64,000 nucleotides of DNA, taken from positions 107,074,001 through 107,138,000 of the forward strand of contig OZ024742.1 of assembly GCA_964016885.1 (NCBI GenBank), read 5' to 3'. This DNA comes from Eledone cirrhosa (Eukaryota). The notes under the pieces are model-generated. The model searched no databases and was not told the origin of the DNA. It saw nothing but the letters and a program-made list of their open reading frames with translations. The position numbers and the translations under genes are program-made. This document shows positions 1 to 64,000 of this stretch, one piece after another. The number at the start of each line of letters is the position of its first letter. Position 1 is the stretch's first letter.

Positions 1-287
1 CTCAAGAAGGAACGTTAGAGAATTTTTTTAAAAAAGAATACTATGTCATCAACATCATTTAACATCCATTTTCTCTGTAATAGTTGGACTATGTATGTGC
101 AACTACCTAGAAAAGAATGTTATGTGATCGAACCTGTCTATGTGTAACTACTCTCAGGTCTTAAATAATCATGGCCATCCTTTATTAAATTTTGCTAATC
201 TATCTCTGGCGAAATTTTATTGTAAGTGATTCATATTGATACAGCAGCTGGAGAATCTAATAATTTTATTTTACATTAAAAAACATT

Positions 288-896
288 CATCATCATCATC
301 ATCATTTAACGTTAGCATGGGTTTAGACGGGAATTGTCCCATTTGAGGCAAGATTGGTTGTCTTGCTCGTATAGGACTGTCTGGCAAGTTTTCTATGGCT
401 GGATGCCTTTCCTAACACCAACCACGTTTACAGTGTGGACTGGGAGGTTTTTACCATGTTACCTACACGGCCATATTACAGCGTGGACTGTGTGTTTTTT
501 TTGTCGTGACACTTACACGACCTCATTTATTTAGGACTGGCTGTTGTGGTACCAATATAACTTTACAGAAAATTGGGTGGTGTTGATGGGGGTGGGGGTA
601 GGGATAGTGGGATGGGGGTGTATTTTTGATTAAGAGGTGCCTACTGACTGTAGGTTTTGCTTTGTACTTAGGCAAGGCGGGTCTTCTGTATTACTGCGTA
701 GTGCCAAAGATCTCAGTCCAGTGACATTGTCTTGGAGAGGTGTAAGTGTGTGAGGTCAGAATTTATCAAATCGTCCCAGGTTTTCCTGGGTCTGCCTACT
801 CCGTAGCTTCCATCAATTTTGATCGCCCTGCACTTTTTTATACAGCTATCGTCTTTCATGCGCATCACGTGACCATACCAACGTAGTCTTCTCTCG
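288..896 (-). mobile_element. RTE-clade LINE, 5'-truncated (ORF2 C-terminus, 3'UTR, (GAT)n tail)
   Basis: Minus strand reads ERRLRWYGHVMRMKDDSCIKKCRAIKIDGSYGVGRPRKTWDD, with the RLRWxGHVxR...GRPRKTW motif typical of RTE ORF2 ends. It terminates in a (GAT)n tail at about 288-304. Confidence 0.85.
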
Positions 897-2649
897 AGTA
901 AACATTATATATGACAAAAAAGAACATTACAAGAAATCCCATATTTACAAACATACACTATACAATTGCCGACCACCACCCCCACCGTTTATTTCACCCC
1001 ACCCCCACTTATAAGAATTTAAGCAAATGTCAACCACCACCCCACACCCCACCAATTATTTGGGACCTGAGAGTAGTTAAAGATTTTATTTTTTATGCTG
1101 CGTGAACAGTGGTTATGGCTTAACATCCTGTGGTGATTTAGCAAAAAATATATCTAAAAACAGATTTATCAATTCAAATGTTTGTAGTATTTTTATTAGT
1201 GGAGAGATCATTGTGAAATTTTGCATTGTTAGAGAAAAGACTTTATTTTTTAATGTGATCAAGTTATAATGCTGTTTTGTAATTTTTAAGATTGCTTAGT
1301 AATGTACTTTCATGTGGTATAGGATATTAAGAAGTAATACCAAAACAGATATATTATATATTATTATGAATTAGTCATACTAAAAAAATAGTATTAGTGT
1401 GCAACTATCATGTTTATCAATCTTAAAAGGAAAAACGAAATTTAAAGAAAAAAATCATTCTTGGGGAATGATCAAAAATGACAAATTCTTCAAAAGACTA
1501 TCTCAATTATTCCATCTCATATCATATCAACTAATTAACAAGATGAGATTCAAAGAGACACAGCCTGAATGCAAGATGCAGCATTCTTTAAAGTACATCA
1601 AAATAGGAGTTAGTCTAGACTTTAGTAAGTCATTCGCTCTCTTTCTTTTGATCATGAATTTCTTCAAATGGAATTTCTTCAAATGGAATTTGATACAAGA
1701 GATAAACAATGAAAAGCTGCTTTTCCTACTCAATTTGCTCAATACAGACTATTTTTATCAGTGTTTTATGCATATATTTAATCTATTTAAACATCATGAC
1801 CAAACTGTCATTAAACAAACTACTTTCTAGCAGATAGTCATCACACTAAGACAACACAGCCAGTTTATAGTCTAATCTAAAACTGAAGAGAGAGTTAAAA
1901 CCTGAATGTTATCAAAAATGGAGTGAACTGAGAGGAGTAAAGCAGTGACATCTAAATATCTGATAGCTCATGATTTGTCTACTGATAAATCTATAACATC
2001 TGTCAAAAACTCATCAAAATCACAAATATTTCAAAAGACCTGAATAAGTTTTGTGAGAGGGGAGCATGTGTGTGTATTTGAATGTGTGTGGCTATGCGTG
2101 TGTGAGAGAGACAAAGAGAAAAAGAGAGAGACTTAAAGTTTTGGTGGGACCATTCTTCCTTGCTGCTAAGAGAGCAGAACAAGTTATGGTTAGGGTTAGC
2201 TAACCATTTTAGGTGTCATGACATACTTGTAGCCGATGCCACAGATAACGACGATCTTGTTGTAAATCAAATACCAGAATCGCTATTCCAAGCATCAAAA
2301 TGTAATATCTATTCTGAAAATCTTCAATATCCACACATGCACATACATACACATTTCCTCATCTGTTTTCTATGGAATAATGAAAGAATTTCTACAACTT
2401 TGGAAATTTCATCAGAACTGTTTGAGAAAGAGAATATTGCACTATCACAACGAAGCAATGTTTTTAATATGACTGTTCAAACTTCTCATCTACACCACAA
2501 AATCTACTTCAATTAATCTTCCATGTGATGTGTTTGAAAAATGGAGGTAAAATAACAATCCTAGGACAACATAGCAACTGTGATATGAAGATAGATGGTC
2601 AATATAAATACTGACAAATAGATCAATAACTGATGATCTTTCCTGTTCA

Positions 2650-3130
2650 TCTTATATTCATAACATAGCAAATCATCACCCAAAAGGCTAGCTTATCTCT
2701 TCAGTGCCAAGAAATACTTCAGCTCCGAACAGTCACTGACTCTACAAAATGCAAGACCTACTATGGAATGCAGATCCTACATCTGGGACAGTGTTGCTGC
2801 TAATCACAGAATCATTGTAGACCATCCAGCTGATTGGCATAGACTCAATCACTAACACACTTTGAACTCTACTACCAACACAACTGTCTCTGTTTGGTCA
2901 GATCTACCAAGTTGCATATCACCTCTAGTCAAGCCAACCTGGTACATACATCTCTTCCGCTCAGTATCTCCTCTATTCCCACTCTGTATCTCCTCCATTA
3001 CAGACTAACCACTAAACCCAGACATATTTCAGAATGTTGACCTTCTGGAAACGCCTTCCTGTTCTTGTTTTTCCTGTCGACATTGACTTACAGATGTTCA
3101 AGATTAACATCAATCACATCAACTTTACCA
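2650..3130 (+). pseudogene. Decayed CR1/Zenon-type LINE reverse transcriptase C-terminal region
   Basis: Frameshifted translation LAYLFSAKKYFSSEQSLTL..RPTMECRSYIWDSVAA ... FWKRLPVLVFPVDIDLQMFKININHINF. This resembles the CR1-group pattern LYKAQxRPxMEYCSHxW ... LWNxLPxxVFP..FK. Confidence 0.7.
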
Positions 3131-5420
3131 GTTTTTCTGTCATACTGTACATAATCATATACAAGTCAAAGCAGTAGATAAGTCATACTCTCTTTGTGTT
3201 TATAATGTTTTTGGCTTCAGCCTTTGACCCATACAGAAGTCACGTTTCTTTGCTTCCGGTTGCATTTAAATAATAAACACACTTATCTGATAAAAATTCC
3301 AATTATTGCTAGTGCAGTTTAGCAAAGTCCTGGAACCGTATCATAGCAATGTGTTTCTATGATAAATGTGCGGAACAAACAGACCAACTGTTGGTTTTAA
3401 ATCACTATTCTTGATTGTCTGACATTATATACAGCATCTAATGGCCATCTGGCTGATAGAGAGAACTGCCCATATTTGTTTTGCACACATAGAAGACATG
3501 CTAGAATGATATACACAGTGGCTTCATAATTCAAACATCCTTATTAGTTCTCTGATGTCACGCTAGCTAATTTTTATTCATGATTCACAAACACTGATCA
3601 CAGCTGAAATGAGGAACTTTAGAGTAATATTACATTGACTTGTATCCACAGATGCAATGCTTTTGCTCTAATAGCTGTGCAAGGGACACCAATTCCATTC
3701 ATCTGTAATTCACATATACAAGTATATAAATCTATTTACAATTTCTTATATAAAGAAATAGTTTAGGACACTTTGTTTTTGGTATTATCACGAGTGTTTC
3801 CTTATTTCCAGCAGTCCCTTGCTAATTTTTCTGATACACAAAACACACACACTCACTCTCACACACACACACACAGCACAATTTACATCCTCTTCAACAT
3901 ATTCAATAACATAATACACATAACTTGATTTTTTTGCCTTCAGTGCTCGTGGTATAATTTTTTGTAAGGGTTTTCTTATATGTGGAACTTTTTCAACACT
4001 TTTGCCAACAAATATATGTGCATATACATATATATTTATTTTTACACAGAGAGAAAAAAAAGATAAATATGAGCAATACAACATTTGTATCATCACAGGC
4101 ACATTTGTTTTATAGAAAAATTGAATTCTCCATAAGTGGATGATGTGTTTGTTTTCACATATGACACCATCAAAATATGTTTGTTTACAACACTGATATT
4201 CATAAAGAATGCATCATGACATGATCAACCTGCCCCGCACATTCAATCTTTGTGTGTCTGGTTTATATGTGCATGAATGCACTATGGGTTTCAATCCCGA
4301 TATGGCACATATCTTTCTTTTGATAATGAACATATTCAACATCAGCTGCATTCACTTTACCAGTATGGCAGTGCAACAGTTTAAAGCCATGCACCCTCTT
4401 CCCCAACTCTTCCTAAAAATAAATTTCATTTTCCCTTTTTCTAATTCTCAAGTCTTATACCGTTTTGTGTGTGTTTACATGTGCATACATGCATACACTG
4501 CGGATTTCAAGTCCAGAGCAAGGTTCAGTAGTTAAGTCACAGTAAAGATATTACAACTTATCTATGAGTATGATTGGTAAACACAACCCTTCCTCTCAAT
4601 TAAACCATACAAGTAAAATAAAGTTCAATCCCCGACTATCAGTAACCAAGACAGTTTACATCTGACACACTCACCACTGGCCTATAAGAGAAGGATTAAA
4701 GGAAGCATGATAATCAATCTATGAAGAATGGTTGAACTATTTAATGCCAAATCAATAATTAATAACTTCACTGATATGTTTAGTCATATGCTCTGTCTAA
4801 GGCATACAATTTTATTATAATAGTATGTTGCATTGGCATGCAGTCCAACATGTCTCTAGAAGCAAAAATGTGAAGTTGTGACATTCATGCCTATCCCAAA
4901 GGCAGTTGATGCAAGATCAAACAGAAAAGATGACATGGCAGATAGATTACATTACTTAGTTTACATTTGTCTAGCCAAACTATTAACATGACCCCCACCA
5001 CACCCCATCCTTTCCTCTCATATACATACACATAGCTGTCAACAGTAAAAGAATACTAACTACTATGCTTTTCTACAGCTGGAAAAGAAAGGGAGAAAAA
5101 AACAAAAAGAATGAAGGAAAATAGGAAAGGGGGTTTAGAAGGAATAAAAAGGGGAAGAAAGGGAATGAATGAAGGAAGAGAACAGTAGTTAGGTGAAACA
5201 AAACTAGATTACCAAAAGCTGCTAAAACAACTTCCATATTTGAACAGAATACCTATGGAGAATGGGAGGAGAGATTGTGTGATATTCATCCATTTCTAAA
5301 GAACATCAACATTAGGAAGTGACTGCTATATATAGGAATGAATACTAAACCCAAATCCACTAAGAAATTCTCTTTCTTGCATTCTTCACCTACTACTACT
5401 CCGAAAATAATTCTAATAAT

Positions 5421-5609
5421 TGTTTCTACTTTTGGCACAAGGCCAGCAATTACCCAGTGTATTACTGGTACTTTATTTTATCAACTCCGTAAGGATGAAA
5501 GGCAAAGTTAACCTCGGCGGGATTTAAACTCAGAATGGCAAGGGCCGTAACTCTATGCGTCAAAGCATGGCGTCCGAGCCTCTACCGATACTGCCAATCC
5601 ACCGCCCTT
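5421..5609 (-). mobile_element. tRNA-derived SINE (family A), full length
   Basis: A box TGGCAGTATCGG, B-box-like GAGTTTAAATCCC and central GCCTTTCATCC...GATAAAAT domain. 15-bp TSD AATAATTCTAATAAT at 5406-5420 and 5610-5624. Confidence 0.9.
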
Positions 5610-5766
5610 AATAATTCTAATAATGATTTCTTAAAAATGTACAAATCTACAAATTTGCAATTGAATCTATTTCAGTATATGGTAATGGTAAAGGACCCTT
5701 AATTCCCAATGGAGTAGTAGTAGCCATCCAGACACATCACATGTCTTAGGCATTATAATCCTGACA

Positions 5767-5954
5767 AGGGCGGTGGATTGGCAGTATCGGTAGAGGGTCG
5801 GATGCCATGCTTTGAAGTATAGAGTTACGGCCCTTGCCATTCTGAGTTCAAATCCCGCTGAGGTTAACTTTGCTTTTCATCCTTATGGGGTTGATAAAAT
5901 AAATTACCAGTAATACACTGGATAATTGCTGGCCTTGTGCCAAAAGTAGAAACA
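5767..5954 (+). mobile_element. tRNA-derived SINE (family A), full length
   Basis: A box TGGCAGTATCGG and B box GAGTTCAAATCCC. 15-bp TSD ATTATAATCCTGACA at 5752-5766 and 5955-5969. Confidence 0.9.
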
Positions 5955-6059
5955 ATTATAATCCTGACAGAGCCCATTTTTCTCCAGGTATAACTAAACA
6001 CAGCTGATATCTTCTAGACGGACAAAGTGACAGACAAAGTGATAAAGAGAGATAAAAGA

Positions 6060-7660
6060 AGAATCAACCCTAGTTCTATACTGGTACTTTATATATCAAC
6101 CTTAAAAGGATGAAAGGCAAAGTTGACCTTGGCAGGATTTGAACACAGAGTGCATTGAGTTGGAACAAATGCCAGGACACTTTTAATCCCAACACCCTAA
6201 AGACTCAGCCAATTTACAAAATTAACCTGCATATGACTGGTACTTATTTTATCGATCCAAAATGATGGAAATCAAAGTTGAATATAAAGATATTTGAACA
6301 CAGAATGTAGAAAGTTGAAACTAAAATATTTATCCTATTTCTGCAGAATGGGCAGAGCAATGGACAAAATATTTTGTGGCATTTATTGATGTACCTTTAT
6401 GTCTTTAGTTCAAATCTCACTGAGAGCAATTTTTTCCTTTTATCCTTCTGGGGTGGATAAAATAAGTACTAGTGAAGTACTGAGCTCAGAATAATTGACT
6501 ATACCTTTCTCTTAAATGCTTTGTGCTATTTGGTAATGGACCTTTACGCTTCAACTTTCTTCACCTCCTCCTGGGCTCAATGAAATAAATGCTAGTCAAG
6601 TACTTGTGCCCTAATATCAATAATTTTCTTTAACATAGCATTTATTTCATTAAGCCCAGAAGAGGAAGAAAGTTGACTTTGCAAGAATTAGAATTCAAAG
6701 TGTAAAGAACCATTACTAAATACCACAAAGCATTAGGTTATATGCTCCAAGTCAATTCAATTTCCCCAGTATTCAACTGGTATATATTTTATTAACCCCA
6801 GAAGGATAACGACCAAAGTTGACCACAGCATGATTTTATTAAGAATGTACAAAACAATAATAATTGTTTCTATTTTAGGCACAAGGCCAGCAATTACCCA
6901 GTACATTACTGGTACTTTATGTTATCGACCCCGTAAGGATGAAAGGCAAAGTTAACCTCGACGGGATTTGAACTCAAACCGTAAAGGGATGTAACTATGC
7001 TAGAAAGCATGGCGTCCAACCCTCTACTGATACTGCCAATTCACCGCCCTCAAAACAATAATAATAATAAAGGTAAAAGTTTCTAATTTAGGCATAAGGC
7101 CAGCAATTTTAGGGGAAGGGAAAGTCAAATTAACCCCAATACTTAACTGGTTTTTTATTGATCCTGGAATGATAGAAGGCAACGTTGACCTCAGCAGGAT
7201 TTGAACTCGAAAGGTAAAGAAAGCTAGATATTGATTTCTAATTTAGGCACAAGACCATCAAATTTGAGGGAAAAGCAAAATTGATTAAATTAACCCCAGT
7301 ACTTGACTGGTAACTTTATTTTGTTGACCCTGGAAGGATGAAAGGCAAAGGAGTCCACAAGCAGGATTTGAACTCAGAATGTAAAGAACCAGAACAAATA
7401 CTGCAATGGCATTTTATTTGATGCTTAACCAATTCTGCCAACCCAGCACGCTTAATTCTTGCTAACATTGCAACAAGGCCAGCAATGTGGGGAAAGAAGA
7501 AAGCCGATTATATTGACCTCATGTAGTAGACTGGTACTTTATCAATGTCATAAGGGTGAAAAACAAAGCTGACCTCAGTGAGATTTGAACCTAGAATGTA
7601 ATGAGCTGGAGCTAAATATTGCAAAGCAAATGCTCTAACGATAATATTATCTGAAAACCT
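6060..7660. mobile_element. Dense cluster of SINE family A copies and fragments, mostly minus strand
   Basis: Repeated GGTACTTTATTTTATCGACCC...GGATGAAAGGCAAAGTTGACCT..GGATTTGAACTC blocks. A young copy at 6865-7050 has TSD CAAAACAATAATAAT (6850-6864 and 7051-7065). Confidence 0.85.
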
Positions 7661-7964
7661 TCTACCAACAATTGAACAACAACCAATAATATATAGTCGG
7701 TAATCAGCTTGAAATATAAAAGCAGTGTAAAATAAGCACAATTGTTAATGCCAGAGATATTCCAAAATATGAAAGACAAGTGTACAGACAAAAGATTATC
7801 AGTCACTAGAACATACAAAACATTGTTTATAGAGGACAAAATATTTTCATAGCTCTTACCATTTTACCATTGAAAACCTAGGAATTTCAAAACTTACCTA
7901 AAAATAGAAAGAAGAAAAAAAATATATATATATTTAATATCAATTTATATATGAAAATAAAGAA

Positions 7965-8208
7965 AAACATGTATACATAAATATAGAGAGGGAAAGGGAG
8001 GGTGGGTTATGCAAACCATTTAAGAGCAAAATACAGGTATACATATAAAGAGGGAGGAAGCATGATCCAAACCAAATTAAGAGCAAAATATAAGTATACA
8101 TACATATAAAGATGGAGGGGGGATTATGGAAAACAATTAAGAGCAAATTTCATGTATACATATATATAAAGAGAGAGGGAGGATTATGTAAACCAATTAA
8201 GAACAAAA
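7965..8208. repeat. Degenerate tandem repeat, ~60-bp unit x ~4
   Basis: Recurring TATACATATAAAGA..GGGAGGATTATG.AAACCAATTAAGAGCAAAA unit. Confidence 0.75.
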
Positions 8209-8389
8209 CACCAAACTGGAGATTTTATAGTGGATACAATAGAAGATATAATACAATATTATTGTAAATCAGAAAAAGCTTTGTTAAAGAAATATGTTTA
8301 AAATCGTTTTTTCTTTTTTTCTCACTAAAGATTTATTTGACGAATACGTGCAAAAAGAGTAAGGTGTGTGTGTGGGGGGGGGGGGGGTC

Positions 8390-8640
8390 TGTCAGTTTCG
8401 ATGATACGTATCCAATTGTTCGATCAACTGAACATTCAACTCAAGAATTAATGCTTAAGTGGTTGAGTGTTCCACAGAATCGTGTACCCTTAATGTAATA
8501 CCCAAGCTGCTGAATCAGAGTGACACAATACATGACAAGGCTGGATCTTTGAATTACAGGTACAATCCCACCAACAGGCTTCGACACTGTTTCCATCTGC
8601 CCAGTTTCCCCCACAAGACTTGGGTCAATCCAAGGCTAAC
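8390..8640 (-). mobile_element. Fragment of a further interspersed SINE-like repeat
   Basis: Similar blocks recur at about 24590-24790 and 54920-55170 (TGTACCTGTAATT..AAG..CCAGC.TTGT, TGTGGAA...TCA.CCACTT). Confidence 0.55.
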
Positions 8641-11600
8641 AGGTAAGAAGTGGGGTTGAAGAAGGAGTTAAAGATTGGAAAGGGACATAAAAAGCCATAA
8701 GTTAATACTGTAAAGTTTTTGTTGTCCAGCACTTTGCATTTTAGAAATTTATTATAACAATAATAATCTTTTTCTGTATTTGATATTTCAGTAATAGCTA
8801 TTGATTTCAACCCAAGTTCTTGACTGGTACATTATTTTATTGACTCGAGGAGAATGAAAGGCAAAGTTGACCTCAGCAACATTTGAACTCAGAATGTAAA
8901 GAGCCAAAACAAATGCCACAATGTCATTATACCCAATGCTCTACCAATTCTAAAAATCTGCTATCCTTTATAGTTATTGATAACTTAAGTACAAGGTGAG
9001 CATAGAGCTTACGTGATTGATTCTAGTACTTGATTGAAACTTCATTTTATCAACTCCAGGTGGATGAAAACAGCAAAATTTTAACTCAGAACATAATGAA
9101 GCATGCTAATATCATCATGATTTAATATCCATTTTCACTGCCAGCAAGAGTTAGACAGGTCACCACAGACCAACACAGTACTTAGTCAAAGCCACTGATT
9201 TTTCAGATGGGACTGAACCCATCTTGTTTACATATGTTCTTGCACTCTACTGAGTGAGAAACATCATGCAATCATGGCACCAGCACTAAGGAGGTTGTAA
9301 TGTCATTGACACAACTAATGAGTCCTCTCTATCCTTTGCATAATAATTTGTTGGATGAAGTCAAGGTCAACTAACTTGATGTTGACTATCACATATCCAT
9401 TATTTACAGTCAAGGGATCTGGTAGATAGATACTGATTAAGCTGGGACTAAGTTCATGTCTTCCAAGCAATCCCTACATTACTCAATACACAGACACACA
9501 TTATTCCCTCTCATTCAGTAATCAGTATCATTCAGTAATATACTAGGGTAGATTCAATTGGTGATATCAATTCCTGGCCTTGTGCCAAAGCTAGAAATCC
9601 ATATCAGACCACACTATTAAGGTCACTGTTTATTTAAAAGGAGGAGGTGGGTTGAAATGAAACTGTGCAAGCATGCACACATACAGACATATATGATAAA
9701 GAAACAGGATTCACTCTCATACTATTGAGGTGTCATCATAACTCAAGAAAACCTCACATGTGAAGTGTAAATTTCCTTTGAGGACAAATATTAGGTCAAC
9801 TGTACACAAGAAATAAAAGCGATAATACAAGTGAATGTTGAAACACCATTTTAAGTGCAGTATTATTAAACAAAATACTATTATGACTTAACTATAATAG
9901 GATAGAAATACTCTTGTCTGAGACAGTCGACTGAAATCTCTTAGATCCTACAGCAAAATATGACACAGCAAACATGATACGTTATTTCTATCTGTTCTAT
10001 TCACCAAGAGTTTTATCTACCCCTACACCATCTATTTATTGTAGCATGCAGAATTCTACAGCAGTTGTTTTATGGCTGACTGAACAAGAGAAAAACTAAA
10101 AGAAAATGAAAATTTAAACAAAAAGAAAAATGAAAACAGAATGTAAAGTTTCTTTTGCCTGATATTTAAAAGAAAGAAAGTAAATACAAAGCTTCTTAAA
10201 ACTAACAAGAAACATAGAAAAATAGAAAATGTTGGCTGTTTCAAAACAAACTAGTGACAGTGCAGGAATCTTATTAATTTTGCAGTGATGAAAATCTAAA
10301 GCTATAAAAACAAAATGGCCCCAGTGTCTAAAAGAGAGAATGTATTTGAACTAATACAAAAGAACATCACAATAGTATTGTGAAATGTCACAATGTCATG
10401 TTTTAAATCGTGTATATTTTAATTTTATTTCTCAATATGTTCTTATCTTGCATTATTTTTCATACTTTTCTGTTGCCTTTTATATCTACATAAATCTTAT
10501 ATTATTTTCAGATATTCCCACTACTTCTAGTAAATCATCATCACTGTTTAATGTCTAATTTCCAAGCTTGCATGTGTTAGGCAGGCTGTCATGTTATAAA
10601 ACTAGACAGGTTAGGTGACTACATTTTGCTTATATGCTCCATTTTGGGACTACGTGTTGCTGATTTGCTCCATTTTGGGCTTGGTTCCTACGACTGAATG
10701 CCCTTCGTAACACTAGCCACCTCACAAAGCGAACAGGGTGCTTTTGTCATGGAACCACTAGTACTGCTTTACAGTGTAAACTATGTGCTTTTTTTCATGG
10801 CACCACCACCTTTCAGAGTGAACCAAGTGCTTTTTATTGCAGCACCAGCACTACCATTTTATAAGTTGGACAGAGTGCATTTTATTGTGGCAAAGTTTTT
10901 GATATCATCATAACCAAATTAATTACTGTTTCTCTGAAAATGTATTAGCTAGATGGTAGCACAGAATAATCAATCACTACCTAACCTTAGTTCTTGTCAT
11001 TCATTTCTTTGAGTTACATCTAACAACAATCACATCACAAACCCTTTCTTTACCCCCATTTTTACTCTACATTATCTACAGAATCCAAAATTCTAAAAGA
11101 CGTGACAACCTCCCTAGTGCTGGTGCCACTATAAAATGCACGTAGTAGAGCACAAGAACATATGTAAGCTAGGTGTAGTCCCCCCACTCTGCCTATCTGA
11201 GAGGTCAGTGGTTCCACTTGAGTACTGACTCAGTCTGTAAAGACCTGTCAAACCCTTGCTAGCAAGAAGACAGGCATTAAATGGTAATTATGATGATGAC
11301 TACAACTGAGCATACCCATTGTAAAGTAGTTGGTGCCTCTCTTACATCTTTCAAACAATTCATATATTATTCAGTACACATTTTTTCCACACACACACAA
11401 CTTTTCTATTTAACAATTTCAAGTAATGTGTTCAGGTTATACATGTGGCTGATAAATAAAATCTATTATCAAGATTTTAGAAATTGGGTCATGTCTTGAT
11501 AAACTTTTTCATGTAAGTTATTATATTAAGTCCTGGAGACAAGCCCACACACACAGCTACATTATCATTGACAGTACGGAGTACACCCAAAGGAAAGCAA

Positions 11601-13598
11601 CCCTCTTTTCACAGGACACATAAAATAAAAAATACTTAATACATTCGATACCAAACCACCTGAAACCACCACTAGTTCTATGATAAAAAAACAGTTTGTT
11701 TTAAAGTGTTTATATTTAAATCTAAATCTTCCAACATAATCGTAGACTCCAAACACCAACTTAATAATGGTTTCTAACAGACACAAGGTCAATAATTGAT
11801 TCTAATGTCCAACCCTTGCTAGCAGGAAAAGCAAACAAAAAGATAATGATGATGTAGCCAGCTTTTCATGATGAGAGAGAAAAATCAGTTAAATCAACCC
11901 CAATACTTGACAGGTACAATATTTTAATGACCTCAGAAGGATAAAAGGCAACGTTGATCTTGGCAGGATTTGAACTCAGAAGTTAAAGAGCTATAACTAA
12001 ATACACATTTTATCCAGCACTCTAACAATTCTGCCAATAAACACCTGCTTAATAATGATTTATAATTTAGGCACAAGGCTAGAAAATTGGGGGGGGGGGG
12101 GGGGGGGTTAAGTGACTTCAGTACTTAACTGGTACTTTATTTTATCAACCCCAGAAGGGCAAAAGGGTAAAATTGACCTGAGCAGAATTTGAACACAGAA
12201 TGTAAAGACTTGGAACAAATTCTGCAAAGCAAGAGTTACAGGTCTATACATTCATACATTTACACCAAATATATGCAAGTTCCTACTGGTTGTCATTTAC
12301 CTCAACTTCCTCAGTAATAATAATTTGGCAACTATTGCAAGTCCCCTATCCATATTTGATAGAAAACAGATTTGGTAAGATGCAAACACCTTATTGTGTG
12401 ACAATATGAACCCCATTTCTAATGAAATACATTATCATTGTCACCATCAACGTTTTTATGTCCACTTTTTCATGTTGGCATGAATTGGACAGGATATTTC
12501 GAGGCAATGTTTAACAGCCAGATGCTCTTCCTACACAAACCCTTTAAATTGGTACTTACAACACATAGGGATACAGTATACTTATTCGAAAAAACCAGGT
12601 TACATATGGCAAGTATACACAAGCCACTATATTTTGATTAATTAATGAAGAATTTAGAGAGATTTACTAAAATTATTAATTATTTCATTATTAAGATGAT
12701 ATTTATAACATAATTTAACAAAAGTTTCTTTTATGAAATTATATTGGAAGATTTTTATTTAAATAGAAACTTTCAAATATGTGGTTTTGTTTCAAAGAAG
12801 CAAAGGCAAATATTTTTTGTTTTGTTTGGGGGAGGGTATCAAAAAGAGTTAAAGAGACAGGTAAGAACATTTTCTTTCCAAAGTCTTTATGTCAGCTCGG
12901 TAGACTGAGGCTAAAAGAAACAGCAACACAGCACAATTAGCAACACATCTCTAATCCAATTCATTCAATTCTATTTATTTGAATAACCAACTATTTAATG
13001 TGCAAACCAATATACATTTCACACACTGTATAGCAATGTTAATGGTTTCAATACAGGTAGGTATCAGAAAACCTTGCATCTTACTACAAAGTCCAGCATA
13101 AATTGGGGAAGGAGGGGGGGGGGGGGGGGGGGCTGCAGCATAATACTGTAATCCCAGTTTTCCATGTGCACATCCTGCATACAATCGATAACTAACATTT
13201 TTCCTCACTAATGGAACCCCTTGAAAAACAAAAACAAATGAGTGAATAAACAATTTTTTTATTTTTTTTTGCATGTCATAAAGAATATAATTAGACAATT
13301 AATCAATGTATTCTACTCCCCCATCCCATCCCTATACTGACAGCGTTTATGCAGGTAGACTTAAACTATCGATACTGAAGACTTAACTGTTCAATGGATT
13401 TTGTTTATTTGTTTTTATTTTTATTTTTGTTTGTTACATTTTTTTTTCCATCAAAAAGCAGTCAGTCATCCAGAAAAATGGTAGTGCTGCTTATTTCTCA
13501 ACTAAGTGAAGTGAAACATGCAGATTAGTAGTGTGGCTTGCATAAGAAATACAGAAAAAAAACCAATGGCTATGTCTGTGTCAGTTTTCTTCAGTATC

Positions 13599-13960
13599 TT
13601 AACGCTTTTGATATCAACCCAGCCAAAACTGACTCTGGTTCTATGAAACAAAACAAGCTATTTTAAAGGATTTCTATTTAAATCAAAATCTTCCAACATA
13701 ATGTTTATACAATAACCATATGTTAAGTTAGTATTTTAGTAATAAAATTAATTTCAGTAAACCCAGCCAAAACTGGCTCTGGTCCTATGAAACAAAACCA
13801 CCCAGTTAATAAGGTCCCTATTTTAATTCAAATCTTCCAACATAATTTATGTAAGAACCATATGTTAAATTACTATTTTAGTAATAAATAATTAATAATT
13901 TCTTCATTAATTAATTGAAATAGAACATATTTTATTAGAAATTTGGTCCTGAAAGGGTTA
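13599..13960 (+). mobile_element. piggyBac-type MITE with internal ~140-bp duplication
   Basis: Begins TTAACGCTTTT and ends AAAGGGTTAA. AACCCAGCCAAAACTG.CTCTGGT.CTATGAAACAAAAC occurs twice. Confidence 0.65.
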
Positions 13961-14187
13961 AAAAGTGAAAACTAGCACAAATTGAATAGCGATATTAACT
14001 ACTAAATGTTCTATATTCAGTAAGTTCTGATAACCCTTTCTTTACCAAATATTTAATGAAATACACTGCCTTTGTGTTACAGCATTTTATAATGAGCAGT
14101 TCTATATCATAAATGCAGGGCAGTTTCAGGTGGTTTGGTATCAAAAGGATTAAGTATAAGTGGAATGGTTTTATTGAAAAACTGCAG

Positions 14188-14272
14188 AGCAAAAAAAAAA
14201 AAAAAGATGGTGCGGGGGATGGAAAAGATCCAAGCAAAAAAAAAAAAAAAGATGGTGCGGGGGATGGAAAAA
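14188..14272. repeat. Local tandem duplication (~45 bp)
   Basis: AGC(A)nGATGGTGCGGGGGATGGAAAA occurs twice. It explains the KKKKKDGAGDGK ORF. Confidence 0.85.
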
Positions 14273-15099
14273 ATCCAAACATAAAAAAACTCCAAAGCAC
14301 CAATGTTAAATAAACTAGTGCAATCTGTCTACTTATAATATTAAACATGTTTTCAATTCAATAAGCTGTAGTGTATAGATCCAAACGATTCAGGAGTTCC
14401 TGTTTAATGTCTAACATTACATGTTATCAGAGCCATTAGATCTTGTTTTCTGCCAACGATTTGGAAAATAAATTTTTAAAAATATAACATATATATATAT
14501 AATTAAATATATAAAGTAAAAATTGATCTTTTCCAGAAGCGAAAGTAGATCAAGTTTAGAAAGTGACATCAGATATTAATTAAAGGTCGGCAGAGAAATT
14601 AACAAGCAGCTCGATAACTTTACATTGATTGAAGGCTTAATGGCTGTTCATGTCGACTGAGATGGTAATGATGGTTGGTAAGTTGTCATGGGTGAGCAAG
14701 GATTGAAATATTCAACAAGAAAATTTTTATCAACATCATATATTTGCAATTAATACATACAGGACTGTACATCTATTTACTGTTCTGACAATGGTGGAAG
14801 AGTTTGTGGAAAAAGGAGTTCAAACAATTACATAATGTTCAGGTAGTTGATTTTATAACTATACACTATTTCTGTAATTTTAATGCTTTCGTTACCATAT
14901 TTCTACTGAAAGACACTGCCTATATTTTTGAAAATAACCAAGTATTTGAAGAGATTTGGCATTAATAAACTGGTGCTTGGAGCATAACTTAACCTTCTTG
15001 ATACCAAACTACCTGAAACCACCCCTGGTTTTATGATACAAAACTATTTCAAAGTGTTTATTTTCATCATTATTTTATGTAAGTACCTTTTGTTAAGTT

Positions 15100-15441
15100 A
15101 TGCATGGCTTAGTTGTTAGAACATTGGGCTTGCAATCGAAAGGTTGCGAGTTCAATTCTCAGACCGAGTGATGTGTTGTTTCCTTGAACAAGACACTTTA
15201 TTTCACATTGCTCCAGTTTATTCAGCTGTAGAAATGAGATGATAGGACTGAGGTCCCTATCATTCCACTGCAAAGTGGTCATGGAGGTGCCACAGCAAAA
15301 AAGCACCCAGCCCACACTGTAAAGTGGACGTGTAGGCGCCACGGAAAGCAAAAAAAGCACCCAGCTGTAGAAATCAAGCCAGAATCAGTTCCCGTCCCAC
15401 CCTTGCAAGCAGGGAAAAGCAGATGTAAAATGATGATGATG
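15100..15441 (+). mobile_element. tRNA-derived SINE (family B) with RTE-derived 3' part
   Basis: A box TGGCTTAGTTGTT, B box GAGTTCAATTCT, CORE/V-like TCCTTGAACAAGACACTT block, and an RTE-like tail ending (GAT)n. Confidence 0.8.
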
Positions 15442-15738
15442 CTCCAAAAAATAACTTAATAATGAGAAAGTGAGATGTATTACTAAATCCCTACAATTTT
15501 TTGGTTATTTTCAAAATGACTTGAAAATAGTGTCTTGTAATAGAAAAATGGTAAGAAAAGGCTTAATAAAGGTTTTTACATAAAATTTTTGTGGAATATT
15601 TTTAGATACACCATAATATAAATAACTGTGTTTCAAACAGTTTGGTATCAAATAGATTAACCATTTAACTAAAAGTGTAGTAGAGGAACCTGTTATCAGT
15701 CAGACAAATTTCATACCAACAGAGTTATAAGCTATGAC

Positions 15739-16068
15739 CATCATCATCATCATTTTACGTCCGCTTTTCCTTGCAAGGGTGGGATAGGAACTGATTCTGG
15801 CTTGATTTCTACAGCTGGATGCCCTTCCTAACACCAACCTCATTTACAGTGAGTGCTGGGTACTTTTTTTGCCGTGGCACCTCCACGACCACTTTGCAGT
15901 GGAATGATATGGACCCCAGTTCTATCATCTCATTTCTACAGCTGAGTAAACTGGAGCAATGTGAAATAAAGTGTCTTGCTCAAGGAAACAACACATCATC
16001 CAGTCTGAGAATTGAACTCACAACCTTTCGATTGCAAGGCCAATGCTCTAACCACTAAGCCATGCGCC
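15739..16068 (-). mobile_element. tRNA-derived SINE (family B)
   Basis: Reverse-complement copy of 15100-15441, with head GGCGCATGGCTTAGTGGTTAGAGC and a (GAT)n tail. Confidence 0.8.
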
Positions 16069-16627
16069 TCCAATAATGTATATATAGATCTGCAACTCCT
16101 GGTGGAGTCATAGGGTTGCAGTACAGCATGTTTTGGGCACTTTAAACCTGGCAAAGCCCACATCCTCCCCAGATCTTAACACAAACGATTTCGTCCAGAG
16201 AAAAAGAGGGAGGAAATGAAAAAGAGATATAGAGGAAAAAATCAACCCAAGTACTGGGTTGATACTATTTTTGTCAATCTCAAAAGGATAAAAGTCAAAG
16301 TTAAATTTGGCAAGATTTGAACTCATACGGAACAAATACAGCAAAGAATTCAATCTGACAATCTAATGACTGCTAACACACCACCTATGTGCCCAATAAT
16401 ACAACAATCCAATATGTGTAGAAAGGTTTCACGTGATTATAGGTTCATAACATGCCTCATAGTACACATGTATTTATATATACACCCACTATTTCAAACA
16501 CAGGCTTAACAATATCTAAAACAAATATACAATAATGCATGCAGACATGGCTGTGTGGCTAAGAGGTTTGATTTACAATTCCATTATTCAAGGTTTGTTT
16601 CCACCATGCAGCAAATATATATATATA

Positions 16628-17198
16628 TACTAGCAGTGGTACCCAGTGTTGCACAGGATAAGGTATTTTGGAACGTGGGCCGCCAACAGACCTAATCATA
16701 GAAAAACTGCATGCCTGGACAATATGTAAAGAAAATAAACCGAATACTCTGATGGCTGGATAATCTTTAAGGTTTTCCTCGATGAAGCAGGAAAAACGCA
16801 GGTTTTCACCTAATGCGGGCCCTAGGAGATCAAGAAAATGAATTTTTTTTATGTGCATAATATGCCTTGAAATTTTGGGAAAATCGGCTAGACGTATCAC
16901 CTCCAAAAAGCCCTAAGAAGCTGAAAAAATGAAGTTTTTCACCTAATGCAGGCCCTAGGCCATAAAAAAAGTTGGATTTTCTTTGCTCACGGTATGAAGA
17001 AGAGACTGACTAATACATAGTTACAATTTCAAGGAAATTGTTCTGACGTAACGCCTCAAAAAACCCCTAAAAAGCTTAAAAAATGCAGTTTTTTACCTAG
17101 GAGATCAAAAAGTTGAAACATAAGTAATACACATGTAAAGTTTAAAAAAAATCGGTTGGGTACTTCTCGAGTTTTAGGGATTCAAACTCACAGACACA

Positions 17199-17231
<33 letters not shown>

Positions 17232-17524
17232 CCTCAGGGATGTGACGTAATGCAGACAGCCAGACATACAGACAGATAAGGGCACAACGTTATATGTATG
17301 TATCTAAAAAGAGAAAGACTAAGAATTATAGAGAGAGATCGCTAAATCGCCTAATGCGGTCCCTAGGGCTTTGAAAATTTGAAATTTATTTTTGCTCAGA
17401 ACACTCCCTGAAACATAAGTATTACATGTGTAAAGTTTGAAAAGAGTCGGTTGGGTGTTTCTCGAGTTTTAGGGATTCAAACACACACACACACAGACAG
17501 ACATCCTTAGTTTTATATATATAG
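16628..17524 (+). mobile_element. Non-autonomous Helitron/Helentron-like element
   Basis: Starts TACTAGCAGTGGTACCCAGTGTTGCAC inside a (TA)n run. Internal subrepeats (CCTAATGCGGGCCCTAGG x3-4), (CA)n and ACAGAC microsatellites. Ends CAGACATCCTTAGTTTTATATATATAG, an architecture typical of DINE-1/Lep1-like elements. Confidence 0.6.
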
Positions 17525-17877
17525 ATATGTGTGTTAAGTATCTCCAGAGAAAAGGTAAAGGAAAGAAGAGTGCTCTATGTATTGTACAGAGCTATTTAAT
17601 TACATAATAAAAAAAACAATATAATTATTCCATTGGCGAAGGTTTCGAGAAACTAGACAATTCTTACAGCTCATTCATCGGACAAAATAATTGTTTTGGA
17701 TATAAATTTTGAAAATGAAAGTGAAACTGAGTTAAAATAACATCTTATAACGGAAAAAATATACATATATGCGCAGACATACAAATATACATACATACAC
17801 ACACACAAAACCACATGCGCGCATCTATACGTACATCCATATACACTCTTACATAGATATATAAGCGCAGCCGCACC

Positions 17878-18175
17878 ATCACCATCACCACCATCGTTTA
17901 ATGTCTATCTTCCACGCTAGCATGGGTTAGACGGGAATTGTCCCACTTGGGGCAAGATTGATCGGGTGACAATGTCTAGCCCGTATAGGACAGTTTCTGG
18001 CAGGTTTTCTGCGGTTGGATGCCCTTCCTAACACCAACCACATTTACAGTGTGGACTGGGAGTCTTTTTACCATGTCTCCTACACGACCACTTTACAGCG
18101 TGGACTGGGTGTTTTGTTTTTTGTTGTGATACCTACACGACCTCTTTAGTTTGGACTGGATGTTGTGGTACCAAT
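17878..18175 (-). mobile_element. RTE 3'UTR fragment
   Basis: Homologous to 288-560 (CATGGGTTAGACGGGAATTGTCCCA...GGATGCCCTTCCTAACACCAACCAC). Confidence 0.8.
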
Positions 18176-18209
18176 ACATATATACATACACGTACGGACA
18201 AATGACTGA

Positions 18210-18426
18210 GGATTGTAGTGTCTTCACATACGATTGCCGTCTCGTATTGATTCTTCGTTATCATCCTATCTGCATCCATAACTTCATAGATGACTTTGTA
18301 GGCCAGCTGTAGATCTGCATAGTTTTACAATACAGGTGACAGAAGAGAGTTGTGCTTTCCACAGGACTGGTGGTGTCACCCTGTGGGACACGATCTTTAT
18401 GTACCACCATGTGTTCTTTTAGTCCG
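18210..18426 (-). mobile_element. Decayed 3' end of an RTE-type LINE with a C-terminal C2H2-like motif
   Basis: Frameshifted minus-strand translation C..YCK(L)CRSTAGLQSHL. Confidence 0.5.
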
Positions 18427-18989
18427 GAATGCACATACATACATACATACATAGTCCGGAACGCACATACATACATACACACATAAGTGCATGTAAATAC
18501 ACATACACAAGTACACACACAACGCATATATATATATATACACACACTTAAACATATATACACACGTATATTCCCACACACACACACACATTTACAATAT
18601 ATAAGCATCCATGGCCTTTCTGCAGAGCTTCTATCTGGTGGTAAAAAGAAACTCACTTGTTACTTTAGTTAGAAGCAGTGCTGCATCAAAATATTAAGTT
18701 TGTTATCAGATCAAAGATCTGGTCCAGATGCTTACAACAGACTAAATTCTACTAAAAGTATGCCAAACTAGAAATTATACAAGGATATAATCAAATAAAC
18801 TAACCTTCCAGAACATTATTTTATTGACCCTGAAAGGCAGAAGGGTTAAGTTAACTCTGGCAGGATTTCAACTCAGAATAGAAAGGTATGTAAGAAAATA
18901 CCATGTGGTTTATTTGGCACTCAACTGTGTCAGCAACTCTAACACTAACCCATAAATTTATTAAGTGAGGGTCAATATAGATTGTACAG

Positions 18990-19317
18990 TGGAATATGCT
19001 GGGTACATGCTGAAGCATATAAACAATATGCCCCCCCCCCCCCCCACCGCAAGGTGGTCGTGGAGGTGCCACGGCAAAAAAGCACCCAGCCCACACTGTA
19101 AAGTGGACGTGTAGGCGCCACGAAAAAGCACCCAGCACTCACTGTAAATGAGGTTGGTGTTAGGAAGGGCATCCAGCTGTAGAAATCAAGCCAGATCAGT
19201 TCCTGTATGAGCAAGGCATGGTCAGCCGACCAGACACTGCCCACAACAGGACAACCCGTCTAACCCATGCTAGCGTGGAAGAACGGACGTAAAACGGTGA
19301 TGATGATGATGATGATG
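18990..19317 (+). mobile_element. RTE 3'UTR fragment with (GAT)n tail
   Basis: Homologous to 49180-49300. Ends AACCCATGCTAGCGTGGAAGAACGGACGTAAAACGG followed by (TGA)n. Confidence 0.8.
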
Positions 19318-19401
19318 AATAGTGTCAATGACAAGTGCATTGAAATGTTTTGACACTTCATAGTAAGAAATAAACAAAGGAGAATGTATATATATATGCA
19401 C

Positions 19402-19439
<38 letters not shown>

Positions 19440-19839
19440 TAGATAGATATATATAATATAACTGTTTTTGAGTGCTTAAATAGATACAACTTAAATAGAA
19501 CAACTCAATTAGTACCTGCTATATGGCAGTTACAACTTCAATTCAAACCTAATAAAACTGTTTTTGTGTTCTTAAATGGATACAATGTAAAAATAATGAT
19601 TTCTAACAAAACCAGAGATTTACAAATGTTGCGGGGTGGTATGTATATTCAATTAAATTGATCCTAATACTTGACAAATTCTTATTTTATCAACAAACAA
19701 GAAGAAATGAAATATCTAAGGCAAAGTCAATATCAGTGGGATTTGAAGTCAGAACAGAAATGGCTAAAACTAAATAACTGTAATTCCCTTATCCATTTTT
19801 CTACCATTTCTGCTATCTACCACCCTGTAAAGATGATGA

Positions 19840-20150
19840 TAATTGTTTCTACTCTAGGCGCAAGGCCAATAATTTGAAGGGGTGAGGAAAGTCGATTAAA
19901 TCTACCCCAGTGCATTACTAGTGCTTTATTTTATCGAGCCCGTAAGGATGAAAGTCAAAGTTAACCTCGGATGATGATGATAATAATTGTTTCTACTTTT
20001 GGCACAAGGCCAGCTATTACCCCAGTGTATTACTGGTACTTTATTTTATCGACCCCGTAAGGATGAAAGGCAAAGTTAACCTCGGTGGGATTTGAACTCA
20101 GAATGGCAAGGGCCGTAACTCAATGCATGGCATCCGACCCTCTAGTGATA
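19840..20150 (-). mobile_element. Two tandem SINE family A fragments
   Basis: Two TGTTTCTACT..GGC.CAAGGCCA ... GTAAGGATGAAAG.CAAAGTTAACCTCGG blocks. Confidence 0.8.
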
Positions 20151-20254
20151 ATAATAATAACAACAATAGTGCTACAACATTATATATATCATCATACGTC
20201 CGCTTTTCCCTGCTTGCAAGGGTGAGATGGGTCCTATTCAGCACAGCATCTCTC

Positions 20255-20301
<47 letters not shown>

Positions 20302-20728
20302 TATAAATCCTTACTGTAAAACATAACCAAGAAGAGAAGGAGGTAGAGAGGAAACAGGAGTAGTTATTAACTCTAGAAACATATACGGTTTGGTTTCGGT
20401 TGCATTAATCTAGACAAGTTTTGGGGTTAGTAAACTGATACATGGGGAAAAAAACACAAAGAATAAAAGGAAAGTTATTAATTTCATGCCGGAAATCATC
20501 TGAGTTTGGAGGAAAATGCATTCCGAGTTTGAAATTCAATTAATATTGCTGCCACAGTTGTGAGGGCGTGTTTTGCAGTGAGTCACTTAAACGATTGAAA
20601 TTGATTTTCTTCCTAGCTTTTCCTCTTCATTCTTCCCTTTCATCATCGGCTTCTTCAGCTCAAATTCCTTTACATGCTCACACCTCCCCAGACTGTGTGT
20701 GTGAGAGAGAGAGTAGGCCACAATGCAG

Positions 20729-20932
20729 ATAACTGTAAATAATAGTTAAATATGTCAGGTAAAGTACCAGTACCACTGGAGATGGAAAAAAAATGGACTG
20801 TAACACCTGTGGGAATCAAACAATTACAGGAATTGAGAAATACATGGTTCGATTCCAACAGGTGTCTCTGTCCATTTTATTCTGTTTCTGGTGATACTTT
20901 ACCTGACATATTCAACTACTATTTATAGTTAT
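20729..20932. repeat. Foldback/palindromic element (~204 bp)
   Basis: Left arm ATAACTGTAAATAATAGTTAAATATGTCAGGTAAAGTA...ACACCTGTGGGAATCAAAC is complementary to right arm GTTCGATTCCAACAGGTGT...TACTTTACCTGACATATTCAACTACTATTTATAGTTAT. Confidence 0.85.
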
Positions 20933-21157
20933 GACGAAAGTGCTTTGAAAATATATAAATAACCTTCCAGCTATTGAACAAACCAACCAACTGGAAATTT
21001 ATAATAAATTGAGGTCAAAACCAACAGGTGCGTGTGTTTTTATTGGCAGCATGATCCTCCCAAAGTATAACAATATCTGTTTCAACACACGTTTTCAGAT
21101 AAGAAATCTTGCAAAACAAATTCAAAAACGAAGTATGAATATGAATATATATATGTA

Positions 21158-21662
21158 TAAAGGTGCAGGGCACTCAAAGTTGAAGGTAGCTATGGAGTAG
21201 GGAGACCTAGGAAGACTTGGGATGAGGTGATAAAGGCAGACCTAGCAAAATTACACCTCTCTAAAATATTGACTCAGGAACAAGATCTCTGGCATTATGC
21301 AGCTATACAGAAGACCTGCACTGATTGAAGCATGCATTCAGTATGAACAACTTTCCCCACCCATATCCCTCACCTGATAAGTCCCCCCATCCCTATGCAC
21401 CTCTGCCAGCCTAAACACTATTTGATGCGAGGACAAAAAACACCCAGCCCACACTGTAACGTGGTCATGTATATGTCATGACACACTGTATCAATACATA
21501 CTGTAAATGTGGTTGGCATTAGGAAGGACATCCAGCTGCAGAAGCCAAACCAAAATCAGTTCTGTATGAACAAGACAAGTCATATGATTTGGCTTGTCTC
21601 ACAACAGAACAACTGGTCTAACCCACACTAGCATGGAAAAATGGGCATTAAACAGTGATGAT
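21158..21662 (+). mobile_element. RTE LINE 3' end
   Basis: Reads RCRALKVEGSYGVGRPRKTWDEVIKADLAKLHLSK, followed by a 3'UTR and a short (GAT)n tail. Confidence 0.85.
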
Positions 21663-24029
21663 GGTTTCATCGATATATATAAAGAAAACAAAATGAAAAC
21701 AAATTATCTGATACAGATTTCTTGGTTGAAAACCATTCAACTAATAACTTAGGTAAATGTTTTCTCGCATTGCCTCAAAACTACAGATATTGTAATGAGA
21801 AGCAACTACCATCTGCTGAATCATCTCTAATATAACTGGTATATATTTTATCACTCCAGGAAGAATACAAGATGAAGTTGAGCCCCAGTGCATGTTTCAA
21901 CTAAAAATGTGAAATGACATACCTATAGCCTGCCCCAATATCATCATCATCATCTTCGTTTAATGTCCATCTTCCACGCTAGCATGGGTTAGATCCCACC
22001 TTGTAACCTAGGTAATATCGAATAGTCTTCAATTTGTAACTAATTTATTATTGTTCAGTCATAAGTCAGCCCTGACATAGCTAGCTTATGATAGTGTCCC
22101 AGTTACAACCATCATGTCTTTTCTTGTTTCAGACATGGTGTATCTAGGACTACCGTATCAAATGTGTCTTTCCTAGAAAGTCAAAATTCAACAATAATCA
22201 AGTGTTCCAACTGTCAACATCACCACCCCTTTTGTTTTGTTTTTATAGATATAGTGTATTTAAGACAACAATTATCCAATCTGTGTTCATTTTGCTCAAG
22301 ATAGTAGGGTAATTTGACAGCTATCTGTAGCAGGTCAAATATTGGTTTTGGCTCCACAGTATACACGGTAGGCATACAGAAGTTAGAGAACTACCTGCCT
22401 TTATGTTAGGACTTCAATTCTACTGCAGCAAGCATTTTGAATTTCAAGCAGAACATTTCATTCTGCATTAATTTCTACAGTACACATTGTTGTTGATTGA
22501 GTGTGTATATGGTGATGATGTTGAGTGGGTGGGAGAATCAACTGAGCATTAGACAAAGCACAACAAAAACAAGCATTTTAAGGCTATTTCACCTGCTAAA
22601 GTCGGGGTTAGCTTTACAGACCTCGTGACAAGCTTCTTCACTTTTCCCTATCATCTGCATCCACCCCCCTCACCAACACACTGACTTTTATTTCCACCTC
22701 CATTATTTTTAGCCATGTCTTTATTGGTTTTTCTTTTCCTCTACTTCCTTCAATATTCATTTCCATCACTCCTCTCACTCAGTCACAATCTACTGAACCA
22801 GAGCCACTTGTGTTTCATCCTTCTTAGGGTGATAAAATAAGTAGCTGTTGATAAAATAATGTTTCCTGTAATCAACTCTAACCTAAAAGTTGGTCCATCA
22901 GCAAGGTCACAGTCCACTGAACAAAGCCACTTTGGCATGAAATCTGTTTAGATCCAGACCTCATTTCTCATTTGCTACATTTATAATGAGTAACAAAATA
23001 TGATTTGATTTCTCCACCCTAGACTCAAGAAACAAAGTTGATTTCAAAAAGGTGAGCTGGACTGAGTTGGATGTCAAACATTTCTGATGTAAATAGAAAC
23101 CTACTTCAGATTGACAATGAAGGCAATGAGTGTTTTGAAGCTCTTTTCTTCACATCTACACATCTCTGTGAAACAGGATACTCTACTCTATTGAACTTGA
23201 AATCAAAGTAGAGAAATCAACTTGATGTATCAGGTGACATACAAGTAACCTTGTCAGTTACTGTACCTTGATTTCATGTTTTGATTGCACAAAAACAGTA
23301 GCAGAAATCCCATTAGATCAATAACAGTGGTCTTATAATATAGTCAAGATAGTAAAAAAATTGCATGTTTTATTTTTTATGTTTTGTTTTTTTGTAATGT
23401 ATCCTCCACTGTCAGAAGTAAAGATTTACAATTTCAAACAGGTGACTCAAAGTTATGATGCAAAATAGCAGGAGCCAGCTTGTATATGACATTTGTTGTT
23501 TTCCTATAAATTAACACTTGCCAGCAGGAAAAACAGACATTATGATTATGATGATGATGAAATATGACAAAATTCCTATGATTTTCTTTCCTGTTCTTAG
23601 TAATCCATATGTAAGATAAAACCAAGCTATTGATATTTTTTTTAAGTGATACTGGCATCTAATAGGATTGGTAATGATAATTTTGACAGTCTCATGAAAG
23701 GGGTTGGGGATATATTGAATAATCCTTTGGGGGTCTAGAATCATAAAAAGGTTAAGGACCCCTGCATTAACCACTTTGATGTTTACATGCATGAAATACA
23801 TACACATGTGAAATACATGCACACAGTGTATGTATGTGTATGTGTATTTATGTATATAATGTTTATGCCCATGCTGGAATGGGGTGGACAAAATGCTTTT
23901 TAGGCAGAAACATATAGCTGGATGCCCTTCTTTCCATACTTTTCAGAATGATAAAGATTCACCAAGTTAACATAAGTTAGTTATTAATGACATCGAAATA
24001 GGCACAAAATGAAACAAGAAATGTAAAAA

Positions 24030-24540
24030 AATATGAAAGCTAAAGGCCCTGTTTCTTAAATATAAGTTTAGAAAGGTTTTACGTGATACATATGGCAAGA
24101 GGGAAGCAGATTTATGACAGTGGACAATTGGAAGTTTCTACGTGACTGATGAGACATATGGCTGGGGCAAATCACCAGCTAGACAGAGAGTGACATGGTG
24201 GTGGAACAGCACTGTGGACAGAGCTCTTAAAGAAAATAGATAAGCATAGAAAGACTGGAAAAATGGAAGCAAAGATCAATATCATGTAGTTAAAACAGAA
24301 GCTAGACAGCAGGTATACATAGCATGCAAAGAAGTTGAAAGTAGGAGCTTTGCCAATATCTTACAACATGAGGTGTTCCGCATTGCTAAACTGTGCGTGA
24401 TAACCAGGATGTTGTTTGTGGAAAGAGCGTTGGAAATGACACAGGTACACTAAGCATCACTGACCTCCCAAGGAAAAAGGCCTGAAAATGCTATGATGAG
24501 AGGATGATGAATGTAGAAAATGAGTGGAGGGAAGAGAGAC
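24030..24540 (+). pseudogene. RTE ORF2 internal fragment (endonuclease-RT linker)
   Basis: TDETYGWGKSPARQRVTWWWNSTVDRALKE..KDWKNG...EVFRIAK...ERMMNVENEW with stop codons. TWWWN is a hallmark of this RTE linker. Confidence 0.75.
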
Positions 24541-25215
24541 TAATGCTAAAGAGTAAACATAATTCTTAGCCAGTAACATGTTAATTTCAAGAGCAGTGTA
24601 TGACAAAGCTGGAACTTTAAATTACAGGTACAATCAAGTCAATGGGATTCCAAACAATTTCCACCTACCCAATTTCACTTACATAGTCAACTCAAGGCTA
24701 TGATAAATAGCACTTACCCAAGATGCCACGAAGTGGGATTGAACCACAGAACTAACGATGGTGAAGTGAACATCTTAAACATTCACCCACGGTGAATCTA
24801 CACACAACAAAACACAAATATCTATGTCAGTGCATACACATACTTCCATTATTTTATTTTCCACTTAGACACTGACAAGTTATTTCTTGTTTCTCATATT
24901 GAAACAGTGATTACTAATAGGCCATGATATGGCAATATGTTTCTTCCACAGTGACAAATACAGCCATCCTTTCTCCCCCACCCCCTCAGTTTGTGACTAT
25001 TGGGGTGTAGCCACTACGAAGTTGCAATAGCTACAGGTGAATGCCAAAGAAAGTTTGCAATTATATGGGCGTGACATATACCTTATTAAATAAATGAAGT
25101 ATCAGAAATACAATTAAAAAAATTGTCTAACCCATGCTAGCGTGGAAGATAGACGTTAAACGATGATGATGATGACACACCAGAAAAACATCTTTCTACA
25201 GGTTAATAATTTGAA

Positions 25216-26296
25216 CCCACAATCCCAGTATTTATGAACCAACAATGTTTGACCATACCCCACAATCCCAGTATTACAGAACCAGCCATATCTTACCATA
25301 TCCCACAATCCCAGTATTACAGAACCAGCCATGTCTTACCATACCTCACAATCCCAGTATTATAGAACCAGCCATGTCTTACCATACCCCACAATCCCAG
25401 TATTACAGAACCAGCCATATCTTACCATATCCCACAATCCCAGTATTACAGAACCAGCCATGTCTTACCATATCCCACAATCCCAGTATTAAAGAACCAG
25501 CCATGTCTTACCATACCCCACCATCCCATTATTACGGCATCAGCCATGTCTTACCATATCCCACAATCCCAGTATTACAGCACCAGCCATGTCTTACCAT
25601 ATCCCACAATCCCAGTATTACAGAACCAGCCATGTCTTACCATACCTCACAATCCCAGTATTACAGAACCAGCCATGTCTTACCATATCCCACAATCCCA
25701 GTATTATAGAACCAGCCATGTCTTACCATATCCCACAATCCCAGTATTACAGAACCAGCCATGTCTTACCATACCCCACCATCCCAGTATTACAGAACCA
25801 GCCATGTCTTACCATACCCCACAATCCCAGTATTACAGAACCAGCCATGTCTTACCATATCCCACATCCCAGTATTACAGAACCAGCCATGTCTTACCAT
25901 ATCCCACAATCCCAGTATTATAGAACCAGCCATATCTTACCATACCCCACCATCCCAGTATTACAGAACCAGCCATGTCTTACCATACCCCACCATCCCA
26001 GTATTACAGAACCAGCCATGTCTTACCATACCCCACCATCCCAGTATTACAGAACCAGCCATGTCTTACCATACCCCACCATCCCAGTATTACAGAACCA
26101 GCCATGTCTTACCATATCCCACAATCCCAGTATTACAGAACCAGCCATGTCTTACCATATCCCACCATCCCAGTATTATAGAACCAGCCATGTCTTACCA
26201 TATCCCACAATCCCAGTATTACAGAACCAGCCATGTCTTACCATACCCCACAATCCCATTATTTCAGAACCATCAATGTTTGACTATATCCCACCA
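25216..26296. repeat. Minisatellite, 43-bp unit x ~25
   Basis: Consensus CCCACAATCCCAGTATTACAGAACCAGCCATGTCTTACCATA(T/C). The 43-bp period was checked between adjacent units. Confidence 0.97.
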
Positions 26297-27844
26297 GCCA
26301 GTTATTCTATTCTGCTATGTATTTCTGTTTACTGCTGTGATTTACACTCCTTTCTACACAAATCACGATTAGTTTAGATTGTTGCATTAGGCATAGTTAT
26401 TTGTGAAAACACTGCTAAGTTTGTTTTTTATTATCTTTTTTCCAAGTTTAAATGACAAATATTTTTTCAGTGACTTTCATGTGGACTCCCAAGAATGAGA
26501 ACCACTCTCATTACTGGGGGTTTAGGATTGAAAGGAATAAAAACAAAATCTAACCCTTAGGATGTATATAAGCCAACAAAAGGGCCACAAAATGATCCTT
26601 CAAATCTCACCCTTTAAAAAAGGCTACATTGGAAAACATCATATTACACACAGTATGTCTGAAAAGAAAAAGTGAAAAAAAGAAGAGTGTACTGGGAGAG
26701 TTTGTTGTGTAGATCACCAACACTAGGGAGGTTTTCATCAACACAACTGAACAGTCATTCTGACGTTTATTAGAGAGTTATAGATATATAAGTCCTCCGA
26801 GGGTATTTGGGTAGCTCCAAAAATAGGTTCTGAAGGATATTTATTAAACAAGATAAAGAAAAGAAATTTCCTACAACTGAAAATGCTGATGTAGGATATG
26901 GAAGGTATAAAGTTTAAATTTTAAGTTTTCTATTTACCTTTAATTAATTCTCTTGACCTATTTCTAAATGTTAATTTAAAATATTTCCTTGATATTATTA
27001 CCAAATTTTACTACAGGTGTGGTAGTTCTAAATAAGAAAATATGTAAAATAAAAAAAAAAAGGTCTCAGTATGGTACTTGGTAGGTTTAGTAGGTCATAA
27101 ATATCTGCAAGGGGTGGAGGTGGGATAGAGAGATAAAGAGAGTGTGCAATGAAGATAGGAAAATAGATGTTAATCTATTAATCTTAAAAGAATGACTATA
27201 AATATGGAGAAGGCTCCAGTAAGCAGAAAATAGAGGAGTGCAGCCTTTTTTATCAGATGAAGTCAACAAACATAGAAATGGAGTATGGGGCATGAGGCCA
27301 GGAGTTAGGAAGTTATAATAGTTAGCAATAGAGTTGAATGCACATGTAACTGATAGACAAGTTCCCTTTATGCTATCAACACTTTAGAGTGGGAAGGGTA
27401 GAGCAAGAAAAAGGTAAGCATGCATGGGTCTACTACAGAAAATAAAATATTGTATTATACCAGTTTCCAAGACAATAAATGAGTTGAGTAAGACTGCCTA
27501 AGAAATATGACTTGTACTCCACCTCCTGTTTAATTAATATTTATGGAGTTTGTGTTTAGCCATAAACCACAACTTGATGCTACATATGAGGTCATGTGGA
27601 GTTGTTGGTGATATCAAGATAATCTCTTCTACTCAATAGATATTTCAATGATTTCAGTTGTGTTATGAAAATCAGTCAAATTAATTACGAAATCCAGAAA
27701 ATGGTATCTCATAAAAACATACTACTAAAAGGAACAAAAAAGGAAGAAAACAGAATAAAATGAAAGGGAGAAAAAAAAAGAAGGATCAAGTGGCAAAAGA
27801 AGGGGAAAGTGACAGTCACTACACCCCAGTCTGAGCAATGTCTC

Positions 27845-28070
27845 AGCCACACCCTGTGGACACAAGAGCAAAAGCTTTACTGCAGAGAATGGCCAGTGAC
27901 ACCCACTACAGCAGCCACTTCCACCTCACAGGGCTCCCTCCTCAAGCAAGCTGTCTTTCCAACTTTGCAGAAGAAATCAACAGTGCAGGGATCAAGGGCA
28001 CCTGAGGTCTTGACGGAGACCAGTGCAAGGAGAAAGCAGTCGGTCAGGCCCCAGTAATAATTCTGAACAT
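27845..28070 (-). pseudogene. CRE-clade non-LTR retrotransposon, restriction-like endonuclease C-terminus (relic)
   Basis: YWGLTDCFLLALVSVKTSGALDPCTVDFFCKVGK..RREPCEVE/WLL*WVSLAILCSKAFALV resembles KYxxLxxxYxFxPVAVETxGxxG..F...GR....DPRE..L.QRxSLAxxRGNA. Confidence 0.6.
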
Positions 28071-30844
28071 GGAAGACATGCTCTACAAGAGTTGTTTAAA
28101 TATTTTGCAGTGTAATTTTTCTAAATTTTACATATCTGCTTAACACAAGTTATGTTTTTATATTGAAAGGTGGCCATCACATTTTTGGGGGTGTCATGGT
28201 GGGGCATGGAGCAAAGTAGGTTAAAAACTGCTACTTCAACACAAAGTGGTTGGCCCTTTCAAAAGTCACGATTTAAATCCTTAACTTGTATATATTTCAG
28301 TTATCATAGGTACATTAACTGTAATAAGTGAACAAAAAATATCTAAAAATAGCTTTGTTAATTCAAAATTGTGTAGTATAATTACTAATGGACAGATTGT
28401 TGTGAAAATTTGCAGTAAACTAAAGTAAAGAATATAATTTTTAAATATTATAGTCTTTACTTCAGTCATAGTGCTGTTTTGTACTTTTCAAGACTGTCTT
28501 GCTAGCACAATTTCATGTGGTATGTTAAGAGTTTTAAAATACAGCTAAGATTAGTTTGTAATATCTAAGTTGTATACAGGAGGGCTTGATAACAGCCAAA
28601 CTTTCTTTAGTTGGGAGCTTACAACATTAATTTTCATTTATATAAAAGTTTCGAGATGAGATGTTCAAACCTTTCAACAGTTAATTGTATTTTGTAGATA
28701 GGTAAGGCACATACAGAAATACTTTCTCAGTCTGCTTGACTGCAAATAATCCATCCACTCCTACTTCATAGTGGTGTGGTTAGCATTAGAAAGAGTATTC
28801 AACTATGAAAGCACTTGCTTCAAACTTTCTTGTACCTTATAATAATTTTGATTTTAAGGCCCAACATCTTGTGATCTTAGCTTACAAGTTCTGCTTGTCT
28901 TCCACTTCTATAGGTCTCTTTCACTACACCAGCACACAACTTTTTAAAACCCAGTACTTATCCATTTACACCCCTGCTGTGTGTATCTCAGTTTTTAGAA
29001 TAGGCATACCATATCTCTGTATATCATCAGAGGTGACTAGAAGTGTTGATATCCTGGAAGGGTATTTGGCTGTAAAACATTATCTCAAACTCATACCAGC
29101 ATAGAAAAGTGGCCATAAAAATAACAACACCATCACCACGACCACTGCCATCATCATCATCATCATCATCAGTAGCACTAGTAGCAGCACCAGTAGTAGT
29201 AGTAGTAAGTAATAATGATGGTGGTGGCATCAGCATTAGAGACAAATTTGAAATGGCACTGTACCAATCCTCCTATTTCTGAGAGGTTTTAGTGCTTCTT
29301 TTAATAGACTAAATGATGCTATTAAAATAGGAATTACTTGCACAGAGGAACCACTAGTCCCATTGAGACCATCACAATTCAATCCCTTACACTAATGTGG
29401 CACCAATGCTATCATCACCTCCTGTGCATAGCTGTTGTAGTTTAAAATCAGATTATAAAAATAATATATCAGTGTAATCATTTATATATGTCACCAAATA
29501 TAAATCCTTCACATTTATAATTCTCATAGAATTGACATATTTCATTCTTATTTTATTCTTGTCTTTCTTTCTAGTTGGTGATACGTGAACAAGTCTTTCA
29601 GTAAAATCTTATTTTCTCCAAATTTGCAACGTTGGTGAAAATTTCTTGTTGCAACCAAATATCAAATTGTATATGAATAAATAAATAAAAATAATAATAA
29701 TAATTATACTCTGATGAAGGGAATTTTAAGTCTCAAAATATTAGGATGAAAGAAACAACAATAATAATAATATAGTCTTATTTTTATATTTCTTTCATTC
29801 TATTTTACATTCTGACAAAACAGACAGAAGTTCACAGATCCAATGCAGCAAAAATGTCCTACTTAAAAATTATATTATCTAAAGAAGAGAAAAGTTTAAC
29901 TTGATTTCAACAACAAGCAATACATAGTAGTTTAGAAATAAGATGGCTAGGAGCTGACATGTAGGTAGTTTACTGCAGATTTGGTAGAAAGTTAGTGTAC
30001 AAAACACTGCAATGATCATTACAGTTAAACCTAACATGAAGCAGTTGGAAGGAATAGTTACCATACTCAAAATGGCAAGCTGGTATTGGATATTACTTGA
30101 ACCCCATCCTGTCATCTTCAATTCATCCTACCTATCTTTACTATAGATTTCTAATTAACTTAGTTGCACATTTCCATATGTCTTAAAATATCATAGAATG
30201 GAAAAGAGCTAACCAGCCAGCCATATCCAATACCTGGTTTTCATTTACCATTGGATCCATTTCATTTTACTTCTGTCTCTAATAGCCTTGAAAAAATAGC
30301 ATGAATGCCACAACTTCTTAGTTCTATTCTCTTAAAAATATCAGGCTTCTGCTAGTCAGTTCAGCCATAGTCAATAACTTCAAATAGGATGAGCCCAGAC
30401 AGGATGACTTCGCCTTGACACCACCACCCAATTATTGCTATCTGTATGTCTTTCAAGTTTATCATAAGTCTCAAAAGAGGACTCAAATGCAGTGTGCAAG
30501 AAAGAAGTCTGATGTGTATGAATGATGATCATTGGGTGGAGAAGTGCCAAGGAATCTCAATGGAAGAAAGGTGTTTAAAATGCCCAAGACATGCTGTATG
30601 TCACTATGGCACCTCAACAGTTCCATCAGGAGTTACCGGTAGGTACATACGTACACACACAACGTATAAACTGCAAGGTGTTATCTTCACAGAACAATAA
30701 AAACCAAAAATGTAAAGAATATTGATTAGTAACTCTGACACATATTCTTATGTGAAGAGTGAGGATGTCTGGCATTGCTTACTTCCTCGCATATATCTAA
30801 TGGCATAAATAAGTGAAGTAATTTAGCTTCAACCAAGACTAACC

Positions 30845-31050
30845 TCTTCTTCAGCCACTTATTCCTGGGAGGGTCATAGGGACAGAGTCCTCAAACATGT
30901 GTGTCATGTCAGAAGCAACCGTCTCCAATTGATCCGGCTGAATCCCCAAGCAAGACCAGCCGAGCTTATGGATGTTATCCAACCCTCTTGCTTGGAGTTT
31001 ACCCCTAGGTCTCCTACTGGTCGATTTTGCTCATAAAACCTGTCCAGCAA
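30845..31050 (-). mobile_element. RTE-type LINE 3' end, (GAA)-tailed family
   Basis: Reverse-complement homolog of 46210-46452 (RPRGK..ARGLDNIHKLG; GAGGACTCT.CCC.A.GACCCT). Confidence 0.65.
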
Positions 31051-31972
31051 TTAACCTCATCAGATTATAATAGTTTCTAATTTAGGCTCAAGGCCAGCAA
31101 TTTGGGAGGAAGGAAAAAAAAAAAAGTACTTTATTTTATCAACCTCAAAAGGATGAAAGGCAAAGTTAACATAGAAAATAGAAAGTCGTAACTAAATGCT
31201 ACAAAACATTTTGTCCGATGACCTACCGATATTGCCAGACTACTGCAACATTCACTGTTTAGTAACTCCTGTTTATATAAAATATCTTTTGAAAATATGC
31301 AATAACTATAAATATATCCTGTAGATTAGGTGAATTATAATAATCAGATTATTTTTCAAAAGATCAACAAAAAATACTAAGTGCAGACATATGACTGAAT
31401 AGACTCATGATGATTATGATGGCATGCCTTCATTCGCCCAACCCAAGCCCTTCAAGAATAATGTGCTATCAATAGAATTGAACCCTTCGTACACCTGTAC
31501 TCGGATCATAATTAAATTATTTTTAATCATAATAATAAATGTATGAATTAAATGAATTCAGTCCAAAATTCATAAAATGATAATTTCTTACATAAGCACA
31601 AAGCCATATAGAATTTATAAACCCCTGCATGTCATTAGGAGCTAACTAAAAAGATTGGAAAAGGCCATCCAACTACAAAATATTGCCTCAAACAGTCCCT
31701 TCCAAATAGCATGGAAAAGCAAACATAAAAATCATGATGCTGATGAATCAAAATTTATAAAATAAAACATTAATCAGAGCTCTAATTAGTTAAAGCAGAA
31801 AAGAAATTACACATTTGTCTCCAATTATATGAATATTTAATTATTTCAGTAAATAACTCTATACAAGCAAAAAATATTGCACGGTGAGCAATAAAAAAAA
31901 AAGTAATCTAATAAAATATAATTAACCCTCTACTGGTGGAACCAACTGAAGAATATGGAACTGTTTTCATAT

Positions 31973-32187
31973 TTAATCCTTAGCATCCATTTAACAGAAA
32001 ATATCTAAAGACAGGTTTGTTAATTCAAATATTTGTAGTATCTTTGTTAATGATCAAATCGGTGTAGAAAATTTGCAGTAAACTAAAGCCTTTAACTTTT
32101 AATATGATGTAGTCATAGTGCTGTTTTGTGCTTTTTAAGAATGTCTTGCTAATGTGGTTTCATGTGGTACAGGACATTAAGAGTTAA
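31973..32187. mobile_element. TTAA-bounded MITE (related copies at ~28275-28535 and ~44015-44220)
   Basis: TTAATCCTT...AAGAGTTAA ends. Internal TTTGTTAATTCAAA..TGT.TAGTA and CATAGTGCTGTTTTGT blocks are shared between copies. Confidence 0.55.
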
Positions 32188-34195
32188 AAGCTGGTGTGAT
32201 GATGATAAACATAGGATTGGCTGAATGGTTCAGAAGTTTGCTTAGCAATCGTGATCCTGTGTGGTATCTTCGGCATATGTCTTTACCAAGAGAGATGTTG
32301 GAAAAATGAATCTTGGGAAATACTAAGCAAAGGTGACAAGGGACTACAATATGTGAGTGGGGGTAGAAATAGAAAGTAACCTCATTATTTAACATCCATT
32401 TTCCCTACTAGAAAAGGCTTAGATGGATGGATCATCACAGGCCAGGCACTGGTTTCTCAGATACACAGGGACCTCATCTTGCTTACATACATTCTCACAC
32501 TACAGGTCGTACTGTGCATCTTTATCAAAGCACCAGTACTAGGAAGGTCCTCATGTCCTCTCTAATGACATAAGGTGATGATTATATCTCTCCAATCATG
32601 TAACAAAACAAAAAAAACAAAAAAGTGATATATCAAGCAGTAGACTAAATATGGCTGTGTAAATGTACTGTTGTTCTAAATCTCATTTAGAAATACTTGA
32701 CAAATTGGTGTGAAATGAAAACCTCAATATAGCTGAAACAATAGATTATTCCAGCTGTACAAGAACTAAACATTTCTTGGAGATTATAGAAAAAGAGAAC
32801 TAGGCAGACAACAAAGAGAGCGTGGCCTGTATTGAAAATGAAAATGACAATTGCTAATATAGCCTCAAACCAATAGAGTATTTCTCACTCACATGAAAAT
32901 TTTAATTAAAATAAAACCAAACCTTTCTACAAACAATGCCGAAGATGTGAAAAACATGAAAAGATTAACTTTCTTGAAAGTGTAAGTGTAAAGATAAAAA
33001 CTGCTGTAAATTCCTGGTAAGCTGTTGGTGGCACCAGAAGGAAGATAGAAATAGAAATACAATGTTATCAAATTGAACAGAATTGATATTAAAACCTAAG
33101 CTAATTGATATTAAAACCTAAGCTATTTGGTAAACATTAATTCTTGAATACAGAGTGAAAATGATACACAAGTCAGCAATTTGAGTAATGTAGCAGTCAA
33201 ATTTCCTTCCACAATTTCATATTGTCTCAAGAATAGGAACCACATAGTTTAACTTTTTTGTTACAGTATTTTTAAATAAATATACTGCTTACATGTATTA
33301 ATTAATTAGGAAAATTTGAAGAATGTAATGCGACAGCTAACATTTTCATTAGTAAGCTTATGTTCAAAACATTACTTCACAAAATAATATGGGTATGAAC
33401 ATTTTAAAATTAGCAGATTTGTTAACTTAAAACCAGGGTGATTCCAAGTGGGTTGGTTTCGAAAGTCTTGAATTTATCATAAAGGAAAAAAATGACTACA
33501 GCCAGAACTAATGATTAAATGATTCATTTAGTCAACAAGTAGAACTAGCTGGGCCTACCCAAAACCTTTCATCCTTCCTAGATCATCATCCTCATCATCT
33601 TCGTTTAACGTCCATCTTCCACGTTATCAATAGATAAAATAACAGTCTAGAGCAGTAGACTAGCAAAATCATTAGAGCATTGGCTGGAATGGCTCATGGT
33701 TCCAGTTCTTTTGCCTTCTGAGTTCAAATCCTGTCATGGTCTATTTGGGTGGTAGACTTAATCCATTGCCTGTTTTAACACCACCCCCTGACCCTTTTAT
33801 CACACATGGGTCTTCTCAATCAGGGTTGACTTGAGGGAGGATTAGCAAAAACAGTACCAATAACACTCATACAAGTTCCAGCTCTTTGCCTTCTAAGTTC
33901 AAACAGTGCCATGATCTTGGGTGGTTGATTTAATCCAATGCCTGTTTTAACAGTTTTATCATAGATCTTCTTAATCAAGACTGAGCAACAACAGTGACAA
34001 TACCAACACTCATAAAACAAACCAATGAAGTCACTTGAACATCAATAAAAAAAAAAATCTAAAACATTTATACAAACATCAAAAAAGACCAGGTTCCACT
34101 CAGAAACAAAATGATGTTTTTCAGAATTCAGCAACATCTCAATCACCAACTTAGACACTGCAGTAAATACACTCAACAAAATAATTATAGATGCA

Positions 34196-34238
<43 letters not shown>

Positions 34239-37200
34239 AGCTTCAAAAGTGTGTGAATTTCAAAGCTTATTTCACTACATGAAAACCCACTTCCAAATAC
34301 CCAGGCACATACAAATAAATACCCCAGAGTACAAATAAAGTGACATACTAAAAAAAACTAGGACTGCTCAATCAGAACTGACCTGGGGGCTACACCACCA
34401 CAACACTAATAAAATGACTGACATTCATACAAACAGGAAGGAGTTTATCTACAATAATATACTTGATGGATTTTTAGTAGACCTCCCTACCACCACCACC
34501 ACTTTAACTGATGAACATAGACCTGATTATTATCAACCTTACAAAGACAGCAAGCACAACATTAGCTAGAGAATGTAATAATTTGACATAAATAAAATAA
34601 AAATACACCTTCATTTAGGCAAGTGCAGTAAAGGTATTAGAGAAATATTAAGCCAATACTTCTGACATAATCCACTCTCACCTCTCTAAATAGCTTAATA
34701 TCAACTATGAAGAATCTCTCTCACACAAACAAATATTTATATATAAAGGAACTAGAAAAGATTTTGTTGTAGTTCTTATTCAACTCCATGTCAGCTCCTA
34801 TTAAGCAGACCTATGATGGTCCAGTCATGACTGTCACAGGAATAAATTTTCAAATGTATCCATGTTATTTAGATGGTAGAGTGTGATTTGAGGGAAACTT
34901 GGCTGATATTTCTAACAGGTTGAATAACCTTATTACTTCAAGGAAAATAAAGCGCTCATTTACAGCATTTAACATGCCCATTTAACCCTTTTTTATACCA
35001 AAACGCCTGAAAATGCACACCACACCCCTGCCCATTTCCCTAATTATCATCATAGTTTTATTTAAAAACCTTTATGCTCCAAACAACTTGAGAACATTTG
35101 TTACATTGGTAAATTCTTCCAAATTCTTGATTATTTTCACAATGATTTGGAAATTATAGATAGTGTCTTCAATCAAAAATATGATAATGAAGGAGTTAAA
35201 CAATGATTCACCACTGATGATTTTCATGATAGGACTGAGGACCTTATCAAAATGACTGAGAAACCTCCTGTGAGACACAATCTTGTATGAGGCCAGTTAA
35301 ACCTGTATAGGTGTGAACTGTACATTTTCATTTTTTTATTTCGAGAAGGTCAAGCAACTACCTATCTTCTAAATATATCTAAATAATTTGTAAGTCATTT
35401 TAGCCATTTAAAATAACTCAAAAACAGTCAATTTCACTTTATATTTAGTGCAAAAAATTCTGACATCAAAAAATAAATGATAAATAAAAAGGAAATTTAA
35501 CAGTGTTTGTGTATTAAATGACTAAAATAATTCTTCCATGCTGTAATTGTTTTAGATTCAACATAGTCCAAGATCAAGTCATTTGCCAGACAAGTACAAT
35601 TCTGAAATAAATAGTTTCTTCATTACAGAATACCCTAAAGTGGCTTGAACCAGAAACATGTTGGTAGTATTATATGGAATCTATTCTTGTATCACAGAAT
35701 GGTTTACATATAATGTGTTTGGTCATACAATAAGAATAGTTCAAGGATGTAAACATACAACAATGAAAGTTGTGTGAACTTTTAAGCCAAAATTTCATGC
35801 CACAATAGAAATAAATATTCTAAAACCAATATTAGACTACTCACAAAGGAATACATTTGAAAGATTAATATAAATGTACTTAAGTCAATATTTGTGACTG
35901 TCATGAAATACAAGTTTGGCTTCTTAAGTTTCACATTTGCTATTTTAAAGAATTGATACATTCTTAGTTGATTTAAATGGACTCATTAGAAAAGATTTAA
36001 TGAAATGGTTGGTGAATACTGTTAACACAATAGCACATGTTAAAAATTGCTGATACTTCAAATGTTATTTTCTTTTGGGAAGAAAATGATAAAATTGAAA
36101 GTTCGGACAAACCCTAACAATTCTTTATGTTTGAACATTATTGCATGTCAGCAATTATAATGTCTGGTTTTTACAGTAGAGTTATTGATATTTAAGTGGT
36201 CATGTAGGTGTCTGGACAAAAAGCACCCAACACACACTGTAAATGTGGTTGGGTTAGAAAGGGCATCCAGCCATAGAAATCAAGTCAGAAACAGTTCTGT
36301 ATGAGCAAGACACAGTCACCTGACCCAACATGTCTCAAACGGAACGACCCGTCTAACCCATGCTAGTGTGGAAAATAGACGTTAAATGATGGTCCATTTT
36401 CCCTACAAGCAAAGGTTGGACGGTAATTACAAACTAAATTAGAACTCAAATGGAACTACCAGCTCAAAAGAGGTTGTCATGCAGTTGACACAATTGAAGA
36501 GCCCTTCTGGTCCTTTGTTTGGAAAGTTTTTTTTACAGCTAGATGGCTTTCCTATCACCAACCACTTTATAGAGTGTTTTTTGTCTGTATATAATACATA
36601 CTTATATCCACACACCACATACATATAAAAGTTAATCTCATGTAAAGGTCAACCCATATTCTTCCCAGACAACAAATAAATATGTGTAAATCAAGGTATT
36701 ATCTTGAACATAAATGTTATGATGAAGAAAATTAATTTTTCAACATTTTCATGTTCTGATGTAAGCATCAAATTATACATCCTACTAAATACTTCACCAA
36801 GAAATCATAAACAAAGCTGCATTGTTATTATAAATACTGGTAGTTGCACTTAATATTGACCTGCATTCTCTAGATTAACCATTGCACTTGAATTCAATAG
36901 TGATGTGTATTTCTTAGGAAATGTTTCATTTCAGCTTCATCTGCTTGCTTGTCCAGTCACAGGTAGCAATACAGCTAGGCTAAAATTCATTAAAACTATA
37001 TTACTATTGGGTCATGTACAGAGTATTGCAGCAAGTAACAATAATATAGTGTAATTATGAGCTTTAAATTTTTATTTACCTTGTTTGCTGAATGTAATAG
37101 ACGAAAAGAGCAAGTGGAAATATTTATAAGAACAAGTGGCCTTATGTGTTTTGTTAGAAAGTATTTTGATACTTAAAAATTGGTATTTTTACTGTAATTG

Positions 37201-38075
37201 TTTTGTTTTGTTTTTTTATCCAATTAGGATTCTGCTTATTGATATATTTTTTATAGTAGTGTGAAGACCCCTTGAAAATAGTATCCACATAATAATCAAC
37301 CACATAAATTTAATTTTAAAAGATTAGTCTATAATATTTGCCTCTTACAGTCTATGTGAAAGAGAATGTGTGTGTATGAGTTGGTGATTTACTTGATAAA
37401 TGCACCCAGTACACGTTGTATAGTGGTTGGTGATATGAAGGGCATCTGGCCAGAGAAAACCTGCCAAAGAAAGGGTTGAGAGGACTCTTCAGCTGTATCA
37501 AAGACATGACAACCTCTCTAGTTCTGGTGCCATGATAAAATGCACTCAGTAGAGCACAAGAGTGTGAGAAAGTGAGAAAAAGATATAGAGAAAGACACCC
37601 CCCCCCCCCTACTAATACCGGAGTAGTACTTCTTTTATCAACCTCAAAAGTATGAAAGGCAAAGTTGATCTTGGTGGAATTTGAACTCAGAGATTGCAAA
37701 GAGCTAGAACAAATATCACAAACCATTCTATCTGACTGCCAATTTACTATCTCCTTCTAGGAATATGGTTAGAATGATAAAAAACCTATAACTACGATGA
37801 TATAAACATATACCTAGGTAAAAAATAACCATATCACTGTGGGCTATCAACTGTGTGAAACAGGCCATGTGTATCCACTTTATAATAGGTACACCACATC
37901 CCTGCATGACATAAGTGACTAAAAAGTGTTGCTGTAAAGAAGGTATTCCAACTGTAAAATATATTGCTTGAAAAAATCTTGCCGAGCCCATGCCAGAATG
38001 GAAAATTGATGACGACGATGAACAGCCAAACAACGCAATAGGGGCGGTGGAAAAATAATTCTGTGATCCCTCATA

Positions 38076-38228
<153 letters not shown>

Positions 38229-39699
38229 CGTGTGTGCGTGCGTGCGTGCGTGGGTGTGTGGGTGCGGGGGGGGGGGGAGTAAAACAGAAATACCAAAGCA
38301 AACGACACAGTACTATGAAGAAATATATTAGTTTAACGCTTGAAATAAGAAAATAGAATAGAAATAAAAGATGAAATAGAAAGTTAGAGAATGAGAACAA
38401 AAAATTGAAAATAAAAAAAACGTGTGTGTGCGTGTGTGTGCAACATATGTTTGGAGAAATATACCCTAACCATATCTCTGTAGTACAGAGCTAAACATAC
38501 CCACATGACATTGTGACAACCACACAGCAAGGAATGGCAACAACCATATATCAGTGCGGATTAGTGAACATGACCTTTCACAACAATACAAACAACCTAG
38601 TAATTCAGGGTTGAGGTGGAGACTCACTTGTCTCTGACTACATCACAATCAGCTATCACAAATGATTGAAATAATTAAATTTCACCAGCCATACAGTTTA
38701 TTGTATGTGTGTATGCATTAAAGAGAGAGAAAGATGGTCTGTGTGTGAGATAGTCTGTATGCGTGCGAGAGAAAAAAAATCTGTATGTGTATGAGTCCGT
38801 TTTGGTGTTGTTCTCAAACAGACCTCATTATTTTCCATTGCCATTGTTGTCATCACTGAGATGATATTGTTTATGATTGTTCAATAGGAGAAAAAAAACA
38901 ACACAAATAACACCTGAGGCTGGCAGACATACAACGTATGTGTGTTGTGATACATACTTGCACCAAACAGATGTAATAACAGAACATACACACATAGAAA
39001 TACACATAGATGGATAGACATATCCATGTACATGGCATATAGCCTTTGCATTCTTAGACACACCCTTCCATATTCACATTCACAAACAAATAACATATAC
39101 ACAGACATTCATACAGAGAGCCAGACAGACAGATCTTACCACTAATATTAAGGTACATAAATATGCTCTTGTACACATATCTCACCCACCACAAATGTTA
39201 ACACAAACATGTTCCAAAACACATCCCCCACACCATCAATGTTAACACAGAAACATGTTCAGAACACATCTCCTTCCCTGCCAATACCATCAATATTAAC
39301 ACATTCATGTCCATATACAAAACATAACATGGCATTACAAATATTAACAATCACACACACACACACACACTAACCAATGATATAAACATACACAGGAGTG
39401 TACAAGCTATACCACCCCTATAGATGATTAACACACACACACATACTAGATATCTCAATGCTTTGAAGCCTTGAGAGATATCAACACACACACATACAAT
39501 GTACAAAACTCACTGCCACCTCCACCACCACTAACAGCATTGACATTAACACATAGACACAAGTACAAGCCTTATCCCACCACCAATATTTTGTACACAC
39601 ACACTCACTAGACCAACCACACTGAAGCTTCTATACTAAAACAGAATGATTAGCTGAGTTGTTACTGAGTGACTAATATAGCAAGAGAGCCAGCTGACA

Positions 39700-39845
39700 A
39701 GAGAGGGGCAGGCAGAGAACTGAGAGAGAGAGGCCAGAGAAGAAAGAGAGAGGTCAGAGAAGAGAGGGAGGGGCAGAGAAGAGAGAGGGAGGGGCAGAGA
39801 AGAGAGAGGGCAGGGAAGAAAGAGGGAGTAGACAGAGAGAGAGAA
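39700..39845. repeat. Purine-rich (GA) low-complexity tract
   Basis: GGGAGGGGCAGAGAAGAGAGA subunits repeated. Confidence 0.85.
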
Positions 39846-40224
39846 ACTATATCTCTCTAGCTTGTTATATAGCATAGCTATGGCTGAAGGCCATGTTCCT
39901 TGGCCAGAAAGAAAAGCTTGGTTAACCAAGTCAGGTGATCCAAGAAGCAGTCAGACAGATCCATAAAACACTAGCAGCAGCCTGACCTGTCTGTCTGTCA
40001 GTTGTAGCAGTCAAAAATAATAAGTAACAACAGTTCAAATTTTAAGTTGATGAAATATCTGATTTCAAACAAATGAAAAGGGTTCGAGTCTTGGCAGGTC
40101 AAATGATAACAGTGGCTCACTTGTTGGCTCATCTGTATAGGTAATTAATTAATAAGAGTAAGCAAATTAACATTTTTTTTAAAGACCAGCTGAATATTAT
40201 AAGTCAATTGTTTTAGACTATCTT

Positions 40225-40552
40225 ACCTTCCGCCGCTTGGTCCTAGCCGACAGGATGGAGAATACATTGTCCCAGAGCAAGGGAGATGCGCTAGAACAAC
40301 CTTGTGGGGCTTGCACATGTCAGCAGCCAACTCCACTCAGATAGTCGAGAACAAGGATGTTGTTTCTGGCCAAGAACGCCAAAAATCCCCACAGTTACAG
40401 GCTCTACCACAAAACTATCAGAGAACGGCCAATACTAGGACAGTTTGCCCTCTTCAGCCTAGTAGGTAGCAAAGCATCAGATTTACGCTAGAGAAGGTGT
40501 CACAATATGTAGCATCCCCCACGGAGCAGGAAGATTGTCATGCCATCTGGCC
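40225..40552 (-). pseudogene. CRE-clade retrotransposon RLE (PD-(D/E)xK) domain relic
   Basis: Frameshifted RPDGMTIF...DATYCDTFSSVNL...AEEGKLS*YWPFSDSFVVEPVTVGIFGVLG...RISLA..NVFSILSA, matching RPDG..WDATCxDT..AExxKxxKY..PVAVETxGVLG..QRISLA..GN. Confidence 0.65.
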
Positions 40553-40924
40553 TTGTAGAAGTCATTTCTATATGAAGTAAATATGTACATGGTTGTTTTT
40601 ACATCCATTTTATCATGCTGGTATGAGTTGGATGGGATGTTTTTAGGCAATGTTTTACAGCCAGATGCCACACCAGAATCCAACCCTTTTAGTTGCCGCT
40701 TATGACAGGCAGAGATACAATGTAACTTTTAAAAACCAGAATACACATAGCCTATATATACACAACCTTTTAATCTATTCAGTTCCTCATTTAACTGTAG
40801 TTCTTTTCCAGTACCAAAAAACTGTTGAAGGAGTTGAAGCATCCCCTGGAATCAAACGTGATTTTTCTCAAATGGAAAAAACTTTTTCCAGAACATGGCA
40901 CACAACAAGCAGAATAAGAGGTGA

Positions 40925-41560
40925 TTAGCAGATAGACCACATGATGTACCCAGGGTCATGAAAACCGAGTTTCCTGTCCACATCATGGTTTTTGGCATGA
41001 TCAGCAATGAGGAATCTGTCATACGCCCTCACATCTTTAATGTGGGTCTGAAGGTGAACCAGGATGTGTACCAAGGGTTCTGCAGACTGTGCTGAAACCA
41101 TGGATTAAAGAGGTGGTAGAGGGAAGACCTTATGTGTTCCAGCAAGATTCTGCACCACACACAAAGCCAGGAAGACTCAAAAGTGGCTCTCAGGCAACTT
41201 TTACAACCATGTCAGCCAAGATATGTGGCCACCTAACTCTCCAGACTGCAATCCTCTGGACTATTTTTTCAGGGGCACAGCTGAGAGAGTCACCAACAAG
41301 ACTGCCTGCAACACCAAGGAGCTGAAGCAGCACATCTGCTAGGCATTCCAAGATTCTTTAGCTGCAACTGTGAAACACACATGTTCCCAATTCCGAGGTC
41401 ACCTCGAGGAGGTTATTAAATCTAGTGAGGGTTATATTGAATAATTATGTAGTAAACAGGCCTAGGAACTTTGAATTTTCAATAAATCTTAAAAGATAAA
41501 GATTTTATGCTTTTTTTTCCTGAACTGTCAGCTGTGCCAATTTTACACCTACACCCTGTA
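40925..41560 (+). mobile_element. Tc1/mariner DD37D (maT-type) transposon, 3' half with right end
   Basis: IMVFGMISNE..PHIFNVGLKVNQDVY..VLKPWIKEVVEGRPYVFQQDSAPxHKARKTQKWL...WPPNSPDCNPLDY. There are 37 residues between the two D residues after correcting one frameshift. Stop at 41442-41444. The end CACCCTG is followed by TA at 41559-41560. Confidence 0.85.
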
Positions 41561-43153
41561 TGTATATGTGTTATATATATATATAAAACACCCCTACCCC
41601 ATGCTAAGCAGAGAGGGTCATCAGATGGGACTATAGCCAACAACCTCTTGAGTGATGGTGATACAAAAATGCACCTGGTACACCCTGTAAGGTAGTTGGC
41701 AACAGGAAAGGCACCTTGCTATAGAAAACATGTCTAAAAGGATTAAGAAGACTCTTCCTTAATGTCAATGACACAACAACCTCTTGTGTTGGCGATCTAT
41801 GCAATAAACGCACGCAGTACACACTGTAAACTTGTTGATGAAAGGAAGGGCATCCAGCCATAGAAAGCTTTCCAGACAAAGGGTTACGGCAACCATTCAG
41901 TTATGTTAAGGACATGACAGCCTCCCTAGCATTGGTGATCTACTTGATAAAAAGCACCCATTACACAATGTAAAAGTGGTTGGTGATAGGAAGGACATCT
42001 TGACATAGAATGTTTTCTAAACAAATGATTTGGGAGGACCTTCCAGTTGTGTCAAAGACACGAGAACCTCTAGTGCTGATGCCACAATAAAATGCATTTG
42101 GTAGAATGCAAAACCGTATTTAACTGAGATGTCAGAGAGAGACCTCACTTCTGTACAGCCTCAGTCTATGACGACCCATCCAACCCTTACTAGTAAGGAA
42201 CCAATGCCTTTTCATTATAGTTCTATTGAGTGAGATCTGACATGGAATTAAGCACAACATCATAGATGTAAAACAAATACTTGTGGAAACAAGTTGAAAT
42301 GACATGGCTCGCCATTGAGATTCTACTTCTTCAATATACCCTCTCTGTATCTCATTATGCATTGAATACTATCCTGATTTGTGGTTTTCACAGACTTTGT
42401 ACTGCAAACACTCCATATATTTTTTTAACTGAAACATTTTTGTAACTGTAAAGTATCAACAACTGGTATTGACTGTTGGTTACTGGAATGTCTGTCCCTG
42501 AAACTAATAAAGAAAACTCAGGCAAAGTACTTTTCACAGACATGTGCAAAGACCATAAATCTTGACTGTGTAATGTTTATCAAACAGTCAGCCTTATGTT
42601 TATTATACATCTGTAAGAAGCTATTTCAATTAGTTGACAGAATATTTGTATTTCAGATTTACAATGAAAGACCTACACATACTTAGACAAATGCACGTGT
42701 GCACAGCTTTTTCTTTGGGAATAGATACAACACAAATTTTTGAAGGTGAGGATCTACAATGACACACACACATACATATACATGCACGTATGTATGTATA
42801 TATAAATGTATGTACACACACAAACTATTACATAATCATTATGATTTTTACATCCAATTTTCCATTGCTGGTATGAATTGGATTGGATGTTTGAAGACAC
42901 TGTTTTAGAGCTGAATGCCCTTCTAAATACCAACCCTTTTAGTCGCCTCTTACATTTATATATACATAGAAACATACACATTCCACGGCTGAATGCCCTT
43001 ACTAATGCCAACCACATTGACAGTGTGTGCTGGGTGCTTTTTGCCATGCCTTTTACATGTCCACTTTACAGCATGGGCTGGGTGTTTATATATATATATA
43101 TATTAAAAAGAACAATGAAGTTTCATTTACATGTATTTCAATTTTCATTGTTT

Positions 43154-43248
43154 ATCGACCTGTTACGTTTTGCAGCGGATTGGCTCAGGGTCGCCCATAG
43201 AATTTACGGACCTGATTCCAATATCGATCTGCTCTTCAGATTGGCGAT
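43154..43248 (-). ncRNA. Degenerate minimal hammerhead ribozyme (Penelope-like element relic)
   Basis: CUGAAGA-GCAG..(long stem II)..CUGC-AAAA (G12>A)-CG-UA with palindromic ACGU stem III. Flanked by (TA)n on both sides. Confidence 0.55.
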
Positions 43249-44439
43249 GTGATATATATATACACACACACATCTATTTATATACACATTTATATATACG
43301 CATATATACAAACATACTCAAATACATACATTCAGAAAGAAACATTGCAGATGTGCTTTGAACAGTGAAAAGGTTGCTAGGCTAAGTGTATGGAGACACA
43401 ATAGACCAACTTCAATAGTTGGATACTTTTTCCACACACACACAGCGGTGTCACTTAGTATGAAGATCAGTGTATACTGATGACTAAACATTAATTATTT
43501 CTATTTATTTAATGACATACAATTCAGAATATATATGCATAAAAATGAAAGTTTAAATATGAGGACTTTAATTAGCATAATGCAATTATGAACACTATCA
43601 AAAAAGTCACAAAATTGAACATCAACTTTAAAAGATTTTAGAAAAAAATTTCAATTTTAATGTTTTATTCATACTTTATCTAAGTAAAACAAACTATAAG
43701 TGTTTGTCATAAATTCCCTTTTTGACATGGTTTCTATAGGTCCTCCAACTCTAGAATGGATGCCAACCACTTTGCAGTGTGTACGAAGTGCATTTTTATT
43801 GTGCACCAGCACTACCACCTGATATAGTGGACTGGATATTTTTTATTATAGTACCAGGATTTTAAAGGGTGAGCTAGATGCATTTTACTGTGACACCAAC
43901 CATAACATTTTACAGAGTGGGTTAAGTGCAATTTATTCTGAAATTTATCTCTTAATGTCCTCTACCACATGAAAACACAGCTGTAAAACATTCTCAAAGT
44001 ACAAAAGAACAATTAACTCTTTAATAACTAATTATGTAATTAACAACCATTACACAGAATATTATTTTTAGCATAATTGACTGCATCTTATTAAATATTA
44101 ATATCTTTAGTCAAATACTACAAATGTTTACAGCAATCTGTTTATAAGTAAAGATACTATCATTTGAATTAACAAACCTGTTTTTACACATCTGCTAAAT
44201 CATAACAGGATGTTAAAAGCATAACTGATTAACTAGAAGCAGTAAATGTACCACTAGTACTGATTTAATCAACAATAGGACATGAAAATGTATGTCAAAC
44301 AGAGTAAGATTTGAACTCACAACAGTAATCTAAGCACATTGGATTTAGATGACTACAATCAAATCAGATCTTAAATTAGAATATACTGTAGTCCTTTAAA
44401 AAATTACACTAATTGCAAATGAAACATTACAACTTTGTC

Positions 44440-44832
44440 AGTGGATTGGCGGTATTGGTAGAGAGTCGGACGTCATGCTTTGACGCATAGAGTTACGGCC
44501 CTTTCCATTCTGAGTTCAAATCCTGCCGAGGTCAACTTTGTCTTTCATCCTTACGGGGTCGATAAAATAAAGTCCCAGTAATGTACTGGGTAATTGCTGG
44601 CCTTGTGCCAAAAGTAGAAACAATTATTTCTATACTTAATGGCAGTGGATTGGCAGAATCGGTAAAGCGTCAGACACCATGCTTTGCAGCATAGAGTTAT
44701 GGTCCTTTATGTTCTGAGTTCAAATCCCGCCGAGGTTAACTTTGCCTTTCATCCTTACGGGGGTCGATAAAATAAAGTACCAGTAATGCACTGGGGTAAT
44801 TGCTGGCCTTGTGCCAAAGGTATAAACAATTA
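44440..44832 (+). mobile_element. Head-to-tail dimer of SINE family A
   Basis: Two near-complete copies with A/B boxes. The second is flanked by the repeated TATACTTAAT. Confidence 0.9.
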
Positions 44833-45562
44833 TTTTTATACTTAATATCCTATTTGCATTGTTGTAGCCCTGTAAAGAAACAGTTTTCTACACTTTCCTT
44901 GAAACTACAACATCCTCATAGATCTTAAGTTGATACCATTGGAATTGCAACTGGTTAACAATCTCCCTGTTAGACATCTGTGATCTCAGAGCATGGCTGA
45001 CTTCTGTTCGTGATGTTTGAGATTCAATGATTGTAACCATCTCAATTCATCTCGTGTGAACACCAACCAACACAAGTAAAAACTTAGTAAAGGAAGTAAA
45101 CACACACAAGATACCATTTGATCTGTTAGCACACACTGCAATACTTTGAAGCAAATAGGATGCTCAATAAAACAAAAATATCTCCATAAATTCTCTATTG
45201 TTTTTAAAAAGTAGGGGCAGTGAATTGATAGAGCCGTTAGAACATCGGATAGAATGCTTTGTAGTATTTATTCTGGCTTTCTGTACTCTGAATTCAAAGC
45301 CCACTGAAGTCAACTTTGCCTTTCATCCTTTCGAGGTTGATAAATAAAATACCAATCCTATACTGGGGTTGATTCTCTCTCTCTCTCTGCTCTAGAAGAA
45401 ATCAAATGTGTTCAGATGAGGAGGGATGGGCTCCACCAGGCTTAAAATGTCACCACAGACCCCTACAACTCCACCTGGAGCAAAAAGATGACTATCACAT
45501 GGTCACTGAACATGCTAGAGCTAGTAGCCAAATCTCCCCGAAATAACCATCTGGATACACTT

Positions 45563-45742
45563 CATCATCATCATCATCATTTTACATCCACTTTTCCCTA
45601 CTTGCAAGGGTGGGACGGGTCCTTTTCAGCACAGCATCTCTCCACTTGTCACGGTCCTTCGTCATCTCCTCTGTGAGCTTCAACGATCTGAGGTCTGCTC
45701 TCACCACCTCAACCCATGTTTTTCGTGGTCTTCCTAAACCTA
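45563..45742 (-). mobile_element. RTE LINE 3' end (short-3'UTR family)
   Basis: LGRPRKTWVEVVRADLRSLKLTEEMTKDRDKWRDAVLKRTRPTLASREKWM* runs directly into (GAT)n. Confidence 0.85.
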
Positions 45743-46209
45743 AATACAGTGTCTGACTAAAAAGTAGGATTGTCAGAGCTGGAATGCCTTTGATCATAAG
45801 ACTGACCAATTACCTCTGAATAGTCAAAGACACAACTATATAAATAATACTAATGCCAATGTTTGAAACATTTCGATACCAAACTGCCACTGGCTCTACA
45901 ATACAAGACTGTTTTAAAGTGTTTATATTTATATAAAAACTTCAATCATAATTTTATGTAAGGATATTTTTAAAGTTATGTTTCCAACACTAAATAATGA
46001 GAAGATTAGTTTTATTAAAAAATCCCTGCAAATTGATTATTTTCAAAATTATTTCAGAATCATAAGTAGTACCTTTCTCTAAAAATATGGTAATGAAGGG
46101 TTCTTCTTTGCCCACTTATTCCTAAGATTGTGGATACAAGTGGCTGAAATAGGGTTTTTCTGAAGGGTGCTTGGAGTAACATTACTCGATAGAGTATGTA
46201 GCTCAGAGA

Positions 46210-46452
46210 GTCACTCCAGGTAGAGCTACTACTTCTCTGAATTGAGAGATCACAGCGCCAATACTATGAGTAAAAGTCTCAGGAAAGAATCGCTGGACTG
46301 AACCAACCAGCAAGAGACCCAGGAGCAGACCCTGAGCAAGATGGTTGGATAACATCCATGAGCTTGGCAGGTTGCGCTTAGGATAGGACCCGCTTGAAGG
46401 AGTGTTTGAGGACTCTACCCCCACGACCCTGAGGAGGAGAAGAAGAAGAAGC
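46210..46452 (+). mobile_element. RTE-type LINE 3' end with (GAA)n tail
   Basis: PTSKRPRSRP*ARWLDNIHELGR..., ending GGAGAAGAAGAAGAAG. Confidence 0.65.
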
Positions 46453-48554
46453 CTCTCCAAAAGACATCAGTGATATTACATAGGTGAAAACAGTCATATA
46501 AATGTGATTATAAAATCTTCACTTCAGTTCTGTCTTGTTTGTTTATTTAGTGATTTTTAACCTCAAATTAAGAAAAAGAAGAAACAAACTGCATAGAACA
46601 AACAGGAGAAAGAAGATATTGATGATAGTAAGGTGAAAAAGAAACAGAGACAAAAACTTAAAGAAAGAAATAACGAAAGCATATTTTCTCTTCAACAGAG
46701 AATTACTCTCAATGAATTGAAATAGGGGTGCAAACCTTTTTTTTAAAGAAACAACAACAGATATATTTTAGAGTAGAGAGTAGTGGAGGTTGTGGAAAAG
46801 CATGCAGCACCATAGCAACTATTGTAAGGGATTTTTTTTTTAAAGTAATGAGGATGATGCAGAGGGATAAGGGAATAAGGAGGGAGACTTGAACATTCTA
46901 TATATAGCATACACATGCATTAAGATGTATGTAGCAGAAGTGGGGTTCTCTTTGTTGGAAAGGTACAGGCAGGCACATACATGAATACATATATATATAC
47001 ATACATATGCACACATTACACACACATTTATATAATATGTATGTATATATGTTATTTATTTATACACACACACAGAGCAACAGCAGCAGCAGCAGATGTC
47101 TGAGGAAGCAGCATTACAGTTATATCAAACACTTATCTAACTATATACCCTCCCTCCATCCATCCACCTATCCTATGGCACTCTCACACAAGTTATCTTT
47201 ATTCTCGGAAATTTCCTGTTAGCAAATCGACATGTTTGGTCGTTGTTATTGTTGCTGTTATTTACTGTTGTTGCTGTTGATTATTGTTGTTGATTCTTCT
47301 TTTACGACACATAACTCATTGCCAGTAAAATGTGAGTAGCTGGCAATGGAAGCTAAATGAAATCAATAAAACAGTGACAAATGGGTTCAGTTATTATTAT
47401 TATTATAAATACTATCATCATAATTATTATTATGTAAGGTCGGTGGATTAGCATATCAGTAGAGCATTGAACAAAATATTTTGCAGTATTTAGTTACAAA
47501 ATTCTATGTTCTGAATTTAAATCCCACTGAGGTTAAAGTAAAGTACCAGCTAAATACTAGGGGGTCAAAATAATCGATTTTCCCCTTCCTCCAAATTGCT
47601 ATCCTTGTGTCAATGTTAGAAAGAATTATTATTATTATTATTATTATTATTTATGTTTTCTTTTATCTTCAATACCATATTTGTTTGTTGATTTGTTTAT
47701 AGCAGACCTCAGTGCTAAAAGAACAATCCACGCAGACATTCAATCACACATAAATAAACTAGTATTTAGATAAAGAGCAGTAAGCGCCAACTGCAAAGAA
47801 AGACAAAGAGGTTTCCCTTTGAGGTCGAGACAAGAATCCAACAGTAGCAGCATGGCTGTTAACATCAACAGACTTGGATGGGGATATGCAGCTGGGAGAC
47901 TGACAGAGAGACATAGACAGACAGACAGTCAGTCAGTCAGAAACAGACTGACAGAGAGAGATAGACAAACATACAGAAAGGGAGTTGGAACTAGTATTTA
48001 GATGAAAATAAATATACACATTATATATTTATGTATATTAAACAGATGTAAAAATACACTTTCCTTGTTTAATCTAGTGGGATATTTGAAAGTTTTGCAG
48101 AACCTATACAAGAACCAATTCTTTTTAAATATTATTTAAAAATAAAAAAAATATCACTTGAAATAAAATATCTGATGGAAATTTAAATATAAAGGAAAAA
48201 CTGCTTCAACACTTTAAAACTGCATGAAAACACCCCTGGTTCTATGACACAAAACTGATTTTTTTAAGGTGTTTATATTTATCTAAAAAACCTTCCATCA
48301 TAATTTTATGTAAGAACCTTTGTTAAATTATGTTCCAGATATCGGCTTAAAAATTATAGATAATGAAATATGGTAATGAAACATAAAAAGAAATATGATG
48401 AAAAAAATGTTTATCCAATTTTATACAAAAAAAACAACTCAATTCTCAGTTTTTTTTTCATATATAAGATTGATCTGCTGCTGTTACAACAGTTTCCATG
48501 GTAACTTTATTATGTATGAGAGGTATGTGTGCAGTAAAATGAAAGAAGGTTTAA

Positions 48555-48780
48555 CCCTTTCAGTGCCAACCCGCTTGAGACCACCCATGATTCTATGCTA
48601 TAAAATCTCTCATCATACATTGTCTAAATTTAAATTAAAAGCTTCCTTCATAATTTTATGTTCAGAATCGTTATGTTCAAAACACTAATTTAATAATGGA
48701 AAGTTAGGTATTTTACTTAATCCATCTAAATTCTTGGTTATTTGCAAAATTATTTGAATCAATAATATGTAATGAAAGGG
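48555..48780. mobile_element. piggyBac-type MITE
   Basis: TTAA TSDs at 48551-48554 and 48781-48784. TIRs CCCTTTCA/TGAAAGGG. Confidence 0.85.
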
Positions 48781-48966
48781 TTAAGATAAGATTTCTTTCC
48801 AAATGCCAACCAACTATAGTCATAGCTTTTGATGCCAAACTACTTAAAACCACTCCTGGTTCTATGATACAAAGCTATTTACTTTTAAATATTTATATTT
48901 ATCTAAAAACCTTCCAGCATATTTTTATAGCAGAACCTTTGCATGTTCCAAGCACCAGCTTATTAA

Positions 48967-49147
48967 CCCTTTAGCATTTACATTACTCTATAGTTACTAT
49001 AGTATTTTTGTGGTAAAGGATTTATCTCACATAATATCGAATTTACGAAATTTTGGTGTTATTTATTTAAGAACAATACCTTAACATCAGTATGAGCAGC
49101 CGGTTATAGTCAGTTTGAAAAGAAAGAGGTGAGAGAATGCTAAAGGG
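48967..49147. mobile_element. piggyBac-type MITE (second family)
   Basis: TTAA TSDs and perfect 12-bp TIRs CCCTTTAGCATT/AATGCTAAAGGG. Confidence 0.9.
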
Positions 49148-49177
49148 TTAATGGAAAAGTTAGATATATTACTAAAT

Positions 49178-49505
49178 TTTTCGTGGCGCCTACACATCCA
49201 CTTTACAGTGTGGGCTGGGTGCTTTTTTGCCGTGGCACCTCCACGACCACCTTGCGGTGGGGTGTGTGGGGGCATATTGTCTATATGCTTCAGCATGTAC
49301 CCATGGGAGGTCGGGTACTCTGTATTACTGCGTGACGCCAGAAGTCACGGTCGTGTGTCATTGCCTTTGAGAGGTGTAATTGGGTAAGGTCGGCTTTTAT
49401 CACCTCATCCCAGGTCATCTTGGGTCTCCCCACTCCGCGGTTTCCATCAACTTCTAGTGCTCTGCACCTTTTTAAGCAGCTGTCATCCTTCATACGCATC
49501 ACATC
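49178..49505 (-). mobile_element. RTE LINE ORF2 end plus partial 3'UTR
   Basis: ORF 49290-49502: MRMKDDSCLKRCRALEVDGNRGVGRPKMTWDEVIKADL...FWRHAV. Confidence 0.85.
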
Positions 49506-49553
49506 ACATCCGCATCACATCACATATATATGTATATATATATAAATGAATAT

Positions 49554-49737
49554 GGGAATGAGTAGGACCCCGACGGCTGAGCCCAAGCCGCCTCGACGGC
49601 CAACTCTGGACTAAATTTTAGTCCAGAATTAGCCGTCGAAACGGCCCGAGCTCAGCCATCAGGTAGCTCCACTACCCTACGTATTGAGTACTTTGGTGCG
49701 TTATGGTCCACCTGGTTCCTTACCACATTTCCTTCAT
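49554..49737. other. GC-rich hairpin-containing insert flanked by 13-bp direct repeats
   Basis: TATAAATGAATAT at 49541-49553 and 49738-49750. A 47-bp inverted repeat lies at 49569-49663. Confidence 0.75.
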
Positions 49738-49904
49738 TATAAATGAATATATATATGTATATATGTATCATCATCATCATCATCATCGTTTAATGTCCAG
49801 GTTCCACGCTTGCATGGGTATCATCATCATTTAATGTCTTTTCCAAGTATGCATGGGTTAGATGGTTTGTCTATGGTTGAGTAACCTTCCTAATACCAAC
49901 AACA

Positions 49905-50172
49905 TGGGTGCTTTTTGTCACTGCACCAGCATTACAACTTTACAGAGTAAACTGGGTGTCTTGTCATTGCACCAGCACTACTACTTTATAAGGTTAACTG
50001 GGTATTTTTTGTCATTGTACCAGCACTACTACTTTACAGGGTGAACTGGGTGTAATTTGTCATTGTACCAGCACTACTACTTCACAGGATGAACTGTGTG
50101 TATGTTTTTGTGGCACCAGCACTACTACTTTACAGAGTGAGCTGGGTGTATATTTTGTGGCAGCAGCACTGG
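49905..50172. repeat. ~47-bp tandem repeat x ~5-6 within an RTE/SINE-type 3' region
   Basis: Unit CTGGGTG..TTTGTCATTG(C/T)ACCAGCACTACTACTTTACAG.GTGAA. Confidence 0.85.
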
Positions 50173-51037
50173 AGAGGCATTGATGGTAATGATTTGTGTA
50201 TAATCAAAAATTGTAATCTTGCCATGTAAAGAAGATAGAAGAAAAAATATTTCTTCTAGTTTATATTAACTGTTCTTTTTTTTTTTATTGCCACAATTAG
50301 AAAAAAGATAAAATAAAAAAATGTTTCTAAGAAACCTGCAAATTGACAAAATGTTTTCATATACAATATTCCTTTTCTTTTTCCTTCTCCAATTGAAACT
50401 TATTTAGTGGAATTATCAAAATATATGTGGGGAGGGGGTGTATTTTTTGGTATTGTTTCTTTTTACATATTTCTTTGTTAGTTCTTGGCATTTTTCTTCA
50501 ATTCTGATAATAAAATCATCAGTTTAATAGGACACCTCTGTTATCAAAGTAGATTAGTGAGGAGGAAGAGAGAGTGGAGAAATATAAAACCCTATTCAAA
50601 CTGATAAGAAGAACAGATAACCACAATAACCTTGAATTAATCTTTTGCCAGCTCTTCAAGAGTTGGCTGAAACCATGCTAGAAATTAAGTAGAGGAAGAG
50701 GAAATGAAGGATGAGAAGTGTATATATTTTATTTCTAAACATTAAAGAAACAAAACTCTCTTTCTCTCTCTCTCAATAAAAAATATATATATATCTCCAT
50801 CCTTCTCTCACACATTCTAATTCAGCCTCACTCAGAGGTTAGTGAGAGGAAATACACCCTGTTAAAGGAGTTTTGGACAAAATCATTATATTCAAAACTC
50901 TGAAGACAAACCCCCAAACAGAAATGGATAGGATATGACAGATAGTCTACTAAAATGATAAAATAAAATCCAAGAAACTGCAGAAGAATATATATTAAGC
51001 TTAAACATGGCTTGGAGGGGTAAAGACTGCAATTATG

Positions 51038-51255
51038 TTAAACCTTTCATGACTGCATTTCTAATGAAATACAGTATTTTAATTAATTAATGAAGTATTT
51101 TAAGGGGTTTACTAAAATTAATAATGATTTCATTAGTAAGTAACTTAATGTAAGGTTCTGAAAGATTTTAATTTAAAATGGAAACCTTTAAAATGGGTGG
51201 TTTTATTTCATAGAACCAGAGCCGGTTTGGGCCAGGTTGGTAACTAAAAGGTTAA
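51038..51255. mobile_element. piggyBac-type MITE (degenerate, opposite orientation to 48555)
   Basis: TTAAACCTTT...AAAAGGTTAA ends. Contains CATAGAACCAGAG, the reverse of the family motif CTCTGGTTCTATG. Confidence 0.65.
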
Positions 51256-52158
51256 ATCTAACCAGGCAGTATAACAAGTCATGAAGTTGACTATAAAATA
51301 AAATATAGTACTAGTTTACTAGTTAAGTACTAATGTCAATATAATTGACTTCCCCCTTCCCCCAAATTGCTGGCCATGTGCTAATGTTAGAAATAATTAT
51401 TATCAATAGAATTTTTAAGGCTATGGGTTGGCAGTGTCATGAGAGCATACAACAAGATGCCATGTGGTATTTTGTTCCAGCTCTTTACGTTCAAATCAAG
51501 CCAAAGCCTTCTGAGATCGATAGAATATCAATAAAGTCCTGGGGTTAAATTAATCGACTTCCCTCTCCTTCCAAATTACTGACCTTGTGCCAATATTAGA
51601 AATAGTCATTATTGCCACTACTTTTAAGGGTGGTGGACAGCATGTGGTTTCATGCAATACAGAATGTTAAGAGTTAATAACCAATCAACATAAACACAAC
51701 TACATAAAAAAAACAGTCATGCCACCCCAATTCAATTGGTTGATTTAATTAAGAGAGGAAACTGTTGGCTACCAAGGTGGAGATATGAAGCAACTTCAGA
51801 TCTTATTCAGAAATATTGTCTAACAAACAGTTGCAATAGAACTCCAACACGTTGACAGATACCTCACTCTGCCCAGTTGTTTAGCAATGACCTTTCCCAA
51901 GCTTTCTGTTAACAGGAGACACAGCAAATTACTGATGTCCTGTAACTAGGCTCACAGGATAAGAAGGAAAAAGTACATACAACAATTTTTTTTTAAATCA
52001 TTACTATCTCCATTTTCTTTTTCTTTTAAATTAGCACTGCCATGCATAATTAATTTAATGTCGTCTCTGCTGAATGAGATTAGTGAAATAGTTTTGAAAT
52101 GTCTTTTATGAGTCAAGACAATGGAAGGAGACACACACAAGTGTGTGTGTGTGTAATG

Positions 52159-52190
<32 letters not shown>

Positions 52191-52210
52191 TTGAAAGTTG
52201 AAGGTTAAAT

Positions 52211-52421
52211 TGAATTAGTAGCTTTCGTTATGTTTTTAACCTAAAAAATTAGTGTAATATCAGGTTATATAAGCCCCCAGGATGGAAAATATGGGTATCA
52301 GCACACATGGGAATCGAATCCATGTGTGCTGATGCCCATTTTTTTCTGTCCTGGCGGTTTATATGCCCTGTTATTTAGCTATTTTCTGTAGTAAAATAAT
52401 ACACCAAAAGCTACTAATTCA
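52211..52421. repeat. Foldback/palindromic element (~210 bp) between microsatellites
   Basis: TGAATTAGTAGCTTT...CCAGGATGGAAAATATGGGTATCAGCACACATGG pairs with CCATGTGTGCTGATGCCCAT...TCCTGG...AAAGCTACTAATTCA. Confidence 0.85.
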
Positions 52422-52584
52422 TTTCAAATGATGCCGTCTTCTAAAATGCAGGTAATTGTTGCATATATATGTGTGTATATATATATATCATCTCTGTTTA
52501 ACGTCCATTTTCCATGCTAGCGTGTGTGTGTGTGTGTGTGGTTTGTGGTGTGTGTGTGTGCATACATATATGCATGATGCAGTC

Positions 52585-52888
52585 CCACCAGAAAATTTGT
52601 CAATGCCTCCTTCACCTCCTGCCTGCCTTAACTCAAATCTGATTCCCCTGAAGCTGTCTTTCATGTATGTGAACAAGGAGCCAGGTCAGAGCTGTAGGAT
52701 AGATGTTCTACCATTTTCATTCCCCCGTTGGTCATCCAGGTGGTGACCAGCATTGGCTTATGGCATGGGGCATTGTTCTGATGGAACCACCATTCTCCAC
52801 TGCTGTGATCTCTTCTTCCTCATCCTCTCCCAGAACCATTTTAGAACTGCAAAGTAATACTCCTTATTGACAGTTTGGCCCTCAGGCA
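52585..52888 (-). pseudogene. mariner (DD34D-type) transposase relic
   Basis: PEGQTVNKEYYFAVLKWFWERMRKKR...FHQNNAPCHK...MVEHLSYSSDLAPC...MKDSFRGIRFE, corresponding to GxTVNxxYY, HHDNAPxH and PYSPDLAP motifs. Confidence 0.8.
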
Positions 52889-53009
52889 TCTATAGCTGCC
52901 CATGCATGACGATCACAGACATCCAGAACAGACATCATATTTGAGAGGACCAGGTATTAGCACAAGATCTGACTTGATCATATCAATCCAAATTTTCAAC
53001 TGTCTACCT

Positions 53010-53420
53010 TTGCTCATGTAGAGCTGTAGTATGCTCTTATTAGGTCTAGCAACTTCACAAGTAGCCCATCTGTGATCATGATGTCCCAGAGTATGCTGCA
53101 GGTCACATAATCAAAACCTGCAGCTAAGTTGATAAAGAAGGTGATTGTTTGAAAAAAGTTTTGGAACAAAGCAGCAAAGTGAAGATTTGATTTGTTCAGA
53201 TTCAGGCTCTGATGAAAACCACACTGATTTGGTTGGAGGCATTCATCATGATCCTTTTGAAATCTTTGTCGGAGAATGGTGGTGAATATCTTGGCTGCAA
53301 TATCTATCAAACTGATGCCCCAGTAGTTATTGCAACATCACTCATCACACTTCTTGAAGAAAGGGAGAAAAACTGCATCACATCAATCTTGTGGAAAAGA
53401 TTCTGCATCCCAGATGTGTG
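53010..53420 (-). pseudogene. RTE-type LINE reverse transcriptase relic (domains 1-3)
   Basis: NNYWGISLIDIAAKIFTTILRQRFQ....LQPNQCGF...FFINLAAGFDYV..SILWDIM..DG...KLLDLIRAYYS. Confidence 0.8.
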
Positions 53421-56134
53421 TGATATTTTATTCAATGTTTCAAGTAAAGGTTAAAGCATACTTTATATTCACTAAATAAAGATAAATTCAACCTCAGATA
53501 GATTCCAATTCATAAAATAAATTGGGCCTTTAAAAGTGTATATGTTCACATAAGATAAATGTGCACATCTCAATAATATAGAAATAAAAAGAAAGGGAAT
53601 CGAAAGCTAGCCAATATGGCCTTTTGTGTTATTACCATGTTTTAATCAATTTAGAAATTAAATAGATGGGATACATACACACAAACATTAATATTCATTT
53701 ATTTATATATAGATAGATATGCACACACGACACACATGTTTGTACAGGTACACAGTTTGTAGAAGGGATGCATGAAGAAGATAGGACTGTGCTTATATGA
53801 GTGAATAATGCCCACTACACATACATATGTCCTCACTTGCAGATGAGTCAGTCAGAATTATATATAGAAAATATGTTTTTTGTTTGTTTGTTGTTTTTTT
53901 TTTCAGTCTAAATATATTTGCGAAAGATGAAATATGTCCGTAAGGGATTAATAATTTACCTGAATCTTTTTTATATTTTTTCAAATTATTTTAATGTGAA
54001 TTATATATTCTAAAATCCTTAATTCAAATTAATAAGTAGATTCTTCAGAACCCTCTAAGAAAAACTGAATGACTACAACAAAATGTTGCCAAGCTATTAA
54101 AAAAAAGAAAACACCCAGGCAATAGCTATATCTGCATGTGTGTAAACAAGACTTACAAAGCATTTGGAAATTTGAAAATATAGTCGCCACAATGCAGATA
54201 ACTATAATCATAGTTGAATAAATCAGGTAAAGTATCTCTGGAAACACAAAAATACATAGTGCATTTTCATACACACACACACACACACGAATTTACAAAC
54301 AAGGCAGAAAAGGTACTCCATTTATACACTATTCAAAGTTGAGGTTTCCCTTCATCACTACTCAGTAAAACACTAAAACTGAGTAACAACAGAGGTAAAC
54401 CTCAATTTTGTACACACACACAAAGCACGACAAATTAAAATTGTGGAGAGCGAAAACTATTCCAGCAATCACACCCTACAAGTGCAAATATCTAGACAAG
54501 ACCATTCTAAGATCAGAGTTCCCTATCTTAACTAGATTACACACAGGCACACACGGCTTCAAAATAACTGGAACATCAATTAAATCTCAAGTTACAAATA
54601 CTGTGTTAGGTTGCAAGCCTTATAATAAATCCTGAGGGGTTTAACCAACAAACCTTATTAACCAATATGCTCACTTCTTTACTCCCCAAAACCTTTAATA
54701 TATCTCTTAATATATATCTCTAAGCTCTAAGCAAATAATATTACGATGCAATCATTTATCCTAAGAAGCAACACTGAAAACATACAAACTTTACAAACAC
54801 TGTTTTTTGTTGTTGGACCTCCGTCGGTTCCAGCAATGAGTGTTCTAGTGGAAATTTTGTCTCATCCACTTTACCTTCACCTTACAGAAAATAGTGATAA
54901 GCACAGGCCTTCACAGATCCTTGAGAACTGCCTGTGGAATGTTCAGCCAATTGCATGTTAATTCCACAAGTAAGCTACTCCATTATTCAAACAACTGGAA
55001 CACTCATCATCAGAAACGAAGTGTGTATGTAGAAAATGATGTTTGTATATGTAGGCCTATTCCACACAGCTGACAAAAATGAGTTGTACCTGTAAAAAGG
55101 CCAGCCTTGTTACACTCCTTGAGAACTATGGTAAGGGTATACGTGTCTGTGGAATGTTCAGCCACTTGTTAATTTCAAGTTGAAAATGACAGAGATCCAA
55201 GCACCCAACACACAAGTTACTAACTACCTGGTAGTAGGTTTCTAAGAAAGAACACTGAGTCATTAACACACTTGTATAACAAGACAACAAGGAGCAACAG
55301 AAATAACACCCCTAAAACTATACATTGACTGATAACACTGACCTATACTAATAATCTATAACACTGACCATTGTAATCAACTAGATCATCAGCTAGAATG
55401 GTTTGCAGTGATCATTCCAGCTTTTTGCCTGCTCTGAATTCAAATCCCGCTGAGGTCAACTTTGCCTTTCATCTTTAAAGGTCAATAAAAAATAAAAAAA
55501 ATCATCAATCCAGTACTGGGATCAATTCGTCCTCTCTCTGGAAGAAATCGGCTGGGTTCAGACCTGAAGAGAGGATAGGCTCCACCAGGTATATAGTACT
55601 CAAGAAACGCTGCATGTTACAATGGTACCCCTACAACTCCATCAGGAGTTACGGGCTCAAAGGAAAGGAACTGAGCATTGCTATAAGGTCTGACAATCGG
55701 AAAATGCTTCCAACTGTAAAATAGTTACTAGTTCAACATTTTATGGAGATAACTTGATTGCAGAATAACTTCATGGTAACATAGTTGAATGAATGATGTG
55801 TAAATATATGTCACAGGAGACGCGTGTTGTGTGTACTGCATGGCAAGTGAGTGGGTGTATCATATTGTGTGTGTGTTTGTAGGTACTCTGTTGTGGCACA
55901 TTTATGTTTACATATACTGTTTAACAGTGTAGTATATATGTGTGATAATATTTATATGTATACACATGAGTTTGTGTGAGTGCACTATTTTAATAAGATA
56001 AGATACATAGATAAGACAGAATAGCTTAAAACATGTCAGACTAGCTGACCCTTACAAGGGTCTTAGTTATATTTAATCTACAGACTACAGTGGTGTCAGG
56101 GTTTCAAACAATACTACAAGTCTATATAATATTA

Positions 56135-56550
56135 ATAACAATTATTCTTTCTAACATTGGCACAAAGCCAGCACTTTGGGGAATGGGAAAGTTGATTATA
56201 TTGACCCTAGTAATTAACTGGTACTTTATTTTATTGACCCTGGAAGGATGGAAGGCAAAGATGACCTCAGCAAGATTTTAATTCAGATATAAAAGGGCCA
56301 CAACTAAATCCTACAAAGTGTTTTGTTCGACACTACTAATTCTGCCAATCCACTGCCCCAATAATAATAATAATAGTTTCTGATTTAGGCACAAGGCCAA
56401 CAATTGGGGGGGGGGGGTTAAATCGACCCCAGTGTGCTACTAGTACTGTATTTTATCGACCCCGTAAGAATGAAAGGCAAAGCTAACCTTGATGGGATTT
56501 AAACTCAATGTAAAAGGCCATAACTATATGCCATAAAGTATATAATCTGA
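56135..56550 (-). mobile_element. Two tandem SINE family A copies
   Basis: Two GGCACAA.GCCA...GTACT.TATTTTAT.GACCC...GAAAGGCAAAG blocks separated by (AAT)n. Confidence 0.8.
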
Positions 56551-56977
56551 ATAATAACAGTAGTAAAAAGATATAAGAAATCAAATATATGAAAGATTAA
56601 GAGTAGTAAACCCCCACTCCCACCCACTACTATCATTTTCAAAATGTTTTGTTTTTGTTATTGATAACCACCACCACCACTGCCTGCTTCAACAACATTT
56701 TGCTTTCTCATTAACTAATTTATTTTGAGTATTTCCTTAACACAGGTCAGCTCATAACAAAAATATATGTAGCCTAACCTGAATGAATGGGTCAGATAGA
56801 AATTTGTGTGGTTACCTTGATACTGATAATCACTAAATATCATCACTTCAACAGATGAACCATATATCATTAAATATGTTGAATGTTTTATAACAGGCTA
56901 ATGGGTTGGCAGAATTGGCAGAGTGTGTGATGAAATGCCATTGCAGTATGTTCTGACTCTTTACATTCTGAGTTTAA

Positions 56978-57181
56978 CCCATTTAGCATTTACATTATAT
57001 TTATTGTATTTTTGTGGCAAAGGCTTTTCCTTACATAATTATCACACATAATATCGAATCTATGAGATTTTGGTGTTATTTATTTTGAGAACATTACCGT
57101 AACATCAGTATGAGTGGCAGGTTACAGCTGGTTTGAACAGAAAGAGGTGAGAAAATTCTGGCCAGTTTAAATGCAAAAGGG
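56978..57181. mobile_element. piggyBac-type MITE nested in a SINE (~56895-57325, plus strand)
   Basis: TTAA at 56974-56977 and 57182-57185. Internal sequence is homologous to 48967-49147. It splits the SINE B box (GAGT-TTAA-AT). Confidence 0.85.
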
Positions 57182-57857
57182 TTAAATACTACCATGGTCA
57201 ACTTTGCCTTTCAGCATTCCAGAGTTGATAAAATAAAGTACCAGTCAAGTACTGGAGTTGGTTTAATCAACTTTGCCCTTCCCCTAAATTTGCTGGCCTT
57301 GTGTCTAAATTAGACATCAATATAAATAAATAACATTTGAAGAAAAACCATATACTCTTTTTTTTTTTTTCAACAGCCTTATATAAGAGTTACAAATATA
57401 TATTTCCAAATGTAAAACAAAAATAAATCAAAATATTTTCCCAGCACTTCCTTAACACAAGTTAGCTCATAACCCAAATTAATGTGTTAGGAATCATGGT
57501 TAATTTGAGACTGCTAACCACAAAATATCATTACTTCAACAGATGGACCAATATATCATTAAATATATTTTATAATAATTAAAATCTGAAGGAAAAAAAA
57601 ACCCACACAAGTCGGGGTTCATACTTTTTTTCACAGGCCTTATATAAGTGTTATGAATAAATACTTCAATTGTAAAACAAAAATAATCACAAAATTATTA
57701 ATCATTGTATTACACAAAGACTCACTAACATTTCTCTGCTGTTCCCAGACTATATACTATTTCAGAGTCATATTCTAGCAAATACATAACAAGCATAGTA
57801 TTTAAATAATAATAATAATATACAAAGTATTAAAAAAAAGCCAGACCCACCCAACAG

Positions 57858-57918
<61 letters not shown>

Positions 57919-58140
57919 CATACATACATATAATACACAACTTTATACTAGTGGTGGAGTAGTAACTAGTGACTGTACCAAAGTAGGTCACTGTAACTAG
58001 ATTCAATATACCGCACCCACCCCTGCTTCCTTTTGAATAATTCAAATATTACGGAATAGATAAACACAAATATGACTTTCTATCTATATATATGTTAACT
58101 GGACCTAACATCCAAATCGCCCTCAAATAATTCATTATCT

Positions 58141-58345
58141 TTAACCCTTCCATTACTAATTTTCTAATGAAAAACACCACTTATGATTTTCAATTCATTT
58201 TGTAAATACTCAACAATTCAATGAAACTTGGCAAGTTATTTTACTAAGAGATTGTTTCCTAACATTATCTTTTGTTTAAATATGAATACTTTAAAACATG
58301 ATAGAATTGGGGACAGTTTTCAGCAAGTTTGTATTAAAAGAGTTA
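58141..58345. mobile_element. piggyBac-type MITE (degenerate)
   Basis: TTAACCCTT...AAGAGTTAA ends, similar to 51038-51255. Confidence 0.6.
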
Positions 58346-59280
58346 AAAAATAAAGTATGCATTGGACAATATAAACTAAGACATTTATGTCTGAGAAAAA
58401 TAAGATGGGACAGCTATGGTTACTTCGTCTTAGATCATAAATGTACTGGATCAGAGCTGACCTGAAGCAGCAAAAAATAAAAATGTAATATTTAATGTAA
58501 AAAAAAAAAAAAACAACATATACTAATGTTAGTAAAAACATCATTAAACTTGCATTGAAATCACTATATACTCATACATACATAATTCTGTGTATCCAGT
58601 TTAGAATATGTACACCTTACCACGGCATGTTGTAAGAAGTGACTAGAAGGGTTAGTAACAGGAAAAGTATCCAGCTGTAAAACACTACCTTAAAAGTCCC
58701 ATCTAACCCATGCCGACATGGACAAGTTGACGTAAAAACAATGATGATCATGTTGATAGCTACAATTCAATGAGTTTTGTTTGTTGTTTTTTGTTATGAA
58801 TGAATTTACAAAATTTAAGGAATATATTCAAAATGAACCTTTAACATATTTATATTTTCATTAATTCTTTTGTCTAAAAAAAAATATTGGAAGTCATGAA
58901 ACTTCCATAAACTGAAAAGGAAGGTATGTGACTTAGTAGATTGGGTGTCGGATTCACAACAAAATGGTCATAAATTTGATTCTGGAACATGTGGCACAGT
59001 GTGTTCTGGAGTAAGATGTTTCATTAAACATTGGTTTTCATGGTAGGACTGGAGCTCTTATTAAAACATCTCCAACTAGAAATCTCCAACTATGAACAAT
59101 CATATTTTTGTTTGTTTTGTTTTTTCAAACAAACATATTTAGGACAACATATCCATCCAATTTTGGAGTTGTATTCATGTGGGATGAAACTTCATTGGAA
59201 ACCATTTAACCATTCAAACAACATACAAAAATTGTTAAATTCAATTCACTTGACATTTATCATATATTTTGGGGTCAAAA

Positions 59281-59374
59281 TGTTTTGTCACACTCTTTGC
59301 AATCTGGTTACTGACACAATCCTACAATAGCAAAATTGTGTTAATGACTAGGTGACAAAGAGTGTGACAAGATA
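59281..59374 (+). ncRNA. Candidate pre-miRNA-like hairpin
   Basis: 40-bp ungapped stem (59281-59320 with 59335-59374) and a 14-nt loop. 31 Watson-Crick pairs, 6 G.U pairs and 3 mismatches on the plus strand. Confidence 0.35.
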
Positions 59375-60517
59375 GTGCAGTGACCAGATCACTGTTTACA
59401 GTCATTAGCAGCAGCCTACATGTGTGATTTCAGCCTCTATTTGCCCCACTAAGCTTACCAAGCTTACAAGATCCTGAAAAAGTCATAAAGCTGCCCTTCC
59501 TCAATTCCATCCACAGGCCCATAACTCTTGATGGAGTCACAGGTGCTGTCTTGGGCATTTTGAACCTGACAGAGCCCAACCCTCTCCAGGTTTGTCACAG
59601 CCGATTTCTTCCAGAGAAAAAGTGAGAGTGAAAGAAGGGCAATAAGAAAGAAATATAGAGAAAGAATTGACCCCAATACTGTACTAAAACTTTTTTTATT
59701 GGCCTCAAAAAGATGAAAGGCAAAATTGACCTGGATGTGAACTCAGAACACAGAGAGCTGGAATGAATACCACAAAGTATTCTATCTAATGTTCTAATGA
59801 CTCTGCAAATTCACTGTCTCATTCCTCATTTAGTTAAACCATAAAAAGAAAAAAATGTTTAAGTGAAAAAAAAAAAAACAGTATCTAGCAAGATAGATGT
59901 AAACACTAGATAATTGAATGAATATAATGTAACTGAGTGTTAACTTGGACAAAACAATACTTAGCTAAATTACATCTATCTTAACTAAGTGATTAGATTG
60001 AAATTGGAGTAATTGTCAGGTCTACAACATGATTTTAGTTGACAACAGGACATGATGGCAGGTAACACACACAACAATAGTGATAGCCACATTGCAACAG
60101 CTTGGCCAGCAAAATGATAGCACAACAGCTGGGGAAGTAATATAACATGCAACAACTCAAGTCATGATACCCACACACACTCAACAGCTGTAACAACAAT
60201 TACTGAAGCACAATAGTGATATCAGTGATAAACACCACACCACAACGGCTATTGTGATGTGGGTATATCACTGCCAGTTATTATAGTGTAGATAACACTA
60301 GCGGTTGTATTGTGGATTGAATACCATATGATGAGGATATCACTACCAACAGCTGAAGTGTAGGGTTGGATTAATCATGCTTAGGGTGTTAAGGGAAAAG
60401 GAGCAACATTTTATTCAAATTAATTGTATTTGTCATTCCAAAAACATTTTTTTTTTCTTTTTGAAAACTTTATATATGGGGCACCACAATATTTAAAGTG
60501 CTACTATTAGGGCATCA

Positions 60518-60880
60518 GTATCACAACTGTCATGGTCTGGATCACAACCAAAGCTGTTATGATCTGGGTATTAAAACCAAAACTGTTGTATTGTAAGTAG
60601 TCAAAGCTATTATGATCTGGGTATCACAGCAAAGAATGTTGTATTATGGCTATCACAACCAAAGCTGTTATGACCTAGGTATCGAAACCAAAGCTGTTGT
60701 ATTGTATCACAGCAAAAAATGTTGTATAATGGCTATCACAACCAATGCTGCTATATTGAATCACAACCAAATCTGTTATGATCTGGCTATCACAATCAAG
60801 ACTGTTGTATTTTGAGTATCACAGCCAAAACTGTTATGACCTGGCTATTACAACCAAAGCTATTGTATTGTGGCTATCAC
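60518..60880. repeat. Degenerate ~30-bp tandem repeat x ~12
   Basis: TATCACAACCAAAGCTGTTATGATCTGG(G/C) alternating with ...CTGTTGTATTGT variants. Confidence 0.85.
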
Positions 60881-62325
60881 AGACACATCAAACTATAAAG
60901 ACAATTTGCTCCAAAGGTAAAAGTAACTTTTTTTTATTTACCTAAATATCTCCATGTCAAAAGTATACTACTAATGTTCATAACCTTTGATTCATGAGAG
61001 GATCAATCAATCCTGAAATAATTCAAATATGTTAAGTTGTTTTTTTTACTGAAGAATCCTGGAAATATATTGTTTTTGTTTTACTTCTTGTTTTTCTACA
61101 TGGTTGAATTACTTAAAAGCTTATGCATTTAGACACATCTAGAACCATAACATCCAGTGTGACCTTCCATTTTTTAAAACAGCTGAAAATTATTTGAGAG
61201 ATTTGACAGCTATTTCTAACAGGTTGAGCAACCATATAAAGTCTCCCACAATTTTATAAGGGAACACAGTGTTGTTTCAAAGAAAAGCCAGAATTAAGTT
61301 AGGGAGATATATTGCCTTTGCTGCAAATTTAGAGTGGAATTAAAGTAAGACACATCTTTCATTTAAAAAAGGCAGTAAATTCTAAACAAAACAAATAAAA
61401 ATTCCCAAGTGTTGAAGGACATATTACAAAGTGAAAGAGGAAAACTGAGCAGTATCCAAAAGATTCTTTGAAAGATGTCAGATTAGAAATAGCTCCACAG
61501 TGATAAGGGTTTAAAATGTTGTATATAGAGGCAATCAGTGGATGGCTAACCTTAGCAGAGAACAGAGCAGAACTGACATGGGGTATCTTCTGAGAAACTA
61601 GAACACACTGTGTAAACTATGGAAAACAGAAATTATATATTATCTTGATTTCATAAACAAACACACAAAGCCGTATTTCATATGTATAAGAGAAAGAAAA
61701 GGAGGTTGAGAGGTGTTCAAACCCTTCTCAAGCGTATTACAAGCACATGTGAAGTAAAATATCTTAGATGCCCTTCCAGATACCAACTCACTCGTTTTTT
61801 AAGGTATAGCTTTTCACTTGTTTAATTGCTGAGCAGCAAGGTCATTTTTATGTGGAACATAAGCAAATTTCATCACTTACACTAGTAATGTCAAATAGAA
61901 AAAGAGACACACACACACACACATGCACACATACATAATGAGCTTCCTTACAATTTCTGTTTACCAAATTGACTGAGAAGCCATTGATCAGCTAAAGGCT
62001 TGCTCAAGGTGTCTGTTACTATAGTGTATCTTCTATTTTATAATAGGCACACCATAATCCTGCATGTTGTAAGAGATGAATAAAAGAATTGGCATCAGGA
62101 AGGGCATCCAGCTGTAAAGCACTATTATATCAGTCAATTAGTTGGTTAATCAGGTGTCAAATATCATGCTTCACATTGGAGAGAGAGAGAGGGAGTGAGA
62201 ATTAACATTTGAGTTGAAGGAGACTATACATACTGACCAGAGTAGCAAATAAAGTATGAGATAGAGACAAAAGAATGCTGGTGAGACCACATGCACACGC
62301 ACTATTACATTATATATATATATAT

Positions 62326-62660
62326 CATCATCATCAAGGTTTAGCGTCCGTGTTCCACGCTTGCATGGGTTTGGACGGGGGTTTTCCCACTTGAGGCAAG
62401 AGTGGTTGTCTTGCTCGCATAGGACTGTCTGGCGGGTTTTCTACAGCTGGATGCCCTTCCTAACACCAACCACATTTACAGTGTGGGGCTGGGAGGTTTT
62501 TACCGTGTTGCCTACACGGCCACATTTACAGCGTGGACTGTGTGTTTTTTTTTGTCGTGACACCTACACGATCTCAATTGTTTCAGCCTGGATGTTGTGG
62601 CACCAACATAACTTTACATTGAAAGGGGCGGTGTGGATGGGGTGGGGGTGGTTGGACGGG
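62326..62660 (-). mobile_element. RTE 3'UTR fragment
   Basis: Close homolog of 288-620. An opposite-orientation fragment lies at about 63130-63282. Confidence 0.85.
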
Positions 62661-63618
62661 GGGGACGGGGGTGTGGGGGGGTGTATATATATATACACAC
62701 ACATATATATATGTGTGTGTATGTGTAAAGTATTTCTGTAGAAAAGGTAAAGTTCTATGCATTGTACAGAGCTATTGTGTTGTTCATTATGTAATTAAAT
62801 ATATATATATAGTTGATAAATAAAACAAAACAAATACAGGGATGCAAAAACACAAAGTCTTATGAGGTTCATGCTTAGCGGAACTGGAGGTGGGTTCTAT
62901 GTTTCAGACGGAAGTCCTTCGCCAGGAAAGTTCAAATACCCATGTGAAAAAGAAGTTACAATAATTTATTGTAAATAAACCTTCTTCAAGACTCCAATTG
63001 CATTTTAAACTTCTTTTTCCTATTAAAAAAAACTTAACTTTCAAATATATATACACACAAAATTAATGTCTGCAGTTGATAGCATTTCTACAAAATATTC
63101 TTTTCACACTTTCTACATTAATGTATGGAATTGTAAACGTGGTTGGTGTTGGAAAGAGCATCCACCCGTAGAAAACCTGCCAGACAGTCCTATACGAGCG
63201 AGACGACCAATCTTGCCTCAAGTAGGATAATTCCCGTCTAAACCCATGCTAACGTGGAAGACAGACGCTAAACGATGATGATTCCTTTTTCTTTTTTTTT
63301 TTTTTTTTTTAAATTCGCTGCTTTATTTTAATACTATACTTATAGCGTGCATTAAATTCATCATTTTTATTTTTCAATCTATGGAGAAATATGTAAATTT
63401 GACATGTTTACATACTCACTGGGTATATTTATATACTAATTCACACACTATTGCTTAATCCTGAAGATAACCAAACTAGCAAGTATAGAATGGCTATGTC
63501 TTATGCCGGTTGAAGTTTGGAACCTTAGATAGCATGCATTATGTGTTGAGATCTTATATATATATGTATGTATTTATATAATGCATATATCAATATTTAT
63601 CTTTCAATCACTTTCTTG

Positions 63619-63660
<42 letters not shown>

Positions 63661-63702
63661 AATACAAATATTAATAAAATAGATGTTCTTTTGATCAATT
63701 AA

Positions 63703-63755
63703 ATTTTATTATACATATTTCAGAGGTACAACAGTACGTCCTCATCAGACAAAAT
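63703..63755 (-). ncRNA. Minimal type I hammerhead ribozyme motif (copy 1)
   Basis: Exact reverse complement of 63825-63877. Confidence 0.75.
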
Positions 63756-63824
63756 ATACATGACATACCCTGAGATGTTAAATGGTTAAGATTTAACATC
63801 TCAGAGTATGTCATGTATCATTAT

Positions 63825-63877
63825 ATTTTGTCTGATGAGGACGTACTGTTGTACCTCTGAAATATGTATAATAAAAT
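63825..63877 (+). ncRNA. Minimal type I hammerhead ribozyme motif (copy 2)
   Basis: Stem I AUUUUGU/AUAAAAU, core CUGAUGA (63832-63838), stem II GGACGUAC-UGUU-GUACCUCU, GAAA (63859-63862), minimal quasi-palindromic stem III A-UAUGUA-U, and an AUA cleavage triplet ending at 63870. Confidence 0.75.
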
Positions 63878-64000
63878 TTAATTGATCAAAAGAACATCTA
63901 TTTTATTAATATTTGTATTTTAATATTAATAACTCTGGAAAATATTTTTTGTAGAGTGCTTCCAATCTACTGTAAAACTCATTCTTTGATGTACTCATTG

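Follow-up and report, generated by a model that had tools for sequence, protein, structure and literature searches.

A 184-bp insert within the 64,000-nucleotide window of the Eledone cirrhosa genome analysed here is a palindromic retroelement stump. Seven A>G changes on its minus strand are likely the trace of a hairpin RNA that ADAR edited before reverse transcription carried it into this site. The insert belongs to a large repeat family and is bounded by a target-site duplication; its one-strand cluster of changes is specific to this copy and has parallels elsewhere in the genome.

The hairpin arms (49569-49615 and 49617-49663, 47 nt each) differ at nine positions, all of them A·C on the plus strand and G·U on the minus strand. 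This one-sided polarity, and the uninterrupted minus-strand stem of about 46 bp that follows from it, had been pointed out in an earlier note made from the sequence, and both held on recomputation: the minus strand of the window copy folds into a 46-bp stem closed by a 3-nt loop. The fold energy of the 210-nt stretch from 49541 to 49750 is -112.4 kcal/mol for the minus strand (z -11.6) and -89.7 kcal/mol for the plus strand. Each of 36 unselected two-armed sister copies has 0 to 5 arm mismatches, 16 of them having none, and the polarity of these mismatches is mixed (11 A·C, 7 G·T and 13 other). The window copy is an outlier among its palindromic sisters in both the number and the polarity of its mismatches. 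Two other palindromes in the window, at 20729-20932 and 52205-52427, are older and of mixed polarity (A·C to G·T of 5:4 and 6:6), with the editing signal absent; for the first, already described as mixed, we counted five A·C, four G·T and nine other mismatches.

By sequence comparison, the insert is best described as an end piece, truncated and 5'-inverted, of a Penelope-like retroelement (PLE) that targets (TA)n and has at least 26,000 copies. In the 3.0-Gb genome, exact matches number 26,582 for a 25-mer from its tail and 27,345 for a 32-mer from the arm core. The left arm (49554-49615, minus strand) is an inverted pseudo-LTR (pLTR) copy ending at an internal CCTAT, and the right arm (49617-49663, plus strand) is a sense piece of the same pLTR. 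These are followed on the plus strand by a deletion junction at the base of the stem (49664-49669), where about 20 nt have been lost, and by the element tail (49670-49737). Sister copies sit in (TA)n, share one tail-end base and mostly have an inverted arm ending at the internal CCTAT; their palindrome centres vary, but they are otherwise near-perfect palindromes. Longer copies reach upstream through a 3' region of more than 1 kb into a frame encoding RT and GIY-YIG domains. A MITE, a Helitron and a tRNA-SINE were rejected as candidates on the grounds that terminal inverted repeats are lacking, palindrome centres are variable and longer copies enter the RT frame.

The tandem copy L123 contains an uninterrupted frame of 719 aa starting from Met (L123:2879-5236), and in tandem copies, this one included, the tail runs on into the start of the reading frame. 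The order of domains, assigned by motifs only, is RT (YRDD at 348) followed by GIY-YIG (YIG at 606). Further motifs are RWR at 37 (R for K), DKT at 117, CNCPDRSIC at 572 (CxCx5C), CNLC at 670 (CxxC) and CKH at 698 (CxH); GxKF/Y is absent from the frame, and sequence searches of Pfam and PDB with the L123 protein gave no match. The family combines (TA)n insertion, a pLTR, an inverted 5' copy, a tail and a target-site duplication, and carries the motif features of Hydra-clade PLEs, which makes it a candidate member of that clade. The passages of Craig et al. (2021, PMC8557442) on this clade of C-terminal-endonuclease PLEs describe much that is common to both: (TA)n targeting with a single RT and GIY-YIG frame; the DKT, RW[K/R], CxCx5C, CxxC and CxH motifs with GxKF/Y absent; and a pLTR hammerhead, 5'-truncated inverted copies and an optional tail. 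Set against the same passages, the present family differs in its repeat unit of about 3.1 kb, its U3-A8 hammerhead core and its tail of about 80 nt, compared with 30-40 bp for PLEs in general; editing is not mentioned in them, in contrast to the A>G clusters reported below. The family may already be listed in the supplement of that paper.

The insert lies between two exact 13-bp copies of TATAAATGAATAT (49541-49553 and 49738-49750, unstranded), a degenerate (TA)n with three interruptions. The suggestion that direct repeats resembling a target-site duplication enclose an insert of about 184 bp was correct. The opposing idea, that the repeat belongs to the element, is contradicted by exact interrupted duplications of 8-20 bp that border 8 of the 69 full palindromic copies in the loci examined, one of the eight being the window copy; of the 69, 21 were informative. 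Because comparable duplications flank these eight copies, we interpret the 13-bp repeat as a target-site duplication and not as part of the element.

The right arm also contains the 3' half of a type-I hammerhead motif (49627-49660, plus strand), made up of the 3' strand of stem II, GAAA, and stem III with a palindromic loop. The half-hammerhead string noticed earlier is real, and corresponds to the 3' half of the motif of the parent element. In the window copy, decay has turned the GUC cleavage triplet into AUC, and the 5' core is absent; the hammerhead is predicted to be inactive here because this core was lost by truncation, and Rfam gave no hammerhead match in the window stretch, which is without the core. 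The motif in the parent pLTR is a candidate ribozyme for which cleavage is at most predicted: the lowest-energy fold of L123:2800-2915 is a three-way junction with a U3-A8 core, a variant described in PMC4209133, and its z of 0.07 indicates no extra stability. The core varies among subfamilies (CUGAGAA, UUGAGAA and UUGAUAA in L204, L251 and L212), and the C3-A8 form of some of these may be inactive.

Using the majority of 88 unselected loci as the reference, we assigned a direction to each change in the window copy. On the minus strand there are five A>G changes in the left arm (49583, 49591, 49592, 49601 and 49604) and two in the right arm (T>C on the plus strand at 49646 and 49647). The remaining two of the nine mismatches, at 49658 and 49661 in the right arm, are CpG G>A changes. 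The proposal that every mismatch can be written as a minus-strand A>G is accordingly right for seven positions and wrong for the two that reflect CpG decay. Beyond these, the copy carries a minus-strand A>G just outside the stem (T>C at 49670, a possible eighth edit), an A>C at 49680, a change at the junction base 49554 of opposite polarity to the A>G set, and the deletion of about 20 nt.

The asymmetry between strands is marked: 7 of 22 stem adenosines have changed to G on the minus strand, compared with 0 of 21 on the plus strand (Fisher p 0.009). Background rates per site in 144 unselected arms are 0.95% for A>G and 0.98% for T>C, no arm carries two A>G changes, and at these rates a cluster such as that of the window copy has a chance of about 1e-9 per copy. 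Seven of the eight candidate edits fall within the stem, with one A>G in the scored flank columns. Sites with a 5' G were changed in 1 of 7 cases and other sites in 6 of 15, a difference that is not significant. The right-arm changes are missing from all 61 other copies that share its tail variant, so no subfamily explains them; one of the two right-arm sites does also vary in 8 of 145 unselected arms. A search of the assembly by the deletion junction for a parent with the same deletion of about 20 nt returned the window copy alone, and a search by the tail variant returned 62 matches, all inspected, none of them the parent, the variant being scattered over subfamilies. Collecting homologs and building a family majority, the check that the earlier note had proposed, places the cluster in the window copy, without sharing by its sisters. 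We regard it as very likely a fossil of ADAR editing, and that branch of the note is borne out by changes that are copy-specific, clustered and restricted to one strand, by the target-site duplication and by the retroelement nature of the family. The copy itself is probably functionless and likely neutral, a modest single example.

Similar clusters occur in about 0.1% of sister arms. Matches to the core with a forced AA>GG pair numbered 31, against about 2.5 expected from independent changes; removal of 5 second-arm or tandem duplicates left 26 loci, in which 40 of 182 other A had become G, compared with T>C at 1 of 156 sites. A second forced pair yielded 14 matches at 11 loci, with further A>G at 24 of 77 sites and T>C at 0 of 66. 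Forcing TT>CC gave 7 matches genome-wide (against the 27,345 exact cores), here with further T>C at 6 of 28 sites and A>G at 0 of 63, and other forced antisense pairs gave few matches (1 and 3). A transversion control, which is not a clean chance level owing to a subfamily variant at one forced site, produced 8 matches (7 loci) with three extra A>G changes in 49 sites. Five edited stretches elsewhere together hold 168 A>G changes and at most 14 of any other type. Pooled over these stretches, 5'-G sites were edited less often than other sites (19/193 versus 136/770, p 0.008), and fewer edits at such sites are reported for ADARs in the relevant part of PMC5625713. Neighbour preference was weak in the 32-nt core, where editing at the 5'-G sites was seen in 0, 6 and 9 of the 26 loci and at UAG in 11. 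Genes with an adenosine-deaminase domain are present at four loci in the genome.

Several of the edited loci have individual features. L116/L137 (G000:C4, approximately 344,877,830-344,878,500) are two copies in head-to-head orientation with about 200 nt of (TA)n-like repeat between them; the edits of both lie on one and the same strand (32 A>G in 581 columns), and the pair likely represents a retro-copied read-through hairpin. A stretch of about 1.5 kb at L202:3900-5450 (G000:C22) holds 49 A>G on one strand and spans a pair of palindromic stumps as well as part of a different Penelope-like family. The bounded stretches L195:1-2000 (G000:C403) and L197:8900-10000 (G000:C9), with 32 and 47 A>G respectively, extend into neighbouring repeats, and the (TA)n beside the former is rich in TG. 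At L131/L132 (G000:C2:53,804,099 and 53,806,896), a mirrored pair that came from the second forced-pair search, an inverted and a direct pLTR lie 2.8 kb apart and carry the same three A>G changes.

A second arm covering the core was present at 19 of the 26 loci, allowing edits to be compared between arms. Thirteen of these mirror sense-strand edits in both arms; mirrored pairs share 15 non-forced edits where shuffled pairs share 5.3 (0 of 200,000 shuffles), and at six discordant sites the A>G is confined to one arm. This mirrored class agrees with two rounds of reverse transcription on a single edited sense RNA, a picture that accords with the in vitro extension of both target strands from two start sites (PMC11167929); copying of a first cDNA that later changed is an alternative that we keep in view. 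Four of the 19 (the window copy, L084, L109/L120 and L139) are antisense-edited in both arms, with no sense edits common to the arms. All four share T33C and T34C, the right-arm TT>CC, and the three other than the window copy have 4-7 left-arm and 5-8 right-arm changes. The second arm is unedited or ambiguous at the last two loci. Two copies added by the TT>CC search, L114 and L119, show plus-strand edits in each arm. Of the three antisense-edited copies besides the window copy, two form part of longer edited stretches and seem to have been carried along as passengers in longer transcripts; the window copy ends exactly at its duplication on either side, with unedited flanks. Its own antisense evidence consists of the two right-arm changes (plus 49670), and the simplest reading, which we think probable, is that an antisense hairpin RNA bearing the sense arm and the internal start site at its 3' end served as its template. 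Together these counts suggest that most new inversions were templated by sense RNA and a minority by antisense hairpin RNA.

Genuine edits could also have been acquired with no antisense hairpin RNA ever being copied. In this view an edited sense RNA gave the left arm and a different or not yet edited RNA gave the right arm, whose two or three T>C changes arose by chance or through ADAR activity on cDNA in an RNA:DNA hybrid. Such an origin has several observations in its favour, namely the predominance of sense-edited mirrored copies (13 of 19), the polymorphism of one right-arm site and, in the section of PMC10209271 concerned, citation of ADAR action on DNA:RNA hybrids. Some unselected copies (L059 and L077) have letters from different subfamilies in their left and right arms, which indicates that two-template events also occur and that some palindromes join two templates. 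Nevertheless we consider it unlikely. The right-arm TT>CC is found in just 7 matches compared with 27,345 exact cores, yet it marks 4 of the 19 two-armed edited loci; in L084, L109/L120 and L139 the arms are about equally edited, without common sense edits, and the tails of these copies are nearly free of T>C (0-1 each).

An artefact of sequencing or assembly at hard-to-read palindromes seems highly improbable. We did not recover the window haplotype at 98% identity in independent short reads or contigs (4 runs, at most 2 samples), a result that may reflect a polymorphic insertion or filtering, and an assembly error at this one locus is conceivable. DNA reads from other individuals bear out the family letters at most of the changed sites: they carry the family T at 49583, 49591, 49592 and 49601 in 98-100% of depth; at 49604 the family T accounts for 96% in contigs but 45 of 80 raw reads. 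Against an artefact, clusters are also found in the non-palindromic copies L085 and L138, the mirrored arms of L131/L132 stand 2.8 kb apart, clusters are duplicated in tandem or inverted copies (L089/L090 and L134/L135), and they are bounded to 1-3 kb instead of spanning whole contigs and affect only about 0.1% of arms.

We give as little credence to ordinary decay or to selection keeping G·U pairs in a functional minus-strand RNA (a miRNA-like or regulatory hairpin), the other branch of the earlier note: the minus strand does fold strongly and two of the nine changes are CpG decay, but G·U brings no gain over an ancestral state that already pairs perfectly on either strand, the changes are private to the window copy with a chance of about 1e-9, and the near-perfect sister palindromes do not share the G·U pairs. 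A conserved structured RNA or miRNA was likewise rejected, as homologs show neither shared wobble pairs nor covariation. An Rfam scan of the window stretch returned weak miRNA-hairpin matches only, all below their gathering scores (best 35 bits against 79).

Returning to an edited antisense hairpin as the source of the window copy, the following route can be proposed. An older palindromic copy would have been transcribed antisense by read-through, and its RNA would have folded into a stem of 46-65 bp in which ADAR deaminated about a third of the adenosines, in both arms. The RT and GIY-YIG protein of the element, acting in trans, would have cut an interrupted (TA)n, the likely priming point being the CCUA(UA)n terminus of the sense arm, located at the 3' end of the antisense hairpin RNA. 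Inosine would have been read as G, and the 13-bp duplication would stem from joining at the (TA)n past the tail. The two CpG decays and the 20-nt deletion would be of separate origin. A broader reading, which we favour by a little, is that palindromic Penelope stumps behave as bidirectional non-autonomous retroelements whose hairpin RNA may be copied from either strand, that ADAR edits regularly become heritable and serve as barcodes of single molecules, and that inverted ends arise mostly by two RT passes over one sense RNA, with copies of the window type coming from antisense hairpin RNA.

A>G hypermutation has been seen in an avian retrovirus. In cultured human cells, 3 of 235 processed-pseudogene insertions generated by LINE-1 were ADAR-edited, according to the results presented in a preprint (PMC11702581), and these resemble the copies described here in having clustered one-strand changes confined to inverted repeats of reverse-transcribed RNA. 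That system, as set out there, is induced in cell culture and relies on the LINE-1 enzyme and on mRNA templates, whereas here we observe natural copies of the mobile element itself; unlike in the cell-culture system, both strands are used and the edits can serve as template barcodes. Deaminase clusters fixed in genomic retroelement copies are likewise known from APOBEC 'DNA editing' of LTR retrotransposons, which the account in PMC4866542 confines to vertebrates and reports absent from 19 invertebrates; those are sense-strand G>A changes made on cDNA, in contrast to the A>G changes studied here, which were likely made on RNA. Self-folding palindromic repeats and a lizard Penelope RNA are described as heavy ADAR substrates in the pertinent sections of Porath et al. 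(2017, PMC5625713), where editing was seen in RNA reads and not in DNA; the 5'-G depletion given there has a counterpart here in the five pooled stretches, but is weak in the 32-nt core. Within the literature that we searched (main texts rather than supplements, with subscription papers mostly outside its scope), no publication described ADAR-edited Penelope copies that had become fixed in a genome.

For PLE ends, the discussion in PMC3846280 attributes inverted ends to antisense self-priming and proposes an antisense template for Penelope palindromes, and the in vitro experiments of PMC11167929 show two internal RT start sites and extension of both target strands. These models and the present family agree in two fixed 3' ends (the tail end and the internal CCTAT), a palindrome at the inversion junction and a short target-site duplication. 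The in vivo template strand is left open in the relevant sections of both papers; the edits seen here point mostly to sense RNA and in a minority to an antisense hairpin. If this is true, genome sequence alone makes it testable which RNA strand PLEs copy and whether one molecule or more supplied both arms of an inverted end, questions that the parts of PMC3846280, PMC11167929 and PMC8557442 concerned with template use leave open. It would also constitute natural evidence that ADAR edits, which are usually transient, can become genomic sequence by way of a retroelement, with roughly 1 in 1,000 copies of a family of tens of thousands of members carrying written-in edits.

The window includes other repeats in addition to those above. 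At 63652-63928, a near-perfect 277-bp palindrome of another repeat family lies in (TA)n, with one substitution between its arms and a CUGAUGA...GAAA hammerhead-like motif in each; relatives of it adjoin several copies of the Penelope-like family. A degenerate 48-bp tandem repeat at 49915-50155 is related to the repeat at 49178-49277.

What the first reader, a model, noticed from the sequence alone, without database searches (positions are those of the whole stretch)
63652..63928. Young perfect palindrome carrying two head-to-head intact hammerhead ribozymes
Seen: a 277-bp inverted repeat (1 substitution, 1 six-nt indel, 7-nt loop) abutting (TA)n. Each arm holds an identical complete hammerhead core (CUGAUGA / stem II / GAAA / UH / 7-bp stem I) reading outward from the centre. 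Known: Penelope-like elements carry minimal type I hammerheads with tiny palindromic stem III that act as dimers, and their pseudo-LTRs are often inverted. Inference: this is a recent, non-coding, ribozyme-only Penelope/retrozyme-like unit. A read-through transcript would bury the ribozyme in ~130 bp of dsRNA (an ADAR/Dicer substrate), while transcripts starting near the centre could self-cleave on either strand.
Basis: partly seen in the sequence, partly recalled or inferred. Interest (0 to 1): 0.75.

Follow-up and report, generated by a model that had tools for sequence, protein, structure and literature searches.

The report
Mirror-image stub of Hydra-Penelope retrotransposon
The palindrome with two self-cutting-RNA motifs is real, but it is the cut-short, mirror-image end of a common protein-coding Penelope-like jumping gene, and its long-plus-short arm pattern likely records one RNA being copied from both sides of a DNA break.

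Summary
Observation confirmed: a near-perfect palindrome with one type I hammerhead per arm. The fold is supported by covariation across 18 sister variants (94% of cells paired, 14 of 18 pairs change on both sides). It is not a ribozyme-only unit. Inverted pLTRs, a one-sided tail and opposite-strand hammerhead pairs are published. What this adds is numbers: 88 of 89 classifiable pairs join one tailed and one untailed arm; 5' ends pile up at an Inr-like site 31 nt behind a TATA box; and 0 of 39 pairs mix such an end with a longer partner. Best reading (inferred): one uncleaved RNA, copied from two start sites, one per target strand. This copy lacks TATA and Inr and is predicted to fold the ribozyme away, so it is likely inert. 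The scan has noted such stubs before on other DNA, in this genome and others. Cleavage and expression are untested.

The parts
63620..63653 (.). Left (TA)n tract, the insertion target
   Evidence: Sequence; 254 of 266 long or short family ends run into (TA)n or (CA)n within 4 nt
63652..63796 (-). Left arm: inverted, 5'-truncated pLTR copy (q276-424, q = position in L036:4808-5330) with the SHORT 3' end (no tail) and a 6-nt deletion at q317-322
63703..63755 (-). Hammerhead of the left arm; CUGAUGA starts at 63748, predicted cut between 63710 and 63709
   Evidence: cut site inferred from the consensus hammerhead fold
63784..63796 (.). Junction: 7-nt loop (element's own sequence) plus 6-nt microhomology shared by both arms
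63791..64000 (+). Right arm: 5'-truncated pLTR copy (q289-523) with the LONG 3' end; continues to about window 64020, then (TA)n
63806..63811 (+). GTATGT, a splice-donor-like motif 38 nt after the family's inferred RNA start (inferred, untested)
   Evidence: Sequence; similar motif in most sister families
63825..63877 (+). Type I hammerhead: stem I 63825-31/63871-77, core CUGAUGA 63832-38, stem II 63839-58 with C.C mismatch, GAAA 63859-62, palindromic stem III, predicted cut after 63870
63926..63926 (+). Position of the SHORT 3' end (q424), the first inferred reverse-transcription start
63927..64000 (+). Tail, about 97 nt in all, present on one arm only; continues past the window edge
63932..63959 (+). 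Small hairpin (ACTC...GAGTGC) about 5 nt behind the SHORT end; a like hairpin follows the LONG end at pLTR-ORF junctions of full copies

Best explanation
This is a promoterless, mirror-image insertion stub of the 3' end of a protein-coding Hydra-clade Penelope-like retrotransposon, likely made when one uncleaved element RNA was copied from two start sites, one from each strand of a cut (TA)n target. Shown: both arms match the pLTR of an RT/GIY-YIG element; family 3' ends fall at two fixed sites about 97 nt apart; pairs join one of each; 5' ends pile up at q265-269, 31 nt behind a TATA box. Inferred: that pile-up is the RNA's 5' end; a protein dimer nicks both strands; each 3'-OH anneals to an AU-rich site 5 nt before a small hairpin; both cDNAs run toward the RNA's 5' end, the one from the long site trailing; the two cDNA ends are trimmed and joined by microhomology, giving a head-to-head palindrome. 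The hammerhead rides along because it lies between the RNA start and the copy starts. In the parent RNA it likely cuts as a dimer or with protein help; in this copy it is predicted to be folded away.
For: Parent element: L036 has inverted pLTR, direct pLTR, ORF and 3' pLTR on one strand; RT relatives at 35-45% identity; Hydra motifs. Long+short: 57 of 58 classifiable pairs in the first sample, 31 of 31 in a second sample chosen by another probe (p about 1e-25 against 50:50); 9 of 9 hand-picked sister-family pairs. 5' ends: 29 of 142 arms that start beyond q100 start in q265-269. TATAWAWR at q235 with TCACT at q264 in 62 of 96 arms spanning the region; spacing 31-33 nt in three sister copies. 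0 of 39 pairs with one arm reaching past q255 have a partner starting in q260-280, against 20.3 expected (minimum 6 in 20,000 shuffles); 51 of 68 short pairs have one. The short-ended arm reaches further 5' in 46 pairs, the long-ended in 18, tie 24 (p 0.0006). Arms share subfamily variants: 170 shared against 25 unshared at q10-260. Two RT start sites bracketing the tail, extension of both strands, and no need for ribozyme cleavage were shown in vitro for an anole element (PMC11167929).
Against: No RNA data, so the RNA start, splicing and cleavage are all inferred. At this locus the arms differ at q303, a variant seen in one arm only in 4 of 5 pairs carrying it; in q270-418 common variants are shared in 17 cases and unshared in 55, so later mutation or two templates must be invoked. 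Gene conversion between arms could also make them alike. 18 of 107 pairs had an arm ending at neither site and were left out, and 59 of 166 loci showed no divergent pair. Pairing was by nearest outward-facing arms within 6.5 kb, not checked one by one. No TATA match at that spacing was seen in the distant sister families. No complete intact ORF was found among the copies inspected (longest open frames 750 and 636 aa).
Confidence: 0.65

Rival explanations
1. Same parent element, but the mirror arm comes from fold-back self-priming of a single cDNA or antisense template (as proposed in PMC3846280), the second arm stopping at the short site.
For: Many junctions are small palindromes or microhomologies, including this one; the element has short hairpins at q259-278 and q276-294; 24 of 88 pairs are symmetric within 5 nt.
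Against: A cDNA primed at the long site can only give a second arm that reaches no further 5' than itself, and one primed at the short site cannot supply the tail. In 46 of 88 pairs the short-ended arm reaches further, by up to about 3.5 kb. It may still hold for some symmetric copies, this one included.
Confidence: 0.15
2. Same parent element, two separate RNA molecules, each copied by one subunit, with the start-site asymmetry set by the protein or by nick order.
For: Explains long+short pairing and the unshared variants between arms.
Against: Independent RNAs should sometimes pair an arm that stops at the RNA start with an arm copied from a downstream junction; 0 of 39 do. Rare variants are shared by both arms in 53 cases.
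Confidence: 0.12
3. An independent non-coding retrozyme-like unit that spreads as a palindrome.
For: Short palindromic copies are common: 68 of 107 pairs have both arms starting at or after q255.
Against: Junctions differ from locus to locus, so the palindrome is not copied as a unit; arms are continuous with the ORF-bearing element; no tandem units; TATA and Inr are absent.
Confidence: 0.05
4. Assembly or chimeric-read artefact.
For: No read or contig spanning the locus was available.
Against: Arms differ in sequence and in 3' end, flanks differ, and the same rule holds across 89 pairs and sister families.
Confidence: 0.03

Closest known systems
Hydra-clade Penelope-like elements, incl. Hydra-1_Obim (Craig et al. 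2021, PMC8557442; read: abstract, sections 3, 11, 12, passages, supplement part 2 and passages)
   Same: C-terminal GIY-YIG, DKT, CxCx5C linker, CxxC and CxH, (TA)n target, hammerhead near the 3' end.
   Different: Different ribozyme from Hydra-1_Obim; RWR for RWK; about 4 kb with a long 3' UTR, against generally under 3 kb; tail about 97 nt, against the 30-40 nt described for PLEs.
Inverted 5'-truncated pLTR with one-sided tail (PMC8557442 passages; PMC3846280 passages)
   Same: Head-to-head arms, tail on one arm, palindromic or microhomology junction, Inr-like TCACT with a TATA box in the pLTR.
   Different: Described there as optional or frequent and ascribed to endonuclease resolution or self-priming; here counted (88 of 89) and tied to a shared 5' limit.
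Poseidon PAc of Anolis (Frangieh et al. 2024, PMC11167929; read parts 1-2 of 4, main text and start of Methods)
   Same: Two internal RT start sites that define the tail; both strands cut and extended; uncleaved RNA is the template.
   Different: PAc start sites are not homologous to the target and lie inside the ORF; here both sites have AT microhomology to (TA)n and lie before the ATG. The parts read do not link the two sites to the two inverted arms.
Minimal PLE hammerheads (Cervera and de la Pena 2014, PMC4209133; read parts 1-2 of 4)
   Same: Type I, long stem II, palindromic stem III, predicted dimer; dual motifs 100-700 bp apart on opposite strands already reported.
   Different: Here stem II has a conserved C.C or C.U mismatch at its fourth position (76 of 83 hits) and stem I is longer (7 bp).
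Metazoan non-LTR retrozymes (Li, Clavereau and Pollet 2026, 10.64898/2026.07.22.740005; read part 1 of 5)
   Same: Non-coding, type I hammerhead, PLE-related.
   Different: Defined as tandem direct repeats; this locus is an inverted pair and part of a coding element.

Membership tests
Type I hammerhead ribozyme | Core CUGANGA, GAAA and UH in order, joined by three stems | tested here: met
Type I hammerhead ribozyme | Stems kept by covariation | tested here: met
   18 variants chosen partly on stem I pairing: 94.1% paired, 14 of 18 pairs with two-sided change, 0 of 500 shuffles; all 7 stem II pairs covary and stem II was not a selection criterion
Type I hammerhead ribozyme | Match to an Rfam hammerhead model | tested here: not met
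   None among 11 matches at E<=10
Type I hammerhead ribozyme | Self-cleavage at the UH site | not testable with these tools
   Predicted fold is not the energy minimum as monomer (-4.6 vs -7.3 kcal/mol) or dimer (-13.8 vs -19.0)
EN+ Penelope-like element | RT plus GIY-YIG ORF on the same strand as the pLTR hammerhead | tested here: met
   L034, L035, L036. Pfam gave no hit on 6 own fragments; relative P0001 has a weak GIY-YIG hit, E 0.012
EN+ Penelope-like element | pLTRs in partial tandem and inverted, with one-sided tail | tested here: met
Hydra clade | DKT, CxCx5C linker, CxxC and CxH around the conserved E and N, C-terminal endonuclease | tested here: met
   against the description and the printed alignment
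Hydra clade | RWK motif | tested here: inconclusive
   RWR in L036 and L213
Hydra clade | Insertion in (TA)n | tested here: met
   254 of 266 ends run into (TA)n or (CA)n
Hydra clade | Generally under 3 kb | tested here: not met
   About 4 kb body in L036, including a 190-bp repeat insertion; a typical, not a strict, feature
Hydra clade | RT tree placement with reference Hydra proteins | not tested
   Reference proteins were seen only as text in a supplement; compared by eye
Naiad clade | N-terminal endonuclease, no canonical hammerhead | tested here: not met
   Endonuclease is C-terminal and a hammerhead is present
Non-LTR retrozyme | Tandem direct repeats each with a hammerhead | tested here: not met
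   Inverted pair; definition
Non-LTR retrozyme | Circular RNA | not testable with these tools
   No RNA holder listed

The most novel reading that the evidence does not exclude
Penelope-like elements insert by true twin priming on one RNA: a protein dimer primes both strands of the target at two hairpin-marked start sites, always one each, and both cDNAs run to the same RNA 5' end. That one rule would explain inverted pLTRs, the one-sided tail and the short palindromes, and the family's genomic copies map promoter, RNA start and both RT starts to the base.
Probability: 0.55. Interest if true: 0.6.

Novelty: new member of a known kind. Interest (0 to 1): 0.3.

Why it matters
The locus itself is ordinary: one of hundreds of likely inert stubs. 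The family statistics matter more. How Penelope-like elements make inverted arms and a one-sided tail is called open in PMC8557442. The strict long+short rule, the shared 5' limit and the lead of the short-ended arm give sharp predictions for the in vitro system of PMC11167929. They also suggest the hammerhead is not what defines the template's ends. I did not find the one-RNA reading in print, but the library lacks most subscription papers, including two older PLE reviews that I did not read, and earlier notes of this scan reach similar readings on other DNA.

Tried and rejected
Rfam scan: only miRNA-type hairpin and snoRNA models, all below gathering score. Pfam on 6 ORF fragments and PDB search with the RT fragment: nothing. 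Naiad assignment, my first guess: dropped after reading the clade definitions. Genomic trace of ribozyme cleavage: only two arms start at q368-369; 17 starts are scattered over q352-382, and in the second sample 4 arms start in q360-369 against 15 in q260-269: no pile-up. ADAR footprint: A>G 33 on 49 A sites against T>C 73 on 62 T sites in 233 arms, no excess. Expression: no RNA holder listed. Laying 3 runs of contigs (one sample): none spans the locus, uninformative. Bacterial promoter scan: irrelevant for this host and at chance level. TATA-Inr pattern search used a spacing one base too long for this family and was not used. Splice acceptor at q258 as the cause of the 5' pile-up: rejected, the pile-up is 7-10 nt further on and no shared upstream exon is seen. 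Conservation of the core within the family was not used as evidence, since loci were chosen on that core. No protein-coding exon was evident in the window among 6 frames over 150 aa, so host-gene read-through is unknown. A protein complex prediction was not run.

Full report
Observation. The palindrome is as described: arms of 107 nt (100%) and 28 nt (96%) around a 7-nt loop, one substitution and one 6-nt deletion between them, and a 31-nt hammerhead core on each strand that no shuffle reproduces. Rfam has no hammerhead match, and energy models do not favour the hammerhead fold.

Is the ribozyme real? A motif-only scan of 1.18 Mb of fetched loci and the window found 307 hits: 194 of this family and 113 others, of which 83 have at least 5 of 7 stem I pairs (shuffles: 0-1). 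Some of the 83 are variant copies of this family. In those 83, stem II pairs at 77-95% per position except position 4 (2%; C.C or C.U in 76), and stem III stays palindromic. On 18 chosen variants, 94.1% of cells pair, 14 of 18 pairs change on both sides, 0 of 500 shuffles reach this, and slid controls give 31-57%. RNAalifold recovers stems I and II unaided. Relatedness inflates the shuffle test, but stem II and III were not selection criteria. The fold is therefore under selection in the parent elements. Cleavage is untested.

What it belongs to. The 138-nt arm has 1206 first-look candidates in the 3.0-Gb genome, 40 scored; the 48-nt ribozyme has 298 exact copies and the next 49 nt have 400. 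Longer copies carry the arm at the 3' end of an ORF-bearing element on the same strand. L036 shows an inverted pLTR, a direct pLTR, a broken ORF and a 3' pLTR. The protein has RWR, DKT, YRDD, CxCx5C, YIG, CxxC and CxH, which fits the Hydra clade as defined in PMC8557442 section 11 and its printed alignment. The published Hydra-1_Obim has a different hammerhead. No complete intact ORF was seen in the copies inspected.

Two 3' ends. In coordinates q (L036:4808-5330; window = q + 63502), copies end at q424 (short) or q523 (long), 254 of 266 in (TA)n or (CA)n. Of 166 loci, 107 have outward-facing pairs; 18 have an arm ending elsewhere and were set aside. Of the other 89, 88 join one long and one short arm: 57 of 58 in the first sample and 31 of 31 in a second sample picked with a different probe. 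Nine of nine hand-picked sister-family pairs do the same. This locus is short on the left and long on the right. A small RCTC...GAGYGC hairpin follows each end site by about 5 nt (lead from note e1-8673755).

One 5' limit. Of 142 arms starting beyond q100, 29 start in q265-269. This is the A of TCACT, with TATAAATG 31 nt upstream; 62 of 96 spanning arms keep both. PMC3846280 reports a TATA and TCACT in a rotifer pLTR, and PMC2377424 a pLTR promoter with a nearby intron (passages). I infer an RNA start about 100 nt before the ribozyme cut. Because these copies span the cut site and no pile-up is seen at q369, the template was likely uncleaved, as found in vitro for PAc.

The arms are coupled. 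No pair (0 of 39) combines an arm reaching past q255 with a partner starting at q260-280; shuffling gives 20.3. Arms share subfamily variants (170 against 25 at q10-260; q356C in both arms in 5 of 6 pairs), and within-pair distance is below the between-locus median in 18 of 19 overlaps of 200 nt or more. The short-ended arm reaches further 5' in 46 pairs against 18. Against this: in q270-418 common variants are more often unshared (55) than shared (17), and this locus differs between arms at q303.

Mechanism. Shown: parent element, two ends, pairing rule, 5' limit, coupling. Inferred: one uncleaved RNA bound by a dimer, both target strands primed at the two sites, cDNAs running to the RNA start, then trimming and joining by microhomology (6 nt here). 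Fold-back of one cDNA cannot explain the 46 pairs whose untailed arm is longer, though it may explain symmetric ones. This copy starts at q276 and q289, so it lacks TATA and Inr. A read-through RNA folds at -206 kcal/mol with near-zero probability of the ribozyme stems. It is likely inert.

Comparison and novelty. Inverted pLTRs with a one-sided tail, opposite-strand hammerhead pairs, low activity of minimal hammerheads except as dimers and two RT starts are all published. The family is a further Hydra member. The strict rule and the one-RNA reading were not found in the searches made. Papers seen: PMC8557442 (abstract, sections 3, 11, 12, passages, supplement parts), PMC11167929 (parts 1-2 of 4), PMC4209133 (parts 1-2 of 4), PMC3846280 and PMC2377424 (passages), 10.64898/2026.07.22.740005 (part 1 of 5; its supplements are closed). 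Earlier notes of this scan describe such stubs repeatedly; none matched this stretch by sequence or place. They are leads, not support.

Verdict. Real feature, ordinary locus, new member of a known kind; interest 0.3. The mechanistic reading has probability 0.55 and interest 0.6 if true.

Noticed in passing
L031-L181 flanks (e.g. L125:2171-2241, L048:284-349, L061:1750-1810): At least six sister hammerhead families with the same stem II C.C mismatch and 90-100-nt tails litter the flanks; several are nested in each other's (TA)n tracts.
   Followed up: partly
L036:5111-5390 (window 63806 for the donor-like site): Donor-like GTATGT 38 nt after the inferred RNA start and an acceptor-like pyrimidine tract plus TAG about 18 nt before the ATG: the ribozyme and both RT starts may lie in a 5' UTR intron. 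One sister family has a non-canonical donor.
   Followed up: partly
window 63815-63887: Stem I can be extended by about 7 more pairs past a U.U mismatch and a bulge; the left arm's 6-nt deletion removes part of this extension.
   Followed up: no
window 5415-5601, 5774-5959, 6859-7043, 44442-44844 and others: A 190-bp SINE-like repeat, also inserted in the 3' UTR of L036, has many copies in the window.
   Followed up: no
window 62330-62480 and 63132-63282: Inverted pair of another short repeat, 151 nt, 85% complementary, 651 nt apart.
   Followed up: no
window 60491-60895 and 25215-26377: Minisatellite arrays: a 25/29-bp unit array, and a tandem array giving long repetitive open frames.
   Followed up: no
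L212:2911-5160 (-): 750-aa open frame of a sister Hydra family, lacking its N-terminal start in frame.
   Followed up: partly
L215:6154 (-) and 6558 (+); L063, L047, L176: Unrelated hammerhead families, including another head-to-head pair and one with a 4-bp stem III like published Hydra ribozymes.
   Followed up: no
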